A model generated the notes under the pieces. That model saw nothing but the letters and a program-made list of their open reading frames with translations, did no database searches and had not been told where the DNA came from. Shown here piece by piece: positions 1-63,468 of a DNA stretch of 63,468 nucleotides. The stretch lies in contig JAHHIK010000040.1 in the NCBI GenBank assembly GCA_019358935.1, positions 1-63,468 of the forward strand. Direction: 5' to 3'. Positions within the stretch are counted from its first letter, which is position 1. Every line of letters begins with the position of its first letter. The position numbers and the translations under genes were made by a program. This stretch comes from Tolypothrix carrinoi HA7290-LM1. Its GTDB lineage: Bacteria > Cyanobacteriota > Cyanobacteriia > Cyanobacteriales > Nostocaceae.

Positions 1-118
1 AGACAAATTGAAAGCCGTTCCTAACTGGCAAAAACGGCTTAGAGAATACGTTGAACGGTTGATAGCTGGACAAACGGGAAATGATGGGTAGGTTTGTCCA
101 GATATTAGCGAACAGCAA

Positions 119-364
119 CTAACCCGTTCCATTCCCTCCATGACACCTAAAGCTCATCGCTGGGTGGGGGAAATGGAAGAGATTGCCGAAACCTTTCAAG
201 CGTTGGGTTTGACTGAGCGTACCTTTCAGGGAGCAGCCGATATTTACGATTTGGTGAAAGAAACCTCTTTGGGGAAGGAAACACCAGAAGAGCGTAAAGA
301 CACACGTAACTTTAGCGAAATTATTACTATTCTTTCTATTGAAAGTACATCAAATAACTTTTAA
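119..364 (+). pseudogene. C-terminal fragment of an NAD(P)-dependent oxidoreductase (DUF1932-like)
   Basis: Translation ..SMTPKAHRWVGEMEEIAETF.. resembles the DUF1932 C-terminal domain. No N-terminal Rossmann domain upstream; the first ~90 bp look like the end of an unrelated small ORF. Confidence 0.55.
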
Positions 365-386
365 ACTCATTCAGGAGACTTTCAAC

Positions 387-756
387 ATGAGTAAAATACG
401 TGGTGTTGTAGTCGATCCTAATGTATCTGGACGTTTAGCACTGCATGATGTCGATGCACCGACACCTTCACTAAGCGCGATCGTTTTGTTTGGTACTTCA
501 GGGGGAAATGAATTTAATTCAACGCTCAACGCTTCTACAGTACTGGCGGTGCGAGTTTGTACGGTTTTATATTGTTTCACGAATTACAACGATAATCGGC
601 AGAGTTGGGTTAAAACGGCTGGCAAATTTAGTAGAATCAGGTCAATTGCGTCCCCACATTGATTTAGAAGCTGATTGGACACAAATAGCTGAGGTAGCAC
701 AAAAATTACTTGATAGAGGCTTTCCAGGCAAGGCTGTATTGCACGTCGCGAATTGA
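387..756 (+). pseudogene. Zinc-binding/quinone oxidoreductase (MDR family) remnant with internal deletion and frameshifts
   Basis: RBS aggag then MSKIRGVVVDP..APTP (MDR N-terminus). The C-terminus LANLVESGQLRPHI..GKAVLHV lies in another frame, and most of a ~300 aa protein is missing. Confidence 0.65.
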
Positions 757-777
757 AGACATCAGAACTAAGTTTAG

Positions 778-1138
778 TTGACACTCCCCGCGATAAATCG
801 ACGGGGATTCTTGTCTCACGGGGAGTCCAATGACTTTACCCTCCACAAGCTTACACTGAGTATCCCGCAGCGTTTAATGAAGCGCAGTTTAAAAAACGAG
901 TTTTTTGGTTCCCAGTTATCAGTTCTACAAGATTTTGGGTTAGCCCCCAGGGTTCCGGATCAGGAACTGTCCGCTAGACCTACTTGGCTTTTTATGTGCG
1001 AATTACCGCTATTTATTCATATTAGCGCAATTTCAGACAAAGTTCAACTTTTCCGCATCACGGCTGACGGTTGAATAAATTCAACAAGAGCGCTTATATC
1101 CCCCGCTTGAAAGACGGGGGCTTTACGCATCACGCCTC
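778..1138 (-). mobile_element. Non-autonomous IS200/IS605-family element (PATE/MITE-like, no tnpA/tnpB)
   Basis: Minus strand: target TTAC (1142-1139), left-end hairpin CCCCCGTCTTTCAAGCGGGGG, right-end GAATCCCCGTCGATTTATCGCGGGGAGTG-TCAA. No transposase ORF inside. Confidence 0.75.
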
Positions 1139-1268
1139 GTAAGTTTTATGAAGCAGTCTGCAAAACCCATTACCCGACGTGGAATTAACAAAACACTCAC
1201 TTGGGCTAGTTTCTACCTAATTATCTATAGGAATGAGCGCAAAAATAATTGTGCCTGCACATTATACA

Positions 1269-1296
1269 GTAGCGGTAATTCATGAATTACCGCTAC
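1269..1296. repeat. GTAG-tagged REP-like perfect palindrome
   Basis: GTAGCGGTAATTCATGAATTACCGCTAC is its own reverse complement (28 bp). Confidence 0.85.
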
Positions 1297-2259
<963 letters not shown>

Positions 2260-2444
2260 CTAAAATTATTGAAAGCATCATCGTTTCTGAGTTAAATTTG
2301 TTTTCTTTTGGTTTTATGATTATTTTTTGTCACTGGTCATTAGTTTTAACTAATGACCAATGATTTTAAGAATTAGGCACTTTACAAATACGTCATAATG
2401 TGTAGCAGCGCTTAATCCGAAGTAGAACTTGACCCGCGCTTTGC

Positions 2445-2500
2445 CCCAATTCAAAATTCAAGTCTTATTTTTGAATTTTGAATTTTGAATTTTGAATTCC
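2445..2500. repeat. STRR heptamer (TTTTGAA) inverted array / stem-loop after glbN
   Basis: aattcaaaattcaag ... ttttgaattttgaattttgaattttgaatt. Confidence 0.6.
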
Positions 2501-2509
2501 CCGCAGGGG

Positions 2510-2866
2510 TTACTTGTTCAAAATAGCGCCCTTCAATTTGTCAACACGAGCAACTGCGGCGTTTGTGTCTTCTGTGGATGCACCAACGGAAGCCATTGAT
2601 TCTTTCAGATGAGAAACGATCGCATCGAAGTGTGACTGCTGTAGATTCATACCCGCGTGGGTTTTTTCCATTGTCCGACCAGAGTATTGGTTGGGACCCT
2701 CAAAAATTTGAGCGAAGAAAGCAACTTGATGCTGGCGTTGCTTTTCCATATCTGTATTAGCAAAAAACGGTTGGAGGGTGTTATCTGCTAAAATACGTTT
2801 GTGGAAATCTTGAACCACTTTATCTAGAGTTGCTTGTCCGCCAAGTTTGTCGTACAACTTGTCCAT
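2510..2866 (-). CDS. glbN: Cyanoglobin, group I truncated (2/2) hemoglobin
   Basis: MDKLYDKLGG..F..TDMEKQRQHQ..GP..Y.GR.M...H; 118 aa from an ATG with RBS aggag. Located between nifU and nifH. Confidence 0.9.
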   Translation of the reverse strand: MDKLYDKLGGQATLDKVVQDFHKRILADNTLQPFFANTDMEKQRQHQVAFFAQIFEGPNQYSGRTMEKTHAGMNLQQSHFDAIVSHLKESMASVGASTEDTNAAVARVDKLKGAILNK

Positions 2867-3013
2867 ATCTTTCTCCTTTGAAGCGAGTTGGATGACTAAT
2901 ATGTGCTGTTGCTGTCTGTTGTCAGTAGGACTGAAAGATCGCAAGTTATGTGGGTCAAATCCTACTTTCTCTACAAGGCTTATACTATGACGTATTTGTA
3001 GAGTACGTAAGCC

Positions 3014-3922
3014 TTAAAATAATGGCTCAACCGCTTCCACGACTATGCTTTGAGAAATGCGATCGCGCAATCTCGCTTCAATCGCAATTTTCAAGGTTGC
3101 GGTACTGCTAGAACAAGAACCACATGCACCTTGGAGTAAAACCTTGACGCTATCGCCTTCGACATCGTAAAGTTCAACATCTCCACCGTCGGCAAGCAAT
3201 ACAGGTCTAACTTCTTCATCCAGCACTTTTTGAATAAGTGCGATTTTTTGGACAGTCGTTAGCGTTGAAGGAGCAATTTTTGTAGCAACCGCGCTCTTAT
3301 TACTTGCAGGAGCGGCGATTTCGAGTGCAGATTCCCTTTGCACTTCTTTAATTATATCATCAATAGTCGCTAAACAAGAACCGCATCCGCCACCAGCTTT
3401 AACGTAATTTGTTACTTCCTCTGCGGTGATAAGACTATTCTCTCTAATTACGCGACGAATCTTTGTATCGCTGATGCCAAAACAAGTACAAATTAGCGTA
3501 CCTTCATCATCATCATCATGAGCTTCGCGCTCAATTCCGCGATAATTAAAAATAGCAGCTTCTAAAGCTTCTTGTCCCATCACCGAACAATGCATTTTGG
3601 CTTCAGGAAGTCCACCTAAATAATTAGCGATGTCTTTGTTTGTTACCGCAAGCGCTTCATCGAGAGTTAAACCTTTAACTAATTCAGTCAAAGCACTACT
3701 TGAAGCGATCGCACTCGTACAACCAAAAGTTTGAAAGCGTGCATCAAGAATCTTGTCTGTATCAACTTCAACTTTTAGATGCAATCTCAAAGCATCACCG
3801 CAAGCAATACTACCGACTTCACCAGTAGCAACCTTAACATTTTGTTCAGCAGTTTCTTCAATTTCACCCTGATTTTTGGGATTGTAGAAGAGTTCTAATA
3901 CTTTGTCTGTATATTCCCACAT
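3014..3922 (-). CDS. nifU: Fe-S cluster assembly scaffold NifU
   Basis: GSIACGDAL, FGCTSAIAS, KMHCS, CxC..CGSC and C-terminal NifU domain GACGSC. Confidence 0.97.
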   Translation of the reverse strand: MWEYTDKVLELFYNPKNQGEIEETAEQNVKVATGEVGSIACGDALRLHLKVEVDTDKILDARFQTFGCTSAIASSSALTELVKGLTLDEALAVTNKDIANYLGGLPEAKMHCSVMGQEALEAAIFNYRGIEREAHDDDDEGTLICTCFGISDTKIRRVIRENSLITAEEVTNYVKAGGGCGSCLATIDDIIKEVQRESALEIAAPASNKSAVATKIAPSTLTTVQKIALIQKVLDEEVRPVLLADGGDVELYDVEGDSVKVLLQGACGSCSSSTATLKIAIEARLRDRISQSIVVEAVEPLF

Positions 3923-3924
3923 AA

Positions 3925-4128
3925 GCTGATTTTAGATTTTAGATTTTGGATTTTGGATTGGGAATTGTTAGTTGATAGCTGATAGTTGTTGGTTGTTGGT
4001 TGATAGTTGTTGGTTGTTGGTTGATAGTTTTTAGTTGGAAAAACTGTAGCCACGCTCCGACTATCTACTAACCACGCTCCCACTATCTACTAACCACTAT
4101 CCACTATCCACTAACCACTCCCTACCCA
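3925..4128. repeat. STRR heptamer tandem arrays (TTTTGGA, GTTGTTG/GATAGTT, CCACTAT)
   Basis: Visible tandem 7-mers in the nifS-nifU spacer. Confidence 0.75.
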
Positions 4129-5331
4129 TTAGCGATGAGCGAGTGTTTGTGCTTGCAACCAATCTGCTTTATCGTTTTTGAAGGGTGACATATCGCGCAG
4201 ACGTTGGATAATATCGGGCATTACTGCGATAACTTGGTCAATTTCGGCAACGGTAGTGTAGCGGCAAAGGCTGAAGCGAATTGAGCCGTGTAAAATGGTG
4301 TAGGGTAAGCCCATTGCTCGCAGGACGTGAGACGGTTCGAGAGAACCAGAACTACAAGCAGAACCGGAAGATGCACAAATGCCGTGTTGGTTTAAGTAAA
4401 GGAGAATTGCTTCACCTTCGATATACTTAAAGCCGATGTTGGTGGTGTTGGGTAATCTCTGCGTTGGATCGCCATTAACTTCGCAATCGGGGATTTTGGT
4501 GAGTATAGCTTGTTCGAGGCGATCGCGCAATTTTCTTTCTCTTTTTGTCGCCTCTTCTAAGTGTAACAGTTCAAGTTCCGCAGCTTTGCCCAAGGCGATA
4601 ATTCCGGGAACGTTTTCTGTTCCTGAACGGCGTCCGCGTTCTTGTTGTCCACCAATTAAAAAGGGACGAAATCTCACACCGCGTCGCACATACAGAACAC
4701 CAATTCCTTTTGTAGCGTGTATTTTATGACCTGACATCGTAAGCATATCTACGGTGCTGGTTTTCATATTTAGCGGGATTTTACCAACCGCTTGCACCGC
4801 ATCTACATGAAATATAGCACCATACTCTTTGACGCGCAACCCAATTTGCTCAATTGGGAAAATTACACCGGTTTCGTTATTGGCGTACATAATCGTCACC
4901 AAAGCGGTGTTACCAGTCAGGGAAGCTTCTAGTTCATCTAGATCCAACTGTCCCTTACCATTCACCGACAAATAGGTAACGGTGTAACCTTGAGTTTCAA
5001 GTTGTTTGCAGACATTTAGCACTGCTGGATGTTCAACTTGGGTGGTGATGATGTGACGCTTTTCGGGTTGCGCTAACAATGCAGCGCGAATCGCAGCGTT
5101 ATCACCTTCTGTACCGCAACTGGTGAAGATGATTTCTGAGTCATCGGCTCCCAGTAAGGCTGCAACTTGTTGACGTGCTTGTTTTACGGCTTTACCAACT
5201 TGCCCACCAAAGGTGTGCATACTCGAAGGATTACCGTAAAAATCTGTCATGTAGGGCATCATTGCTTCTACTACTTCTGGATCTACTTTGGTTGTGGCGT
5301 TGTTATCCAGGTAAATGCAGTTTTTTTGCAT
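4129..5331 (-). CDS. nifS: Cysteine desulfurase NifS
   Basis: YLDNNATT, SGHKIH (PLP Lys), SSGSACSSGS. Confidence 0.97.
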   Translation of the reverse strand: MQKNCIYLDNNATTKVDPEVVEAMMPYMTDFYGNPSSMHTFGGQVGKAVKQARQQVAALLGADDSEIIFTSCGTEGDNAAIRAALLAQPEKRHIITTQVEHPAVLNVCKQLETQGYTVTYLSVNGKGQLDLDELEASLTGNTALVTIMYANNETGVIFPIEQIGLRVKEYGAIFHVDAVQAVGKIPLNMKTSTVDMLTMSGHKIHATKGIGVLYVRRGVRFRPFLIGGQQERGRRSGTENVPGIIALGKAAELELLHLEEATKRERKLRDRLEQAILTKIPDCEVNGDPTQRLPNTTNIGFKYIEGEAILLYLNQHGICASSGSACSSGSLEPSHVLRAMGLPYTILHGSIRFSLCRYTTVAEIDQVIAVMPDIIQRLRDMSPFKNDKADWLQAQTLAHR

Positions 5332-5394
5332 TGGTTTTTACTTAATTTGACGGCTTCGCAAATTTGTCTTTTTATTGAGGGTTTTTAGGGGTGG

Positions 5395-5514
5395 AGCAAT
5401 CCTATTTGAAGAGAAACGTAGACGCGCAAGCGGCTTGCCGCAGGCTACCGCCAAGAAGCCAAGAGCGCCAAGAAAAGAGATGGGGAGAGTTCTAGGGAAT
5501 GATTTAGGATTGCT
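5395..5514. mobile_element. MITE-like element with terminal inverted repeats AGCAATCCTA...TAGGATTGCT, containing a GTAG...CTAC palindrome
   Basis: 10-bp perfect TIRs; internal gtagacgcgcaagcggcttgccgcaggctac. Confidence 0.55.
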
Positions 5515-5602
5515 AGTGTATGAAGTGTTTTAGTTGCAAAAAGGATGTGATTTATCTTTTCACACTTCATACAATGAGGGAAAAGTTATATTTTGATTCT
5601 AG

Positions 5603-5938
5603 CTATTTGCTGTTGATTTTTTGCAATTGTTCGGAGTATTTCTGGGAATAACAGTTAAACCAAGTTTCCCAATAATCTGGTTCTTTTTTGAGATTTTTGA
5701 CTATATTGTTGTAAGTGTCAAACCATGATTCCCAGTAATCGTTTGGCTGTTTTTTGCAGCCGTTGCAAGTGGGACAACCGGCTTTACATTGAGGCACGCT
5801 ATAAACACTATCAATGCAGTTTGTGCAAAGGTCGGGGTCAATCCAGTGGTTTCCGTCAATTATTTTAATTGCGCCAACTGGACATACAGATGCACACAGT
5901 TTGCAGGAAATACATTGGCTGGTAATTTTGTAAGCCAT
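5603..5938 (-). CDS. fdxN: nif-specific 4Fe-4S ferredoxin FdxN (uninterrupted)
   Basis: CxxCxxCxxxCP and CTNC..PQC..GCP motifs; YW..WF..Y repeats; between nifB and nifS. Confidence 0.93.
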   Translation of the reverse strand: MAYKITSQCISCKLCASVCPVGAIKIIDGNHWIDPDLCTNCIDSVYSVPQCKAGCPTCNGCKKQPNDYWESWFDTYNNIVKNLKKEPDYWETWFNCYSQKYSEQLQKINSK

Positions 5939-5974
5939 GATTATTCTCCTTATTATATTGGGGGAATGGTGGTA

Positions 5975-6095
5975 GGAGCGTTGTTAATTGTTGGTTGTTA
6001 GTTGGTTGTTGGGTGTTAGTAGTTAGTTGTTGGGTATTTTACTAACCACTAACCACGCTCTTACTAACTACTAACTCCTAACTACTAACTCCTAA
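5975..6095. repeat. STRR heptamer inverted arrays (GTTAGTT / ACTAACT)
   Basis: Tandem 7-mers of opposite orientation between nifB and fdxN. Confidence 0.7.
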
Positions 6096-7541
6096 CTATT
6101 CCTTATTCCATTGTTGGTAAAACTCTAAAGCAACTTTTTCGATGATGTCGTAGCTTTCGACAGCCTGTATCCCAGCTTTTTCCAATTTGGTTTTGGGAGA
6201 TTCACCAATTTTGGAGACTAAAACCGCTTTGCAATCTGCGATCGCTTCTATAATTTTTTCTAGTGTGCCTTCTTCTCCATATCCACTTTGGCAGAAGTGG
6301 TCTATTTTGCGATGACTCACAAAGCGAGCTTCGTTACCATCCACTTCGTAAATTTGGAATTCTTTCGCATGACCGAAGTGTTGATTCACCAATCCGCTAC
6401 CTTTGGTTGCAACTGCAACTAAGATTTTGGGATTGTTTTGTACAGACGCGACATGTCGCGTCTCTACAGCTTTTTCTTTAGCTGCTTTGATTTCTTGTTG
6501 GAATTTCTCAATTCCTTCGTGGACTTCTTGACGTTTGTCCAAGTCGTATTCGGGTGTTATTTCCAAGATTTTGTCTTTGGTGAATTCTTGGCTGCGGTCT
6601 TCTCCTAATAATCCTACCGCATCTGCACGACATTGACGACAATGGCGCATCATTTTCATGTTGCCGGAGCAATCATCTTGAACTTTTTTGAGTTCTTTTT
6701 GGGTAGGACCGCGCTGCCCGGTTAAGCCGAAGTGTGTGCCGTGTTCTGGTGCAGAAATCAACGGCATAATGTTGTGCAAGAATGCACCTTTGGAACGAAT
6801 GACTTTATTTACTTCTACCAAATGCTCGTCATTGATTCCCGGAATCATCACCGAGTTGACTTTGCATAAGATGTCAGCTTCTCTCAAAGCGTCGAGTCCT
6901 TCCATCTGCTTTTCGTGCAGAATCTTGACTCCTTCAAGACCTCTGTAGCGCTTGCGGTTGTAGTGAACCCAAGGATAAATCTTCACCCCGATTTCTGGGT
7001 CTACCATGTTGATGGTGATGGTGACGTGATCGATATTTAGTTGTTTAATGCGATCGACGTATTCGGGAAGCATCAATCCGTTTGTTGACAGACAAAGCTT
7101 AATATCCGGTGCTTGTTCGGCAACTAACTCAAAGGTGCGGAAGGTCTTTTCTGGATTCGCTAGTGGATCTCCAGGACCTGCGATTCCCAAAACTGTCATT
7201 TGAGGAATTTTGCCTGCAATTACCAATGCTTTGTGCGCTGCTTCTTCGGGGGTTAACAATTCGCTAACTACTCCGGGACGGCTTTCGTTCGCACAGTCAT
7301 ATTTCCGGTTACAATAGTTGCATTGAATGTTACAAGCCGGCGCAACTGCAACGTGCATCCGAGCATAGTGATGATGTGCATCTTCACTATAGCAGGGATG
7401 TTTGGCGATGCGCTCTTTGGTCTTTTCGTCCATTTCGACGACGTGGCTAGTATCGCTCTTACGTCCGCAACCACCGGATTTTGCTTTGGTTGGTTCTGTG
7501 ACGACGGTGGTGTTGATAATTCCTGAAGACGGTAGTGTCAT
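6096..7541 (-). CDS. nifB: FeMo-cofactor biosynthesis radical SAM protein NifB
   Basis: [21 protein letters not shown] and C-terminal NifX-like domain (HFGHA). Start taken at MTLPSS. Confidence 0.97.
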
Positions 7542-7879
7542 TGAATCTCGCAAAGGATCGGTGGACTGTGGCTGCCACTGTGGGAGATGGAAGTACAACC
7601 CGACGAATTGAAGTCGCGTCTTCTACTCACTTTGTCTGAGGAAGGAAGGTTGTAAAACCCTGGTTTACGTCGGCTGGTGTGTGTCAACGTTTGAATCGGG
7701 AGTGTGTACAGCCGCGACTTCTATTCACAGGATATGGTGCTATCTCATCCTTCCACTCACTAATCGCTCTTCTATCTGGGAGGAAAATAAGCTGTTGTCG
7801 TTGTCGGAGCGCTTAGTGATTGGCGATATAAGATTTATAGCAGTCGTTCTCAAAGGCGTTGAAGCGGCTGTTCTGGATA

Positions 7880-8112
7880 GAATTTATTGAATTGATTATG
7901 CTTGTACTCAAAATATCCAAACCCACTTGACATCTGAGTTTCAAGAATTAAAAAATATTTTTTTGGGGTTAGGTACTAGTATTTTTCAATAGGGGTACTA
8001 GTATTTAGGGAGGAGGGTGCAGGGGTTTGATGTACTCAACTCTAACCCAATCCTCATAAGGATTAAAGCAGAATTTTAGCTTTTTTTTATCTCTCTTAGG
8101 TTGTACTCAAGC
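7880..8112 (-). promoter_or_regulatory. nifB upstream CnfR-type cis-element
   Basis: TGAGTACA on the minus strand at 7903-7910, 8031-8038 and 8102-8109; tandem AAATACTAGTACC at 7972-7984 and 7994-8006. Confidence 0.75.
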
Positions 8113-8505
8113 TACCCTTAAATGCATCAACAAATACCATTTCTGGCAGATTTAAGGGGCGAAAATCTGGAGTAGGCTTGTCTGGACTACTCCAGAAAAT
8201 TGCGAAATTCAATTCTGTATACAGAATATCATTTTTTTGAGTGAAAAAATGCCGTTTATTTTTTTTTAAGATTTGTCGGAATGTTAATGAGATTAAGTTG
8301 CACATAAAAGTGGGTTTTGATGGCGCAAAGCCGCTTGTGTGGGGAGATGCAGCGATGCGGATATTTTGCATTTCTGTCGGGCGATCGCGCTACGGCATTT
8401 GGGAAACTCGCCTTGCAGATGATAGCTAACCAGATAAAATCTGTAGTGTTTCACAAATGTTGTAAAAGTTATCCTAGGCATAACCTACGTTAAATAATAA
8501 AACCA

Positions 8506-8736
8506 ATGTTGCAATCAGTAGAAGGAATTTATCAAAACGGCAAAGTTGAGTTGCTACAAGTTCCCACCGATGTAGATGAAGCGCGTGTAATTGTCACTTT
8601 TCTTCCGAAATCTGGTTCTGTTGATTTGTCATCTCGCGGTATAAATCAGGAACAAGCCGCAAATCTACGCGCTAGGCTGCAAAGTTTTGCCCAAGATTGG
8701 GATAGTCCTGATATGGCAGCTTACGATGCCTTATAG
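8506..8736 (+). CDS. Putative type II antitoxin
   Basis: 76 aa, MLQSVEGIYQNGKVEL..WD.PDM..YD. Overlaps the start of the downstream PemK-like gene. Confidence 0.7.
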   Translation: MLQSVEGIYQNGKVELLQVPTDVDEARVIVTFLPKSGSVDLSSRGINQEQAANLRARLQSFAQDWDSPDMAAYDAL

Positions 8737-9061
8737 CCGTGGAGAAGTGGTACTGGTTTTCTTTCCAGATTCAAATCTCCGAACTGCTAAACGTCGTCCT
8801 GCCTTGGTTGTTCAGGCAGATCGTTTGGGGACTAATTTACCGCAAATTATTGTGGCTATGATTACCAGTAATCTTGCTCGTGCAGGACATCCTAGCCGAG
8901 TGTTGGTGCAGCTAACAACCCCAGAAGGGCAACAAACAGACTCAGTTATTATGACCGACAATCTTGTGACTGTTCTTGATATAGAAATTGATCGGACTAT
9001 TGGTGTCTGGTCAGATATGCTTTCTGTCGATGCTGCGCTTCGTCACACTTTTGGGCTTTAG
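8726..9061 (+). CDS. Type II TA toxin, PemK/MazF family endoribonuclease
   Basis: RGEVVLV.FP.S....K.RPALVVQ...IVAMITS motifs. Start at MPYSRG overlapping the antitoxin stop. Confidence 0.85.
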   Translation: MPYSRGEVVLVFFPDSNLRTAKRRPALVVQADRLGTNLPQIIVAMITSNLARAGHPSRVLVQLTTPEGQQTDSVIMTDNLVTVLDIEIDRTIGVWSDMLSVDAALRHTFGL

Positions 9062-9108
9062 CAAGACTTTTAGAAAATGTTTTTTTCAGTTGTTGTAGGA
9101 GGAAAATT

Positions 9109-10053
9109 ATGAAAGCGATCGCTATTCGTGGTTACGGTTCGGCTGGTGTTTTGCAGTATGAGGATTTACCAACACCGAAAATCAAATCAGATCAGTTGCT
9201 GGTGAAGGTTCACGCTTCTAGTGTTAATCCGGTTGATTGGAAAATCCGCCAAGGAATGTTGCAATTGATTACGGGTTATTCTTTCCCGAAGATTTTGGGG
9301 TTTGATTTGTCGGGTGAAGTGGTAGAAGTTGGTTCTGATGTGACGCGCTTCAAGCCAGGAGATTTGATTTATGGTTGTTTAAGCGCTGCTTTTGGGGGAG
9401 CTTATGCAGAATACGCTGCTGTTCCTGAAAAAGTTGCGGCAATGAAACCGGCGAATATGACGTTTGAAGAAGCAGCTTCTTTACCTGTTGCTGCGGGTAC
9501 TTCGTTGCAAGCTTTGCGAGATTTGGGAAACATTCAACCGTTACAAAGCGTCTTAGTAAATGGTGCTTCGGGTGGTGTGGGTGTTTTTGCGGTGCAACTT
9601 GCAAAGATTTTCGGAGCTGAGGTAACGGCTGTTTGTAGTAGCAAAAACTTTGATTTGGTGAAGTCTTTGGGAGCCGATCGCTTGATTGATTACAAGCAAC
9701 AAAATTTCATTCAAGATGCTGCCCTGTACGATATTATCTTTGATGCGGTGGCGAAAGAATCGTTTTCTAGCTGCAAAGAAGTTCTTAAACCTAACGGTAT
9801 TTACATAACTACATTACCTAGCCCTGATACTTTTGTGCAAGGTGCTTTGACTGCGTTGATTCCTGGTAAAAAAGCCAAATTTATTCTTTTCAATTGCAAT
9901 ACTGAGGATTTGACTTATCTGAAAGATTTAATTGAGGCTGGGAAAATGCGAACAGTAATTGATCGCACATTTCCTTTAAATGAGTTAGCAGCAGCGCATA
10001 CTTACAGCGAAAGCGGTCGAACTGTGGGGAAAATTGCGATCGCGATCGGCTAG
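9109..10053 (+). CDS. NAD(P)-dependent alcohol dehydrogenase / quinone oxidoreductase (MDR family)
   Basis: SVNPVDWK, VLVNGASGGVG, GKI C-terminus; RBS aggagg. Confidence 0.9.
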   Translation: MKAIAIRGYGSAGVLQYEDLPTPKIKSDQLLVKVHASSVNPVDWKIRQGMLQLITGYSFPKILGFDLSGEVVEVGSDVTRFKPGDLIYGCLSAAFGGAYAEYAAVPEKVAAMKPANMTFEEAASLPVAAGTSLQALRDLGNIQPLQSVLVNGASGGVGVFAVQLAKIFGAEVTAVCSSKNFDLVKSLGADRLIDYKQQNFIQDAALYDIIFDAVAKESFSSCKEVLKPNGIYITTLPSPDTFVQGALTALIPGKKAKFILFNCNTEDLTYLKDLIEAGKMRTVIDRTFPLNELAAAHTYSESGRTVGKIAIAIG

Positions 10054-10185
10054 AGGAGGAGACAAGGGAGACAAGGGAGACAAGGGAGACAAGGGAGATA
10101 AAAAAGAAATTTTTTTTATCCCCTTATCCTCCTCGTCCCCCTTGTCCTCCTTGTCCCCCACTCCCCCTCTCCCCCTCTTCCCTTC
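10054..10185. repeat. Composite GGAGACAAG / CTTGTCCCC inverted tandem repeat (hairpin, possible terminator)
   Basis: (gagacaagg)x4 followed by complementary pyrimidine tracts. Confidence 0.75.
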
Positions 10186-10349
10186 AGCAGATGCAGCGAT
10201 GAGATTTTAAATGGTATTTGTACATACAGACAACAGAAGCCTAAAAGAAAATAAAGAAAGTCGTTTTTTCCTGACTTGAATAATAGGATATATTTAGTAA
10301 CTCGATATACAGAAGTTTTATTTTGAAGGCGAATACTTCATCTTTCAGT

Positions 10350-10575
10350 GAAGATGAGTACAAGTTAAGTTTTCAGAAAATATTTTGCAGAAATGCTTAC
10401 TCAGCCTTACATTAAAGAAGCATCAGATTGAGTGCAGAAATACTTACTCCCCTACCCATAAATACTAGTACCCCTATCCTAAAATACTAGCACCCCTACC
10501 CCAAAGGAAATTTTAAATTTACCTTAAGTCGGGGTTTGGGGTTATGAGTACAAGCTTAATCAATTCAATAAATCC
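10350..10575 (+). promoter_or_regulatory. nifP upstream CnfR-type cis-element
   Basis: TGAGTACA 10355-10362, TGAGTGCA 10429-10436, TGAGTACA 10545-10552; tandem AAATACTAG(T/C)ACC at 10460 and 10482. Mirrors the nifB upstream region. Confidence 0.75.
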
Positions 10576-10661
10576 AATACGCATCGGATGCACTGCCCTA
10601 TTTAGAGTCGCCTGCTATAAGCATAAAAACAGCACACGGCTCTTTCACTGAGACAGTACTG

Positions 10662-11417
10662 ATGCAAGAATCTTTAGATAGAATTAGAAACTCAAGAAAA
10701 ACGCCGGATTTTGCGGATATTTTTCTCCGGAAAAATCTCCAAATAGCAGATTTTTTTGAGCCGATATTGAGTGATTTTCGCATTATCTTTGAGCGCGATC
10801 CGGCGGCACGTAATTGGCTGGAAGTGCTGTTTTGCTACCCAGGATTACATGCACTTTGTTTGCATCGTCTTGCTCACTGGTTGCACTGTCGCGGAGTAAG
10901 TTTCATTCCGCGTTTGATTTCACATTTTGGGCGGTTTTTCACCGGAATTGAAATTCACCCAGGTGCAAAGATTGGCAAAGGTGTATTTATCGACCACGGT
11001 ATGGGCGTTGTGATTGGCGAAACTGCCATTGTGGGAGATTATACGCTGATTTACCAAGATGTAACTCTTGGCGGAACTGGAAAAGAAGAAGGTAAACGCC
11101 ATCCCACTTTGGGCAAAAACGTTGTGGTGGGTGCGGGTGCGAAAATTTTAGGCAATATTCAAATTGGCGATCGCGTTCGTGTCGGCGCCGGTTCGGTTGT
11201 TTTACGCGATGTCTCCTCAGATTGTACCGTCGTAGGAATTCCCGGACGCACTATTTGCCGCAAAAAGGAAGAAAGTCTCTCCCCCTTAGAACATGGAAAG
11301 TTACCCGATGTCGAAGCATCGGTAATGCACACTTTGCTCTCTCGCATCGAGCAACTTGAAAAAGAATTGCAAATTCTCAAGAATCATCATCACAGCCAGT
11401 CAACAGTCAAGAGTTAG
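10662..11417 (+). CDS. cysE: Serine O-acetyltransferase (nif-associated NifP/CysE)
   Basis: [31 protein letters not shown] hexapeptide repeats. Confidence 0.93.
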
Positions 11418-11521
11418 GAGAACGGAGTAGGAGTTAGAAGTTAATAGTCAATATTCTCCTTTTTATCCCCCTCCCCCCCTCTCCCCCTCTCCCCCTCCCC
11501 CCCTCTCCCCAATCCCTAACT

Positions 11522-11779
11522 ATGCCACCTTGTAGTAATTCCGATGCTTTAGGCGATCAGATTTTGCAAATTCCTTTATGCGATCGCTGGCGAATTCATC
11601 ACCGTTTACAAGAGTTAATGATTCCTTGTTCTTGTCCGGCTGATGGTTCTTTGCGGGTACAAGTAAATAGTTGTATAACAGCGATTCTTGTCCGTAGTAT
11701 CGTGATGCAATTTGTTGCTTCACGTCACGAGTTAGTTCACTGGTTAGAGCGTTGCTGGAATTACAGCGATAATTACTGA
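11522..11779 (+). CDS. Asr1405/Asl0597-like conserved protein
   Basis: DRW.I..RLQEL.IPC.C...L.V..RHELV.WLERCW motif; position between cysE and nifV. Confidence 0.75.
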   Translation: MPPCSNSDALGDQILQIPLCDRWRIHHRLQELMIPCSCPADGSLRVQVNSCITAILVRSIVMQFVASRHELVHWLERCWNYSDNY

Positions 11780-11947
11780 GTATCCGGACAATTTTAGCAG
11801 AAAATTAGCATACATTTCGCTGTTATTCAATCTGTTAAAAATGAACATTTTTCCACATATCCCAGTGATTAAAAAGGTGAAATTATCAAACTTGACTTTT
11901 AATTTCAAATTTTTAATTCTTTATTCGGTGAAGGAGTTGAATTTTCG

Positions 11948-12145
11948 ATGATGGTAGCTCGCAGCGATACAAAATTTATCAATTTTTTGCATCAAGAACT
12001 TTCGCTTACGACTGCCGATATCGCTGTAGCACTGCGACACCGGGAATTAGAAAGAGGTCCCTTACCAATGCTTCTTTGGCAGTATGGTTTAGTAGACCTA
12101 GAGCAACTAGAAAGAATTTTTGATTGGCTGGAAAACCAAATTTAG
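11948..12145 (+). CDS. DUF2949 family protein
   Basis: FL..EL.L....GPLPM.LWQYGLV.L.QL..IFDWLE. Confidence 0.8.
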   Translation: MMVARSDTKFINFLHQELSLTTADIAVALRHRELERGPLPMLLWQYGLVDLEQLERIFDWLENQI

Positions 12146-12538
12146 GGAACTTTCGCTCTTTAACTTATAGCCACCGGAATTGTCTACCCTAAATGCCGAA
12201 ATGAAAGGAACTACATGAGGATTTTGCGATGATTTTCACTTTCTTAGCTGGAAGCGCGCATCAAGTTTGTCCGGCAATTGCTAGTAGCTGTATTAGCTAC
12301 CTGCTGCTAGAACCAATAAAGTATCCTACGGAAAAGAATAATTTGTAATTTATACCCTTTTTTCGTTCTATCTCATACAGATGTGCTGTTGGTAATCGGT
12401 TAATAATTGAAAAATATGAAATGTGATATTTTTCAGCATTTACCGTCGAGCATAAACAGCCATTACCAGGAATTCTTTGAAAAGTAGCACCGCAATCAAC
12501 AAAGGGTATTAGGAAAGATTCCTAAGAGGATATTAGAT

Positions 12539-13672
12539 ATGAATCAAGTCATCATTAATGACACGACGCTGCGTGACGGTGAGCAAGCGGCAGGTGTTGC
12601 TTTCAATTTAGAAGAGAAAGTAGCGATCGCCAAATTTTTGGATGCAATGGGTGTTCAGGAATTAGAAGTCGGAATTCCGGCGATGGGCGAGGAAGAAATA
12701 CGCGCTATATCTATAATTAATAATATGGGTTTGCAAGCCAAACTATTAGGCTGGAACCGCGCTGTAATTTCAGATATTCAAGCTTCTATGGCTTGTGGTT
12801 TGCAACGAGTGCATATTTCGATTCCTGTCTCCGGAATTCAAATTGCCGCAAAATTTCACGGTCAATGGCGGGTAACTTTGCAACAATTGAGAGATTCTAT
12901 CAGCTTCGCGGTTGATAAAGGTCTTTGGGTTGCAGTCGGAGGTGAAGATTCATCTAGAGCCGATGATAACTTTCTTTTAGATGTCGCGCTTTATGCTCAA
13001 GAGTGGGGTGCATCTCGGTTTCGCTTCTGCGATACCGTCGGGGTTCTCGAACCATTCGGAACTTTCACCAAAGTAAAGCGATTGGTGAATGCTTTGATGA
13101 TTCCCGTGGAAATCCACACTCATAATGATTTTGGTTTAGCGACTGCTAATGCCTTATCGGGTATAAAAGCTGGTGCGTTATCAGTAAATACCACAGTCAA
13201 CGGCTTGGGTGAAAGAGCCGGAAATGCAGCTTTAGAAGAAGTTGTCATGGGGATGAAGCGCATCCATAATGTTGATTTGGGCATTGATACACCTCGTTTG
13301 TTGGAACTTTCCCGACTTGTGGCTTCAGCATCAGGTTGCAGCGTACCTCCTTGGAAAGCGATCGTTGGTGACAACACTTTTGCTCACGAATCCGGTATTC
13401 ACGCTCACGGTGTTATACAAAATCCTATCACCTACGAACCATTTGCCCCCGAAGAAGTAGGTTGGGAGCGACGTTTGGTTTTAGGTAAACATTCTGGTCG
13501 TCATTTGGTATCTAACTTACTTCAGCAGCACGGTATTAGCCTGAACTCAGAAGAAACAAAATCTGTCTTGGATGCAGTGCGACAGCAGTCAGTGCAGAAA
13601 AAACGCAGCCTGACTACACAAGAACTTTTAAATTTGGTCGAACAACAGAGGTATTCTCATGCAGCGGGATGA
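12539..13672 (+). CDS. nifV: Homocitrate synthase NifV
   Basis: DTTLRDGEQ, HTHNDFGLA, GLGERAGNA, HESGIH, LGKHSG. Confidence 0.95.
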   Translation: MNQVIINDTTLRDGEQAAGVAFNLEEKVAIAKFLDAMGVQELEVGIPAMGEEEIRAISIINNMGLQAKLLGWNRAVISDIQASMACGLQRVHISIPVSGIQIAAKFHGQWRVTLQQLRDSISFAVDKGLWVAVGGEDSSRADDNFLLDVALYAQEWGASRFRFCDTVGVLEPFGTFTKVKRLVNALMIPVEIHTHNDFGLATANALSGIKAGALSVNTTVNGLGERAGNAALEEVVMGMKRIHNVDLGIDTPRLLELSRLVASASGCSVPPWKAIVGDNTFAHESGIHAHGVIQNPITYEPFAPEEVGWERRLVLGKHSGRHLVSNLLQQHGISLNSEETKSVLDAVRQQSVQKKRSLTTQELLNLVEQQRYSHAAG

Positions 13673-13925
13673 ATTAGAACTGGATTTGCCACCAGTTTTT
13701 GAAATCGGTCAAAAAGTCCGACTTCGCAAGTTAATTAAAAATGATGGCACATTTCCCGGTCAAGAAATCGGGGCAGTTTTAGCTAAAAAGGGAGATATTG
13801 GCTACATCTCTAGTATTGGCACTTTTTTACAAAGTTCCTATATTTATGCGGTGCATTTTTTGGAAACAGGATTCATCGTCGGCTGTCGCAAAAAAGAATT
13901 AGAAGCTGTTGAGGAAACTACATGA
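13659..13925 (+). CDS. nifZ: Nitrogen fixation protein NifZ
   Basis: PP.FE.G.KVR....NDGTFPG...G..GTFLQ..YIYAVHF...GCR..EL. Confidence 0.93.
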   Translation: MQRDELELDLPPVFEIGQKVRLRKLIKNDGTFPGQEIGAVLAKKGDIGYISSIGTFLQSSYIYAVHFLETGFIVGCRKKELEAVEETT

Positions 13926-14125
13926 AAGTAATGCTGCGGAGAAATGACGCCGGAAATTTAATTGCCTACGTTGCTAAAAAAGACTTAGAAGAAGAAGTTG
14001 TTAAGCAAACAGCCGGCGACGACGGAATGATTTTTACTTTAGCTAACGGTTGGGAATTAGAATTTTCCAACTTGCCAGAACCGCTAAAATTACCACAAAC
14101 TTTTGAAGCCAAACGGCTGGCGTGA
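13922..14125 (+). CDS. nifT: Nitrogen fixation protein NifT/FixU
   Basis: MKVMLR..YVAKKDLEEEVV..LANGW..LP.T.EA. Confidence 0.93.
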   Translation: MKVMLRRNDAGNLIAYVAKKDLEEEVVKQTAGDDGMIFTLANGWELEFSNLPEPLKLPQTFEAKRLA

Positions 14126-14132
14126 AAAGAGT

Positions 14133-14545
14133 TAGTGGGTAGTGGGTAATGGGTAATGGGTAATGGGTAATGGGTAATGGGCAATGGGCAATGGGCAATG
14201 GGCAATGGGCAATGGGCAATGGGCAATGGGCAATGGGCAATGGGCAATGGGCAATGGGCAATGGGCTTTTGTTTAATGCGAGATTTTTTCCATGCCCTAT
14301 GCCCTATGCCCTATGCCCTATGACGGCAGATGCGTGACTGTCTGGCGACCGAACGCACTGCCTCCCCCATGCCCCATGCCCTATGACGGCAGATGCGTGA
14401 CTGTCTGGCGACCGAACGCACTGCCTCCCCCATGCCCCATGCCCCACTATCCACGCTCCAACTATCCACTATCAACCAACAAGCAACAACTATCCACGCT
14501 CCAACTATCCACTATCCACTATCAACTAACAACCAACAACCAATA
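14133..14545. repeat. STRR arrays (GGG(T/C)AAT)n and (ATGCCC(T/C))n with two ~60-bp tandem copies of a small dispersed repeat
   Basis: ~18 heptamers at 14137-14265; duplicated atgacggcagatgcgtgactgtctggcgaccgaacgcactgcctccccc at ~14320 and ~14383. Confidence 0.85.
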
Positions 14546-14552
14546 ATCAAAA

Positions 14553-15107
14553 ATGAGCGATAAATACCTGACGATATCAGAATTTAATTTGGAAGGAGAA
14601 TTACTCAGTTTTATTGGTGATAAACCAAGAAAACCTAAATATTTGCGTTTAGTAGTTTCCTCTGAAGAGGTAGAAATTAAAATTCCAAAAGAATTGCGTA
14701 CCTCTATTAGTGTATCTTTAGTACCAGGTGATAAAATTCGCGTTGTTGGTGTTAGTAAGTTAAACAAGGTGACAGGCGAACTTAAACTTAAGGCTGATGG
14801 TGTGTCTCGAAGTGGTGTTTGCCCAAAGCAAAATGCACCTGACCAAAAAGCACGGATTATGATATGTCAAAAATCCGGTTGCTTGAAGCGTGGTGGTAAA
14901 GGTTTGTTGTCAGAATTAGAACAAACTTTATGCGATCGCGGTTTGTTAGATCGAGTTACAATCGAACGTACCAGCTGCCAAAAACGTTGTAGCAGCGCAC
15001 CCAACTGTATTTTACAGGTAGGCAAGAAGCAATACAACAAAGTGCGCCCCGAAGCGATCGCCTCTCTGTTAGAAAATCACTTCACCTGCAAAAGCGATGA
15101 ATGTTAA
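14553..15107 (+). CDS. Thioredoxin-like (2Fe-2S) ferredoxin domain protein
   Basis: ICQKSGC..RGG and CQKRC..APN motifs; usual neighbour of nifVZT. Confidence 0.8.
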   Translation: MSDKYLTISEFNLEGELLSFIGDKPRKPKYLRLVVSSEEVEIKIPKELRTSISVSLVPGDKIRVVGVSKLNKVTGELKLKADGVSRSGVCPKQNAPDQKARIMICQKSGCLKRGGKGLLSELEQTLCDRGLLDRVTIERTSCQKRCSSAPNCILQVGKKQYNKVRPEAIASLLENHFTCKSDEC

Positions 15108-15897
15108 CAAAGTAGTAAGCACGCTTTGTGCTTACTACCTCAATCGCCAATCTAACTTGCGTCCCATCAACTTTGAAAGTAAGCAACGCAAACCCTACCA
15201 AAGCCACAATATCTACAATCAATTTTCCCGTTATTGGTGCGACTAAAGTTTGTCGTAACGCTGATGCCGCATAAGTAGCAGGACTGAGATATCCTAAAGT
15301 TAGCAAAAATTCCGGCAAGCGATCGCCTGGTATTATCACAGGACCGATAAACAGCATTACCATTGACAACAGCAAGCTGAAAGAACCGCTTTCATCAGGT
15401 GTCCGTGCATACACACCGATAGCAGCACCCAACCCTGCTAAAGGTAGCACGCATAGAGGAATTATTAATACAATCAAAGGATTAATCGCTAAAGTAATTT
15501 TCAGAAATAAAGTTCCAAAAATAACAGTTGCTATCAATGAAGGTAGTGATAGCAGGAAAAATGATAATATAGTAGCAACAATTAAAGCTTGACGGTTAAT
15601 CGGTAAGGTTGCATAATAATCTAAAGTTCCGGCAAAGCGCATATAAGTAAAACGGTTTGCCAAATTATTATGGTTACTAAACATTAGCGACATAATCAAA
15701 TTTCCTGTGAGGATGTACGCTAAAGAATTTTGTGCAGAACCTTGTGCCAAGCTGCCAAGGGCAACGATACTTAAAATTGGTGCTACCATACTTGTGAGAA
15801 CGGTAGACCGCCAAGACCAACGCCAATTTGTCAGTTCCATTAACAATAAATCCAGCAACTGTACAAAAAAAGTCGGCGGTTTACGGTTTGGTTGCAT
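15082..15897 (-). CDS. ABC-2 type exporter permease
   Basis: Six hydrophobic segments, GTLDYYATLP, LP.....SPATYA..ALR. Confidence 0.85.
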   Translation of the reverse strand: MQPNRKPPTFFVQLLDLLLMELTNWRWSWRSTVLTSMVAPILSIVALGSLAQGSAQNSLAYILTGNLIMSLMFSNHNNLANRFTYMRFAGTLDYYATLPINRQALIVATILSFFLLSLPSLIATVIFGTLFLKITLAINPLIVLIIPLCVLPLAGLGAAIGVYARTPDESGSFSLLLSMVMLFIGPVIIPGDRLPEFLLTLGYLSPATYAASALRQTLVAPITGKLIVDIVALVGFALLTFKVDGTQVRLAIEVVSTKRAYYFVNIHRFCR

Positions 15898-16790
15898 AAT
15901 GCAAATATAAATCTTCTAAAGTTGCCGAGTACAAGCGAAAATCATCTATTTGTTCTAAATTTAGATGATTAAGCGTTGATGTAACTTGCTGCCATTGCAA
16001 CAATACTTGCCAATGTCCGGGTTCAAGAGAGTGGTAAGTTAAATCAGATGGTAAAGTGGGAGGATTTTCTGGTGAAAAAAACAGTTCTAAGCGCAACATT
16101 CGGTCAACTTTAGCTTTAAGTTCACTCGGACGACCGACTGCAACCAGTTCTCCACAATGCATGATACCAACTCTTTGGATTGCTTTTTCTGCCTCAATCG
16201 CATCATGGGTAATTAAAATAATTGTAGTTCCTTTTTCAGTGTTAAGGCGGCGTAAAATATCCCATACTAACTTGCGGCGTTGAGGGTCTAAATCATTCGT
16301 CGGTTCATCTAAAATTAGCACGGGTGGAGAACCTGCGATCGCAGTAGCTAGTCGCTTTCATTCGCCATTGTCCACCAGAAAGCCGAGAACTCGGTTGATG
16401 ACGCAGGTATCCAATTTGCCATGTATCCAGTAATGCTTCACACTCTTTGCGGGCATCTTGGCGACTCATTCCCCGCAAATGAGCGGTAAAATAAAGTGCC
16501 TCGCTGACAGTAAGATTATTGAGGGCGCCGCTTTCTTGGGGCATGTAGCCCACATTCATTTGTACTAAATCACGCGCTTCAGTGATATTTTGTTGAAAAA
16601 AAGTGATGTTACCAAAATCACTTTTCAGCAAGTTTGCCATTTGACGCACCAGAGTACTTTTACCCGCACCGTTGTCACCCAAAATACCAAAGATTTCACC
16701 TTGATAAATTTGTAGCGAGATGTTTTTGTTCGCGGGTTGAGTTTGCCCTTGATAAGTTTTACATAAATTTTCGATTTCGTAGACTATCAC
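15881..16790 (-). pseudogene. ABC exporter ATP-binding protein split by a +1 frameshift
   Basis: Walker A GDNGAGKST and LSGGQ in ORF 16305-16790; Walker B ILDEPT in ORF 15881-16321. Removing one base near 16355-16360 restores SGGQWRM.RLATAIAGSPPVLILDEP. Confidence 0.8.
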
Positions 16791-16872
16791 GAGCCAATAA
16801 ATATGAGATTTTTGGGTGGAGACGAATTTCTCAAGAAAAAAGTGCCGAGTTTTCTCAGATGTATTGGCAACT

Positions 16873-16901
16873 TTGACAACAAAGAACGTTTGTACTAGTA
16901 T
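16873..16901 (+). promoter_or_regulatory. sigma70-type promoter with LexA-like box in the spacer
   Basis: TTGACA(16873-78)-N17-TAGTAT(16896-901); AGAACGTTTGTACT at 16883-16896. Confidence 0.55.
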
Positions 16902-17161
16902 AAAAATGAGTTGGTAAAAAGAGCGATCGCTTATTATAATTTGAACTGATATTTTGCACCATGATTAATAACACGCTTTTAATGTGTATTCTATTGAAAT
17001 GTAATAGAATCTCTTATCAATCTTATAAAAAATACTTTTCTTATAGCTATAAATGTATAACTTATGGCAGTTGTTGAAACTAGTGTAAAATGTGGATTTG
17101 AACGAAATCGCATATTCGCATACATTTATGGAAATCCTATTATCTTAGAGGTTAAAATATC

Positions 17162-18166
17162 ATGACAAATCAAAATCAATCTTGGAATCTTCACGAACGA
17201 TTGGAGAAGTATCCAGGATACAGAGGTATGCACGTCTCCACATTTGCGAATCGGCAAGTTGTCGAATACAATCCGAATGTTGCTATCAGCGATTTTGTTA
17301 ACACCGCATACGCCATTCGATGCGAATATGATGCTCAAGAAGATGCTACAGAGAAACTGGCAGAACTTTTACAAGATTCTCAAGCTAGTAAAATAGAAGC
17401 TTTAATTTTTGGAATGTGGCATGGAGAAATGTATGCTCATAGTTCTCAGCTTGTAGTTGATGCGCTAATTGCTGCCAAAGATAAACTAACTAATTTGAAA
17501 GCGCTATTTATCGGAGATATTTCTTACGATGAAAGTGAAATTTCTTGGATAATACAAAGTGACATCAGCCCTATTTTAGAAGCATATCCCAAATTAGAAG
17601 TATTGCAAATTCGCGGTGGTGATAGTTTAGAATTTAGCCCCTTTGTCAGACATGAAAATTTGAAAGCACTAATTATTGAAACTGGCGGTTTGAGTAGTGC
17701 AACCATTGCTCAAATTTGCGCTCTCGACTTGCCGAAATTACAGCATTTAGAATTATGGCTGGGTTCAGATAGTTATGGTGGAGATTCCACAATTGAAAAC
17801 TTAAATCCTATATTAGTTAATCCAGTATTTCCTAACTTGATTTATTTGGGATTGCGAAATAGCCAATATTCTGATGATATTGCCAAGCTTGTTATAAATT
17901 CACCTTTAATTAACTCAATTAAAATTCTCGATTTATCACTAGGAACTTTGAGTGATGCCGGCGCTGATGTATTGCTTAATTGTTTTGCTGTTCATCAACT
18001 TAATATTCTCAATATTTCCGAAAACTTCTTATCAAAAAAAATGATAGCATCTGTGCAAGTAAAACAGGATGATATGCAAGTTCGCATCATCACTGATGGA
18101 CAGAAAAAACCGGAAGAAGATTATGATGAGGATGATGCTTATCGTTATTGCTCTGTTGCCGAGTAA
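17162..18166 (+). CDS. STM4015-family leucine-rich-repeat-like protein
   Basis: LKALFIGD...E.SEISWI.QSD, L.HLELWLG...YG, L.YLGLRNS, LDLSLGTL.D.GA; acidic tail ending RYCSVAE. Confidence 0.8.
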   Translation: MTNQNQSWNLHERLEKYPGYRGMHVSTFANRQVVEYNPNVAISDFVNTAYAIRCEYDAQEDATEKLAELLQDSQASKIEALIFGMWHGEMYAHSSQLVVDALIAAKDKLTNLKALFIGDISYDESEISWIIQSDISPILEAYPKLEVLQIRGGDSLEFSPFVRHENLKALIIETGGLSSATIAQICALDLPKLQHLELWLGSDSYGGDSTIENLNPILVNPVFPNLIYLGLRNSQYSDDIAKLVINSPLINSIKILDLSLGTLSDAGADVLLNCFAVHQLNILNISENFLSKKMIASVQVKQDDMQVRIITDGQKKPEEDYDEDDAYRYCSVAE

Positions 18167-18171
18167 TATAA

Positions 18172-19296
18172 ATGCTGAACGTCATCATCGCTAACCCGGA
18201 AAATCGGCGGGTTAATTTCTTTCAACAAGCGCTTAAAAATCTCAATTTACCACCTGCAATTGTCGTAGCTTATGCAGATTTAATTGCAGGTAAAACTCTC
18301 GAACATTTCAATACACCCGATACTATCATCCGGTTTGATTCCCCTGAAAAAAACTTTGAAGTTGAGAAAGCCATCATTGCTGTTGGTGCTGAAATTGCCG
18401 CAGGTAAACATCAACAAATTAATTCTGTCGAAGCTGCAAAATTAATCTTTAATAAAGGACGTATTCTCTACCCTCGACAATGGTATTTAGGCTGGCGATA
18501 TTTACTTCAACAATGGGAAAAGCAACTCAAATGCTCAATTATGAATCATCCGCAAGACATTGCGACGATGTTTGATAAACCGTTGTGTCATGAAAAATTT
18601 AATCACAACAATATCTCTGTTCCGCGTTCTTTGGGTATGATTGAAAACTACGAGCATTTACGCGAACAGATGCAGCAGCAAAAGTTGGAGCGAGTATTTA
18701 TCAAGCTTTCCCACAGTTCGGCTGCCTCTGGAGTCGTTGCCTATCAAGCAAATTCGCGCTTTGAGTCTGCTATAACTACGGTGGAACGAGTGCAGAAAAA
18801 CGGGCAAACACTGCTTTACAACTCGCGTAAAATTCGTAACTATACAAAAAGAGAAGAAATTGCCGATATTATTAACATTTTAACATCTGAAGGCGTTCAA
18901 GTTGAAGAATGGCTTCCCAAAGCACGGTTGCAAGGATGCGGTTTTGATTTGCGTGTCGTGGTTATCAACGGTGAAGCGCAGCATATCGTTGTCAGGTTGG
19001 GAAAAAGTCCGATGACGAATTTACATCTTGGTAATGAAAGAGGAGATAGTGAGGAATTTTTAGCGAAAGTTAAAGTTGAAAATTGGCAGGTGATGAAGCA
19101 AAGTTGCGAAGCTGTAGCAGCGTTGTTTCCTAATAGTTTATATTGCGGTGTTGATTTGTTGATTTTACCTGATTGGAAAAATCATGTAATTTTGGAAGTT
19201 AATGCTTTTGGTGATTTGCTACCTGGGATTACTTGGAATGGAATGGATACTTATACTAGTGAAATCAAAGCGATTTTTTCTAGTTTTCTGTTTTAG
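18172..19296 (+). CDS. STM4014-family ATP-grasp-like protein
   Basis: NPENRRV, MFDK, FIK..H.S.ASGV, VEEW.PK, FDLRVVV, SPMTNLHLG, GVD...LEVNAFGDLLP. Confidence 0.8.
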   Translation: MLNVIIANPENRRVNFFQQALKNLNLPPAIVVAYADLIAGKTLEHFNTPDTIIRFDSPEKNFEVEKAIIAVGAEIAAGKHQQINSVEAAKLIFNKGRILYPRQWYLGWRYLLQQWEKQLKCSIMNHPQDIATMFDKPLCHEKFNHNNISVPRSLGMIENYEHLREQMQQQKLERVFIKLSHSSAASGVVAYQANSRFESAITTVERVQKNGQTLLYNSRKIRNYTKREEIADIINILTSEGVQVEEWLPKARLQGCGFDLRVVVINGEAQHIVVRLGKSPMTNLHLGNERGDSEEFLAKVKVENWQVMKQSCEAVAALFPNSLYCGVDLLILPDWKNHVILEVNAFGDLLPGITWNGMDTYTSEIKAIFSSFLF

Positions 19297-19355
19297 ATAG
19301 GGAATGAGAAAATGAGAATATGAGAGCGCTAAAGCGCTCACTACGAAATACTTTT

Positions 19356-20180
19356 ATGCTGAATATGAATCAAGTTGTCGGTACACACGATATTCTGTTT
19401 ATTACTTTAGATACTTTGCGTTATGATGTTGCAAAAGATTTACTTGTAAAAGGACGCACTCCTAATTTAGCGGCAGTTTTACCCGAAAGTGGTTGGGAAG
19501 AACGCCATTCTCCGGGAAGCTTCACTTATGCTGCTCATCATGCTTTTTTTGCGGGTTTTCTACCTACTCCTGTAAAACCTGGAGTGCATCCAAGATTATT
19601 TGCTTTAGGTTTTGAGGGTAGTATGACTACTACTGAATGTACTTGTGTGTTGGATGGTGCTAATATTCTCAGTGGATTTGCGGCTAAAGGCTATCATACT
19701 GTGTGTATTGGTGGTGTCGGCTTTTTTAACAAACGAAATCCTTTAGGTAATGTGCTTCCTTCAATGTTTGCTGAGAGTTATTGGAGTCCGGAGTTAGGTG
19801 TCACCAATTTTAACTCTACAGAAAATCAGGTGGCGATCGCCCAAAAAATCCTCACCCAAACCCCCAAAAATCAACGCTTATTTTTATTCATCAATATCTC
19901 AGCTTTGCATCAACCGAATTATTTCTATCTAGCTGGTGCTAAAAAAGATACTATTGAATCTCACGCTGCTGCATTGGAATATATCGATAGTCAGTTAGGC
20001 AAACTCTGGGATGCCTTACGACAAAAGGCTTTTACGTTTTGTATTCTCTGCTCTGACCACGGCACAACTTATGGTGATGATGGATACACAGGTCATCGTC
20101 TCAGCCATCCAGCGGTGTGGACGGTTCCTTATGCGGAGTTTGTTTTGCCGGATTTTCAATTGGTATCCACACCCACCTGA
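19356..20180 (+). CDS. STM4013/SEN3800-family hydrolase (alkaline phosphatase/sulfatase fold)
   Basis: ITLDTLRYD, HSPGSFTYAAH, HQPN, CSDHGT.YG.DGY.GHR. Confidence 0.8.
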   Translation: MLNMNQVVGTHDILFITLDTLRYDVAKDLLVKGRTPNLAAVLPESGWEERHSPGSFTYAAHHAFFAGFLPTPVKPGVHPRLFALGFEGSMTTTECTCVLDGANILSGFAAKGYHTVCIGGVGFFNKRNPLGNVLPSMFAESYWSPELGVTNFNSTENQVAIAQKILTQTPKNQRLFLFINISALHQPNYFYLAGAKKDTIESHAAALEYIDSQLGKLWDALRQKAFTFCILCSDHGTTYGDDGYTGHRLSHPAVWTVPYAEFVLPDFQLVSTPT

Positions 20181-20302
20181 GATTGAAATCTCAGGCTAAT
20201 AGCTCAAGTCCATTAAAATGGACTGAATTCATTGCCTAGTCTTTCTTCTAGTCATCTTGAGATGACTTTAGCTATTAGCCTGCGGTTTATAACCGCAGGT
20301 GG
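20176..20302. repeat. Multi-hairpin palindromic MITE-like repeat (GGCTAATAGC..GCTATTAGCC family)
   Basis: Nested inverted repeats; related copy at 27427-27541. Supplies the stop codon of the upstream gene. Confidence 0.7.
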
Positions 20303-20344
20303 CGACGGTTTAAATGTAAGATGTCCAAAATTCATTTATATAAG

Positions 20345-21793
20345 ATGATTACAGCAAAACAGCAAAATCTAAAATCCTTTCTTGAGAAATCGCCTTATCA
20401 AGCTTACGTTTACTCATACCCGCATAAGACAGCTTATCGTCCTCTCACCCCGCCTGTCAAACTCGCAGATTTGTGGTCAAAGCAAGATAGACAAGCGCTG
20501 TTTCTCTACATTCACATCCCGTTTTGCGAAATGCGCTGCGGGTTTTGTAATTTGTTTACCACCGTCACCCATAACGAAGACTTTGTTAGTCAATATGTTC
20601 GCACGGTTGAGCGACAAGCGCGACAAGTAAAATCATTGTTAGGTGAAGTGACTTTTGCTAGATTTGCTCTTGGTGGCGGTACACCAACTCAGTTACCAAT
20701 TAACCATTTGGAAACAATTCTTAATGTGGCATCAGAAACGATGGGTGCAAACTTGCAGAATATTCCTGTTTCTGTAGAGATGTCACCAGAGACGGCAGAC
20801 AAAGATAAACTAGAATTATTGCGATCGCGTGGTGTAGATAGAGCAAGCATTGGTGTCCAAAGTTTCATCGAGTCAGAAGTTATTGCAACCGGTCGCCGTC
20901 AAACCACCGCGCAGGTAGAAGCCGCACTCACTCGGATGCGCGAGGCTGGATTTCCCACAATTAACATAGATTTAATTTACGGACTTCCCGGACAAACTGT
21001 AGATAGCTGGTTGTATTCGATACGTGCGGCTTTGCGCTTTCAGCCAGAGGAAATTTACTTATATCCTTTGTATGTGCGACCGCTGACAGGTTTGGGACGC
21101 TCGGATAAAGAATGGGATGATATACGTTTAGCATGTTATCGCGAAGGGCGATCGCTCCTGCTGTCATCTGGATATACTCAAGTTTCCATGCGAATGTTCC
21201 GACGTTTGGGACAAGGAGGACAAGGGAGACAAGGGGGACAAGGAGGACAAGGGGGAATTTCTTCCTCATCTCCCTCATCTCCCTCATCTCCCCCATCTCC
21301 CTCATCCCCTCCATCCCCCCATCCCCCACTCCCCCCCTCCCCCACTCCCGTCTACTGCTGTCAAGCAGATGGAATGGTCGGTTTGGGTTGTGGGGCACGT
21401 TCTTACACTGATACGTTGCACTACTCTAACGACTATGCTGTGAATTCTAGGGAAATTCGCGACATTTTGCTTTACTTTATTCAGACACCTGATGAAGTTT
21501 TCGAGTATGCTAATTATGGCTTTAAACTGGATGCTGAAGAACGCCGTCGTCGCTACATTTTATTATCTTTGTTTTCCGATGAAGGATTGAATCTTGCTGA
21601 CTATCAAAATCAGTTTGGGACAGATGTAATTGCATTTCCAGAACTTTCGCAATTGCTATCTTTGAATTTGGCGACACAAGATGAACAAATCTTACGTTTG
21701 ACTGAAGTTGGTATTGAGAAATCTGATGTAATTGGTGCTTGGTTATTTTCAGAGAAAGTAAACCAATTAATGCAAACTTATGAGTTGAAATAG
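20345..21793 (+). CDS. STM4012-family HemN-like radical SAM protein with in-frame repeat insertion
   Basis: YSYPHKTAY, LYIHIPFCEMRCGFCNLF, GGGTPT, SIGVQSF, NIDLIYGLPGQ, GLGCGARSY. Confidence 0.85.
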   Translation: MITAKQQNLKSFLEKSPYQAYVYSYPHKTAYRPLTPPVKLADLWSKQDRQALFLYIHIPFCEMRCGFCNLFTTVTHNEDFVSQYVRTVERQARQVKSLLGEVTFARFALGGGTPTQLPINHLETILNVASETMGANLQNIPVSVEMSPETADKDKLELLRSRGVDRASIGVQSFIESEVIATGRRQTTAQVEAALTRMREAGFPTINIDLIYGLPGQTVDSWLYSIRAALRFQPEEIYLYPLYVRPLTGLGRSDKEWDDIRLACYREGRSLLLSSGYTQVSMRMFRRLGQGGQGRQGGQGGQGGISSSSPSSPSSPPSPSSPPSPHPPLPPSPTPVYCCQADGMVGLGCGARSYTDTLHYSNDYAVNSREIRDILLYFIQTPDEVFEYANYGFKLDAEERRRRYILLSLFSDEGLNLADYQNQFGTDVIAFPELSQLLSLNLATQDEQILRLTEVGIEKSDVIGAWLFSEKVNQLMQTYELK

Positions 21794-21830
21794 TTGCCAT
21801 TATGAGAATAGAAACGTCGGTTTGTTAAAT

Positions 21831-21949
21831 CGCCCTCAGGCTAGAAGCCTGGGGCTAAACGAACGAAGCCCGCCTTCGCGGGCTTGAAGGACATCAGCCC
21901 GCGAAGGCGGGCTTTGTTCGCGTAGCCGCACCCTTCTAGGGTGTCGGCG
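21831..21949. repeat. Multi-hairpin palindromic MITE/REPIN-like repeat
   Basis: aagcccgccttcgcgggct ... agcccgcgaaggcgggcttt inverted pair with terminal hairpins. Confidence 0.7.
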
Positions 21950-21987
21950 ACTGCAAAAGCGATACTTTTATAATTCCCAATTCACTT

Positions 21988-22851
21988 ATGCATCTCACAA
22001 TTCTCTATCGCGGTTCTTTGATAAGTTGTAACTACGGTTGCGAATATTGCCCCTTTGCAAAACGTCAACAAACAGCCGCTGAATTAGCTATTGATAAACA
22101 AGAATTAGAACGCTTTGTAAATTGGATTGCTGAAAATTCACAACACCAATTCTCAATTTTATTCACTCCTTGGGGTGAAGCGCTTATTCATAAGTGGTAT
22201 CAACAAGCATTGGTAAAATTGACTCAAATGCCTCACGTTAATAAAGCGGCAATTCAAACTAATCTATCCTGTAATTTAGATTGGGTGGAAGAGTGTAATA
22301 AAGAAAGATTGGCACTTTGGGCAACATTTCATCCGGAATGGGTATCACGTCAAAGCTTTCTAAATAGATGTTTAGAACTCGATAAGCGAAATGTCTGTTT
22401 TAGTGCGGGTGTTGTCGGTTTTCCTCAATTCAAAGATGAAATTGCTGCTTTACGTCGCGAGTTACCTAAACACATTTATTTGTGGATTAATGCAGTTAAG
22501 CGAGAACTACCAAATTTGTCTGATGAAGACCGGAATTTTTTCGAGTCAATCGATCCGCTGTTTCATCTGAATACTCAGCATTATACCAGCTTCGGTCATC
22601 AATGCCGCGCTGGGAAATCAGCGATTTCAGTTGATGGTAATGGGACGATGCGACGTTGCCATTTTATTAAAGAATTAATTGGTAATATATATGATTTGAA
22701 TTGGTCAGATAATTTGTGCGATCGCTCTTGCATTAACCAAACTTGTCACTGTCACATCGGTTACGTTCATCTTGAGTATTTAGAACTAGACAAAGTATTT
22801 GGTTCTAGCATTTTAGAACGCATTCCTATCAACTTCCAACCATTAAAATAA
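21988..22851 (+). CDS. STM4011-family radical SAM protein
   Basis: YRG.L.SCNYGCEYCPFAK, FTPWGEAL, QTNLS; C-terminal Cys-rich C..G...RRCHF...C.CHIGY. Confidence 0.8.
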   Translation: MHLTILYRGSLISCNYGCEYCPFAKRQQTAAELAIDKQELERFVNWIAENSQHQFSILFTPWGEALIHKWYQQALVKLTQMPHVNKAAIQTNLSCNLDWVEECNKERLALWATFHPEWVSRQSFLNRCLELDKRNVCFSAGVVGFPQFKDEIAALRRELPKHIYLWINAVKRELPNLSDEDRNFFESIDPLFHLNTQHYTSFGHQCRAGKSAISVDGNGTMRRCHFIKELIGNIYDLNWSDNLCDRSCINQTCHCHIGYVHLEYLELDKVFGSSILERIPINFQPLK

Positions 22852-22878
22852 AAGTAGCCCTACACACCCATAACTGTT

Positions 22879-23004
22879 ATGACTATCACCACTAAACGCT
22901 TTACCATAAATGAATATGAACGTTTGGCAGAACTCGGATTGATTTATCTAAAGTTTTTCCGGGATGAAGTATTTATCTTCACTCGCATACCATACATAAA
23001 ATAA
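22879..23004 (+). pseudogene. N-terminal fragment of a Uma2 (DUF820) family protein
   Basis: MTITTKRFTINEYERLAELG resembles the usual Uma2 N-terminus, then diverges and stops. Confidence 0.5.
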
Positions 23005-23095
23005 CTCTGCGAACCTTTGCGAAACCTTTGCGTTCCTTTGCGTTAAAAAAATGATTTCGACGGCAACATAATCAATCTAAAATAAATGACTCGTC

Positions 23096-23821
23096 ATGCT
23101 ATACAATACGCCTGAGTATGAGTATTTACCCTCCTCAGAAGAGTTACCTTGCTCGGACGATACCCCTGTGGATAATGAACTACAAAACCTAATTCCCAAT
23201 TTGTTAAAAGCCATTTTAGCTTTAATTTGGCAAAACCGATGGGACTGGTTTTTTGGTGTTGATATGGGAATCTATGACCGCACAGGTCAAATTCGACGAA
23301 CTCCAATAATTCCTGATGGTTTTTTAAGTTTAGGAGTACCGCGCCGCAAAAATGATCCAAAGGGACGTTTAAGTTACGTTTTGTTAGAAGAAAATAATAT
23401 TGCTCCCATTTTGGTGTTAGAACTTGTTTCTCAAACCTACGGGAAAGAATACGAAGAGAAAATTAACGCTTATGCTCGGCTGGGCGTGTTGTATTATGTG
23501 ATTTACAATCCTGAATATTATCAGCGTGACAAGCATCAACCTTTTGAGGTTTATCGCTTAGAAAATGGCGTATATTTGCTTTGTTCTGGTGAACCAGTGT
23601 GGATGCCAGAAATAAAATTGGGAATTGGTAGAGGTCAAGGTGTCCATGAAGGATGGCAGCGTGAGTGGTTATATTGGTTTGACGAACAAGGAAACAGATT
23701 CCCCACTCCTGAAGAAGTTGCACAACAGGAAAGACAGCACAGAGAGTTAGCTGAACAACAAGCAGCAGAAATGCAAGCTTTGTTACAACGTTATCGCGAT
23801 CGCTTTGGGGAATTGTCTTAA
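23096..23821 (+). CDS. Uma2 family (DUF820) putative endonuclease
   Basis: LP.SDDTPVDNELQ, PDGFLSLGV, LELVSQTYG.EY..K...Y. Confidence 0.9.
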   Translation: MLYNTPEYEYLPSSEELPCSDDTPVDNELQNLIPNLLKAILALIWQNRWDWFFGVDMGIYDRTGQIRRTPIIPDGFLSLGVPRRKNDPKGRLSYVLLEENNIAPILVLELVSQTYGKEYEEKINAYARLGVLYYVIYNPEYYQRDKHQPFEVYRLENGVYLLCSGEPVWMPEIKLGIGRGQGVHEGWQREWLYWFDEQGNRFPTPEEVAQQERQHRELAEQQAAEMQALLQRYRDRFGELS

Positions 23822-23829
23822 AAATGTGA

Positions 23830-24000
23830 GTTGATAGTTGTTGGTTGTTGGTTGTTGGTTGTTGGTTGTTAGTGGTTAGTGGTTAGTAGATAATTGTTGA
23901 CCGTCAACTATCCACCATCCACGCTTCCACCATCCACCATCCACGCTTCCACCATCCACCATCCACTTTCCACCATCCACGCTTCCACCATCCACTAACC
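23830..24000. repeat. STRR heptamer arrays between convergent genes
   Basis: (GTTGTTG)n, (GGTTAGT)n, (CCACCAT)n. Confidence 0.8.
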
Positions 24001-24001
24001 C

Positions 24002-25375
24002 TCAAATCAATTTTTCCATCGCTTGTTGCAAATCTTTGGTTAAGTCAGCAACTGATTGTCTGGCACCTTGACGACTCCCTTTATATATTGAATAACGTTC
24101 AGAAACTGATATCGGTTCACCGATAGTAATTCTTGCTTGTTGCTTACCTAATTGCGGACGTTTGAAGGGATTGCTGCCTTTAATTCGTGTTACCATATCC
24201 CATAAAAGTAAGGTTGTTTCCGCAAACCTTTCTGCTGTCGGTTTTTCTTGAATGTATTTTCCTGTAACTGCAACAAAGCTTTCTACAAGTCGCATGTGCC
24301 ACATTCGCAAATTGGCTTCTTCGGCAATACGATCGCCTAAACCTTTTTCTACAGCAGACAGCTTTTTTACATCTTTAAATTCTTCTCTAAATATATAATT
24401 CCATCCCGCTTGTTCTACTCGACGACAGCGATCGGTTAAATTTCCTATCGGGTGCAAATCAAAATATTGCTCTGGAACTTGTAGAATTACATTTAACATC
24501 GCTTGCAGTCTAGCTGCTAACGCTTCATTTCTATCGCTTCCTTCAACAATCTTAATATCTGGCAGCTTTTGATGATAAAACCGCGTGTAAAACTGTTCCA
24601 TCAAGGACATTAAATGTTCAGCCACATTTAATAACCTGGGATAAAGCGACTCGAAGCTAGGATTATTTCCTTGTACAGGTAAACCGCTATCCGCTTCTAA
24701 TTCACTTAAAAGAGAAGCGATCGCATCCCAAGGCGCTTCGACATAACTATATTTAATTCCAACTGGTACAATTAAAACTTGTTCCGAACGTTGTGCTTTG
24801 TGCAAATCTTCCGCGCACCAAAAACTTAATTGCGCGATTCCCGGTTCTAATGGACTGATAAACTCACTCAAACCATTTGTAGCACCTTCTGGCGCCGCCG
24901 CCATCGGGAATTTTCCATTTACAAACAATTCTCGTGCCGATCGCAAACCCGTCCAATCAGCTTTACCGCGTTGAATTGGCGTCGCACCCAAATTAGAAGC
25001 GATCCAACCGACATAGGAACCAGCCCATAAAGGAATACCGCGATCGTAGATAAAATGAGCATGAATCGGCGACTCTAGTATTGTACCCTGATAACGTGCT
25101 ACCTTGGGCACGAGTTGTGAAAGCAAGTAAGCTAAACAAAATGGATCGTCCGTTTTCGGATGACGAAACGCCAACATCAAACGGATTTTACCATCTTGAA
25201 ATTGGCGATAGAGATCCACCAAAGTCTCTACTTTATCAGCTTCAACATCAGCGATCGCTGTTTTCCAATGCATCCAACTCGGTAAAAATAGATGGACAAA
25301 TCTCAAAAATAACGGGTTAAACGCTGGAGGAATAAATTCTAGAGGTGGTTGTGCTTGATAAATTACATTTGACAA
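24002..25375 (-). CDS. Glycerol/phospholipid acyltransferase (PlsC-like) family protein
   Basis: FRHP..DDP, APEGA.NG, IVPVGI.Y motifs. Confidence 0.8.
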   Translation of the reverse strand: MSNVIYQAQPPLEFIPPAFNPLFLRFVHLFLPSWMHWKTAIADVEADKVETLVDLYRQFQDGKIRLMLAFRHPKTDDPFCLAYLLSQLVPKVARYQGTILESPIHAHFIYDRGIPLWAGSYVGWIASNLGATPIQRGKADWTGLRSARELFVNGKFPMAAAPEGATNGLSEFISPLEPGIAQLSFWCAEDLHKAQRSEQVLIVPVGIKYSYVEAPWDAIASLLSELEADSGLPVQGNNPSFESLYPRLLNVAEHLMSLMEQFYTRFYHQKLPDIKIVEGSDRNEALAARLQAMLNVILQVPEQYFDLHPIGNLTDRCRRVEQAGWNYIFREEFKDVKKLSAVEKGLGDRIAEEANLRMWHMRLVESFVAVTGKYIQEKPTAERFAETTLLLWDMVTRIKGSNPFKRPQLGKQQARITIGEPISVSERYSIYKGSRQGARQSVADLTKDLQQAMEKLI

Positions 25376-25605
25376 AGTGGTTTTCTCCTGGATTGGGGAC
25401 TAATGGTCTGATGGGTTACAAGATTCCCGACAACTTCTGCGAAGTCACCGAATCTGACCATCCGTAAAGGTACAAAAGGATTAGAAATTCCTAAAATAAA
25501 AAATTGAGGCAGAAAGTTTAAGACTTTACACTTTATACTTCATACTTGATACTTCAATAGACTTTAACTGAGATAGAAATTATCGAATCTAAAAAAGGAC
25601 AAACG

Positions 25606-27420
25606 ATGCGACTGTCACAAATGTTATTCGTTACACTCCGGGACGATCCAGCAGATGCCGAGATTCCCAGCCATAAATTGCTAGTCCGTGCAGGTTATAT
25701 TCGTCGCATCGGTCGAGGTCTCTATGCGTATCTCCCCTTAATGTGGCGAGTTTTACAAAAAGTATCTCAAATTGTGCGTGAAGAAATGAACAAAACAAAC
25801 GCGCAAGAATGTTTGTTACCGCAATTACAACCGGCTGAATTATGGCGTGAATCTAATCGCTGGGATACTTATACTAAAGCTGAGGGAATTATGTTTTCCC
25901 TGATTGATCGCAAAGACGAAGAATTGGCGTTAGGTCCAACTCACGAGGAAATAATTACGGCGATCGCTCGTGATATGATTCGCTCATACCGCCAATTACC
26001 CATACATCTCTACCAAATTCAAACTAAGTTCCGTGATGAAATTCGTCCCCGCTTCGGTTTAATGCGCGGACGCGAATTTATCATGAAAGATGGCTACTCT
26101 TTCAGCCCCGATGAAGAAAGCTTCCGAAAAACTTATCAAGATATGTACACAGCATACAGTAATATGCTGCGACGCTGTGGTTTAGCTTTCCGAGCAGTGG
26201 ATGCTGATTCTGGTGCGATCGGTGGATCTGGTTCTACAGAATTTATGGTGCTGGCAGAAGCTGGCGAAGATGAAGTTCTCTATACTGAAGATGGTAAATA
26301 CGCAGCAAACGTCGAAAAGGCTGTTTCTTTACCCGCTGATGCTGAACCCTCACAGTTTACAACATTTGAGAAACGCGAAACACCACAGACAGAAACAATT
26401 GAGACACTTTGCCAATTTCTCAAATGTTCTCCCACCCAAGTTGTCAAAAACGTTCTTTATCAAACAGTTTACGATAATGGTACAACAGTATTAGTACTGG
26501 TGAGCATTCGCGGCGATCAGGAAGTTAACCAAATCAAGTTGCAGAATGAGTTAACAAAACTAGCTTCCCAGTACGGCGCAAACACGATTATTAATTTAAG
26601 CGTACCAGATAAAGAAGCACAGCAAAAATGGGCGGCAAAATCTCTTCCTTTGGGCTACATTGCCCCCGATATCGCCGATGATTATATTCAGTCTGTTAAA
26701 GATGTTTCACCGAAGTTTGTCCGGCTGGTAGATAAAACCGCAGTCGATTTAAAGAACTTTGTCACCGGCGCGAATGAATCAGGCTATCACGTAGTTGGGG
26801 CAAATTGGGTAGAGCAAATTAAGCAACCAGAATTAGTAGTAGATATACGCAAAGCAAGAGCGGGCGATCGCGCCCAGCACAACCCAGAACAAACTCTGCA
26901 AACAGCGCGGGGAATCGAAGTAGGGCATATTTTCCAACTCGGAACCATATATTCCCAAATCATGCAAGCAAATTATACCAACGAACAAGGTGAAGAAAAG
27001 CCTTTATACATGGGTTGTTATGGTTTTGGTGTCTCTCGACTCGCTCAAGCCGCTGTAGAACAATCTTATGACAAAGACGGGATAATTTTTCCAGTAGCGA
27101 TCGCACCTTATCACGCCATAGTCACAATCCCTAACATAAAAGACGCTCAACAAGTCGAAATCGCCGAAAAACTTTACAAAGAACTTAACCAAGCGGGAGT
27201 AGAAACCTTACTCGATGAGCGCGATGAGCGTGCAGGCGTTAAATTCAAAGATGCCGACTTAATAGGCATCCCCTACAGGATTGTAACCGGAAGAGCGATC
27301 GCAAACAACAAAGTCGAAGTAGTCGAACGCCAAACTCGCCAATCTCAAGAAATCGCCATCGATGAAGTCGTCACAACCCTCAAACAGTGGATTTCCGAAG
27401 CAATAGAAGTTAAAAAATAA
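25606..27420 (+). CDS. proS: Proline--tRNA ligase
   Basis: [40 protein letters not shown], anticodon-binding domain. Confidence 0.97.
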
Positions 27421-27426
27421 ACGCAC

Positions 27427-27541
27427 AGCCAGGGGTTATAAACCCCTGGCTAATAGCTAAAGTCCTCTAAAAGAGGACTGGTAAAAGTTTTAGTCCATTT
27501 TAATGGACTTGGGCTATTAGACCGGAATTTAAATTCCGGGC
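27427..27541. repeat. Multi-hairpin palindromic MITE-like repeat (same family as 20176-20302)
   Basis: ccaggggttataaacccctgg-ctaatagc..agtcc..ggact..gctattag-ccggaatttaaattccgg. Confidence 0.75.
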
Positions 27542-27601
27542 GGGTGCGGACGTTAGTTGAGAATATGGAAATATCTCAGCCTTCTACTTTTCTTCAAAAA
27601 A

Positions 27602-28411
27602 ATGGAATTCCTCACAATCCTTTTATCAGGTTTGCTGGGTTTAGTTTCCCCCGTGGGAATCGCAGTCGATCGCACTGCGGAAAATGCCATCCGTTCTCAA
27701 TTTAGTAAAGTAGGAGAATTGCAAGTGCGTGTTGATAACGCACCCAGTTATCAATTATTGCAAGGTACATTTGAACGGGTGAGAATTGCCGGACGTTCTT
27801 TGCAATTGAAAAGGCAAAATATCCGGATTGCAGTTTTAGAATTAGAAAGCGATCGCATTGAAATCAAACCGCCTACTTTAACTCGCAAACCTCAATTAAA
27901 GAAACCTTTACAAGCGGGGGTGCGATTAGTTTTGACAGAAGAAGATATTAACCAAGCGATGCGATCGCCACAATTTGTCGCGCTACTACAAAAGTTAAAC
28001 ATCAATTTAAAGGATTTTGCAAATAGAGGGGCTAACCCTGTATACAATTTAGTCAATCCACAGATACAATTTTTACCTAATAACCGCCTGCAAATCCAAG
28101 TAGAATTACAGGAAAACCGAAAAAGCAAACCACTTTTAATTAAAGCCGAATCACAAGTGAGTATAGTTAATGGCAGACAAATCCAGCTAGTTAATTTAGT
28201 TGCCCAAGTCGATCGAGTAGAAGTTCCACCAAAACTTATTAATGTAATCCTAAATAACATCAACAAACGATTAGATTTACGTAACCTAGAAGGTGGCGGA
28301 CTGCAAGCGCGAATTCTAAAATTGAAGATAAGGCAAGGAGAATTAGAGATGGCAGCATTTGTAAGGATAGAGCCATCCTACTTAGCGCTTTTGGAAACTC
28401 CCCGTTTATAA
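27602..28411 (+). CDS. DUF2993 (LmeA-like) family protein
   Basis: N-terminal hydrophobic segment, LQVRVDNAPSYQLLQG, LTEEDINQA. Confidence 0.7.
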   Translation: MEFLTILLSGLLGLVSPVGIAVDRTAENAIRSQFSKVGELQVRVDNAPSYQLLQGTFERVRIAGRSLQLKRQNIRIAVLELESDRIEIKPPTLTRKPQLKKPLQAGVRLVLTEEDINQAMRSPQFVALLQKLNINLKDFANRGANPVYNLVNPQIQFLPNNRLQIQVELQENRKSKPLLIKAESQVSIVNGRQIQLVNLVAQVDRVEVPPKLINVILNNINKRLDLRNLEGGGLQARILKLKIRQGELEMAAFVRIEPSYLALLETPRL

Positions 28412-28476
28412 GTATCGTCGTTACCCAGGCTTCTACTCACATAAATATTATCTTAGCTCTCAGGAAGCTTTTAAGC

Positions 28477-29097
28477 ATGAAAGACCAACAAGGATCTAAA
28501 CGTATTTCTTCAGGTGTAATTGCAGCTGTTTCAGCCGCAGTTATAGCCGTCAGTGGTGGTGTAGCTTGGCTTACTTGGAATGCCAATCACCCTGGAGTGC
28601 CAACTCCAGGAGCTACAAGCTTACCAAATTCAGGCAATACTATACCAACCCAGCCTGTTGAAAAAGCAACTAATATTTATTGGTTGAAAGATAATGGTAG
28701 AAACTTTGAGTTTGTTCCTCAACCAGTTCAAGTTCAAACTAAAGCATCTGGTAACAAGCCCGACCAAGTTTTAGAAGAGGTTTTCCAAAGTTTGTTAGCA
28801 GGACCAACAGAAGGAACAGGTTCCACCACCATCCCCAAAGGAACAAAACTAGAAAGTTTAAAAGTGCAAAATGATGAGATCCACGTTAACTTATCGAATG
28901 AATTTACTAGTGGAGGTGGTAGTACTTCAATGATGGGTCGTGTGGGACAAGTTGTTTACACCGCTACCACATTGAATCCCACCGCCAAAGTATACATTGA
29001 TGTGAACGGTAAAAAATTAGAAACTTTAGGCGGTGAAGGTTTGGAAGTAGAACAGCCATTAACTCGCGAAAGCTTTAAGAAAGACTATTCGCTTTAG
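28477..29097 (+). CDS. GerMN domain (sporulation/germination-like) membrane protein
   Basis: LLAGP..TTIP.GT.L, VNLS.EF.SGGGS.SM..R..QVVYTAT. Confidence 0.85.
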   Translation: MKDQQGSKRISSGVIAAVSAAVIAVSGGVAWLTWNANHPGVPTPGATSLPNSGNTIPTQPVEKATNIYWLKDNGRNFEFVPQPVQVQTKASGNKPDQVLEEVFQSLLAGPTEGTGSTTIPKGTKLESLKVQNDEIHVNLSNEFTSGGGSTSMMGRVGQVVYTATTLNPTAKVYIDVNGKKLETLGGEGLEVEQPLTRESFKKDYSL

Positions 29098-29100
29098 GAA

Positions 29101-29300
29101 CGTGGTTAGTGGTTAGTAGTTAGTGGTTAGTGGTTAGTGGTTAGTGGTTAGTGGTTAGGGGTTAGTGGTTAGTGGTTAGTGGTTAGTGGTTAGTGGTTAG
29201 TGGTTAGTGGTTAAGAGTAATTTTTCGTACCTAACAACCAACAACCAACAACCAACAACCAACAACCAACAACCAACAACGCTCCAACTAACAACGCTCC
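29101..29300. repeat. STRR arrays (GGTTAGT)n and (CAACCAA)n between convergent genes
   Basis: ~15 and ~7 heptamer copies. Confidence 0.85.
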
Positions 29301-29648
29301 TTACAGCTTGCTATTCAAAATCCGAAAACTACGAGCTTGCTGTTCTAACCTAGTGGCAAGGCGATCGCAAACCCGATTGCACAAATCAAAAATCATTTGG
29401 TCTTCCACGCGGTAATAAGCGCAAGTTCCTTCACTGCGACGGCTAAGGATTCCCGCTTGCCACATTACCTTCAGGTGTTTTGACACATTTGCCTGAGAAG
29501 TTTGTGTTGCCTCTACCAACTCTTGCACGCATTTTTCATCATCCCGTAGTAGGTGCAACAGCCGCAAGCGCATCGGTTCACTCAACAGGCTGAAGTATTC
29601 GGCTACTTGTTGCACCACTTCAGGGGGTATAGGCAACACTTGTTTCAT
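29301..29648 (-). CDS. ArsR/SmtB family transcriptional regulator
   Basis: F.LLSEPMRL.LL..L, SQANVSKHL, RR.EG...YY. Confidence 0.9.
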   Translation of the reverse strand: MKQVLPIPPEVVQQVAEYFSLLSEPMRLRLLHLLRDDEKCVQELVEATQTSQANVSKHLKVMWQAGILSRRSEGTCAYYRVEDQMIFDLCNRVCDRLATRLEQQARSFRILNSKL

Positions 29649-29711
29649 TACTGTTTAACCCGCAAGGACAGAAAATATCAACAATTACTCATTTCATATA
29701 TAGATTAATAC

Positions 29712-30239
29712 TTAATCAGGGTTAATTCTCATCAAAGGTTGACCATATTCGACCGATTCGCCATTTTGCACCAAAATTTCCATCACTTGTCCGGATATTT
29801 CGGTTTCGATCTCATTCATCAACTTCATTGCTTCGATAATACAGACAGTTTGACCGCTCTTGACGCGATCGCCCACTTCTACAAAAGACGATTCACCTGG
29901 AGCCGGAGCGCGATAAAATGTTCCCACCATCGGGGAAGGCACTTCTACCAATCGCTGGTCACGCGTCGAGTTTTGTGCTGACGACGGCACCCCAGTCCCG
30001 GCATTTTCTGTAACGCGACTTATGGCAATTTCCGGTAACGGAGTAAATGCCACTTGGGGTGCAGCTGGTGTCGTTGTCAATCCCGATCCAGCTGCACCGC
30101 TAAGGTGCCCTTGATTGCTGACGTTAACCCCCCTACGTACCGTTAATTCAAAATCGTTACTTTTAAGGGTTACTTCTGCAATATCTGTTTGTGCAATAGT
30201 TACCAGCAATTGGCGGATTTCATTAAAGTCCAATGGCAC
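29712..30239 (-). CDS. accB: Acetyl-CoA carboxylase biotin carboxyl carrier protein
   Basis: [17 protein letters not shown] biotinylation motif. Confidence 0.96.
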
Positions 30240-30346
30240 AGTTTTTCTTACCTCAACCTATCCGTATGAAATGTTTTTCGTGGCAAAAAGCTCGCATCCC
30301 GATTGTGGTGGAATTCCGCCTTCAGATAAACCAGGTGAGATAAAAA

Positions 30347-30904
30347 TTATTCCCTACTGATATACTTATCTTCCTGAGTATCAATTCGGATGCGTTCTCC
30401 CTGAGCAATAAACAAAGGAACCATGATAACTGCGCCAGTTTCGAGAGTTGCTGGTTTTGAACCACCTGTGGCAGTGTCACCTTTGACACCTGGATCTGTT
30501 TGGACAATTTCCAAAACCACAGACTTAGGCAATTCCACACCTAGGACTTGATCGCCCCAGCGGATGACTTCAGCTTCCATACCTTCTTTGAGGTATTTTA
30601 CGCGATCGCCAATTTGTTTAGCGCTCAATCTGCCTTCTTCATAAGTTTCCATATCCATAAAGACATACTCATCGCCTTCTTTATAGGTATGTTGCATCGT
30701 GCTTTTTTCTAGATTAGCCTGCGGCACAGTTTCCCCGGCTCGGAAGGTTTTTTCTACCACACTCCCACTCTGGACATTTTTCAGCTTTGTTCGGACAAAC
30801 GCAGAGCCTTTACCTGGCTTAACGTGCAAAAATTCTACCACCCGCCATACAGATCCATCTAAAACAATTGAAACACCGGGTCGAAAGTCGTTACTAGAAA
30901 TCAT
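30347..30904 (-). CDS. efp: Elongation factor P
   Basis: [21 protein letters not shown]; start MISSND. Confidence 0.97.
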
Positions 30905-30974
30905 GAAGCTTTTACTCTTTGGAAGACAATCGGCATTTATTGTACCCCTCAAGCGGAGGAATTAGTCATTTTGT

Positions 30975-31085
30975 CATTGAGAATTGGGAATTGGGCATAG
31001 GGCAATGGGCATAGCGCATTGTAATTCCTCCTTGTCTCCCTTGTCTCCCTTGTCCCCCTCATCTCCCTCATCTCCCTCATCTGCC
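30975..31085. repeat. STRR/composite repeats (GGGCATA, CTTGTCTCC, CTCATCTCC)
   Basis: Tandem 7- and 9-mers. Confidence 0.7.
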
Positions 31086-31156
31086 TAGACTGTGGGAAGA
31101 TTATTCATGGGTTACGCAAGAAGTCAAAAATTTAGATGTCGCATTTGAGCCATGCC

Positions 31157-32263
31157 ATGTTCAACTTATTAAAATCCTGGCTGAAAAAAAGCCTAATTGC
31201 AGTGTTGTTGGTGACAATAAGTTTAGGCATAAGTACAGCTGGGTGGACTCCCATCAGTAGAGCCGCGCTACCAGCTGGAAATGCAATCACCGATGGCAAC
31301 GCCTTGTTACGCTACGCCCTGCCCATAGATAATAAACCCGTGCGGGACTTGCAAGCGTCTTTAGAAGACATTGCCGCGCAACTGCGAGCAAATCGCCGCT
31401 GGGGAGCTATTTCCAAAGACCTCAGCAAAGCATCGCGGATTCTGAATAATCCCGACAAAATCCTAGCAAGCGTCCCCGAAGAACGCCAACCCCAAGCTGA
31501 AGCTTGGATTGCTGAGTTAAAATCTGGCGTGACTTCCCTGAATGATGTCGTTAAAACCAAAGATAAAGAAAAACTTCGCTCTGGACGAGCCAAGCTGCTG
31601 AATCTCGTTACTTTGTTAGAAGAGTCAATGGTGAAAAAATACCCCTTTGAAGTGCCTGCTGAGTACAGCAACCTACCTCAACTCAAAGGTCGTGCCACCG
31701 TAGAAATGAAAACCAACAAAGGTAATCTTACTATGATTGTGGACGGCTACAGTGCCCCAGTCACTGCCGGAAACTTTGTTGATTTGGTACAAAGAGGGTT
31801 TTATAACGGTTTAGAATTTACCCGCTCTGAAGAATCTTACGTTTTGCAAACCGGAGATCCCGCAGGTAAAGAAGTCGGTTTTATTGACCCAAAAACGAAA
31901 AAATACCGCGCTATTCCCTTAGAAATTCTCGCTGAAGGCGATAAAGAACCGACCTACGGCATTACACTAGAAGCCGCTGGACGTTATCTTGATATGCCAG
32001 TTCTGCCTTTTTCTGCCTTTGGCGCGTTGGCGATGGCTCGTCCGGAAAGTGAAGTTAATGGCGGATCTTCGCAATTTTTCTTCTTTTTGTTTGAACCAGA
32101 ACTTACTCCAGCCGGACGCAATTTGTTAGATGGACGCTACTCCGTTTTTGGTTACCTCACCGAAGGCAAAGAAGTTTTAGATAAACTTAAGGCAGGTGAC
32201 AAAATCGAATCAGCAAAAGTCACCCAAGGCATAGAAAATTTAGTCGAGCCGAAAACAGCATAA
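31157..32263 (+). CDS. Thylakoid lumen cyclophilin-type peptidyl-prolyl isomerase (TLP40/CYP38-like)
   Basis: Signal peptide, LLRYALP, DGYSAPVTAGNFVDLV, SSQFFF, LDGRY.VFGY. Confidence 0.88.
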   Translation: MFNLLKSWLKKSLIAVLLVTISLGISTAGWTPISRAALPAGNAITDGNALLRYALPIDNKPVRDLQASLEDIAAQLRANRRWGAISKDLSKASRILNNPDKILASVPEERQPQAEAWIAELKSGVTSLNDVVKTKDKEKLRSGRAKLLNLVTLLEESMVKKYPFEVPAEYSNLPQLKGRATVEMKTNKGNLTMIVDGYSAPVTAGNFVDLVQRGFYNGLEFTRSEESYVLQTGDPAGKEVGFIDPKTKKYRAIPLEILAEGDKEPTYGITLEAAGRYLDMPVLPFSAFGALAMARPESEVNGGSSQFFFFLFEPELTPAGRNLLDGRYSVFGYLTEGKEVLDKLKAGDKIESAKVTQGIENLVEPKTA

Positions 32264-32388
32264 TCGATTTTGGATTTTGGATTTTGGATTTTGGATTTCA
32301 GATTCAATCCAAAATCCGTCTTGTAAAGTTCTGATCGGAGGAAACCTCCGCTTGTGACTTTCCGCAAAATCTAAAATCTAAAATCGCT

Positions 32389-33531
32389 ATGAAAGTTCGA
32401 GATATTGGTGAACAAGGTCTTTTAGAAAGATTGCAGCGCTTTTGTCCACCGGAGATTATCGGGGATGACGCAGCGGTGCTGGTGACGAAGCCGGGGCAAT
32501 CTTTGGTGGTGACAACCGACGTGCTGGTTGACGGCGTGCATTTTAGCGAGATTACCACTTCGCCAGAAGATGCCGGTTGGCGGGCTGCTGCTGCTAATTT
32601 ATCAGATTTGGCGGCAATGGGCGCTTCTCCACTGGGAATTACTGTTGGTTTGGGACTTAGGGGTGAAGTTAGCGTTAGTTGGGTTGAGGAATTGTACCAG
32701 GGTATAACACAATGCCTGCAAAAATACAATACCTCAATTGTGGGTGGTGATGTAGTGCGATCGCCTGTCATCACTTTATCAATCACCGCTTTTGGTCAAG
32801 CTCATCCCCATCAAATTATCCGCCGCAATCAAGCCCAAGTCGGGGATGCGATCGTTGTCACAGGTGTTCATGGAGCCTCCCGCGCTGGCTTAGAACTGCT
32901 GTTACATCCAGAATTGGGGCAAAACCTCACTCAAGGGGATTATACGGCTCTCATCCGCGCACACCAGCGCCCACAACCCCGTTTAGATGTCTTACCCATC
33001 CTCTGGGAAATTTTATCTGACTCAATTCCACAAGGGCGGGCAAACCCCGCCCCTACTCCCCCCATCCCCCCATCCCCCCACGCCAGTCGCACGCCAGGTG
33101 CTACAACGTTCGTGACCTCCGCAACGCACTGGCTCCTCAACGTTCGTGACCTCCGCACGGCGCTGGCTCCTCTCCCCATCTCCGGTATGGACAGCAGCGA
33201 CGGTTTGGCGGATGCAGTTTTGCAAATTTGCCGCGCCAGTGGTGTTGGTGCTGTTCTAGAATCTACGCAAATTCCTTTACCAAATGCTTTCAACTACTGG
33301 CTGACAAGAGAAAAAGCGCTCTTTAACGCTCTTTATGGCGGCGAAGATTTTGAATTAGTGCTGTGCTTGCCAAAACAGCCAGCTAGTGCATTAGTTGAAA
33401 AACTTGGCAAAGGGGCAGCGATCGCCGGAACAATTACATCTGGCTCCAAAGTTCTGTTACACGACCAGAACGCAAAAAACCCCGACCAAGTTCTCACTCT
33501 TGGTCGAGGGTTTCAACATTTTAGGAGTTAG
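32389..33531 (+). CDS. thiL: Thiamine-monophosphate kinase with in-frame repeat insertion
   Basis: IGDDAA, TTD.LVDGVHF, NLSDLAAMG, MDSSDGLAD, GGEDFEL, GFQHF. Confidence 0.92.
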   Translation: MKVRDIGEQGLLERLQRFCPPEIIGDDAAVLVTKPGQSLVVTTDVLVDGVHFSEITTSPEDAGWRAAAANLSDLAAMGASPLGITVGLGLRGEVSVSWVEELYQGITQCLQKYNTSIVGGDVVRSPVITLSITAFGQAHPHQIIRRNQAQVGDAIVVTGVHGASRAGLELLLHPELGQNLTQGDYTALIRAHQRPQPRLDVLPILWEILSDSIPQGRANPAPTPPIPPSPHASRTPGATTFVTSATHWLLNVRDLRTALAPLPISGMDSSDGLADAVLQICRASGVGAVLESTQIPLPNAFNYWLTREKALFNALYGGEDFELVLCLPKQPASALVEKLGKGAAIAGTITSGSKVLLHDQNAKNPDQVLTLGRGFQHFRS

Positions 33532-33673
33532 GAGGCGCGGAGTTAGGAGGCGCGGAGTTGTCAGTTAGGAGTTGTCAGTTGGGAGTTGAAGCCCATTTTT
33601 GATTCAAAAACCACAACTGACAACTCAAAACTTAAAATTCCTCACTCATAACTCCTAATTCCTAACTTTTTGC

Positions 33674-34687
33674 TTAACTCCACTTCTCGGCTACTAGCTC
33701 TGCCAAATCCAAGACTCGCTGGCTGTAACCCCACTCGTTGTCATACCACGCCATCACCTTCACCATGTCGCTGCCCATGACCATTGTCAAGCTAGCATCG
33801 ACAATCGAAGAAGCTTCAGTACCTTGGTGATCGGATGATACCAAGGGTAGGTCGCAATAGTCCAAAATGCCTTTCATTGGACCTTCGGAGGCATCTCTCA
33901 GGGCTTGGTTGACTTCTTCGGTAATAGTGCGCTTCTCGACGTTAACGACGAAATCCACCATCGAAACGTTCGGGGTGGGTACGCGCAATGCCACACCATT
34001 TAGCTTACCTTTGAGGTCTGGTAGTACCAACGCTACAGCTTTTGCCGCACCTGTGGAGGTGGGTACAATGTTCATTGCCGCAGCACGAGCACGTCGCAGA
34101 TCCCGGTGGCTGGCGTCTAATAAGCGCTGGTCGCCGGTGTAACTGTGAGTAGTGGTCATTGTGCCTTTGATGATGTTGAACTTCTCGTGCAACACCTTGG
34201 CAATGGGAGCTAAACAGTTGGTAGTACAGCTGGCATTACTGATGATGTTGTGTTTGTTGTGATCGTAATCGTGATGATTCACGCCAACTACAAACGTACC
34301 ATCTTCGTTTTTGCCTGGGGCAGTGATCAGAACTTTTTTGGCACCTGCATTTACATGCTTCATTGCCCCTTCTTTGCTGGTAAATACACCTGTTGCTTCA
34401 ATAATCAGGTCTATTTCCCAGTCTCTCCAGGGCAAGTTTTCTGGATTGCGATCGGATACGCACTTAACGGTCTTACCGTTAACGATGATAGAATTATCAT
34501 CGGCAGAAATGTCAGCATTCTGTAACTTTCCTAGCATCGTGTCATATCTGAGCAGATGCGCGTTGGTTCTTGGGTCTGAGGTGTCGTTGATAGCAACCAC
34601 GTCGATGTTGCTATGTTCTCTACCTACCCAGCAGCGCATAAAGTTACGTCCAATGCGCCCAAAACCGTTGATTGCAACTCTAATCAC
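33674..34687 (-). CDS. gap2: NAD(P)-dependent glyceraldehyde-3-phosphate dehydrogenase (Gap2)
   Basis: [49 protein letters not shown]. Confidence 0.93.
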
Positions 34688-34804
34688 AGCGTCTTGCCCC
34701 TCTGTATTTATGCCTATACATTAATATCGTTGACCACGATCATACAGCAAATGGAGGGGGTATTTATAACTATAAAGTGCTAGAGCAACAAAAAAATACA
34801 TATT

Positions 34805-35428
34805 TTATTTAGATTTATCGAAGTAGAGGTTTTGGGCAGCGATGTAAGATCTGACCGATTCTGGGACTAAATAACGAATTGACTGGCGTACGCCGCACAT
34901 CTGCCGAATTATAGTTGACGAAAGTCCCACTAAAGGTATATGCAATAATTGCCAGCTAATGGTATAGGATTGTTTTTGCAGTTGTTGTACTTGCTTGCAG
35001 ATCAACTCGCTTTGAGCTATATTCTCACCACCGACTAATCGGGGTGCAACCAACAAATCACACATTTGTACTAATTCTCGTCCACGATACCAACGGGGCA
35101 AAGTAAGCATGGCATCCAAGCCTAGAATCCAGTACCAGTGAGTATTAGGGTAAAAAGTAGATAACTCAAGTAGGGTATCAATCGCATAGGAAGTTCCGGA
35201 GCGATTCATCTCAACCAATGAAATAGTAAACGAGGGGTTGTCTTTGATCGCTAGTTGGAGCATTTCTACTCGATGCTCAAAGGAAGTCGCTTGTTTATGA
35301 GGAGGATTTAACGATGGCACCCAAATTACGTATTCTAAGGGTACTTGATGCAAAGCTGTCTCGGCTAGAATCAAGTGTCCCCAATGAACAGGATCAAAAG
35401 TGCCGCCGAAAATTGCAATAGACCGCAT
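34805..35428 (-). CDS. nadD: Nicotinate-nucleotide adenylyltransferase
   Basis: FGGTFDPVHWGHL, PPHK, SSTIIR, YLVPE.V. Confidence 0.92.
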   Translation of the reverse strand: MRSIAIFGGTFDPVHWGHLILAETALHQVPLEYVIWVPSLNPPHKQATSFEHRVEMLQLAIKDNPSFTISLVEMNRSGTSYAIDTLLELSTFYPNTHWYWILGLDAMLTLPRWYRGRELVQMCDLLVAPRLVGGENIAQSELICKQVQQLQKQSYTISWQLLHIPLVGLSSTIIRQMCGVRQSIRYLVPESVRSYIAAQNLYFDKSK

Positions 35429-35774
35429 TCGCACGATTTGTGAGTTTTATTTCAGTTTAAAAGCAGTTTCGCATCCCAATGTACTATTGAGCAATAATTC
35501 CAGTAAGGAAAACAAAAAATGTATTTGAAATTACACTCATTTCTTTCCCGATGCGGCGGAAATTTTCAGAATAAACATAAAAACAGTTCAGAAAAAGAAA
35601 AAATCGCATGCCTTGGTAAAATCATTCTGAACATGCATATGTTTAGCATTCGATAGCAACTGAATCATCAGACAGAAAATAATGCAGGATCTGTAACGGT
35701 AAAAATCAAATTCCTGTTATGATACGCGTGTCATTTGTGAATATTGGTGTGGTGTGGTGTAAGAGGATTAAACA

Positions 35775-37250
35775 ATGAGCAATTCTGTAGACTTTAGTGG
35801 TAGACCATTTCACTTTATTGGTATTGGCGGTATAGGTATGTCTGCTCTGGCATACGTTCTGACAAAACGCCATTTGCCAGTGTCAGGTTCGGATCTTCGT
35901 CCCAACCACATTACGCGAAAGTTAGAAAGTATCGGCTCTCATATATTTGGGACACAATCAGCAAGCAATCTCGCCTTTTTTCATCCGGAAAGTGAGGTTA
36001 TTACTGAGAAGAATACAGTAGTATTAAACTCGCCAGAAAAATTGCCTACTGTAAGTAAAGCAATACTGCCCCAAGTCATTTGTTCAACAGCAATTAATAC
36101 AAATAATTTAGAATACAAAGCAGCACTAGAATTAGGTTGTCCAATCTTTCATCGGTCTGATGTGCTAGCCGCATTAATTGCGGAATATTACAGTATTGCA
36201 GTAGCAGGAACGCATGGTAAAACTACTACTAGTAGCATGATTGGTTATATGCTATTGCAAGCTGGTTTAGACCCAACGATTCTGATAGGTGGCGAAGTAA
36301 AAGCTTGGTCTGGCAATGCCCGATTGGGAGAAAGTAAGTATCTAGTAGCTGAGGCAGATGAATCAGATGGTTCTTTGGTGAAACATGCCCCGGAAATTGG
36401 CATCATCACCAATATTGAATTAGATCATCCCGACCACTACGACACATTAGAGCAGGTGGTGGAAACTTTCCAGACATTTGCTAAAAGTTGCAAAGTATTG
36501 ATCGGTAGTATTGATTGTCAAACGGTAAGCGATCGCCTCAAACCAACTATCAGCTACAGCTTACACTCAGACACCGAAGCTGATTACACTGTCACCAATA
36601 TCGAATATCGCGCCGATGGTACTACAGCTTTAGTTTGGGAACGAGGCAAAGCCTTGGGCTTATTGAACTTGCGTTTGCTCGGTCGTCACAACCTCAGCAA
36701 CTCCTTAGCCGCAGTCGCTGTTGGTCGAGCTTTGGGTTTAGAATTTGGCTTAATTGCTGAATCTCTCGCCACTTTTGAAGGTGCAAGACGCCGCTTTGAA
36801 TTACGGGGTGAAGTCGATGGTATTACCTTCATTGACGACTATGCACATCACCCCAGTGAAATTCGCGCCACTCTCGCAGCCGCACGTCTCCAAGCAAGAC
36901 CCGGACAAAGAGTAGTTGCTATCTTTCAACCACATCGTTACAGCCGCACGCTCACCTTTTTAGAAGAATTTGCCGAATCCTTTACTTATGCTGATTTGGT
37001 CGTCATCACTGACATTTATAGTGCAGGCGAACCAGATTTAGGACAAGTCAGTGGTGAACAACTAATGGCGAAAATTGCTACTCACCAGTCCAACGTGACT
37101 TATCAACCGACTTTATCCTCAGTGCGTGAATACTTACTTTCTAAGCTGCGTCCTGGAGACTTAGCTTTGTTTTTGGGCGCCGGGAACTTGAACATGGTGA
37201 TACCCGAAGTAATTACAACTCTTTGCGAACCAGCTAAAGCTAGATCCTAA
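35775..37250 (+). CDS. murC: UDP-N-acetylmuramate--L-alanine ligase
   Basis: [38 protein letters not shown]. Confidence 0.96.
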
Positions 37251-37372
37251 AAGCTGACACTTGTTGCTTAATTCCAAAAGCATTGTGTCTGTCTCGCGAG
37301 AGTTTTCTTGCTTCACAATTTTGCCGTATCTATACGGCATATAAATGTAAAAAAATCACCAGTTTAAGTTAT

Positions 37373-38365
37373 ATGACAATTTCCCAGGCAGCTGAAAACG
37401 TCTGCAAAGTTTCTACCTTAGCGACAAGTAAGCAAGAAACAGTTAATTCTATCGACAAGAAAGTTTACATAATCGGTAGCGATTTTGCAATCAAGTCTCA
37501 GGCTTCCCTCGCAGCGGTTACTTCCTACAGAGTTGGCGGACCCGCCGAATGGTACGCAGCTCCGCGAAACTTAGCAGCACTGGAAGCAAGTGTAAAGTAC
37601 GCAAAAGAACATGATTTATCAGTAACAATACTCGGCGCAGGCTCTAACTTGTTGGTAAGCGATCGCGGTATATCCGGTTTAGTTATCGCGACTCGTCATC
37701 TGCGCCACAGCCACTTTGACCCCCAAACAGGTCGATTAACAGTTGCAGCGGGAGAATCAATCCCCAGCTTGGCTTGGCAAGCAGCAGATTTGGGTTGGTC
37801 CGGATTAGAATGGGCGGTTGGCATCCCCGGAACCGTCGGCGGTGCGGTTGTGATGAATGCTGGGGCACACAGTAGCTGTGTAGCACAGATGTTAGTTAGC
37901 GCCGAAGTGCTTTCACCTGATGGCACATTAGAAATTGTCACCCCAGATGAGTTGGGTTACGCCTATCGGACTTCGTTACTACAAGGAAGCGATCGCATAG
38001 TCACCCAAGCCACCTTCCAACTTAAGCCAGGGGCAGATCCGGCTTTAGTTGTAGCTGCAACAAAACAACACAAACAACATCGTCTGACCACTCAACCCTA
38101 CAACTTCCCCAGCTGTGGTAGCGTGTTCCGCAATCCCAAACCTCATAGCGCAGGCTGGTTAATTGAACAAACCGGTCTTAAAGGCTATCAAATAGGCGGA
38201 GCGCAAGTAGCACAACTCCACGCTAATTTTATCGTCAATCGTGGCGGGGCAAAAGCTAACGATATCTTTGGTCTAATTCGCCACATCCAACAGCGGGTAC
38301 AAGACCGCTGGTCGATTTTGTTAGAGCCAGAAGTCAAAATGATCGGCGAGTTTCAACCTGTTTGA
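37373..38365 (+). CDS. murB: UDP-N-acetylenolpyruvoylglucosamine reductase
   Basis: [39 protein letters not shown]. Confidence 0.95.
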
Positions 38366-38369
38366 AGAA

Positions 38370-38582
38370 AATGGGGAATGGGGAATGGGGAATGGTGAGC
38401 CAGCGCGGTCTTGGGGAGGCAGTGCGGTGGACGGGTTCCACAGGCTACAGCACCTGCCGTGGTCTCCCCCATGAGCGACTTCAGAACCCCGAAGGGGGTA
38501 ATAGGTAATGGGTAATGGGGAATGGAAAAACAATTACCACGTTCCCAATTACCACGTTCCCAATTACCAATTCCCAATGCCC
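38370..38582. repeat. STRR arrays with nested small dispersed repeats
   Basis: (GGGAATG)n and (GGGTAAT)n flanking gagccagcgc..ggaggcagtgcg..gcacctgccgt..gcgact. Confidence 0.65.
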
Positions 38583-38668
38583 CTAATAGGTAAAAAAACA
38601 GGCAACTTGCCTGCGGCATCTATAATTGAATTTGATTTGTTATTCAACGCACACGCGGACAATCAGTT

Positions 38669-39016
38669 ATGGCAGAAAAAGGACAGGGATTTGGCTTCGG
38701 CTTAGGAAAAATGAAAGAACTCGCCGAAGCGTTTAAAAAAGCGCAGCAAGTTCAAGAAGGCGCGAAAAAACTCCAAGAAGAATTGGAGCAAATGGAAATT
38801 TTGGGAGAGTCTGGTGGTGGTCTGGTCAAGGTGATTGTCAGCGGAAACCAAGAACCAAAGCGCGTGGAAATTTCCCCAACTGCTCTAGAAGAAGGTGCAG
38901 ATGTACTTTCCGACCTTGTGACAGCAGCAATGAAAGATGCTTACAACAAGTCCACTGCGACAATGCGCGATCGCATGGAAGACTTGACCAGTGGGCTAGA
39001 ACTTCCCGGATTTTAA
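38669..39016 (+). CDS. YbaB/EbfC family nucleoid-associated protein
   Basis: AQQVQ..LQEEL...[11 protein letters not shown]. Confidence 0.9.
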
Positions 39017-39034
39017 TAAAGTGTCAATAGGAGC

Positions 39035-39242
39035 GTGGTTAGTGGTTAGTGGATAGTGGTTAGTGGTTAGTGGTTAGTGGATAGTGGTTAGTGGATAGTG
39101 GTTAGTGGATAGTGGTTAGTAATATTTTTTTGCGACCAACAACGCTCCAACGCTCCTTTTGTACAGACGTTCCATTGGAACGTCTCTACCGCTCCAACTC
39201 ACAACTCACTTTTGTACAGACGTTCCATTGGAACGTCTCTAC
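39035..39242. repeat. (GGTTAGT/GGATAGT)n array plus two identical REP-like palindromes TGTACAGACGTTCCATTGGAACGTCTCTAC
   Basis: Palindromes at 39160-39189 and 39213-39242. Confidence 0.8.
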
Positions 39243-39260
39243 CGCGCAAAACCGATTTTT

Positions 39261-39734
39261 ATGCCTTATAAGCTGCTTTTTGTCTGCCTGGGGAACATTT
39301 GCCGTTCGCCATCGGCAGAAAATATCATGTATCATTTAATCGAGCAGGCAGGCTTGAGCGAAAGCATCCTGTGTGACTCTGCTGGGACATCTAGTTACCA
39401 CATTGGTAGCCCACCTGACAGACGCATGAGTGTTGCGGCTATTCAAAAGTTGGGAATTAAACTACGTGGTTCAGCCCGACAGTTTCAAAAGTCAGATTTT
39501 CAAGATTTTGATTTGATTTTGGCAATGGATCGAGAGAATTATGAGGATATCCTCTCTCTCGATCCAACTGGGCTGTATCGTCAGAAAGTGCGTTTGATGT
39601 GTGACTTTTGCTCTAAGTACACTATTCCAGAAGTTCCAGACCCTTACTATGGCGGTTCAGAGGGATTTAATCAGGTGATTGATTTACTCGTAGATGCTTG
39701 TGAAGGTCTGCTGAAACACGTCACCAGTCAGTAA
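39261..39734 (+). CDS. Low molecular weight protein-tyrosine phosphatase
   Basis: FVCLGNICRS, DSAGT, DPYYG. Confidence 0.93.
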   Translation: MPYKLLFVCLGNICRSPSAENIMYHLIEQAGLSESILCDSAGTSSYHIGSPPDRRMSVAAIQKLGIKLRGSARQFQKSDFQDFDLILAMDRENYEDILSLDPTGLYRQKVRLMCDFCSKYTIPEVPDPYYGGSEGFNQVIDLLVDACEGLLKHVTSQ

Positions 39735-39753
39735 CTAAGAGTGTGATTAGCTG

Positions 39754-40431
39754 TTATTTAACTAAACCGTGCGTAATCGCAAAACGCACCAGTTCGGCGC
39801 GGTTGTTGGTATCAGTTTTCTTTAGTAAGCTGCTAACGTACTTTTCTACTGTCCGAGGACTTAGATGTAACTGATTACCCATCTGGGCATTAGAAAGACC
39901 ATGAGTTAACAGGTAGAGGACTTCCTGTTCTCTAGAACTTAAAGGTAAAAGTACTTCTCCCTTCTCAAAATGATTAACATGATTATGAGAGTCAGCAACT
40001 TTAAAAGCAGAATTACCTGGATTTTCTTGATGAGAAAAGCCATACTCTGATTTCATGATTTGCGATCGCTCTAATAAATTCCGAATCGCTGCGGCTAACT
40101 CTTCTAACTCAAAAGGCTTGGGCAAATATAAATCGCACCCTGACTGATAGCCCAAGATTCTTTCCTGAGTCTTTATTCTTGCCGTTAACAAAATTACCGG
40201 TAACAAACGAAACGCTGGTTTTTGACGCACCTGGCGCACCAATTCATAGCCATTCATTCGTGGCATGACAATATCGGTGACAATCAGATCGGGATGGTAC
40301 TCTTCCACAATCTCCAGAGCCTCTTGACCATCATCAGCTGTAATTACTATGTAGCCAGATAATTCAAGATAATCGCTGATAGACAGACGAGTGCCCAGGT
40401 CGTCATCCACTACAAGGATCGTCAAGGGCAT
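39754..40431 (-). CDS. NarL/LuxR family response regulator
   Basis: Receiver VVDDD..DIVMP..KPF plus LuxR HTH (RE.EVL..G.SN..SPRTVEKY). Confidence 0.92.
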   Translation of the reverse strand: MPLTILVVDDDLGTRLSISDYLELSGYIVITADDGQEALEIVEEYHPDLIVTDIVMPRMNGYELVRQVRQKPAFRLLPVILLTARIKTQERILGYQSGCDLYLPKPFELEELAAAIRNLLERSQIMKSEYGFSHQENPGNSAFKVADSHNHVNHFEKGEVLLPLSSREQEVLYLLTHGLSNAQMGNQLHLSPRTVEKYVSSLLKKTDTNNRAELVRFAITHGLVK

Positions 40432-40864
40432 GGACAGTACACCCCTAGCATTTTTTTGAATAAACAATTTGCTTCTATGAGCAATATCAGTAGACTTAAG
40501 CAACAATAGTACTATTATGTTTCATACTATGACAGGATTAACAGCTAGTAACTGCCTTTGGGTTGATTTATAAATAAAATCTTAAATTCTTACAATAGCT
40601 TAATAAATTTTAACTCATTTTCTTCAGGTGTGTGATGCGGGCAGATAGTTTTATGATTTGTCATCACTAAACGAGTACTCTTAGGCGATCGCCCTTCAAG
40701 TGACTATAAATTAATACTTACTAAATAAATCACCTCGCACGTTAAATTAATAAGATAACACTGATATCCAGTAAAGCATTTATAGTGGTTTAATATCCCC
40801 CACTAAAGTTTAGCAACAACTAAACACGAATTTTTAGGCAAATTTGACGCAAGCAAAATACTCA

Positions 40865-41332
40865 ATGAGCGAGAAAAGCGACAGTTACAAAGTTGTAAGC
40901 GATAATCGGCAAGCCCGTTATTTGTACGAAATCCTGGAAACCTACGAGGCTGGAGTTCAGTTGACAGGCACCGAGGTTAAGTCAATCCGTGCGGGAAAAG
41001 TTAATCTCCAAGATGGCTATGCTTTGATTCGCGATGGCGAAGCATGGCTTTTGAACGTACATATCTCCCCTTACACTGCTAGCGGACAATATTTTAACCA
41101 TGAACCGCGCCGCACGCGCAAGCTGCTGCTGCATCGCCAAGAAATCCGCAAGCTAATTGGCAAGGTGGAACAACAAGGTTTAACTTTAGTTCCTTTGAAA
41201 ATGTATTTGAAACGAGGTTTAGTAAAAGTAAGTATCGCTCTAGGCAAAGGTAAAAAGCTCCACGATAAGCGAGAAGACTTGAAACGACGCCAAGATCAAC
41301 GCGATATTCAACGGGCGATGAAGAATTATTAA
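40865..41332 (+). CDS. smpB: SsrA-binding protein
   Basis: NRQARY.Y, EAG..L.GTEVKSIR, RKLLLH, GKKLHDKR. Confidence 0.97.
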   Translation: MSEKSDSYKVVSDNRQARYLYEILETYEAGVQLTGTEVKSIRAGKVNLQDGYALIRDGEAWLLNVHISPYTASGQYFNHEPRRTRKLLLHRQEIRKLIGKVEQQGLTLVPLKMYLKRGLVKVSIALGKGKKLHDKREDLKRRQDQRDIQRAMKNY

Positions 41333-41516
41333 GCCGCACTTCCAAAACAGACAGAAGTACTACATCAGAGAGAGAAACAGGTTTAAGTAACCAACAAAAG
41401 TCTATCCTCAGCGTGAGTTTAGAGAAACTTGAGTTTATAGCTGTAGATTGATTCAATTAATCTTTGGAGTAGATAAATTGGTGAGTAACAAAGGAACCGA
41501 ACAGGAACAAACATTT

Positions 41517-41822
41517 ATGAAAAGTAATCTCACCAAAGTTATTGGCGCTAGCGTTTTTGCCTTGAGTATGACAATGTTGCCCTTAACATTGCCTGCACAA
41601 GCTCAATCTAATGGTGGAACCAGCAACACCACCACAGATGGAACCACAACAACTGCCCCAAGCACAACAACAACAACTTATGAAAGAAATGATTTTGATT
41701 GGGGTTGGTTAGGATTAACAGGTTTATTAGGTCTAGCAGGTTTGGCTGGTAAAAAGCGCAGTGAAGACGCAACCCGCTATCGCGACCCAAACGCCGTAGG
41801 TACTTCGACTTACAGAGAATAA
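41517..41822 (+). CDS. WGxxGxxG-family secreted/membrane-anchored small protein
   Basis: Signal peptide (AQA), Thr-rich linker, DWGWLGLTGLLGLAGLAGKKR. Confidence 0.85.
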   Translation: MKSNLTKVIGASVFALSMTMLPLTLPAQAQSNGGTSNTTTDGTTTTAPSTTTTTYERNDFDWGWLGLTGLLGLAGLAGKKRSEDATRYRDPNAVGTSTYRE

Positions 41823-42000
41823 GATATTCGCCGCTTCAGTTGCTTATTTTGGATAAAAATAGGGGAATCACGGAAAAGAAGAAAGAAGGGATTCATAGCC
41901 TCTTTCTTCTTTTTTCACTTGTTATAGGAGTAGGCTTTCTGCTGGTGGGTACTTGCGTTCCCCCAATTACCCCACACCCCACACCCTACACCCTACACCC

Positions 42001-43395
42001 TTATTGTTGACTTTGGTCTTGAGGTGTGTATGTGTAATAGCTGGCAATCAAACCAACTACTAGCCACCAAACGCTATTGACTTCAGGACGATAAAATACA
42101 GTATCTACTGTGCCATGAGCGAGCATACCTGCCATTGTAGCGATCGCTCCAATTAACCAAAAGCCATCGGCACTTCTCAATTTTCGCAACCGTTGCATTT
42201 GCAAAAATGCTGTATTAAAAGTTACTATTAGCAACCAGAGGAAAGCGGCTAAACCAACAAAGCCAGTTTCTACAGTCACCTCTAATAAAATTGAATAAGC
42301 ACTTAAAGCAGTATAACGAGGGCGTTGGTAAAGCGGGTAAATTTTATTAAAAGAGCCGTGACCAGGACCAATACCGATAATTGGGCGATCGCGAATCATC
42401 TCAAAAACAGCATCCCAAACATTGCGGCGAAAATTATTACTGCTGTCTTTGCGATCGGCAAAAATACTCACAACCCGCAAACGTACAGGCTCTACAAATA
42501 TCACCGCTAGCAGCAATACCCCAATCAAACCTCCTAAAATAATCGGTAGCGACCAAGTTCGCCAAAAAGGAGGCATTTCTATACTCCACCAATAAACCAA
42601 CAATCCCATCACAATTAAAAGTGCCACAACTAGCCCAATCCAGCCACCACGACTAAAAGTCAAAATTAGGCAAGCAGTATTGACAACAAACATCGTTAAT
42701 GCTAAAGCTTTCTTAATCCAGCCTTGCCATACAAATACGGCAACCAAGCTGAAAACCACAGCGGGTAGAAGGTATCCGGCAAGTAAGTTAGGATTGCCCA
42801 AATAACTATAGACCCTTGTAGTTTTAGCAAAAGTAGATTCTTGATCAACCCAAGTTGCTAGGGGAGGAGCGCCAAAAAACCATTGCCGCATCCCGTAAAT
42901 ACTGACAATCAGGGATACGTGCAAGTAAAGGACAATCATCCAAGAGCGGATGCGGGGCGACCTCAACACCCTAGCACAAAGGACAAACAGCAATAAATAG
43001 AGCGTTAACGTTGCCAAATCGTTAATCGCCGCCTTTTTTACTGGTGATAATGCCGTAGCAGTAGCAGCAACAGCCCAGTAAAGCAATACCAACAGGTGAA
43101 TGGGAGTGACAGATGCCAGATTTCCTGGTGCGGCTTCGTCTGATAAAGTCAACAACAGCCAAAATCCCACACAACCCGTCAGCAATAACCCGATAAGTGT
43201 AGTCGATACAAAAGGCGCAAGAGCATACACGACACTCAATAAAGCAGCCGCGATTGTGTCTCCCCATTGTATCAGGATACTGCCTTGCCGCCAGGAACTC
43301 AACAACCCGACTAGAAAACGGTGCAGGTAGCTAGTGGTGAGATATTGTTTGAGCGGCAAGTAAGATAAAGTGAATCTTTGCCAGACTAAATTCAT
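42001..43395 (-). CDS. ictB: IctB family membrane protein (O-antigen ligase/Wzy-like)
   Basis: RVYSYLGNPNLLAGYL, SRGGW, DSSNNFR.NVW, GIGPG, ALSAYS. Confidence 0.85.
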   Translation of the reverse strand: MNLVWQRFTLSYLPLKQYLTTSYLHRFLVGLLSSWRQGSILIQWGDTIAAALLSVVYALAPFVSTTLIGLLLTGCVGFWLLLTLSDEAAPGNLASVTPIHLLVLLYWAVAATATALSPVKKAAINDLATLTLYLLLFVLCARVLRSPRIRSWMIVLYLHVSLIVSIYGMRQWFFGAPPLATWVDQESTFAKTTRVYSYLGNPNLLAGYLLPAVVFSLVAVFVWQGWIKKALALTMFVVNTACLILTFSRGGWIGLVVALLIVMGLLVYWWSIEMPPFWRTWSLPIILGGLIGVLLLAVIFVEPVRLRVVSIFADRKDSSNNFRRNVWDAVFEMIRDRPIIGIGPGHGSFNKIYPLYQRPRYTALSAYSILLEVTVETGFVGLAAFLWLLIVTFNTAFLQMQRLRKLRSADGFWLIGAIATMAGMLAHGTVDTVFYRPEVNSVWWLVVGLIASYYTYTPQDQSQQ

Positions 43396-43569
43396 AAAGA
43401 AAACTGCGATCAATTAACAATCAGCTCGAACTTGGACTCGATCATAATGCGAGTAGTTCCAAAAAGGTAATAACAAAGAAATGCATATTGGCAATTAATC
43501 GCACTCTTATTTCCTTCAGGCAGATTTTATTATATATAGGCGATCGCTATAAACGTAAGTGAATTTTGA

Positions 43570-46506
43570 CTAACTGATTTTGAACTTACTTACATTTGTT
43601 TGCAATTCCTGAGCAATGTCTACAGTTTTTTGCAAAGATTGAGAAATTGTCTGGGAACTACTAGTAATTTCTGATACTTGAGAAATTTCTTCTAGAAGTT
43701 TTGTAACTGCTTGGGATGTTTGCACCTGAGATACTGTTGCCTGAGAAATAGATTGCACTAACTTATCAAGTTGCTGGGATACATTCAAAATTTGATTTAG
43801 GGATTTTTTCACATCTTCTACAAGGTGCGTTCCTTTCACCACTTCCGAAGTTCCCAACTCCATCGCGTTGACGACTTGTTGTGTATCCCGTTGCGTGTTT
43901 TTCGCTATTTGCTCAATTTCTTGGGTAGCACCTGTACATCGTATAGCTAGTTCGCCTAACTCTGTAGCAAATACCAAAAAACTGTTATTGTCTTGATTAA
44001 TTCTGGCAGCTTCTAATTCAGCATTGAATGCTAATATGTTGGCTCGCGTTCCTATCTCGTCAATCAAAGAAACCATATGGCTAATTTGTTGTGAAGATTC
44101 TCCTAAGCGCTTGATTTTTTTTGCCATATCATCAATTGTGGAACGCAAATTGAAGATGTTTTGCATCGTCAAATCTATAGCCGTTCCGCTTTCTTGAGCA
44201 TTAAAAGTGGCTGTCTGAGCGAAGGACGCAGCTTTTTGAGCGTTTTCTGACATTGATTGCAGATCCCGCTTTATTTGATGAACGCTATCTAAAGTCCGGT
44301 TGATTTTAGTGTCTTTTGTAAGCGCTTTTTCAGATAGTTGTCGAATTGTATCTTGGTTTTCATTAACAGCTATATTTACCTGAGAGGTAGATGATTGTAC
44401 TTTCGCCACAATTGCTCTGAGATTATCGATTATGGCGTTAAAATTTTCAGCGATAATGCCTATTTTTCCAGATATCACTTCTGCCTTAACTGTCAAATCG
44501 CCTTGAGATGCTTTGTCGATATCTTTGAGCAATTTGAGAATTTGCTGTTGTAGTAATTGTTGTTGTTGAGATTGCTCATCGTAAAAAATTTCCGCATAAG
44601 AGTTGGCATTTTCAACTTTTTCGATGAGTGATGCTTGTTCTAGAGCATAACCAATCGGAATTGTCACTTGCCTCAACAAATTAATTTCTAATTCTTGCCA
44701 TTGACGGGGACGAGAACATTGATGAGCGATGAGCAAACCATAAAGTTTATTGTTAATTAAAATTGGTGCAACTAAATTTGCTTTGACTTCAAATTGTTCC
44801 AACTGAGCTAGGTGACAATCAGTCAAACCAGCTGCATAAATGTTTGCGATCGCTTGCACGCGTCCTTTCTGGTACTTTTCTACATAACTGTCGGCAAAAC
44901 AAGGATCGGCGATTTCTGCTCCCAAAGCTACCGGGAATTCAGGATTTAAGGATTCAGCAATTATCTTGCCTTTCCAAGTTTCATCAAATTTGTAGACAAT
45001 AACTCTATCTGCTTCCAGAGCTGCTTGTACACTCGTTACAGCAGCATTCAAAATGTACTGAGTGTTCAGGGAGCCACGGCAACGCCCAGTAATTTCATTA
45101 ACTAGTTTTGCTAGTTTTACTTCATCTTCTTGTTGACGGATTTGTTGAGTAATCTTGTTTGCTAATTGGTTGAAACTGACAGCTAATTGTCCAACTTCAT
45201 CAGCTGAAAAAATTTCTGCACGAGCAGCGCGATCGCCTGCTGCATATTTTAACGCTGTTCGCTGTAGCTGCTGAATCGGTTTAATAATTGTCCGTCTCTG
45301 AATCAAAGTCCAAATCAAGATAATCGCTAATGCCAAAATAATCGTCAATAACTGCACCCAAAAACTATCTGCAAGCAATTTCTTCAACGCTGTTTCTGGA
45401 GTTACCCGCACTAAAATAGCCACAGGCTGCTTACTAAAAATAGCAATCGGCTCATCATCTGCTTGGATAATTTTGTAGGGTACAGCCTTCGTCGCTACAG
45501 TGTAAGTTTCATTGTCAATTTTCATCCGCGCTGTGACTGCTTCACCTGCCGAATTTAATGCTGTTTCTAGTAACGATTTACCTGTTTTAGGTAAGTCTAA
45601 ATTTGAGAGTTTCTCCGATTCGCCTTGAGCTAAAGATGTTGCTAAGGTAAATTCTCCAGTTGGTTGGTGAAAATAAACTGCGCTATAGCCACCAGCAGTA
45701 GTTGTCAACGCACCTCGGAAAATTGAGTTTTTGCCGTTGACTATATCCCCAGAAACTAAAGCACCGATTACTACGTTTGTTTCCGGATTTTTCACCGGGG
45801 TAACTGTGTAACGAATCAGTGCATTTTTATTTCTAAATCCACTTGGTAAAGGTGGCGATTCTCGCCTTAGTTCTGACCATTTGACAATGCGACTAGCTTT
45901 AACCTGTTTTGGATAGTTGAAAACTTCACTAACTAAATTGTCGGGATTAAAAATTTCCCCTTGACGGTCAGCATTGGCATTGACTATAATCTTGAAATCT
46001 TTGCCAACAAGCGTAGCGTATTCTATTTTTCTTGCTTTGATTTCATTTGTCAGAATTTGCTTGACTTGTGCCTTAAAGTTTGGACTTATGGGTTGACCAG
46101 AAGCATTCAGCCTTGCCGCTCTAATAATTGCAGTATTATCTGATTGCCCTCGAAAACCATAGCCCATTTGATCAACTTTAATATTGTAAGCCATATCTGT
46201 AACTGCAACTTCTGACTTAGCTTGTTCCAGTGACAAAGCTTGAAGATTACTTGTAGTTAAATATCTACTGACAACACCCAGCCCCAAAATTGCTATTAGT
46301 TCCGAAGCAATCAATACAATCAACTGTTTGCGAGCAATAGAAAGATTAGCAAACTTTTGCCATAAAGAAGGTTTGACTCGCAACGAACTAAGCTTATTGA
46401 TAGATTGTGGAAATTTTGGGAATCCAGAATCTTGATGAGAGTTATTTAACAAATGTGTTTCTGAACTCAATTGACTATCTTTTGTTGTTAAAAAATGTTT
46501 ACTCAC
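43570..46506 (-). CDS. Methyl-accepting chemotaxis protein with HAMP and cyanobacteriochrome GAF (PixJ-like)
   Basis: Two TM segments, HAMP (DEVGQLA.SFN), GAF with DPCF and CH motifs, MCP coiled coil. Confidence 0.85.
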   Translation of the reverse strand: MSKHFLTTKDSQLSSETHLLNNSHQDSGFPKFPQSINKLSSLRVKPSLWQKFANLSIARKQLIVLIASELIAILGLGVVSRYLTTSNLQALSLEQAKSEVAVTDMAYNIKVDQMGYGFRGQSDNTAIIRAARLNASGQPISPNFKAQVKQILTNEIKARKIEYATLVGKDFKIIVNANADRQGEIFNPDNLVSEVFNYPKQVKASRIVKWSELRRESPPLPSGFRNKNALIRYTVTPVKNPETNVVIGALVSGDIVNGKNSIFRGALTTTAGGYSAVYFHQPTGEFTLATSLAQGESEKLSNLDLPKTGKSLLETALNSAGEAVTARMKIDNETYTVATKAVPYKIIQADDEPIAIFSKQPVAILVRVTPETALKKLLADSFWVQLLTIILALAIILIWTLIQRRTIIKPIQQLQRTALKYAAGDRAARAEIFSADEVGQLAVSFNQLANKITQQIRQQEDEVKLAKLVNEITGRCRGSLNTQYILNAAVTSVQAALEADRVIVYKFDETWKGKIIAESLNPEFPVALGAEIADPCFADSYVEKYQKGRVQAIANIYAAGLTDCHLAQLEQFEVKANLVAPILINNKLYGLLIAHQCSRPRQWQELEINLLRQVTIPIGYALEQASLIEKVENANSYAEIFYDEQSQQQQLLQQQILKLLKDIDKASQGDLTVKAEVISGKIGIIAENFNAIIDNLRAIVAKVQSSTSQVNIAVNENQDTIRQLSEKALTKDTKINRTLDSVHQIKRDLQSMSENAQKAASFAQTATFNAQESGTAIDLTMQNIFNLRSTIDDMAKKIKRLGESSQQISHMVSLIDEIGTRANILAFNAELEAARINQDNNSFLVFATELGELAIRCTGATQEIEQIAKNTQRDTQQVVNAMELGTSEVVKGTHLVEDVKKSLNQILNVSQQLDKLVQSISQATVSQVQTSQAVTKLLEEISQVSEITSSSQTISQSLQKTVDIAQELQTNVSKFKIS

Positions 46507-47576
46507 TTCAATTTTCCTTTTAATTCAGTAATTTATAAATCTTGTTTGCAGCACAAATTGAACAGTTATAGCACTAAGCTTAATAACTGCCGAAGAGATA
46601 ACGAATACATATTTACACGCTGATATTAACTTAAGCGATGATTAAAACACTAAGCCTACGAGCGTAAATATGAGTCATCAATTGAATCAATCGAAAAATG
46701 AACAACTATACATTTCACTGATTTCTAACCGGGAATCTAAATTGGGGAATACATAACATCGAAAAGAAAATTAGGATGCACTCTGATATCCGAAGAAAGT
46801 TCTGCCGGATTTGTCTGATATAGCTCATGAGTCAAGTAATTAACTTATCATGAATGCAAATTTTCTACAATAAAACATCAGTCTGAAGTTATATTTTTGA
46901 CAAAATTAGCTGAAAACAAAGACACATAAGGTCTTTGCTCATTCTAAATCGACGCTATCAGAAGAATTTGATACATGTTCCTACTTACGTATAAGTTAAT
47001 AACCCCATGATATCAGCATGGGGGAGTGTTAATAAGGTATATTTACTTTGGAAAATATATACTGCCAACTGTGATGAGAAAAGTAGGACTTACGCACTTC
47101 CTTCGTCGTCACCATTGAATTAATGTAGGGGCAATTCATGAAGGGTTCCCTACAAGACTTTAGGAAAAGCGCTCATTCCTAAAAAGTAGATCGCAGCCAG
47201 TAGGAAATAAAATATTTATAGGACTTACGCACTCATTAGGAAAAACCGAACCACGTTCTTTCTTGATCTCCGTGATTGAGAAGACACGAACGCTCTTTGC
47301 GTCTTGGAAAAAGACGATAAATCTACAGTCACGTCTATATAATGCTTCATGACATCTTTGGTAATAAAAACTTGCGCGATCGCAGTCGTCACCAAAAGCA
47401 AATTTTACTTTCATCGGTGACGACTATCGCAACAATCAATCTTAAGTTTTTCTCACTCTTGTGATAAATAGACTAAATAGCTGATTTTCGACGCATAAGA
47501 GCGAAAATTCCAGGAATCAGTGCCAACATAACAAATGTTTTTGCCATCCTCAAACGCGATCGGCATACGATCTGCA

Positions 47577-49115
47577 TCAGATATCGCTAACTTTTTCTGT
47601 TGTCGCTATTTTTAATGGTAAACAAAGCACATAGCGGTATCCTGATTCTGGTGAACCTTGAATCGAAATTTGCCCACCATGCAACGAAGCCAGATGACAA
47701 CTAAGCAACAGACCCAAACTTTCGCGAGACATGCTTTTATGCGGCTTAGTTAAATCTAAGTTGGAATCAAGACCAAGTTCGTATGAATTTGAATCATCCA
47801 ACTCTACTAATGGCAAACTCCTTACTTGCTCTTGATTTTTCTGATGAATATTGTAGCTTGCAGCCTCAGCAGTCAGTTCCACCAACGCTAGTGGACTTAG
47901 ACGAAAATAAGGATCAACCTCGGTTATACCGTCTCCCAACCAGGGATGCGATACCCAGACAGTAATGTTGAGTGTATCTTCCTTGTTAGAAACATGAATG
48001 CGAACAACGCTACCTGTAGCAGAAAGTTGAATCACGCTGAAAACCAGGTGATAAAGCATTTGTCGCACCTTGTCTTTATCCAAAGTCCAAATGCGACTGC
48101 GGTTTGGTTCTATCGACAAGCGAATATCTTGCTCTCTCCGGTTGGCTGCTTCTTCTAAAGTATTGATAGCTTGTTGACACAGCATTTCAATATCCATAGG
48201 AGCTAGATTCAGCACATTCGGACTTTCATCCACTGTTCCGAGTTCGCTAATTTCATTTACCAACGAAAGCAAATATCGACCACTGTGTTGAATAATCTCT
48301 AGATATTCTCTTTGCTTAGTCGTCAAAGGTCCATAAATCTCACGTCCCAAAACACTAGCCATACCTAACACAGATGTCAACGGTGTACGCAACTCCTGAG
48401 TTAGCTGCCCCAATAGTTCCAACTTCAGTTCCTTGGTAGGATCGGTGTCTTTTTCTATTAGGGGTGTGGTGATTCTGATTTCGCTGCGCTGCTCATCCTT
48501 AAATGAGAAATGAGAAACGTTATTGTGAGTGCTTTCTTTTTTTGGTTGCAAAAGTCGATTGCGCTCAAATTCACTCATGCACCAACGAGCTATGATTTGT
48601 AGAAACTCAATATCTCGATGGGAAAATTCGTGTTCCTTGAGATACATGACTGCCAGCGAACCCAGACAATGCCCGGAAGCATCAATTAGCGGTGCTCCCA
48701 TGTAAGCGCGAATGCCATAATCTTTTACCAATTTGCTACTTTGCAGTTCTGCATCCGTGATTTTTCGCGTATCGGTGATAAGCACTATTTGCGAAGACTC
48801 TACCACCTGGGTGCAAAACGATTCCCGGCGTAACAGTTGACGACTTTGCGCCAGCTGATTCATGATTCCCAGTCTCGATAAGCCTACCGCTGACTTGAAC
48901 CAATGACGGTCTTGATCGACAAATCCCAATATGGAAATTGGGGCATCCAAAAAGTGGGCAGCAGTTTGAGTCGCTTCTTCAAAAACAGGAATCGTTTCTG
49001 ATTGCCGCAAACCTAGTTCCAACAATGCTTTTAATCGTTGTTGTTCTTTTGTTTCCTGGGAAGCCCAACCATCCTTGAGGGCAAACAACTTGTTTTCCGG
49101 CTCTACCATTGCCAC
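47577..49115 (-). CDS. GAF-domain histidine-kinase-like protein (H-box His replaced by Gln)
   Basis: GAF (SFC..V, IRAY.GAPL...G.L), HisKA-like TQELRTPL, degenerate HATPase. Confidence 0.85.
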   Translation of the reverse strand: MAMVEPENKLFALKDGWASQETKEQQRLKALLELGLRQSETIPVFEEATQTAAHFLDAPISILGFVDQDRHWFKSAVGLSRLGIMNQLAQSRQLLRRESFCTQVVESSQIVLITDTRKITDAELQSSKLVKDYGIRAYMGAPLIDASGHCLGSLAVMYLKEHEFSHRDIEFLQIIARWCMSEFERNRLLQPKKESTHNNVSHFSFKDEQRSEIRITTPLIEKDTDPTKELKLELLGQLTQELRTPLTSVLGMASVLGREIYGPLTTKQREYLEIIQHSGRYLLSLVNEISELGTVDESPNVLNLAPMDIEMLCQQAINTLEEAANRREQDIRLSIEPNRSRIWTLDKDKVRQMLYHLVFSVIQLSATGSVVRIHVSNKEDTLNITVWVSHPWLGDGITEVDPYFRLSPLALVELTAEAASYNIHQKNQEQVRSLPLVELDDSNSYELGLDSNLDLTKPHKSMSRESLGLLLSCHLASLHGGQISIQGSPESGYRYVLCLPLKIATTEKVSDI

Positions 49116-50001
49116 TGTTACCTTGATAATTGTTTGATACTGTAATTTATATAACCCCTATTTATGGGTTATTGTTTGCTAACTTAAGCATTCCCCAATT
49201 TTGCTGCCGATAAACAATTTTGCCAGAAAATTTTTTACCTTACTTAAAATTATTGAGTGCTGAGTAAAACAAGAAATACTTTGAGAATGCGACTCGTGTA
49301 TTAAGTTTATGGTATGTGAATGCATTTTGGTAAGCAATGCCTGCACGTATAGTGGCTTGTTGGTAGACATCGCCGTTGCAGTTCACTAATTATCTAATAG
49401 ACGAATGGCAATTATTTGGGGAAAGAGGTAAGAAAAAACATGCACTTCTTTTCCCACCGCAAGCGTGTTAATAAAGGCGCAGGGGCTTTCTTTGAACTCG
49501 CTGCTGTGCCTTAGTTTAGGTTTTAATGCCACAAGCGCGTTAGTTTTGCATTTAATGTGGGTACGATAACGCTAAGGATAAAATTTTCCGATTTTTAATA
49601 TATAAAGGGAAAATTTTCCGTTTATATACTCAATCCCATTTCCGGAAAAAAATAATTTTTCCTTGAATTTACTGAGGCTGTTTTCTCGAAAATTATGAAA
49701 GCGATCGCGCTTCACTATCAAAACTAATAAGAGTGATTTATTTGGGGAAATCACCCAAATAAATATTAAATATAATGTTTTACTTTGTCGGTAGTAACTT
49801 GAGAAAATCTGACAATAAATGAAAGATACAATCCTTTTTTGCTAAAAATAAAAATGGTAACTAAAGAAAAACTTAATAAAAAGTTCACAAATACTTCATA
49901 ATCAGAAATCACCCAAAAGTTGGGTATTCAGTCAAAAATGGATTAGATGTGAAAAAACCGGATTTTGAGATTAATTTTGAGGCTTTCTGAAAAAGAATAA
50001 T

Positions 50002-51159
50002 ATGACAATTAGAATTCCTTTTGTAGACCTGAACTTACAACACCAATCGATGAAAACTCAATTGCAGCAAGCAATGCAGGCTGTATTTGAAAAGGGAGAT
50101 TTTATTTTAGGGCAAGCCTTAAAAGAATTTGAGACAGCATTTGCAGCGGAGTCTGGGACAAAATACGGTATTGGTGTTGCTTCCGGAACCGATGCGATCG
50201 CTCTTGGCTTGCAAGCTTGTAATATTGGTGCCGGCGATGAAGTAATTTTGCCAGCAAATACCTTTGTCGCCACCCTAATTGCCGTGCTCCGAGCGGGAGC
50301 AAAACCGATTTTTGTAGATTGCGATCCCAAAACAGCCTTAATTGATTTAGAAGCGGCAGCAAGAGCAATTACGCCGCATACCAAAGCGATTATCCCCGTG
50401 CATCTTTATGGACAAATGGTATCGCCGCAGCAGTTGTTAGACTTTGCCGATAGATACAAAGTCCTAATTTTTGAAGATGCAGCACAAGCGCATTTAGCCG
50501 AACGCGATGGATATCGCGCCGGTTCAGTGGGGATAGCAGCAGCATTTAGTTTTTATCCGAGTAAAAATTTAGGCGCATTTGGGGATGGGGGAATACTGCT
50601 AACAAAAGATGCAGATGTTGCCCAGAAAATGACACGCTTGCGGAATTATGGCGCATCGTCGAAGTATTATCATACCGAAGCGGGTACGAATAGCCGTTTG
50701 GATACGATGCAAGCGGCAGTGTTGCTAGAGAAATTACCATACTTGCCGAATTGGAATAGCGATCGCCTGAACATTGCCCAACAGTATGATGCTGAATTAG
50801 CACCCTTAAATCGGCTAGGCATCATCCCCATACAAAACCAAAGTGGTACAGGACACGTTTATCACCTTTATGTCATCAAAATCGATGATTCTTGCGTGCT
50901 TGAACGCCAACAAATCCAGGAACAACTCGCAGCAGTAGGAATTCAAACAGGCATTCACTATCCAATTCCCTGCCATCTCCAGCCGGCATTTACCGACTTA
51001 GGTTATCAAATCGGAGACTTTCCCCAAGCAGAAAAGCAGGCAAAGCAAATCTTATCATTACCCATGTACCCAGGCTTAAGCCATAGCCAAGTCAAAGAAG
51101 TTGTCGCAGCTTTGGCATCAATCCTCAGTGGCGAACAACAACAGTTATTGTGCATTTAA
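50002..51159 (+). CDS. DegT/DnrJ/EryC1/StrS family sugar aminotransferase
   Basis: SGTDA, PVHLYGQ, EDAAQAH, FSFYPSKNLG. Confidence 0.93.
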   Translation: MTIRIPFVDLNLQHQSMKTQLQQAMQAVFEKGDFILGQALKEFETAFAAESGTKYGIGVASGTDAIALGLQACNIGAGDEVILPANTFVATLIAVLRAGAKPIFVDCDPKTALIDLEAAARAITPHTKAIIPVHLYGQMVSPQQLLDFADRYKVLIFEDAAQAHLAERDGYRAGSVGIAAAFSFYPSKNLGAFGDGGILLTKDADVAQKMTRLRNYGASSKYYHTEAGTNSRLDTMQAAVLLEKLPYLPNWNSDRLNIAQQYDAELAPLNRLGIIPIQNQSGTGHVYHLYVIKIDDSCVLERQQIQEQLAAVGIQTGIHYPIPCHLQPAFTDLGYQIGDFPQAEKQAKQILSLPMYPGLSHSQVKEVVAALASILSGEQQQLLCI

Positions 51160-51250
51160 TCACCAATGGCTAATTGCTCATTATCATTTAAGTATGAGCT
51201 CTTAGCCAAAGCGCAAATTTGAAATATTTAATATTAAATCGCTGAAAATT

Positions 51251-52141
51251 ATGACATTCCAGCGTCAGATTCAAAACAGAAACGCAACACAATTGTTCAG
51301 CTTCGCCATTCTCGGTGTATTAGCGCTGCTTTATGCCCCAATATTGCTGCACTGGTTAGATGGTTGGCTAAACAAAAGTATTAGTACAGAACACGAATAT
51401 TTTAGCCACGGTATTATTGGTATACCTTTTGCCGCTTATCTGAGCTGGATAAACCGAAAAAAATGGCAACGACTGCCAGATGTCAATCATCCTTTGGGTG
51501 TAGTCTTGCTGATAATCGGGGGAATTTTTTATCTTAGCGGCGTCACCGAATGGGTTAACCTTTCCTTCCCCGCCATCCTAGCAGGATTGTGCTTGTGGTT
51601 AAAAGGAATTGCCGGCTTTAAATTGCAAGGATTTCCCCTACTATTAGTGTTTTTGGCAACTCCAACAGCATTACCTTACCTCATCGCCCCCTACACCTTG
51701 CCTCTGCAAAGCTTCATCGCTGGTACGGCTGGCTTCATCCTAAGTCAGTTTGGTATGCAAGTAGCTGTGGATGGCACAAATATCTTCGTCGGGGGACGCA
51801 TTGTCGAAGTTGCCCCTTACTGTGCGGGGTTGAAGATGTTATTTACTACCTTATACGTCTGCTTAATGCTGCTTTATTGGACAGGTGCTTTATCATCGCG
51901 TCGCACAACTATTTGGTTTTTATCTACAGCTGTTGTCGTCAGCGTTACCGCGAATATCATTCGCAACACTTTACTGAGTTTCTTTCATGGCACAGGACAA
52001 CAGGCAGCTTTTGAATGGCTGCATGACAGTTGGGGTGGAGACTTATATTCTGCCATTATGCTGCTTTTATTAGTGCCTATTCTCAATCGACTTGATAGAT
52101 ATTTTTCAGAACATGAAGCAATGCCAGAAGACGAAAACTAA
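51251..52141 (+). CDS. crtB: Cyanoexosortase B
   Basis: EHEYFSHG, VEVAPYCAGLKML (catalytic Cys), N.IRN (Arg), WLHD (His). Not phytoene synthase. Confidence 0.85.
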   Translation: MTFQRQIQNRNATQLFSFAILGVLALLYAPILLHWLDGWLNKSISTEHEYFSHGIIGIPFAAYLSWINRKKWQRLPDVNHPLGVVLLIIGGIFYLSGVTEWVNLSFPAILAGLCLWLKGIAGFKLQGFPLLLVFLATPTALPYLIAPYTLPLQSFIAGTAGFILSQFGMQVAVDGTNIFVGGRIVEVAPYCAGLKMLFTTLYVCLMLLYWTGALSSRRTTIWFLSTAVVVSVTANIIRNTLLSFFHGTGQQAAFEWLHDSWGGDLYSAIMLLLLVPILNRLDRYFSEHEAMPEDEN

Positions 52142-52421
52142 AATCAAGAATTCCAGAAATCGGCATTGCTGAAATCGGCAGAAAACCGAAATTCAGAGAA
52201 GAGACGTTCCGATGGAACGTCTCTACTTCAGATTCGGTGACTTTGCACTCCGAAGTCGGGAATCTTGTTTTTCACTTTCTGCTATATAAGCGCGATCGCT
52301 ACTGCCAAAAAACCCCTTTACACCTGACTTTGGGGAAATACGTAGGGGAGTGTCAAGATTACTGAACTCAGGAAGTGATTTTAGCTAGTAAAATTTTGCG
52401 TAAGTATTGCAAATTTTACTT

Positions 52422-53114
52422 ATGATATCCTTTTCTAAATTACTCAAAGAAAACCAATTTCCTAAAGTAGCAGCGCTTTTGTTGTTACTAGTACTGCTGG
52501 TGATAGGAGCTGTTCCCGGATACTTGACAGGACACTGGCAATGGCAAAAGCTGCCTCCTATCACCAGTATCAAGCAGTTGAGACAGTTGCGGCAGCAAGG
52601 GTTAAACCTTCCTGGTTGGCAAACCATTGAAAAAAGCCAACAACAAATTGGCGGACGCAAATGGTTAATGCAAATCAACAAAAAACAAGGCACACAAACC
52701 CAGGCTATCTTGCTTTTGCTGCCGCAAACTGATTCCAAAAATCAACCAGAAGTAGAATGGACAGAGATTCAAAGCTGGCAGCAGTGGAACGTAGCTCAAT
52801 TTCGTCCGGCGGAATTTACGGTAAAACTTGCATCAACCAAAGTTAAAGTCGAGGCTCAATTTTTTCGCGCCTCCACAGATAAGCAAACATTTGCGGTTTT
52901 GCAATGGTATGCTATGCCCAATGGTGGAAATCCATCACCTATACAGTGGTTTGTGGCAGATCAATTAGCACAGTTACGCAAGCAGCGTGCCCCTTGGGTT
53001 GGTGTGAGTATTATGATTCCGATGGAACCTTTGGGGCAGGTAGAAACAACTTGGTCTTTAACCAAGTCTATTGGTGAAACAGTCCAACGGGCATTAATGG
53101 CGGGTTTTTTATAA
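52422..53114 (+). CDS. Cyanoexosortase B system-associated protein
   Basis: GAVPGYL.G.W.W, QPEVEW, AVLQWYA..GG.P.P..WF.ADQ; directly after crtB. Confidence 0.8.
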   Translation: MISFSKLLKENQFPKVAALLLLLVLLVIGAVPGYLTGHWQWQKLPPITSIKQLRQLRQQGLNLPGWQTIEKSQQQIGGRKWLMQINKKQGTQTQAILLLLPQTDSKNQPEVEWTEIQSWQQWNVAQFRPAEFTVKLASTKVKVEAQFFRASTDKQTFAVLQWYAMPNGGNPSPIQWFVADQLAQLRKQRAPWVGVSIMIPMEPLGQVETTWSLTKSIGETVQRALMAGFL

Positions 53115-53135
53115 AAAAGTTAGGAGGAGCAAAGT

Positions 53136-53216
53136 TGTAGAGACGCGATCGGTCGCGTCTGTACAGGAGTTTGGAGTTTGGAGTTAGGTAGAGACGTTTT
53201 GCCGAAACGTCTGTAC
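53136..53216. repeat. Two GTAG-tagged REP-like palindromes
   Basis: tgtagagacgcgatcggtcgcgtctgtaca and gtagagacgttttgccgaaacgtctgtac. Confidence 0.8.
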
Positions 53217-53366
53217 GGGAGGAGCAAAGTTAGGTTTCGCTCTTAGGTTATGCAAAAAAAGATAAATTGTATAAAAATACCTGCGATTAAGAGCGGACAC
53301 TCAGAGTATTTCCAGAGTAAAATAGCCACTCGGCGCAGCATTTCTTAATTTAGCTTGATTGCATCG

Positions 53367-54725
53367 ATGTTCATAGTTCCCAGTTCTTGTAGGCGTGTAT
53401 TTAGCGCTTTGTGTCTTGTCAGTCTTCAGGTAGGGGTGTTCTGTACAATATCTGTCCCGGATGTTGTGGCTCAACCTTTACCCTCCCCAGGACAGGGGCA
53501 AGGGCAACCTCCCTCGCCCCCGTCGAGTGTTGATTTTGCACCTGCGGGTTTAAACGACGGAATATCACCCCAACTCGGTCGCTATCTTTTAGGACCCGGA
53601 GATGTATTGGGGATAACGGTTCAGCGTCCTCCAGGTCGCTACCGCTTAGGACCTGGAGATGTAATTACCGTTGTGGTTCAGCGCTTTTCCGATTTGAGTT
53701 TTCAAGCGCAAATAAATCCCGAAGGCAATATTGCAGTCCCGCTACTGGGTACAGTGTCGCTACGAGGTTTAACTTTACAACAAGCAGAAAGAAAAATTCG
53801 CTCTGGTTTAAATCGGTTTGTCGTCGATCCAATTGTGGCTTTATCACTGACAGGGCAACGTCCTGAGTTGAGTTTTCAAGCGCAAATAAATCCCGAAGGC
53901 AATATTACAGTGCCGCAATTGGGAACAGTTTCGGTACAAGGCTTGAGTTTGGAAGAAGCTCAAGAAAAAATTCGCTTGGGTTTAAGTCGCATTTTGGTCG
54001 ATCCGGTTGTGGCAGTCGGGTTGGCAGGGGCGCGACCAGTTCAAGTTACGATTAGTGGCGAAGTGCCGCGTCCAGGAATTTATCCGATCGCTTCGCCAAC
54101 ACCCCGTCTTGGTGATGCGCTGCTGATAGCTGGGGGTTCGACACTAAACGCAGACCTGCGGCAAGTGCAAGTGCGGCGGAGATTAATTGATGGTTCTGTG
54201 GTTTCACAAACTATTGATTTGTATGCCACGTTGCAAAATGCTAGCTCATTACCTAATTTACGGCTGCAAGATGGTGATGCGATAATTGTACCGCGTCGAG
54301 AAATCGGTGCTGATGACGGTTACGATCGAAATTTAGTAGCTCGTTCAACTCTAGCTCAACCGCAAATTAGAATCCGCATTTTAAACTATGCGGGTGGTGG
54401 AATTGGCACTCAAACGCTACCTAATGGTAGTAGTTTTATAGATGCTTTAGGAGGAATTAATCCGGACAATGCCAATCTCCGAGAAATTGCTCTTGTTCGC
54501 TTCGATCCGGAACGAGGTAAAGCCGTCACCCAGAGACTTGATGCGAGAAAGGCGCTTTCCGGCGATGCGTCTCAAAACGTGCCGCTGCAAGACAATGATG
54601 TTATCGTTGTAGGTCGAAACCTTATCGGTAAAATCACTAATGTTTTAAGTACTATTACTCGACCTTTCTTTAATGTTGAAAGCTTTATCCGCTTCTTTGA
54701 CACTTTTAGTGGTGACAGAAGGTAG
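53367..54725 (+). CDS. Polysaccharide export protein (Wza/OPX, Poly_export + SLBB)
   Basis: Y.LGPGD, INPEG.I.VP.LG, GEV.RPG.Y, LQDGD.I.VP. Confidence 0.88.
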   Translation: MFIVPSSCRRVFSALCLVSLQVGVFCTISVPDVVAQPLPSPGQGQGQPPSPPSSVDFAPAGLNDGISPQLGRYLLGPGDVLGITVQRPPGRYRLGPGDVITVVVQRFSDLSFQAQINPEGNIAVPLLGTVSLRGLTLQQAERKIRSGLNRFVVDPIVALSLTGQRPELSFQAQINPEGNITVPQLGTVSVQGLSLEEAQEKIRLGLSRILVDPVVAVGLAGARPVQVTISGEVPRPGIYPIASPTPRLGDALLIAGGSTLNADLRQVQVRRRLIDGSVVSQTIDLYATLQNASSLPNLRLQDGDAIIVPRREIGADDGYDRNLVARSTLAQPQIRIRILNYAGGGIGTQTLPNGSSFIDALGGINPDNANLREIALVRFDPERGKAVTQRLDARKALSGDASQNVPLQDNDVIVVGRNLIGKITNVLSTITRPFFNVESFIRFFDTFSGDRR

Positions 54726-54844
54726 TTACTTTGTTCCTTAAGCTGTTGGTCACAAAACTTGTTTAAAGTAAGTAAAAGATGTGATTTTATCTGGTTCGTG
54801 CTTCTGCCTTTCTGCTAAAACCTGCCTAAGAATTGATTATTGTC

Positions 54845-56995
54845 ATGGCTCCACCGATTGTTAAGCGCTATCTTATTGCTTTTGATAAATACAAGTGGAT
54901 TGGATTAGCCAGTTTTGGTTTAGTTGTAGCGGGGTCAACTCTTCTGGTGGTGCAACCAGATCCAGCCCCTAGCTATCTAGCCAGTGCTGCACTTGCCTAC
55001 ACTCGTCCGCCAGTTTCTTTCTCGGCAACTGGTACGCAAATCCAGCAGCAAGGGCAAGAACTCAGCCAGGAAATTTTGCTCTCAGACCAGATAATTGAGT
55101 CTGTGGCATCGCAAGTAAAGGTCGAGCCGAAAACAATTGGTGAAAATGTGGCGCTTAGTGTTCCGCAAGCAGCCAAGGAAGGAGAAGCAGCAGCGCCGGC
55201 AATTATTCAAATCAAATATAAAGATAGTGACCAAAAGCGGGCACAAGAGACTGTGCAGGCATTAATGCAAGCAATGGTCAAGTTAAGCGGTGAGATTAAT
55301 AGTGGGCGATTAAAGGCAATTATTGCCAAAATTAACGAGCGTTTACCACGAGCGAAGATAGAATTGCAAGCTGCGGAACAGAAATTAGAAAGGTACGATC
55401 GCCTGCAACGACCTGCTATATTAGCTGCTGAAAATGGCAGTTTGCTCAACGCAGTCACTGTTAGCCAAGGTCAGCAACGGCAAATTCAATTAACGCTCTC
55501 CGGAATTGATGCTCAACTTGCCAGTTTACAAAATAAGCTGGGGTTGACAGTTAACCAAGCTTATGTATCTTCGGCTTTGAGTGCCGATCCGATTCTTGCC
55601 AACTTGCGATTGCAAATTTATCAAACTGAGTCGCAAATTGAATTGCTTAGAAAAGACTTGCGCCCAGAACACCCAACAATGATTCAGTTGCGGCGTCAAA
55701 AAGAAACTTCCGAAAAACTGTTGCAACAACGTGCAGCTGAGGTTGTAGGCGGTGGCGGTACGGCTGCGGCTTTGACTCCTAACTCTGGGGCTATTCGTAG
55801 CAATAGCAATTTAGACCCAGCCCGCCAACTGTTGGCAAATCAACTGGTGGCTTTGGAAACCCAACGGGATACTCTGCAAAAGCAACTAACTGACGAAATT
55901 AAACAAGAGGCGCAATTGCGGCAAGAGTATTCTCTGATACCTAATAAGCAATTGGAGCGATCGCGTATAGAACAGGAAATTCTCCTCAAAAAAGCCGTCT
56001 ACGATCAAATGCAAGCAAAGCTAACTGATGCGAGAACCGCAGAAGCAGAAACTGTTACTAGTCTTAGCATTGCTAGACCACCAGTAGTCGTTAGCGACAA
56101 AAAACCGCCTAAGAATGTGCCAATTACTTTGGGTGTAGGTGCAATACTAGGATTGTTGGTTGGGGGTGGGGTCATATTTTTGTTGGGAGCGCTGGAAGGG
56201 ACTTTCAAAACCAAAGAAGATATCCGCGACAACCTCAAACAACGAGAAGTCAATCTGCTGGGCGAATTGCCTTTAATGCCAGTTGATGATTTAAGTAAAG
56301 AAGCTGTGCCAACAATACTTTCTGCGGAGTCTCCCTATTTAGAGTATTATGAAAAGTTCCGCAGTAATCTGCGCCGCATTGGTGGGAAAAACTTGAAGGT
56401 TGTATTGATTACTAGCACCAGCAGTTCGGAAGGAAAAACGGTGAGTGCTTATAATTTGGGCATTGCCTCTGCGCGTGCTGGTAAACGAACTTTGATTATT
56501 GAAACAGATTTGCGATCGCATAGCCGTTGCCAATCCCTCAATGTTACTCTCGACTCCGATGCCACTGTTGAACCCCTACGCTATTACGGCAGCTTGAGTG
56601 AGTGTATTTATTTAGTCCCCGGAGTCGAAAATTTATACATTGTTCCTAGCGCGGGTCCTGTGCGCCAATCTGCCGCTATTTTAGAATCCAGCGAAATGCG
56701 AAAGCTGATGGAGGATGCTCGCCAACGTTACGATTTAGTAATTTTAGATACTGGCACTCTCAGTTTATCTAATGACCCCTTGTTAATTCAACCTTACAGC
56801 GATGGCATAGTGTTGGTAACACGACCAAACTATACACAAGAAAACATGCTCGGTGAAGCTGTCGATCAATTGGTTGAATCTGAATTGGGGCTATTGGGAA
56901 CCGTTATCAATGGCGCTGATATCATCGTTTCTATGCCTCAGCCAATTGCACCACGAGTCTATCCACCTGAAGAACGAGAAGTGTCTGTTGGGTGA
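54845..56995 (+). CDS. Polysaccharide co-polymerase / tyrosine kinase-like (Wzc/GumC)
   Basis: Two TM segments flanking a coiled coil; ITS....EGKT, DLR, ILDT. Confidence 0.85.
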   Translation: MAPPIVKRYLIAFDKYKWIGLASFGLVVAGSTLLVVQPDPAPSYLASAALAYTRPPVSFSATGTQIQQQGQELSQEILLSDQIIESVASQVKVEPKTIGENVALSVPQAAKEGEAAAPAIIQIKYKDSDQKRAQETVQALMQAMVKLSGEINSGRLKAIIAKINERLPRAKIELQAAEQKLERYDRLQRPAILAAENGSLLNAVTVSQGQQRQIQLTLSGIDAQLASLQNKLGLTVNQAYVSSALSADPILANLRLQIYQTESQIELLRKDLRPEHPTMIQLRRQKETSEKLLQQRAAEVVGGGGTAAALTPNSGAIRSNSNLDPARQLLANQLVALETQRDTLQKQLTDEIKQEAQLRQEYSLIPNKQLERSRIEQEILLKKAVYDQMQAKLTDARTAEAETVTSLSIARPPVVVSDKKPPKNVPITLGVGAILGLLVGGGVIFLLGALEGTFKTKEDIRDNLKQREVNLLGELPLMPVDDLSKEAVPTILSAESPYLEYYEKFRSNLRRIGGKNLKVVLITSTSSSEGKTVSAYNLGIASARAGKRTLIIETDLRSHSRCQSLNVTLDSDATVEPLRYYGSLSECIYLVPGVENLYIVPSAGPVRQSAAILESSEMRKLMEDARQRYDLVILDTGTLSLSNDPLLIQPYSDGIVLVTRPNYTQENMLGEAVDQLVESELGLLGTVINGADIIVSMPQPIAPRVYPPEEREVSVG

Positions 56996-56999
56996 TGTC

Positions 57000-57303
57000 T
57001 AGGGGGAGAGGGGGGATGGGGGGAGTGGGGAGTGGGGAGTGGGGAGAGGGGGGAGACAAGGGAGACAAGGGAGAGGGGGGAGGGGGGATGGGGAGATGGG
57101 GAGATGGGGAGATGGGGAGATGGGGAGATGGGGAGATGGGGGGATGGGGAGACAAACTCCCCCTGCCCCCTGCAAGAGTGCCCCCTGCAAGAGTGCCTCC
57201 TTGTCTCCCTTGTCTCCCTTGTCCTCCTTGTCCTCCTTGTCCCCCTGTCCCCCTGTCCCCCTGTCCCCCTGCCCCCTGCCCCCTGCCCCCACTCCCCTTT
57301 CCT
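57000..57303. repeat. G-rich/C-rich composite tandem arrays between convergent genes
   Basis: (GGGGAGT)n, (GGAGACAAG)n and (GGGGAGAT)n, then (CTTGTCTCC)n, (CCCCTGT)n, (CCCCTGC)n. Confidence 0.9.
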
Positions 57304-57978
57304 CTACTCGCTTTGCCTAAATAATCCAAACACAGGACCGAGAATTATCCCGAAGACAAAGCCGCCGATGTGTGCCCAGTAAGCAACTCCGCCTGATTCT
57401 ACACTCATGTTGGCGGCTTGTTGCAGGCTGGCTAGACCAGATATAATATTCTGGACAAAGAAAAGCCCGATGATTACCAGTGCCGGAACTCTGATGGTGG
57501 TGACGAAAAATCCTAAGAAAATTAAGGTGACAACTCTCACATGGGCAAAGCGGATAATGTACGCACCTAAAATTCCGGCGATCGCACCACTTGCCCCCAA
57601 AGATGGAATTTGCGAATTTACGCCGACAAACCACTGGCACATAGCAGCTAAAGCACCGCACGCCAAATAAAAAATTATATATTTGAAATGACCCAAACGG
57701 TCTTCAATATTGTTGCCAAAAACCCAGAGATACACCATATTCGAGATTAAATGCCACCAGCCACCGTGTAGAAATTGTGACGTAAATAAGGTTGTCCATT
57801 CTCCGGCAAAGTTGGTGGTTAACTCTTGTGGTATCACCGCATACATCTCTAAAAATGGCTCTAATGCTTGTCCTGACAGACTGATTTCATGAAGAAAAAC
57901 TAAAATGTTCATCCCAATCAACCCGTAGGTTAAATACGGGGTGATTCGCGTCGGGTTTTCGTCGTAAAGGGGAAACAC
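57304..57978 (-). CDS. Rhomboid family intramembrane serine protease
   Basis: FLHGG..HL..NM, GASGA (Ser), AYWAH.GGF (His). Confidence 0.92.
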   Translation of the reverse strand: MFPLYDENPTRITPYLTYGLIGMNILVFLHEISLSGQALEPFLEMYAVIPQELTTNFAGEWTTLFTSQFLHGGWWHLISNMVYLWVFGNNIEDRLGHFKYIIFYLACGALAAMCQWFVGVNSQIPSLGASGAIAGILGAYIIRFAHVRVVTLIFLGFFVTTIRVPALVIIGLFFVQNIISGLASLQQAANMSVESGGVAYWAHIGGFVFGIILGPVFGLFRQSE

Positions 57979-58203
57979 AGATGTTTTTCCAAATTATTGA
58001 TTAATTGCAATATATCCTGTTTGTCTTGCCGTTGTTAAAGGGTGCGAAATTTCACTGGCTGGTAAGTGGGTTAGTATAAAAATGAAAGTTTGTAGTCAGC
58101 GCTTCAGCGCGCTTTGCGCTAACTACGAGTAAAGTTGATGCTGAGAAAGCAAATCAATATTTAATCAGACGTTGCGTCTTGATCGTCTCTACTTTGCTTT
58201 ATT

Positions 58204-58926
58204 TCACTGTCTGTACAAATAATCGTCGTTAGATTTGTCGCTAAACAAACCTAACACAGGACCGAGAATCGCCCCAAACACAAAACCGCCGGCGTGTGCC
58301 CAGTAAGCAATTCCGCCGTTTTCCATACCGATGTTAGCCGGTGTTTCTAAACTTGCGACTCCGTAGAAAGCTTGTTGGAGAAACCAAAATCCGAGAAAGA
58401 AATAAGCGGGAACGCGGAAGGTAGGAAAGAAAAAGCCTAGGGGAACTACACCGAGAATTTCCGCTTGGGGAAAGCGGAGAATGTATGCACCCAGAACGCC
58501 GGCGATCGCTCCACTCGCACCCAAAGATGGAATATTAGAACTTTGTGAGAAGTACCACTGGCTTAACCCTGCCAAAACACCGCAAGATATATAGAAAAGC
58601 AAATATTTGAAATGCCCTAACTTATCTTCAATGTTGTTGCCAAAAATCCAGAGAAACAACATATTACCGCCCAAGTGCAACAAACCACCGTGGAGAAATT
58701 GGGAAGTAATCAAGGTTGCCCACTCTGGAACTGGTTGATTTAGGGGAATTCCGGAAAAACTGGCGGTTAGTTCTCGCGGTACTATAGCTGCCAAATGTAA
58801 AAATCCATTTAATGCTTGGGGAGGAAGACTTGATTCATAAAGAAAAGCAAGGACGTTGGCAGCAATCAGCCCATAAGTGACATAAGGCGTGATTGTTATC
58901 GGATTATTGTCTCTAATTGGAACCAC
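58204..58926 (-). CDS. Rhomboid family intramembrane serine protease (paralog)
   Basis: Same motifs: FLHGG..HL.GNM, GASGA, AYWAHAGGF. Confidence 0.92.
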   Translation of the reverse strand: MVPIRDNNPITITPYVTYGLIAANVLAFLYESSLPPQALNGFLHLAAIVPRELTASFSGIPLNQPVPEWATLITSQFLHGGLLHLGGNMLFLWIFGNNIEDKLGHFKYLLFYISCGVLAGLSQWYFSQSSNIPSLGASGAIAGVLGAYILRFPQAEILGVVPLGFFFPTFRVPAYFFLGFWFLQQAFYGVASLETPANIGMENGGIAYWAHAGGFVFGAILGPVLGLFSDKSNDDYLYRQ

Positions 58927-59074
58927 AAGCGTTTTTACTCATTTTTGAGAAACTAGCCTCACAATACAGAATTTTTTGCATAGTTTCTTCTAGCCGGTGG
59001 GCGGATTTTGTATTTTGGATTGATAAGTGTTTAATAAATTAGGGCAAAACAAAGCTTGTTTGCAAGATATCGCT

Positions 59075-59644
59075 TTACCACACCTTATTCAAATTTAACT
59101 CAAATCCTGGCAGCACATCTTCACCAGATACAGTTGTCGGAGACTGCAACAATTCTACCTCTTGGGCTGGACGATATATTTCTACTTGCTTTGTCTTAGG
59201 GTCAATCAACCAACCTAAGCGAACACCGTTGTCGATGTACTCCCGCATTTTTGAGCGCAACTTCTCCAACGAGTCAGTGCTTGAGCGTAATTCGACGGCA
59301 AAATCCAAAGCTATAGGAGAAAACTCCTCTTGTTGCTGAGTTTGAGTTAAAGTCTCCCAACGTTCATTAATTACCCAAGAAGCATCAGGTGATTTGACAG
59401 CACCATTAGGCAAAGTAAAACCACTTGAGGAGTCAAAAACTATACCTAAACCTATGCGATCGTTCCAGTTCCACAGTTGAGCATTCAAACCGGAATTTTT
59501 CTTGCCTGTCCAAGGGTATGTTGGAGGCATGACTATAACTTCTCCAGTAGCGGCACGTTCTATCTGTAAATGTTCATTAGCTTGGCAAAGTTCAACAAAC
59601 CCCTCAGCACTCATATGAGGGATAGTCAGAGTGATGGCGTTCAT
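59075..59644 (-). CDS. Uma2 family (DUF820) putative endonuclease
   Basis: ER...GE...MPP, FDSS.GF.LPNGA..SPDASW, VELRS, KM.EY..NGVRLGWLID. Confidence 0.9.
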   Translation of the reverse strand: MNAITLTIPHMSAEGFVELCQANEHLQIERAATGEVIVMPPTYPWTGKKNSGLNAQLWNWNDRIGLGIVFDSSSGFTLPNGAVKSPDASWVINERWETLTQTQQQEEFSPIALDFAVELRSSTDSLEKLRSKMREYIDNGVRLGWLIDPKTKQVEIYRPAQEVELLQSPTTVSGEDVLPGFELNLNKVW

Positions 59645-59817
59645 AAGCTGCACGGGTATTGTCTGAAGTTTTGTTCTAATTATAAATGTCGTTGAATGTC
59701 TTAAGAGTTTGTCGCCCAGCTATGATAAACAGCTTGATCGCACCATTAGCACATAGGATTTACGCAACTGGCACATCCTAAACGTTGCGGGTAGCGTCGC
59801 AAAAATAAACTGGCTGC

Positions 59818-60294
59818 CTAAATAAATTTATACTTTGAGAAGAAAGCAGCTTGACCGCAGTACTGCTTTTCCTCATCTATGACATTCCACAGAAGCACGT
59901 TTTCGATTAAGAAACGCTGACCACTACTGGAGGTACGGATACCGGAATAATTATCCACAAAGCCTTTGGTTGCTGCTTCTGTTAACAAGCGTTCCCTGTC
60001 CTCCCGTTCGACATCTCGGACTGATTGACGCGAAGGCATTTTAGTAAATTCTGACCAAGAAAGTTCCCATAGTTGCAATGCTTGGCGATTACCATAATTA
60101 AAAATTGGATCGGCTTCGATGCCGTGAGAAACTAATACAAAAGGTGCTTCAAATAGTGCTTGTGCTATTTCCTTCGGTGTACCGTTGACATCAAGCAGAG
60201 AATGTCCCGTCCAATGTTGAAAACTATACAGTAAGCGTTGACTGTGGTTAATAATTGCCTCTTGCTGCCAAGGAAATTGCAAAACGCTGGACAT
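59818..60294 (-). CDS. MEKHLA domain protein
   Basis: LFEAPFVLVSHG...DPIFNYGN, PSR, YSG.R....RF.IE...WN. Confidence 0.88.
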   Translation of the reverse strand: MSSVLQFPWQQEAIINHSQRLLYSFQHWTGHSLLDVNGTPKEIAQALFEAPFVLVSHGIEADPIFNYGNRQALQLWELSWSEFTKMPSRQSVRDVEREDRERLLTEAATKGFVDNYSGIRTSSSGQRFLIENVLLWNVIDEEKQYCGQAAFFSKYKFI

Positions 60295-60469
60295 AGAAAA
60301 GGGTAAAGATAACATCAAGATTTTAGTATCTCATTTATCGGTTACTGGTTACACCAATTCTCTGTGAGGTTGCGTTTAATAGCAATTTACGAAAATTATG
60401 ATATATATATCATCGGTTACAAATTTATCTGTCGTATTCTTTTATTAAATTGATATTACTAAAAAACAA

Positions 60470-61087
60470 ATGTTTTTCTCAAATTCTCTAGAAAATAAAC
60501 TTCAACGCTGGAACGATATCATCCAAAATCAACCCAAAGATCCAAAAGCTTACATTCAACGAGGCATGGTCAATTTTCAGCTTGCCAAAATTAATGAATC
60601 GATTCAAGATTTTAATATGGCAGAGCAACTTGATCCACGTTTGAAGCCGTATTTGTGGCAACGTGGGTTATCTTATTATTATGCAGAAAGATTTGCTCTT
60701 GGCGCTCAACAATTTGAGATAGATTTGACGGTGAACGCCCAAGATGTTGAAGAAACAGTGTGGCGATATCTCTGCATTGCAAGGCTTGCGGGTGTGGCAG
60801 AAGCACGCAATTCTCTATTAATGGTGAAAAATGACCCGCGACGGGTAATGCGAGGCGTTTACGATTTGTATGCTGGAAATTCTACGCCAGATGATATTTT
60901 AAGTGTTGGTGAGTTAGAAGGCAAAGGCGGCAAGTTTTACAGTCATCTTTATCTGGGATTGTATTACGAGGCTGACAATGATGTGGAAATGGCTTCTAAA
61001 TACATAGTTCAAGCTGCCGACAAATACAAAATTGATGATTATATGTGGCATCTAGCGCAGGTACACAAAACTTTACGCGGATGGTGA
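60470..61087 (+). CDS. Tetratricopeptide repeat protein (NlpI-like)
   Basis: AY..RGM..F, PYLWQRGLSYYY, N..DVEE..W, FY..LY.GLY.E. Confidence 0.8.
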   Translation: MFFSNSLENKLQRWNDIIQNQPKDPKAYIQRGMVNFQLAKINESIQDFNMAEQLDPRLKPYLWQRGLSYYYAERFALGAQQFEIDLTVNAQDVEETVWRYLCIARLAGVAEARNSLLMVKNDPRRVMRGVYDLYAGNSTPDDILSVGELEGKGGKFYSHLYLGLYYEADNDVEMASKYIVQAADKYKIDDYMWHLAQVHKTLRGW

Positions 61088-61235
61088 TAGGAAGTTTTGA
61101 GTGCAGATGTGTTATTTCTCGATTTACAGCCATTTTCAGATGTATAGACCACAGTAGAGACGTTCGGTCCGGAACGTCTATGCGTGAGAGTTAGTAGTCC
61201 GTAGGGTGCGCCATTCGTAGTAACGCACCCTACAT

Positions 61236-61460
61236 CTATTGCACCATAATGTTTCGGCTTAAAATACTCACAACCTCGCCTGAGTTGGAGGTGCGTGCAA
61301 GTGGACTCCAATCACCAACATCTGCATAGCCAATAACTTGTAAGTAGTGAATTGTGCTTATTACAGCTTTGTGAGAACCAATCAACAGATGTTTGAGCGA
61401 TTCTCGGTCCTGGGATTTGGGAGTCAGAAAGACTTGGTACAGGCGTATTTGACTCGTCAC
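61236..61460 (-). CDS. Hypothetical small cyanobacterial protein, probably frameshifted in its 5' part
   Basis: RE.LKHLLIGS.KAV..TIH.L...GYA....WSPL looks like a conserved domain. Protein-like sequence upstream (..QSFLSGDESNTPVPSLSDSQ) is in another frame. Confidence 0.5.
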   Translation of the reverse strand: MTSQIRLYQVFLTPKSQDRESLKHLLIGSHKAVISTIHYLQVIGYADVGDWSPLARTSNSGEVVSILSRNIMVQ

Positions 61461-61805
61461 CAGATAAAAAGCTTTGAGTTAAAGAACAATTTGCGTTTTT
61501 ATTTGATGTAATTATTGTTGCTTGCTTGGCGACATATTGTTCAAACTCAAATTGAGCAAGCGCTTGCTCGTTCGGAGTAAGCGCACTTAATTGTGTCCTG
61601 GTATGTTATTTGTATCCCGTGTTTAGGGTTTACGCATGAAGGCGATCGCACTCTGATTGGCGTTGGAGCGATCGCCTTTGTTATATCTTCAATTATAAAG
61701 CTTCACTTTATAGTTTATCACGTGTCAAGTTATAGTTTTGTATTTATCAAGTGTCACTTGATGATTTAGAACAAGGGTGAGTATGCATTCATAAATTAGA
61801 TATTA

Positions 61806-62043
61806 ATGAAAGTCAGAAAAGTTATAGAGCTAGAGGTTCCGGGGCTGGGCGATCGCGTGCGTCAAGCAAGAGTTGCTGGCAATCGTTCGCACAGCAGAGA
61901 TTTGCCGTCAGATACCTATGACTACGATGAACTGGTATAGGATTGAAGCTGAAGAGACTAAAGCTTTGCCAATTGAGACATTAAGACGGATAGAGGAAGT
62001 GTTAGGCGTTGACTTTGGGGTGAAATTTGATGATGAGTCTTAA
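61806..62043 (+). pseudogene. XRE-family HTH regulator with +1 frameshift
   Basis: MKVRKVIELEVPGLGDRVRQAR..RS / AEICRQIPMTTMNWYRIEAEETKALPIETLRRIEEVLGVDFG. 238 nt = 79 codons + 1. Confidence 0.75.
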
Positions 62044-62121
62044 AGTGTTGGCGTATCAACACAGCAAGGGGTACAGTCGTCGCGTAAATTAGGTTCAGGA
62101 CAAAAACACTATGGTTCCCAA

Positions 62122-62343
62122 ATGCCTAAATATGTTGACCTTTCCCGTTACTGGACAGAAGACAAAAATTTATCTATTCAAAGAGCGAAGGAGATGACAG
62201 GGTTAGATAAAAGAACTTTGTCATCTGCCAAAAAAGGACAACTTGAGCGTGGGCAGTTTGAGACTCTTTTTAAACTTAGAGATTTAGCTTCCCAGTTAGC
62301 TGGTAAACCATTAACGCTGGAGGAGATTTTTAAAGATGATTGA
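62122..62343 (+). CDS. Small HTH-like (Cro/XRE-type) protein
   Basis: LSIQRAKEMTGLDKRTLS...G....FETL.KL...LTLEEI pattern. Confidence 0.55.
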   Translation: MPKYVDLSRYWTEDKNLSIQRAKEMTGLDKRTLSSAKKGQLERGQFETLFKLRDLASQLAGKPLTLEEIFKDD

Positions 62344-62442
62344 ACCTAAAAGTATGCTCAACTCCTAGAAGAGATTGAGTTCTGCTTAATTTCTTGGTTT
62401 AACCCACCTTTAAACAGAACTGAAGTTAAAGGCAAAGGGTAT

Positions 62443-62568
62443 ATGAAAGTCAGAAAAGTTATAGAACTAGAGGTTCCGGGGCTGGGCGATCGCGTGCGTC
62501 AAGCAAGAATTGCTGACAATCGTTCGCACAGCAGAGATTTGCCGTCAGATACCTATGACTACGATGAA
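62443..62568 (+). pseudogene. Truncated duplicate of the XRE pseudogene 5' end
   Basis: 126-bp near-identical copy of 61806-61931 including the same frameshift. Confidence 0.8.
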
Positions 62569-62851
62569 TCCCCACATGAATGATAAGGCGATCGCCCATT
62601 TACAACAGCCTTACCTATAATATGGACTTATGAATCAAGTGAGCGCTTATTTGCCTCAGGTAACAATTGACCCAAATACCCGCCAACGCCGACTGAGCTT
62701 AAAGTCGCCTGCATGTCGGGCGGAAATTATGATCGGCGAGCGATCGCACCAGCGCACCAATTACCAGAATAATTACGATTACAGACCTAACAGTTAATCA
62801 GTACAACATCAACTTAATTGCAGATTCTGCCACGCAGTCGGCGGATGCTGA

Positions 62852-62981
62852 TCCCTTTGCTTTTGGTTCCCCTGGATCTCCTTTATCTCCCTTTGCTTTT
62901 GGTTCCCCTGGATCTCCTTTATCTCCCTTTGCTTTTGGTTCCCCTGGATCTCCTTTATCTCCCTTTGCTTTTGGTTCCCCT
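62852..62981 (-). repeat. 36-bp tandem repeat (~3.6 copies) encoding collagen-like GEPKAKGDKGDP
   Basis: Unit CCCTTTGCTTTTGGTTCCCCTGGATCTCCTTTATCT, head to tail, no spacers; within ORF 62798-62995. Confidence 0.85.
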
Positions 62982-63035
62982 TGGTTTTGAGCCAAATCAG
63001 CAAGTGAGATACTCGCTGGGGTTTTCCAAGAACTT

Positions 63036-63368
63036 TCACTCCTTATTTTTTTGAGAAGAAAAGCAACTGTAAGGTTCTTTACTTTTGTCCGCTGCTTCCT
63101 TTACTTTAATAGCTTCCGGTGCTTCTTTTCCTTGTTTAGAGTTGTCTGCTTGTTTGATTGATTCGTCAAATTCCTTTTTCTGATCGCCAAGCTGTTTAAA
63201 AGTCTCTTGGACACTTAAAACCTCAGAAGCGATAGAATCTACTTGACTAACAACATTTTGAGTCGTTTCTAATACTGTGAAAAATTTATTTTGAAAGTTT
63301 GGCTGGGGGTTCATCCAGCCATAAGCTTTTTCTGCCACTTCCCCAAATTTACGTAACGCATTTCCCAC
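63036..63368 (-). CDS. Hypothetical coiled-coil protein fragment (probable pseudogene continuing beyond the window)
   Basis: Protein-like sequence upstream (..YQAAANLLNSIQSIGQSTLNALEVVGS*) is interrupted by a stop and a frame change. Confidence 0.4.
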   Translation of the reverse strand: MGNALRKFGEVAEKAYGWMNPQPNFQNKFFTVLETTQNVVSQVDSIASEVLSVQETFKQLGDQKKEFDESIKQADNSKQGKEAPEAIKVKEAADKSKEPYSCFSSQKNKE

Positions 63369-63468
63369 TTTGGCGTTTTAGCTACCAACAACTTCTAATG
63401 CATTGAGAGTACTTTGTCCAATTGATTGAATACTGTTTAATAAATTAGCAGCTGCTTGATAAATACGA

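Follow-up and report, generated by a model that had tools for sequence, protein, structure and literature searches.

The window analysed here, a 63,468-nucleotide stretch of DNA from the heterocystous cyanobacterium Tolypothrix carrinoi HA7290-LM1, contains at positions 17162-22851 a cassette of five intact, co-oriented open reading frames on the + strand. We called their families from NCBIfam profile scores, each set against the cut-off of its family (score/cut-off in brackets):

17162..18166, + strand: STM4015-family leucine-rich-repeat (LRR) protein, 334 aa (310.7/275), the proposed substrate or scaffold
18172..19296, + strand: STM4014-family ATP-grasp ligase, LysX/RimK-like, 374 aa (429.6/175)
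19320..20180, + strand: STM4013-family alkaline-phosphatase-superfamily enzyme with a Thr69 nucleophile (NPP-like), 286 aa (432.7/250)
20321..21793, + strand: STM4012-family HemN/NocN-like (class C-type) radical SAM enzyme, 490 aa (606.6/380)
21988..22851, + strand: STM4011-family Twitch-type radical SAM enzyme, 287 aa (414.1/200)

All five exceed their cut-offs, and the genes keep the order and strand of the STM4015/4014/4013/4012/4011 families. The first-pass annotation had proposed these families and described open frames with intact catalytic motifs. Both descriptions hold, with key residues conserved in at least 95% of homologues (E342-x-N344 in STM4014; D31/R34/D36 and D246-H247-G248 in STM4013; C69-C73-C76 in STM4012; C14-C18-C21, C206, C224 and C248-x4-C253-x-C255 in STM4011). 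Judging by relatives, the true starts of STM4013 and STM4012 likely lie a few codons downstream, at ~19356 and ~20345.

Composition and spread of the cassette

The STM4011-STM4015 cassette is already catalogued in NCBIfam (NF038073, NF006067, NF038075, NF038074, NF038076), without an assigned function. The copy described here matches it in family scores, order and strand, but has no adjacent HAD gene or DUF6745 gene pair and carries a LexA box. As expected from the first-pass annotation, the papers we found assign the cassette no function and hold list entries only (subscription journals and bioRxiv supplements lay outside the scope of this search). Searches for DUF6745 and for papers combining four of the five cassette domains returned none, and the matches listed for WGR/LRR/2RA8 held nothing on the STM4015 family. 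A 2009 amidoligase survey by Iyer et al. may discuss the cassette neighbourhood.

Gene order and co-occurrence are kept across phyla, and the genes travel as a unit, as initially suggested: all five are found together in 59 of the 71 loci with more than 5.5 kb on each side, and in 12 of the 14 loci that are split or short, STM4011 is found at another place in the genome. STM4015 is near STM4014 in 90/93 loci and remains with it in nine split loci. The 4013-4012-4011 genes form a separable module that moves as a block when the cassette splits, so that the radical-SAM genes accompany 4013 rather than 4015. A HAD phosphatase often joins this module, and HAD domains are also found fused to 4014 or 4011. 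These counts overstate independence because many loci are close kin. The cassette ranges over at least ten bacterial phyla or classes plus one Promethearchaeota archaeon. Grouped at 50% identity, its ligases form about 1000 clusters (1004 at E<=1e-10); related ligases are present in a Promethearchaeota archaeon and perhaps also in protists. Phage-borne copies were rejected: we found no STM4014 in IMG/VR, and three STM4013 matches in a phage collection look like host fragments.

The neighbourhood offers few further clues. Links to the nif island and to an exporter, both raised at first reading, did not survive comparison: the nif-side position is common to only 3/7 related loci, and exporter ABC genes occur in 1/7. 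Comparison with an intact relative shows that the exporter's ATPase is broken here by a frameshift near 16358. We regard both the nif and the exporter surroundings as incidental. Among the recurrent neighbours of 93 cassette loci, we found no repair genes, defence genes, kinase, reductase, aminotransferase, releasing or other peptidase, or any one conserved exporter.

Putative damage-linked promoters

Upstream of STM4015 lie two overlapping sites:

16873..16901, + strand: sigma70-type promoter-like site (-35 at 16873-16878, -10 at 16896-16901), a consensus match only; 23 such sites were found against 18 expected in shuffles
16883..16896, no strand assigned: cyanobacterial LexA (SOS) box overlapping the spacer and -10, a consensus match that recurs in relatives

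The box shares the form of the Nostoc lexA/uvrA/ssb boxes (Table 1 of PMC3091678) and matches the lexA, uvrA and ssb boxes of the same genome. These are among 39 intergenic LexA boxes there, and only 28 of 4730 ORFs have a strict box upstream. Among 28 cyanobacterial-type loci, six carry a strict box, six more carry one with a single mismatch (0.1-0.3 one-mismatch matches expected by chance per region) and 16 have no box, three of those lacking upstream DNA. In held-out cyanobacterial-type loci, a one-mismatch box was present in 4/4. The LexA-like box noted earlier is borne out by its promoter overlap, by its match to known boxes and by its recurrence, and from these sequence features we regard LexA control of the cassette in T. 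carrinoi HA7290-LM1 as highly probable. In this genome a LexA box also lies upstream of an ATPase that resembles IteA but does not reach the family cut-off. We found no SOS box in the Salmonella cassette record.

Other damage-linked motifs precede the cassette or its partner genes elsewhere. Using the PafBC consensus of PMC8635444 in a strict form (tGTCgg-N10-tA-N3-T), we found matches upstream of 4015 in 10/19 actinobacterial loci (0.04 expected) and upstream of a partner gene in 7/10; all 17 strict matches in these loci fall in 4015 or partner-gene promoters, and none was found in 49 non-actinobacterial loci. In held-out actinomycetes, the strict motif precedes 4015 in only 1/40, and a variant with a correctly spaced -26 element and a non-canonical -10 does so in 26/40. 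For S. venezuelae, PMC9380542 reports that conservation of the PafBC motif was not seen in a first search. The S. venezuelae mitomycin table held no gene mappable to the cassette, vnz_13495 lying in another neighbourhood.

The frequent cassette partner, a DUF6745 gene pair, is preceded by a DdrO box in 3/3 Deinococcus cassette loci. This box serves the convergent partner pair, not the five cassette genes, and in D. ficus the pair and box are present with no cassette within 16 kb. The partner small protein, 98 residues long, is also encoded in phage Ma-LMM01, where its neighbours are genes for DNA polymerase, exonuclease, dUTPase and uracil-DNA glycosylase. D. radiodurans DRA0165-0166 was rejected as a DUF6745 pair: despite a similar box, this operon is of the DUF4132 kind. 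The WGR/DUF4132 damage-regulon proteins (D. radiodurans DR2173 and DRA0166, E. coli MolR) share WGR domains and damage-inducible control, DR2173 being mitomycin-induced (PMC8533742), but they lie outside the STM4015 family and come with no described ligase or radical-SAM module. De novo search of Planctomycetota, Chloroflexota, other phyla and non-Nostocales cyanobacteria gave no shared motif above shuffles.

An invariant glutamate tail and its candidate enzymes

The STM4015 protein ends in a feature absent from the first-pass annotation:

18143..18163, + strand: codons for R-Y-C-S-V-A-E, the C-terminal heptapeptide with the invariant Glu as its last residue (from tail comparison)

Across 140 closed STM4015 copies scoring at least 200, the tail reads R-[YF]-x-x-[VL]-x-E-COOH, 133 of them having a terminal E, and 131 each having R at -7 and Y/F at -6; paralogues differ from one another at -5, -4 and -2. 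In the held-out actinomycete set the last residue is E in 30/30 (one already seen). No comparable end is fixed in the other four families, whose commonest terminal residues account for 11/91, 14/74, 31/70 and 7/68. Terminal Glu codons (GAA 74 : GAG 59) resemble internal ones (1444:1289), and we therefore rejected a Shine-Dalgarno by-product, or ribosome-binding-site artefact, as the origin of this residue.

The tail follows an acidic linker of 31 to 54 residues (mean net charge -4.6 in 15 aa). It is kept at the free end in 12/15 long fusions, stands on the last copy only in 3/3 double-LRR proteins and is lost in one WGR-LRR-to-4014 read-through protein (P0290). The STM4015 model, which matches the 2RA8 structure (TM 0.82), has a mean pLDDT of 94.7; confidence is high in the body and lower in the tail, where the last blocks reach 74 and 65. 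All clusters from ESM Atlas were either unnamed or named STM4015. N-terminal domains are swappable (WGR, HEAT, TPR, WD40), with WGR fusions in 5/10 long forms scanned and no WGR domain found in the 17162-18166 protein, and one enzyme set serves up to six paralogues. The tail's invariance points to STM4015 as the cassette's candidate substrate.

In the neighbouring ligase, STM4014, R261 aligns with the RimK R189 position, although LysX/RimK profile matches are weak and the score against the RimK/LysX profile TIGR00768 stays below its cut-off (31.4 vs 143.4). As with LysW/LysX (ArgX) and RimK/ribosomal protein S6, a ligase of this type has a neighbouring partner whose acidic tail ends in Glu. 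D-x-R is conserved too, a motif common to many ATP-grasp ligases. LysW is a small zinc-ribbon carrier with an EDWGE end; STM4015 shares with it a free, invariant Glu preceded by an acidic stretch, but has an LRR fold of 300 residues, swappable N-terminal domains and a different tail, and its cassette has two radical-SAM enzymes and an NPP-like enzyme in place of the kinase, reductase, aminotransferase and releasing peptidase of a LysW-type cluster. We consider the STM4015 tail to be the probable substrate of STM4014.

STM4013 was described earlier as having an alkaline-phosphatase/sulfatase fold; the alkaline-phosphatase superfamily stands and the sulfatase reading does not, since the C/S-x-P-x-R signature of formylglycine sulfatases is absent and a Thr occupies the nucleophile position, making it NPP-like. 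Among known systems it is closest to nucleotide pyrophosphatase/phosphodiesterase (NPP) and related phosphotransferases of the AlkP superfamily. Its T-x-x-x-H motif, with an invariant Thr69 in a highly conserved region, and its S-D-H-G metal site align with Xanthomonas NPP. Unlike NPP, it is small, with no signal peptide evident and with its own invariant G-G-V-G-F-F and G-H-R motifs.

Family scores and conserved cysteines confirm the HemN-like radical SAM enzyme and a second one with a SPASM/twitch-like Cys-rich tail. The alignment of STM4012 with HemN and NocN-NosN (E 2.9e-29 and 3.9e-26) spans the catalytic barrel, and a HemN C-terminal domain is also present, but the protein falls far under the HemN cut-off (145.9 vs 324.95) and below that of HemW (138.9/205.4), and the cassette has no haem or thiopeptide context. 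Its resemblance to HemN and NocN, which is one of sequence only, would be compatible with a class C C1-transferase that uses two SAM molecules for methyl or methylene transfer. One further feature of this gene stands outside the mechanism:

21208..21340, + strand: in-frame tandem-repeat insertion of low complexity, placed in a loop of STM4012 that is not conserved (from repeat and conservation comparison)

STM4011 has the partial barrel and auxiliary-cluster domain of Twitch/SPASM enzymes. Its structural matches are BlsE (Z 15.8, the top), SkfB (15.2), MoaA (13.9) and anSME (12.8), at identities of 12-16%, with the top matches tied between nucleoside and peptide substrates. The top Foldseek match is anSME, and SkfB, anSME and SuiB rank at the top. 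Spore photoproduct lyase is not closest to either radical-SAM enzyme (Z 8.8 vs 15.8). Prokaryotic viperin was rejected (score 18.8/180, and four extra invariant Cys).

A proposed damage-time modification and its alternatives

A tail Glu beside a glutamate-tail ligase, under a damage control box, argues for a probable modification of this tail at times of DNA damage. We favor a damage-inducible system in which an amine would be ligated to the tail Glu and tailored by the two radical-SAM enzymes and the Thr-type phosphodiesterase, a reading to which we give a probability of roughly 40%. DNA damage would lead to LexA cleavage and transcription of the cassette operon. STM4014 would bind the acidic, flexible tail, activate the terminal Glu carboxylate with ATP as an acyl-phosphate and form an amide bond between Glu and amine, in the manner of LysX acting on LysW or RimK on S6. 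The 4013-4012-4011 module, often with the HAD phosphatase, may supply or tailor the amine, which most plausibly derives from a nucleotide or a sugar phosphate: 4013 could cleave or transfer a phosphodiester via phospho-Thr69, 4012 could add a SAM-derived C1 unit and 4011 could perform a radical oxidation or cross-link. The product would be retained on the LRR protein and targeted by its N-terminal domains.

The tail might instead make STM4015 a LysW-like amino-group carrier, whose Glu-loaded cargo is tailored by the radical-SAM enzymes and released as an antimetabolite, signal or protectant. The invariant Glu and the BlsE match would fit, as would the enzyme mix: ATP-grasp, Twitch radical SAM and phosphatase together resemble peptidyl-nucleoside pathways. 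Such a pathway seems unlikely to us, given that no peptidase or conserved exporter recurs in the 93 loci and that a 300-residue LRR, present in up to six copies and bearing varied N-terminal domains, does not resemble small carriers encoded once.

Damage promoters, WGR fusions and the phage setting of the partner small protein could also reflect capture of lesions or genotoxins, with 4014 joining the tail directly to an amine of damaged nucleic acid or to an amine-bearing genotoxin, 4013 and HAD trimming phosphodiester or phosphate ends and the radical-SAM enzymes resolving the adduct. We find this rather improbable: the STM4015 described here has no WGR domain, neither radical-SAM enzyme is closest to spore photoproduct lyase and repair genes are not recurrent neighbours.

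There is only a slim chance of RiPP-like tailoring, in which a SkfB-like 4011 and 4012 cross-link or methylate Y/F-x-[A/S]-V-x-E and 4014 caps or cyclises it. The C-x4-C-x-C auxiliary motif, the SkfB, anSME and SuiB matches and the variable tail positions agree with it, but the radical-SAM genes go with 4013 in split cassettes, no recognised leader-binding domain or protease is found, and the phosphodiesterase and HAD are left unexplained. It is similarly improbable that the Glu has a structural role and docks in the concave, conserved LRR face of a sensor or scaffold while the enzymes act on a free metabolite. Conserved polar residues on the LRR strands (S128, R151, E197 and W199 of the 17162-18166 protein) would suit this; tail-less internal LRR copies and the variable linker length argue against it. 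In one version 4011 would mature Thr69 of 4013, much as sulfatases are matured by anSME; the anSME match, the conserved Thr69 region and the block movement of 4013-4012-4011 would allow this, but an NPP T-x-x-x-H, not being C/S-x-P-x-R, needs no maturation.

An anti-phage or conflict system wired into damage regulons is least probable: patchy spread (8/61 relatives, 6/401 cyanobacteria, 41/401 actinomycetes), paralogue arrays and the LexA-boxed ATPase speak for it, but PADLOC (library of 2023) gave no family match for 4015, 4014 or 4013 and generic radical-SAM matches for the other two, defence genes do not recur nearby, and locus position is stable in several relatives. Of the roles first suggested, protein modification or a stress role gains support; an anti-phage one does not.

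Taken more broadly, the cassette may be an unreported damage-response branch, recruited separately into the LexA, PafBC and, via the partner pair, DdrO regulons, in which the free C-terminal Glu of the LRR protein receives a radical-SAM-built, nucleotide-derived prosthetic group or is ligated to damaged nucleic acid or genotoxins; we hold this wider proposal only tentatively. The analysis names a specific candidate substrate, Glu334 of STM4015, and a candidate inducing condition, DNA damage. If the proposal is true, it would add a new protein modification to the DNA-damage response, and new chemistry there for two orphan radical-SAM families.

The cassette, its neighbourhood and its two modules

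The cassette is real, intact and uncharacterised, and is one copy of a catalogued cassette, STM4011-4015. Its surroundings in the window comprise:

8687-9061, + strand: PemK/MazF-type toxin gene within the nif region
14140-14540: tandemly repeated heptamers plus a duplicated ~60-nt element; nifT-like ORFs lie on one side and a 2Fe-2S ferredoxin-like gene on the other
15082-15897: ABC-2 exporter permease, open
15881-16790, - strand: ATPase of the ABC-2 exporter, interrupted by a frameshift near 16358 that the intact gene of a relative (L031) lacks
17162-22851, + strand: cassette, encoding STM4015 (LRR protein), STM4014 (ATP-grasp ligase), STM4013 (AlkP superfamily), STM4012 and STM4011 (radical SAM); hereafter 4015 to 4011

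The five ORFs lie where the first-pass annotation placed them and are all open, every product scores above its own NCBIfam cut-off, and the catalytic motifs are intact as claimed and invariant among homologues. The source is a nitrogen-fixing Nostocales-type cyanobacterium (nifH, nifU, nifS, nifB and nifV present) with a single STM4015 copy. The earlier statement that no function had been assigned agrees with our literature searches, which turned up list entries only (PMC3844500, PMC12413039, PMC4632510, PMC2784778, PMC11964587). Proposed links to nif and to the exporter were dropped, since the nif-side position is common to only 3/7 related loci, ABC genes occur in 1/7, and the ATPase is broken.

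Within the cassette, inverted repeats with arms of 25 and 55 nt occupy the intergenic stretches 20186-20288 and 21830-21950, and in-frame short tandem repeats in STM4012 (21208-21340) encode a Gly/Gln then Ser/Pro stretch whose length varies in relatives. Relatives carry unrelated genes inserted between 4013 and 4012.

Across 61 genomes, 4014 exceeded its cut-off in eight; 4015 matched in the same eight, and 4011 in those plus one 79%-complete genome. STM4015 was present in 6/401 cyanobacterial and 41/401 actinomycete genomes searched. We compared 93 loci, all picked via 4014: seven come from relatives, six from plasmid records, and the rest are the 80 best-scoring among 577 genome hits. The complete set occurs in 67/93, and in 59 of the 71 with >5.5 kb either side; with gene order conserved in Deinococcus, Streptomyces, Paenibacillus, Methylobacterium and Salmonella records, this bears out the claim that the genes travel as a unit. 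Because 4015 and 4014 stand alone in 9/71 well-flanked loci, and 4011 is located elsewhere in the genome in 12/14 split or short cases, the cassette consists of two modules, 4015+4014 and 4013+4012+4011, kept together. Two kinds of neighbour recur. A 98-residue His-rich protein and DUF6745 (the partner pair) are both present in 27/93 loci, and HAD phosphatases lie no more than 1.5 kb away in nine of the 93; two further proteins join a HAD domain to 4014 or 4011.

A Bacteroides finegoldii record (L043:8660-12677) holds a degenerate cassette of WGR-4015, 4014, a 4013 fragment and a 4011-HAD fusion, without 4012. The STM4014 homologues P0202, P0157 and P0244/P0285, for which contamination is possible, comprise an F-box fusion, a protein that EukProt labels as Trimastix marina, and one from a Promethearchaeota archaeon.

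Damage-type promoter motifs

One promoter feature lies ahead of the cassette:

16883-16896: LexA-like box, overlapping a + strand promoter-like site at its spacer and -10

This box, flagged in the first-pass annotation, withstood comparison: it has the form tabulated for Nostoc lexA, uvrA and ssb (PMC3091678, Table 1) and recurs in relatives, including loci without ABC genes. The genome holds 39 strict intergenic boxes, lexA, uvrA and ssb among them, and 28/4730 ORFs have one upstream. In counts that, like all those for promoter motifs here, are inflated by related loci, the box precedes the cassette in strict form in six of 28 cyanobacterial-type loci and with one mismatch in six, with varying spacers; it is absent in 16, three of which have no upstream DNA. 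Held-out cyanobacterial loci had a one-mismatch box in 4/4. Two genes elsewhere in the genome also follow a strict box (G000:C11:100390 and C109:4082): one encodes an AAA ATPase that is IteA-like but scores below cut-off, the other a tyrosine recombinase.

A RecA-independent (PafBC-type) promoter motif, first spotted in one Streptomyces cassette locus, was scanned on 19 actinobacterial loci, that one included. In strict form it precedes 4015 in 10/19 (0.04 expected) and the partner gene in 7/10; those 19 loci had no further strict sites beyond these promoters, and 49 loci of other phyla had none. Among 40 held-out actinobacterial loci, one had the strict motif, 26 a variant whose -26 element and spacing are unchanged and whose -10 is non-canonical (0.29 expected), and 12 the strict motif on the divergent strand. 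The consensus was afterwards confirmed in PMC8635444; PMC9380542 reports an initial search in which the motif was not found conserved in S. venezuelae. In Deinococcus, a DdrO box (examples in PMC8533742 and PMC5552922) precedes the partner pair in 3/3 cassette loci, but not 4015. Cassette loci of other phyla yielded no motif. Judged by these motifs, three unrelated damage regulators appear to point the same way for the cassette.

The STM4015 tail, the enzymes and a possible mechanism

Restricting the 147 STM4015 matches to closed copies with a score of 200 or more left 140. The last residue is Glu in 133 of these, which share the register R-[YF]-x-x-[VL]-x-E; the other seven appear truncated or frameshifted. 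A later set gave 30/30, one of them already in the earlier set. The other four cassette families have no comparable invariant end, and codon use excludes an RNA-level cause. The linker before the tail is acidic and variable in length. The tail is kept at the free end in 12/15 long forms, sits on the last copy only in three double-LRR proteins, and is lost in one read-through fusion to 4014. In the structure model, the LRR body matches 2RA8 (TM 0.82), and the tail is of lower confidence. STM4015 reaches six copies per locus, with WGR, HEAT, TPR or WD40 N-termini on the multiplied copies; enzyme genes stay single. Nostoc loci L044, L046-L052 and L059 carry arrays of 3-6 paralogues whose HEAT-like N-terminus is common to neighbouring WD40 and SUKH proteins; a DUF2997-GrpE-like-Hsp70-like operon runs divergently from the arrays (10-11 loci).

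The top profile matches of 4014 are LysX, with RimK below, all weak. Its R261 aligns with the arginine described in PMC10375531 as binding the partner's C-terminal residue; we infer the match to RimK numbering from the LysX alignment. Thr69 of 4013 aligns with the NPP nucleophile, from which the enzyme is predicted to be a phosphodiesterase or phosphotransferase. The alkaline-phosphatase/sulfatase-fold assignment thus stood as a phosphatase-superfamily enzyme of NPP type and fell as a sulfatase. Both radical SAM calls were upheld, 4012 being HemN/NocN-like and 4011, with its SPASM/twitch-like tail, Twitch-type. Two structural matches of 4011 are tied: BlsE at Z 15.8 (rmsd 3.8 over 258 aligned positions) and SkfB at Z 15.2 (3.9 over 242).

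Our tentative best reading, at a probability of roughly 0.4, is that DNA damage would induce the cassette and 4014 would ligate an amine to Glu334, the terminal residue of the window's STM4015; 4013, 4012 and 4011 with the HAD phosphatase would supply or tailor a phosphate-bearing group that would stay on the LRR protein. Directly shown are the gene content, the invariance of the tail, the class of each enzyme and the promoter motifs; the induction, contact and chemistry in this reading are proposals. In working mode the cassette would most resemble LysW/LysX and RimK/S6, but it belongs to neither. It is unlikely that the product is instead a released metabolite, and somewhat less likely still that the system captures lesions or drugs. 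RiPP-like tailoring is improbable, and we give equally little weight to a structural tail. Defence is the least probable role.

The partner pair

Positions of the pair are:

L038:14082-15379
L150:13131-14452
L151:13112-14421
L152:7989-9325
L149:4968-5339
G000:C26:26300-27640 (window's genome, unlinked to the cassette)

The smaller protein (98-110 aa) has R-[QH]-G-D, T-G-H-x-H and H-E-E-H motifs and an invariant C-terminal Asp; the DUF6745 protein paired with it ends in [EQ]-T. In the window's genome, which has four DUF6745 matches in total, the DUF6745 gene of the pair is in two frames and the pair has no LexA box. The gene for the 98-110 aa protein carries DdrO boxes in Deinococcus; in Actinobacteria its promoters are of PafBC type. 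Phage Ma-LMM01 encodes a homologue of this protein among DNA-metabolism genes. The protein deserves study in its own right.
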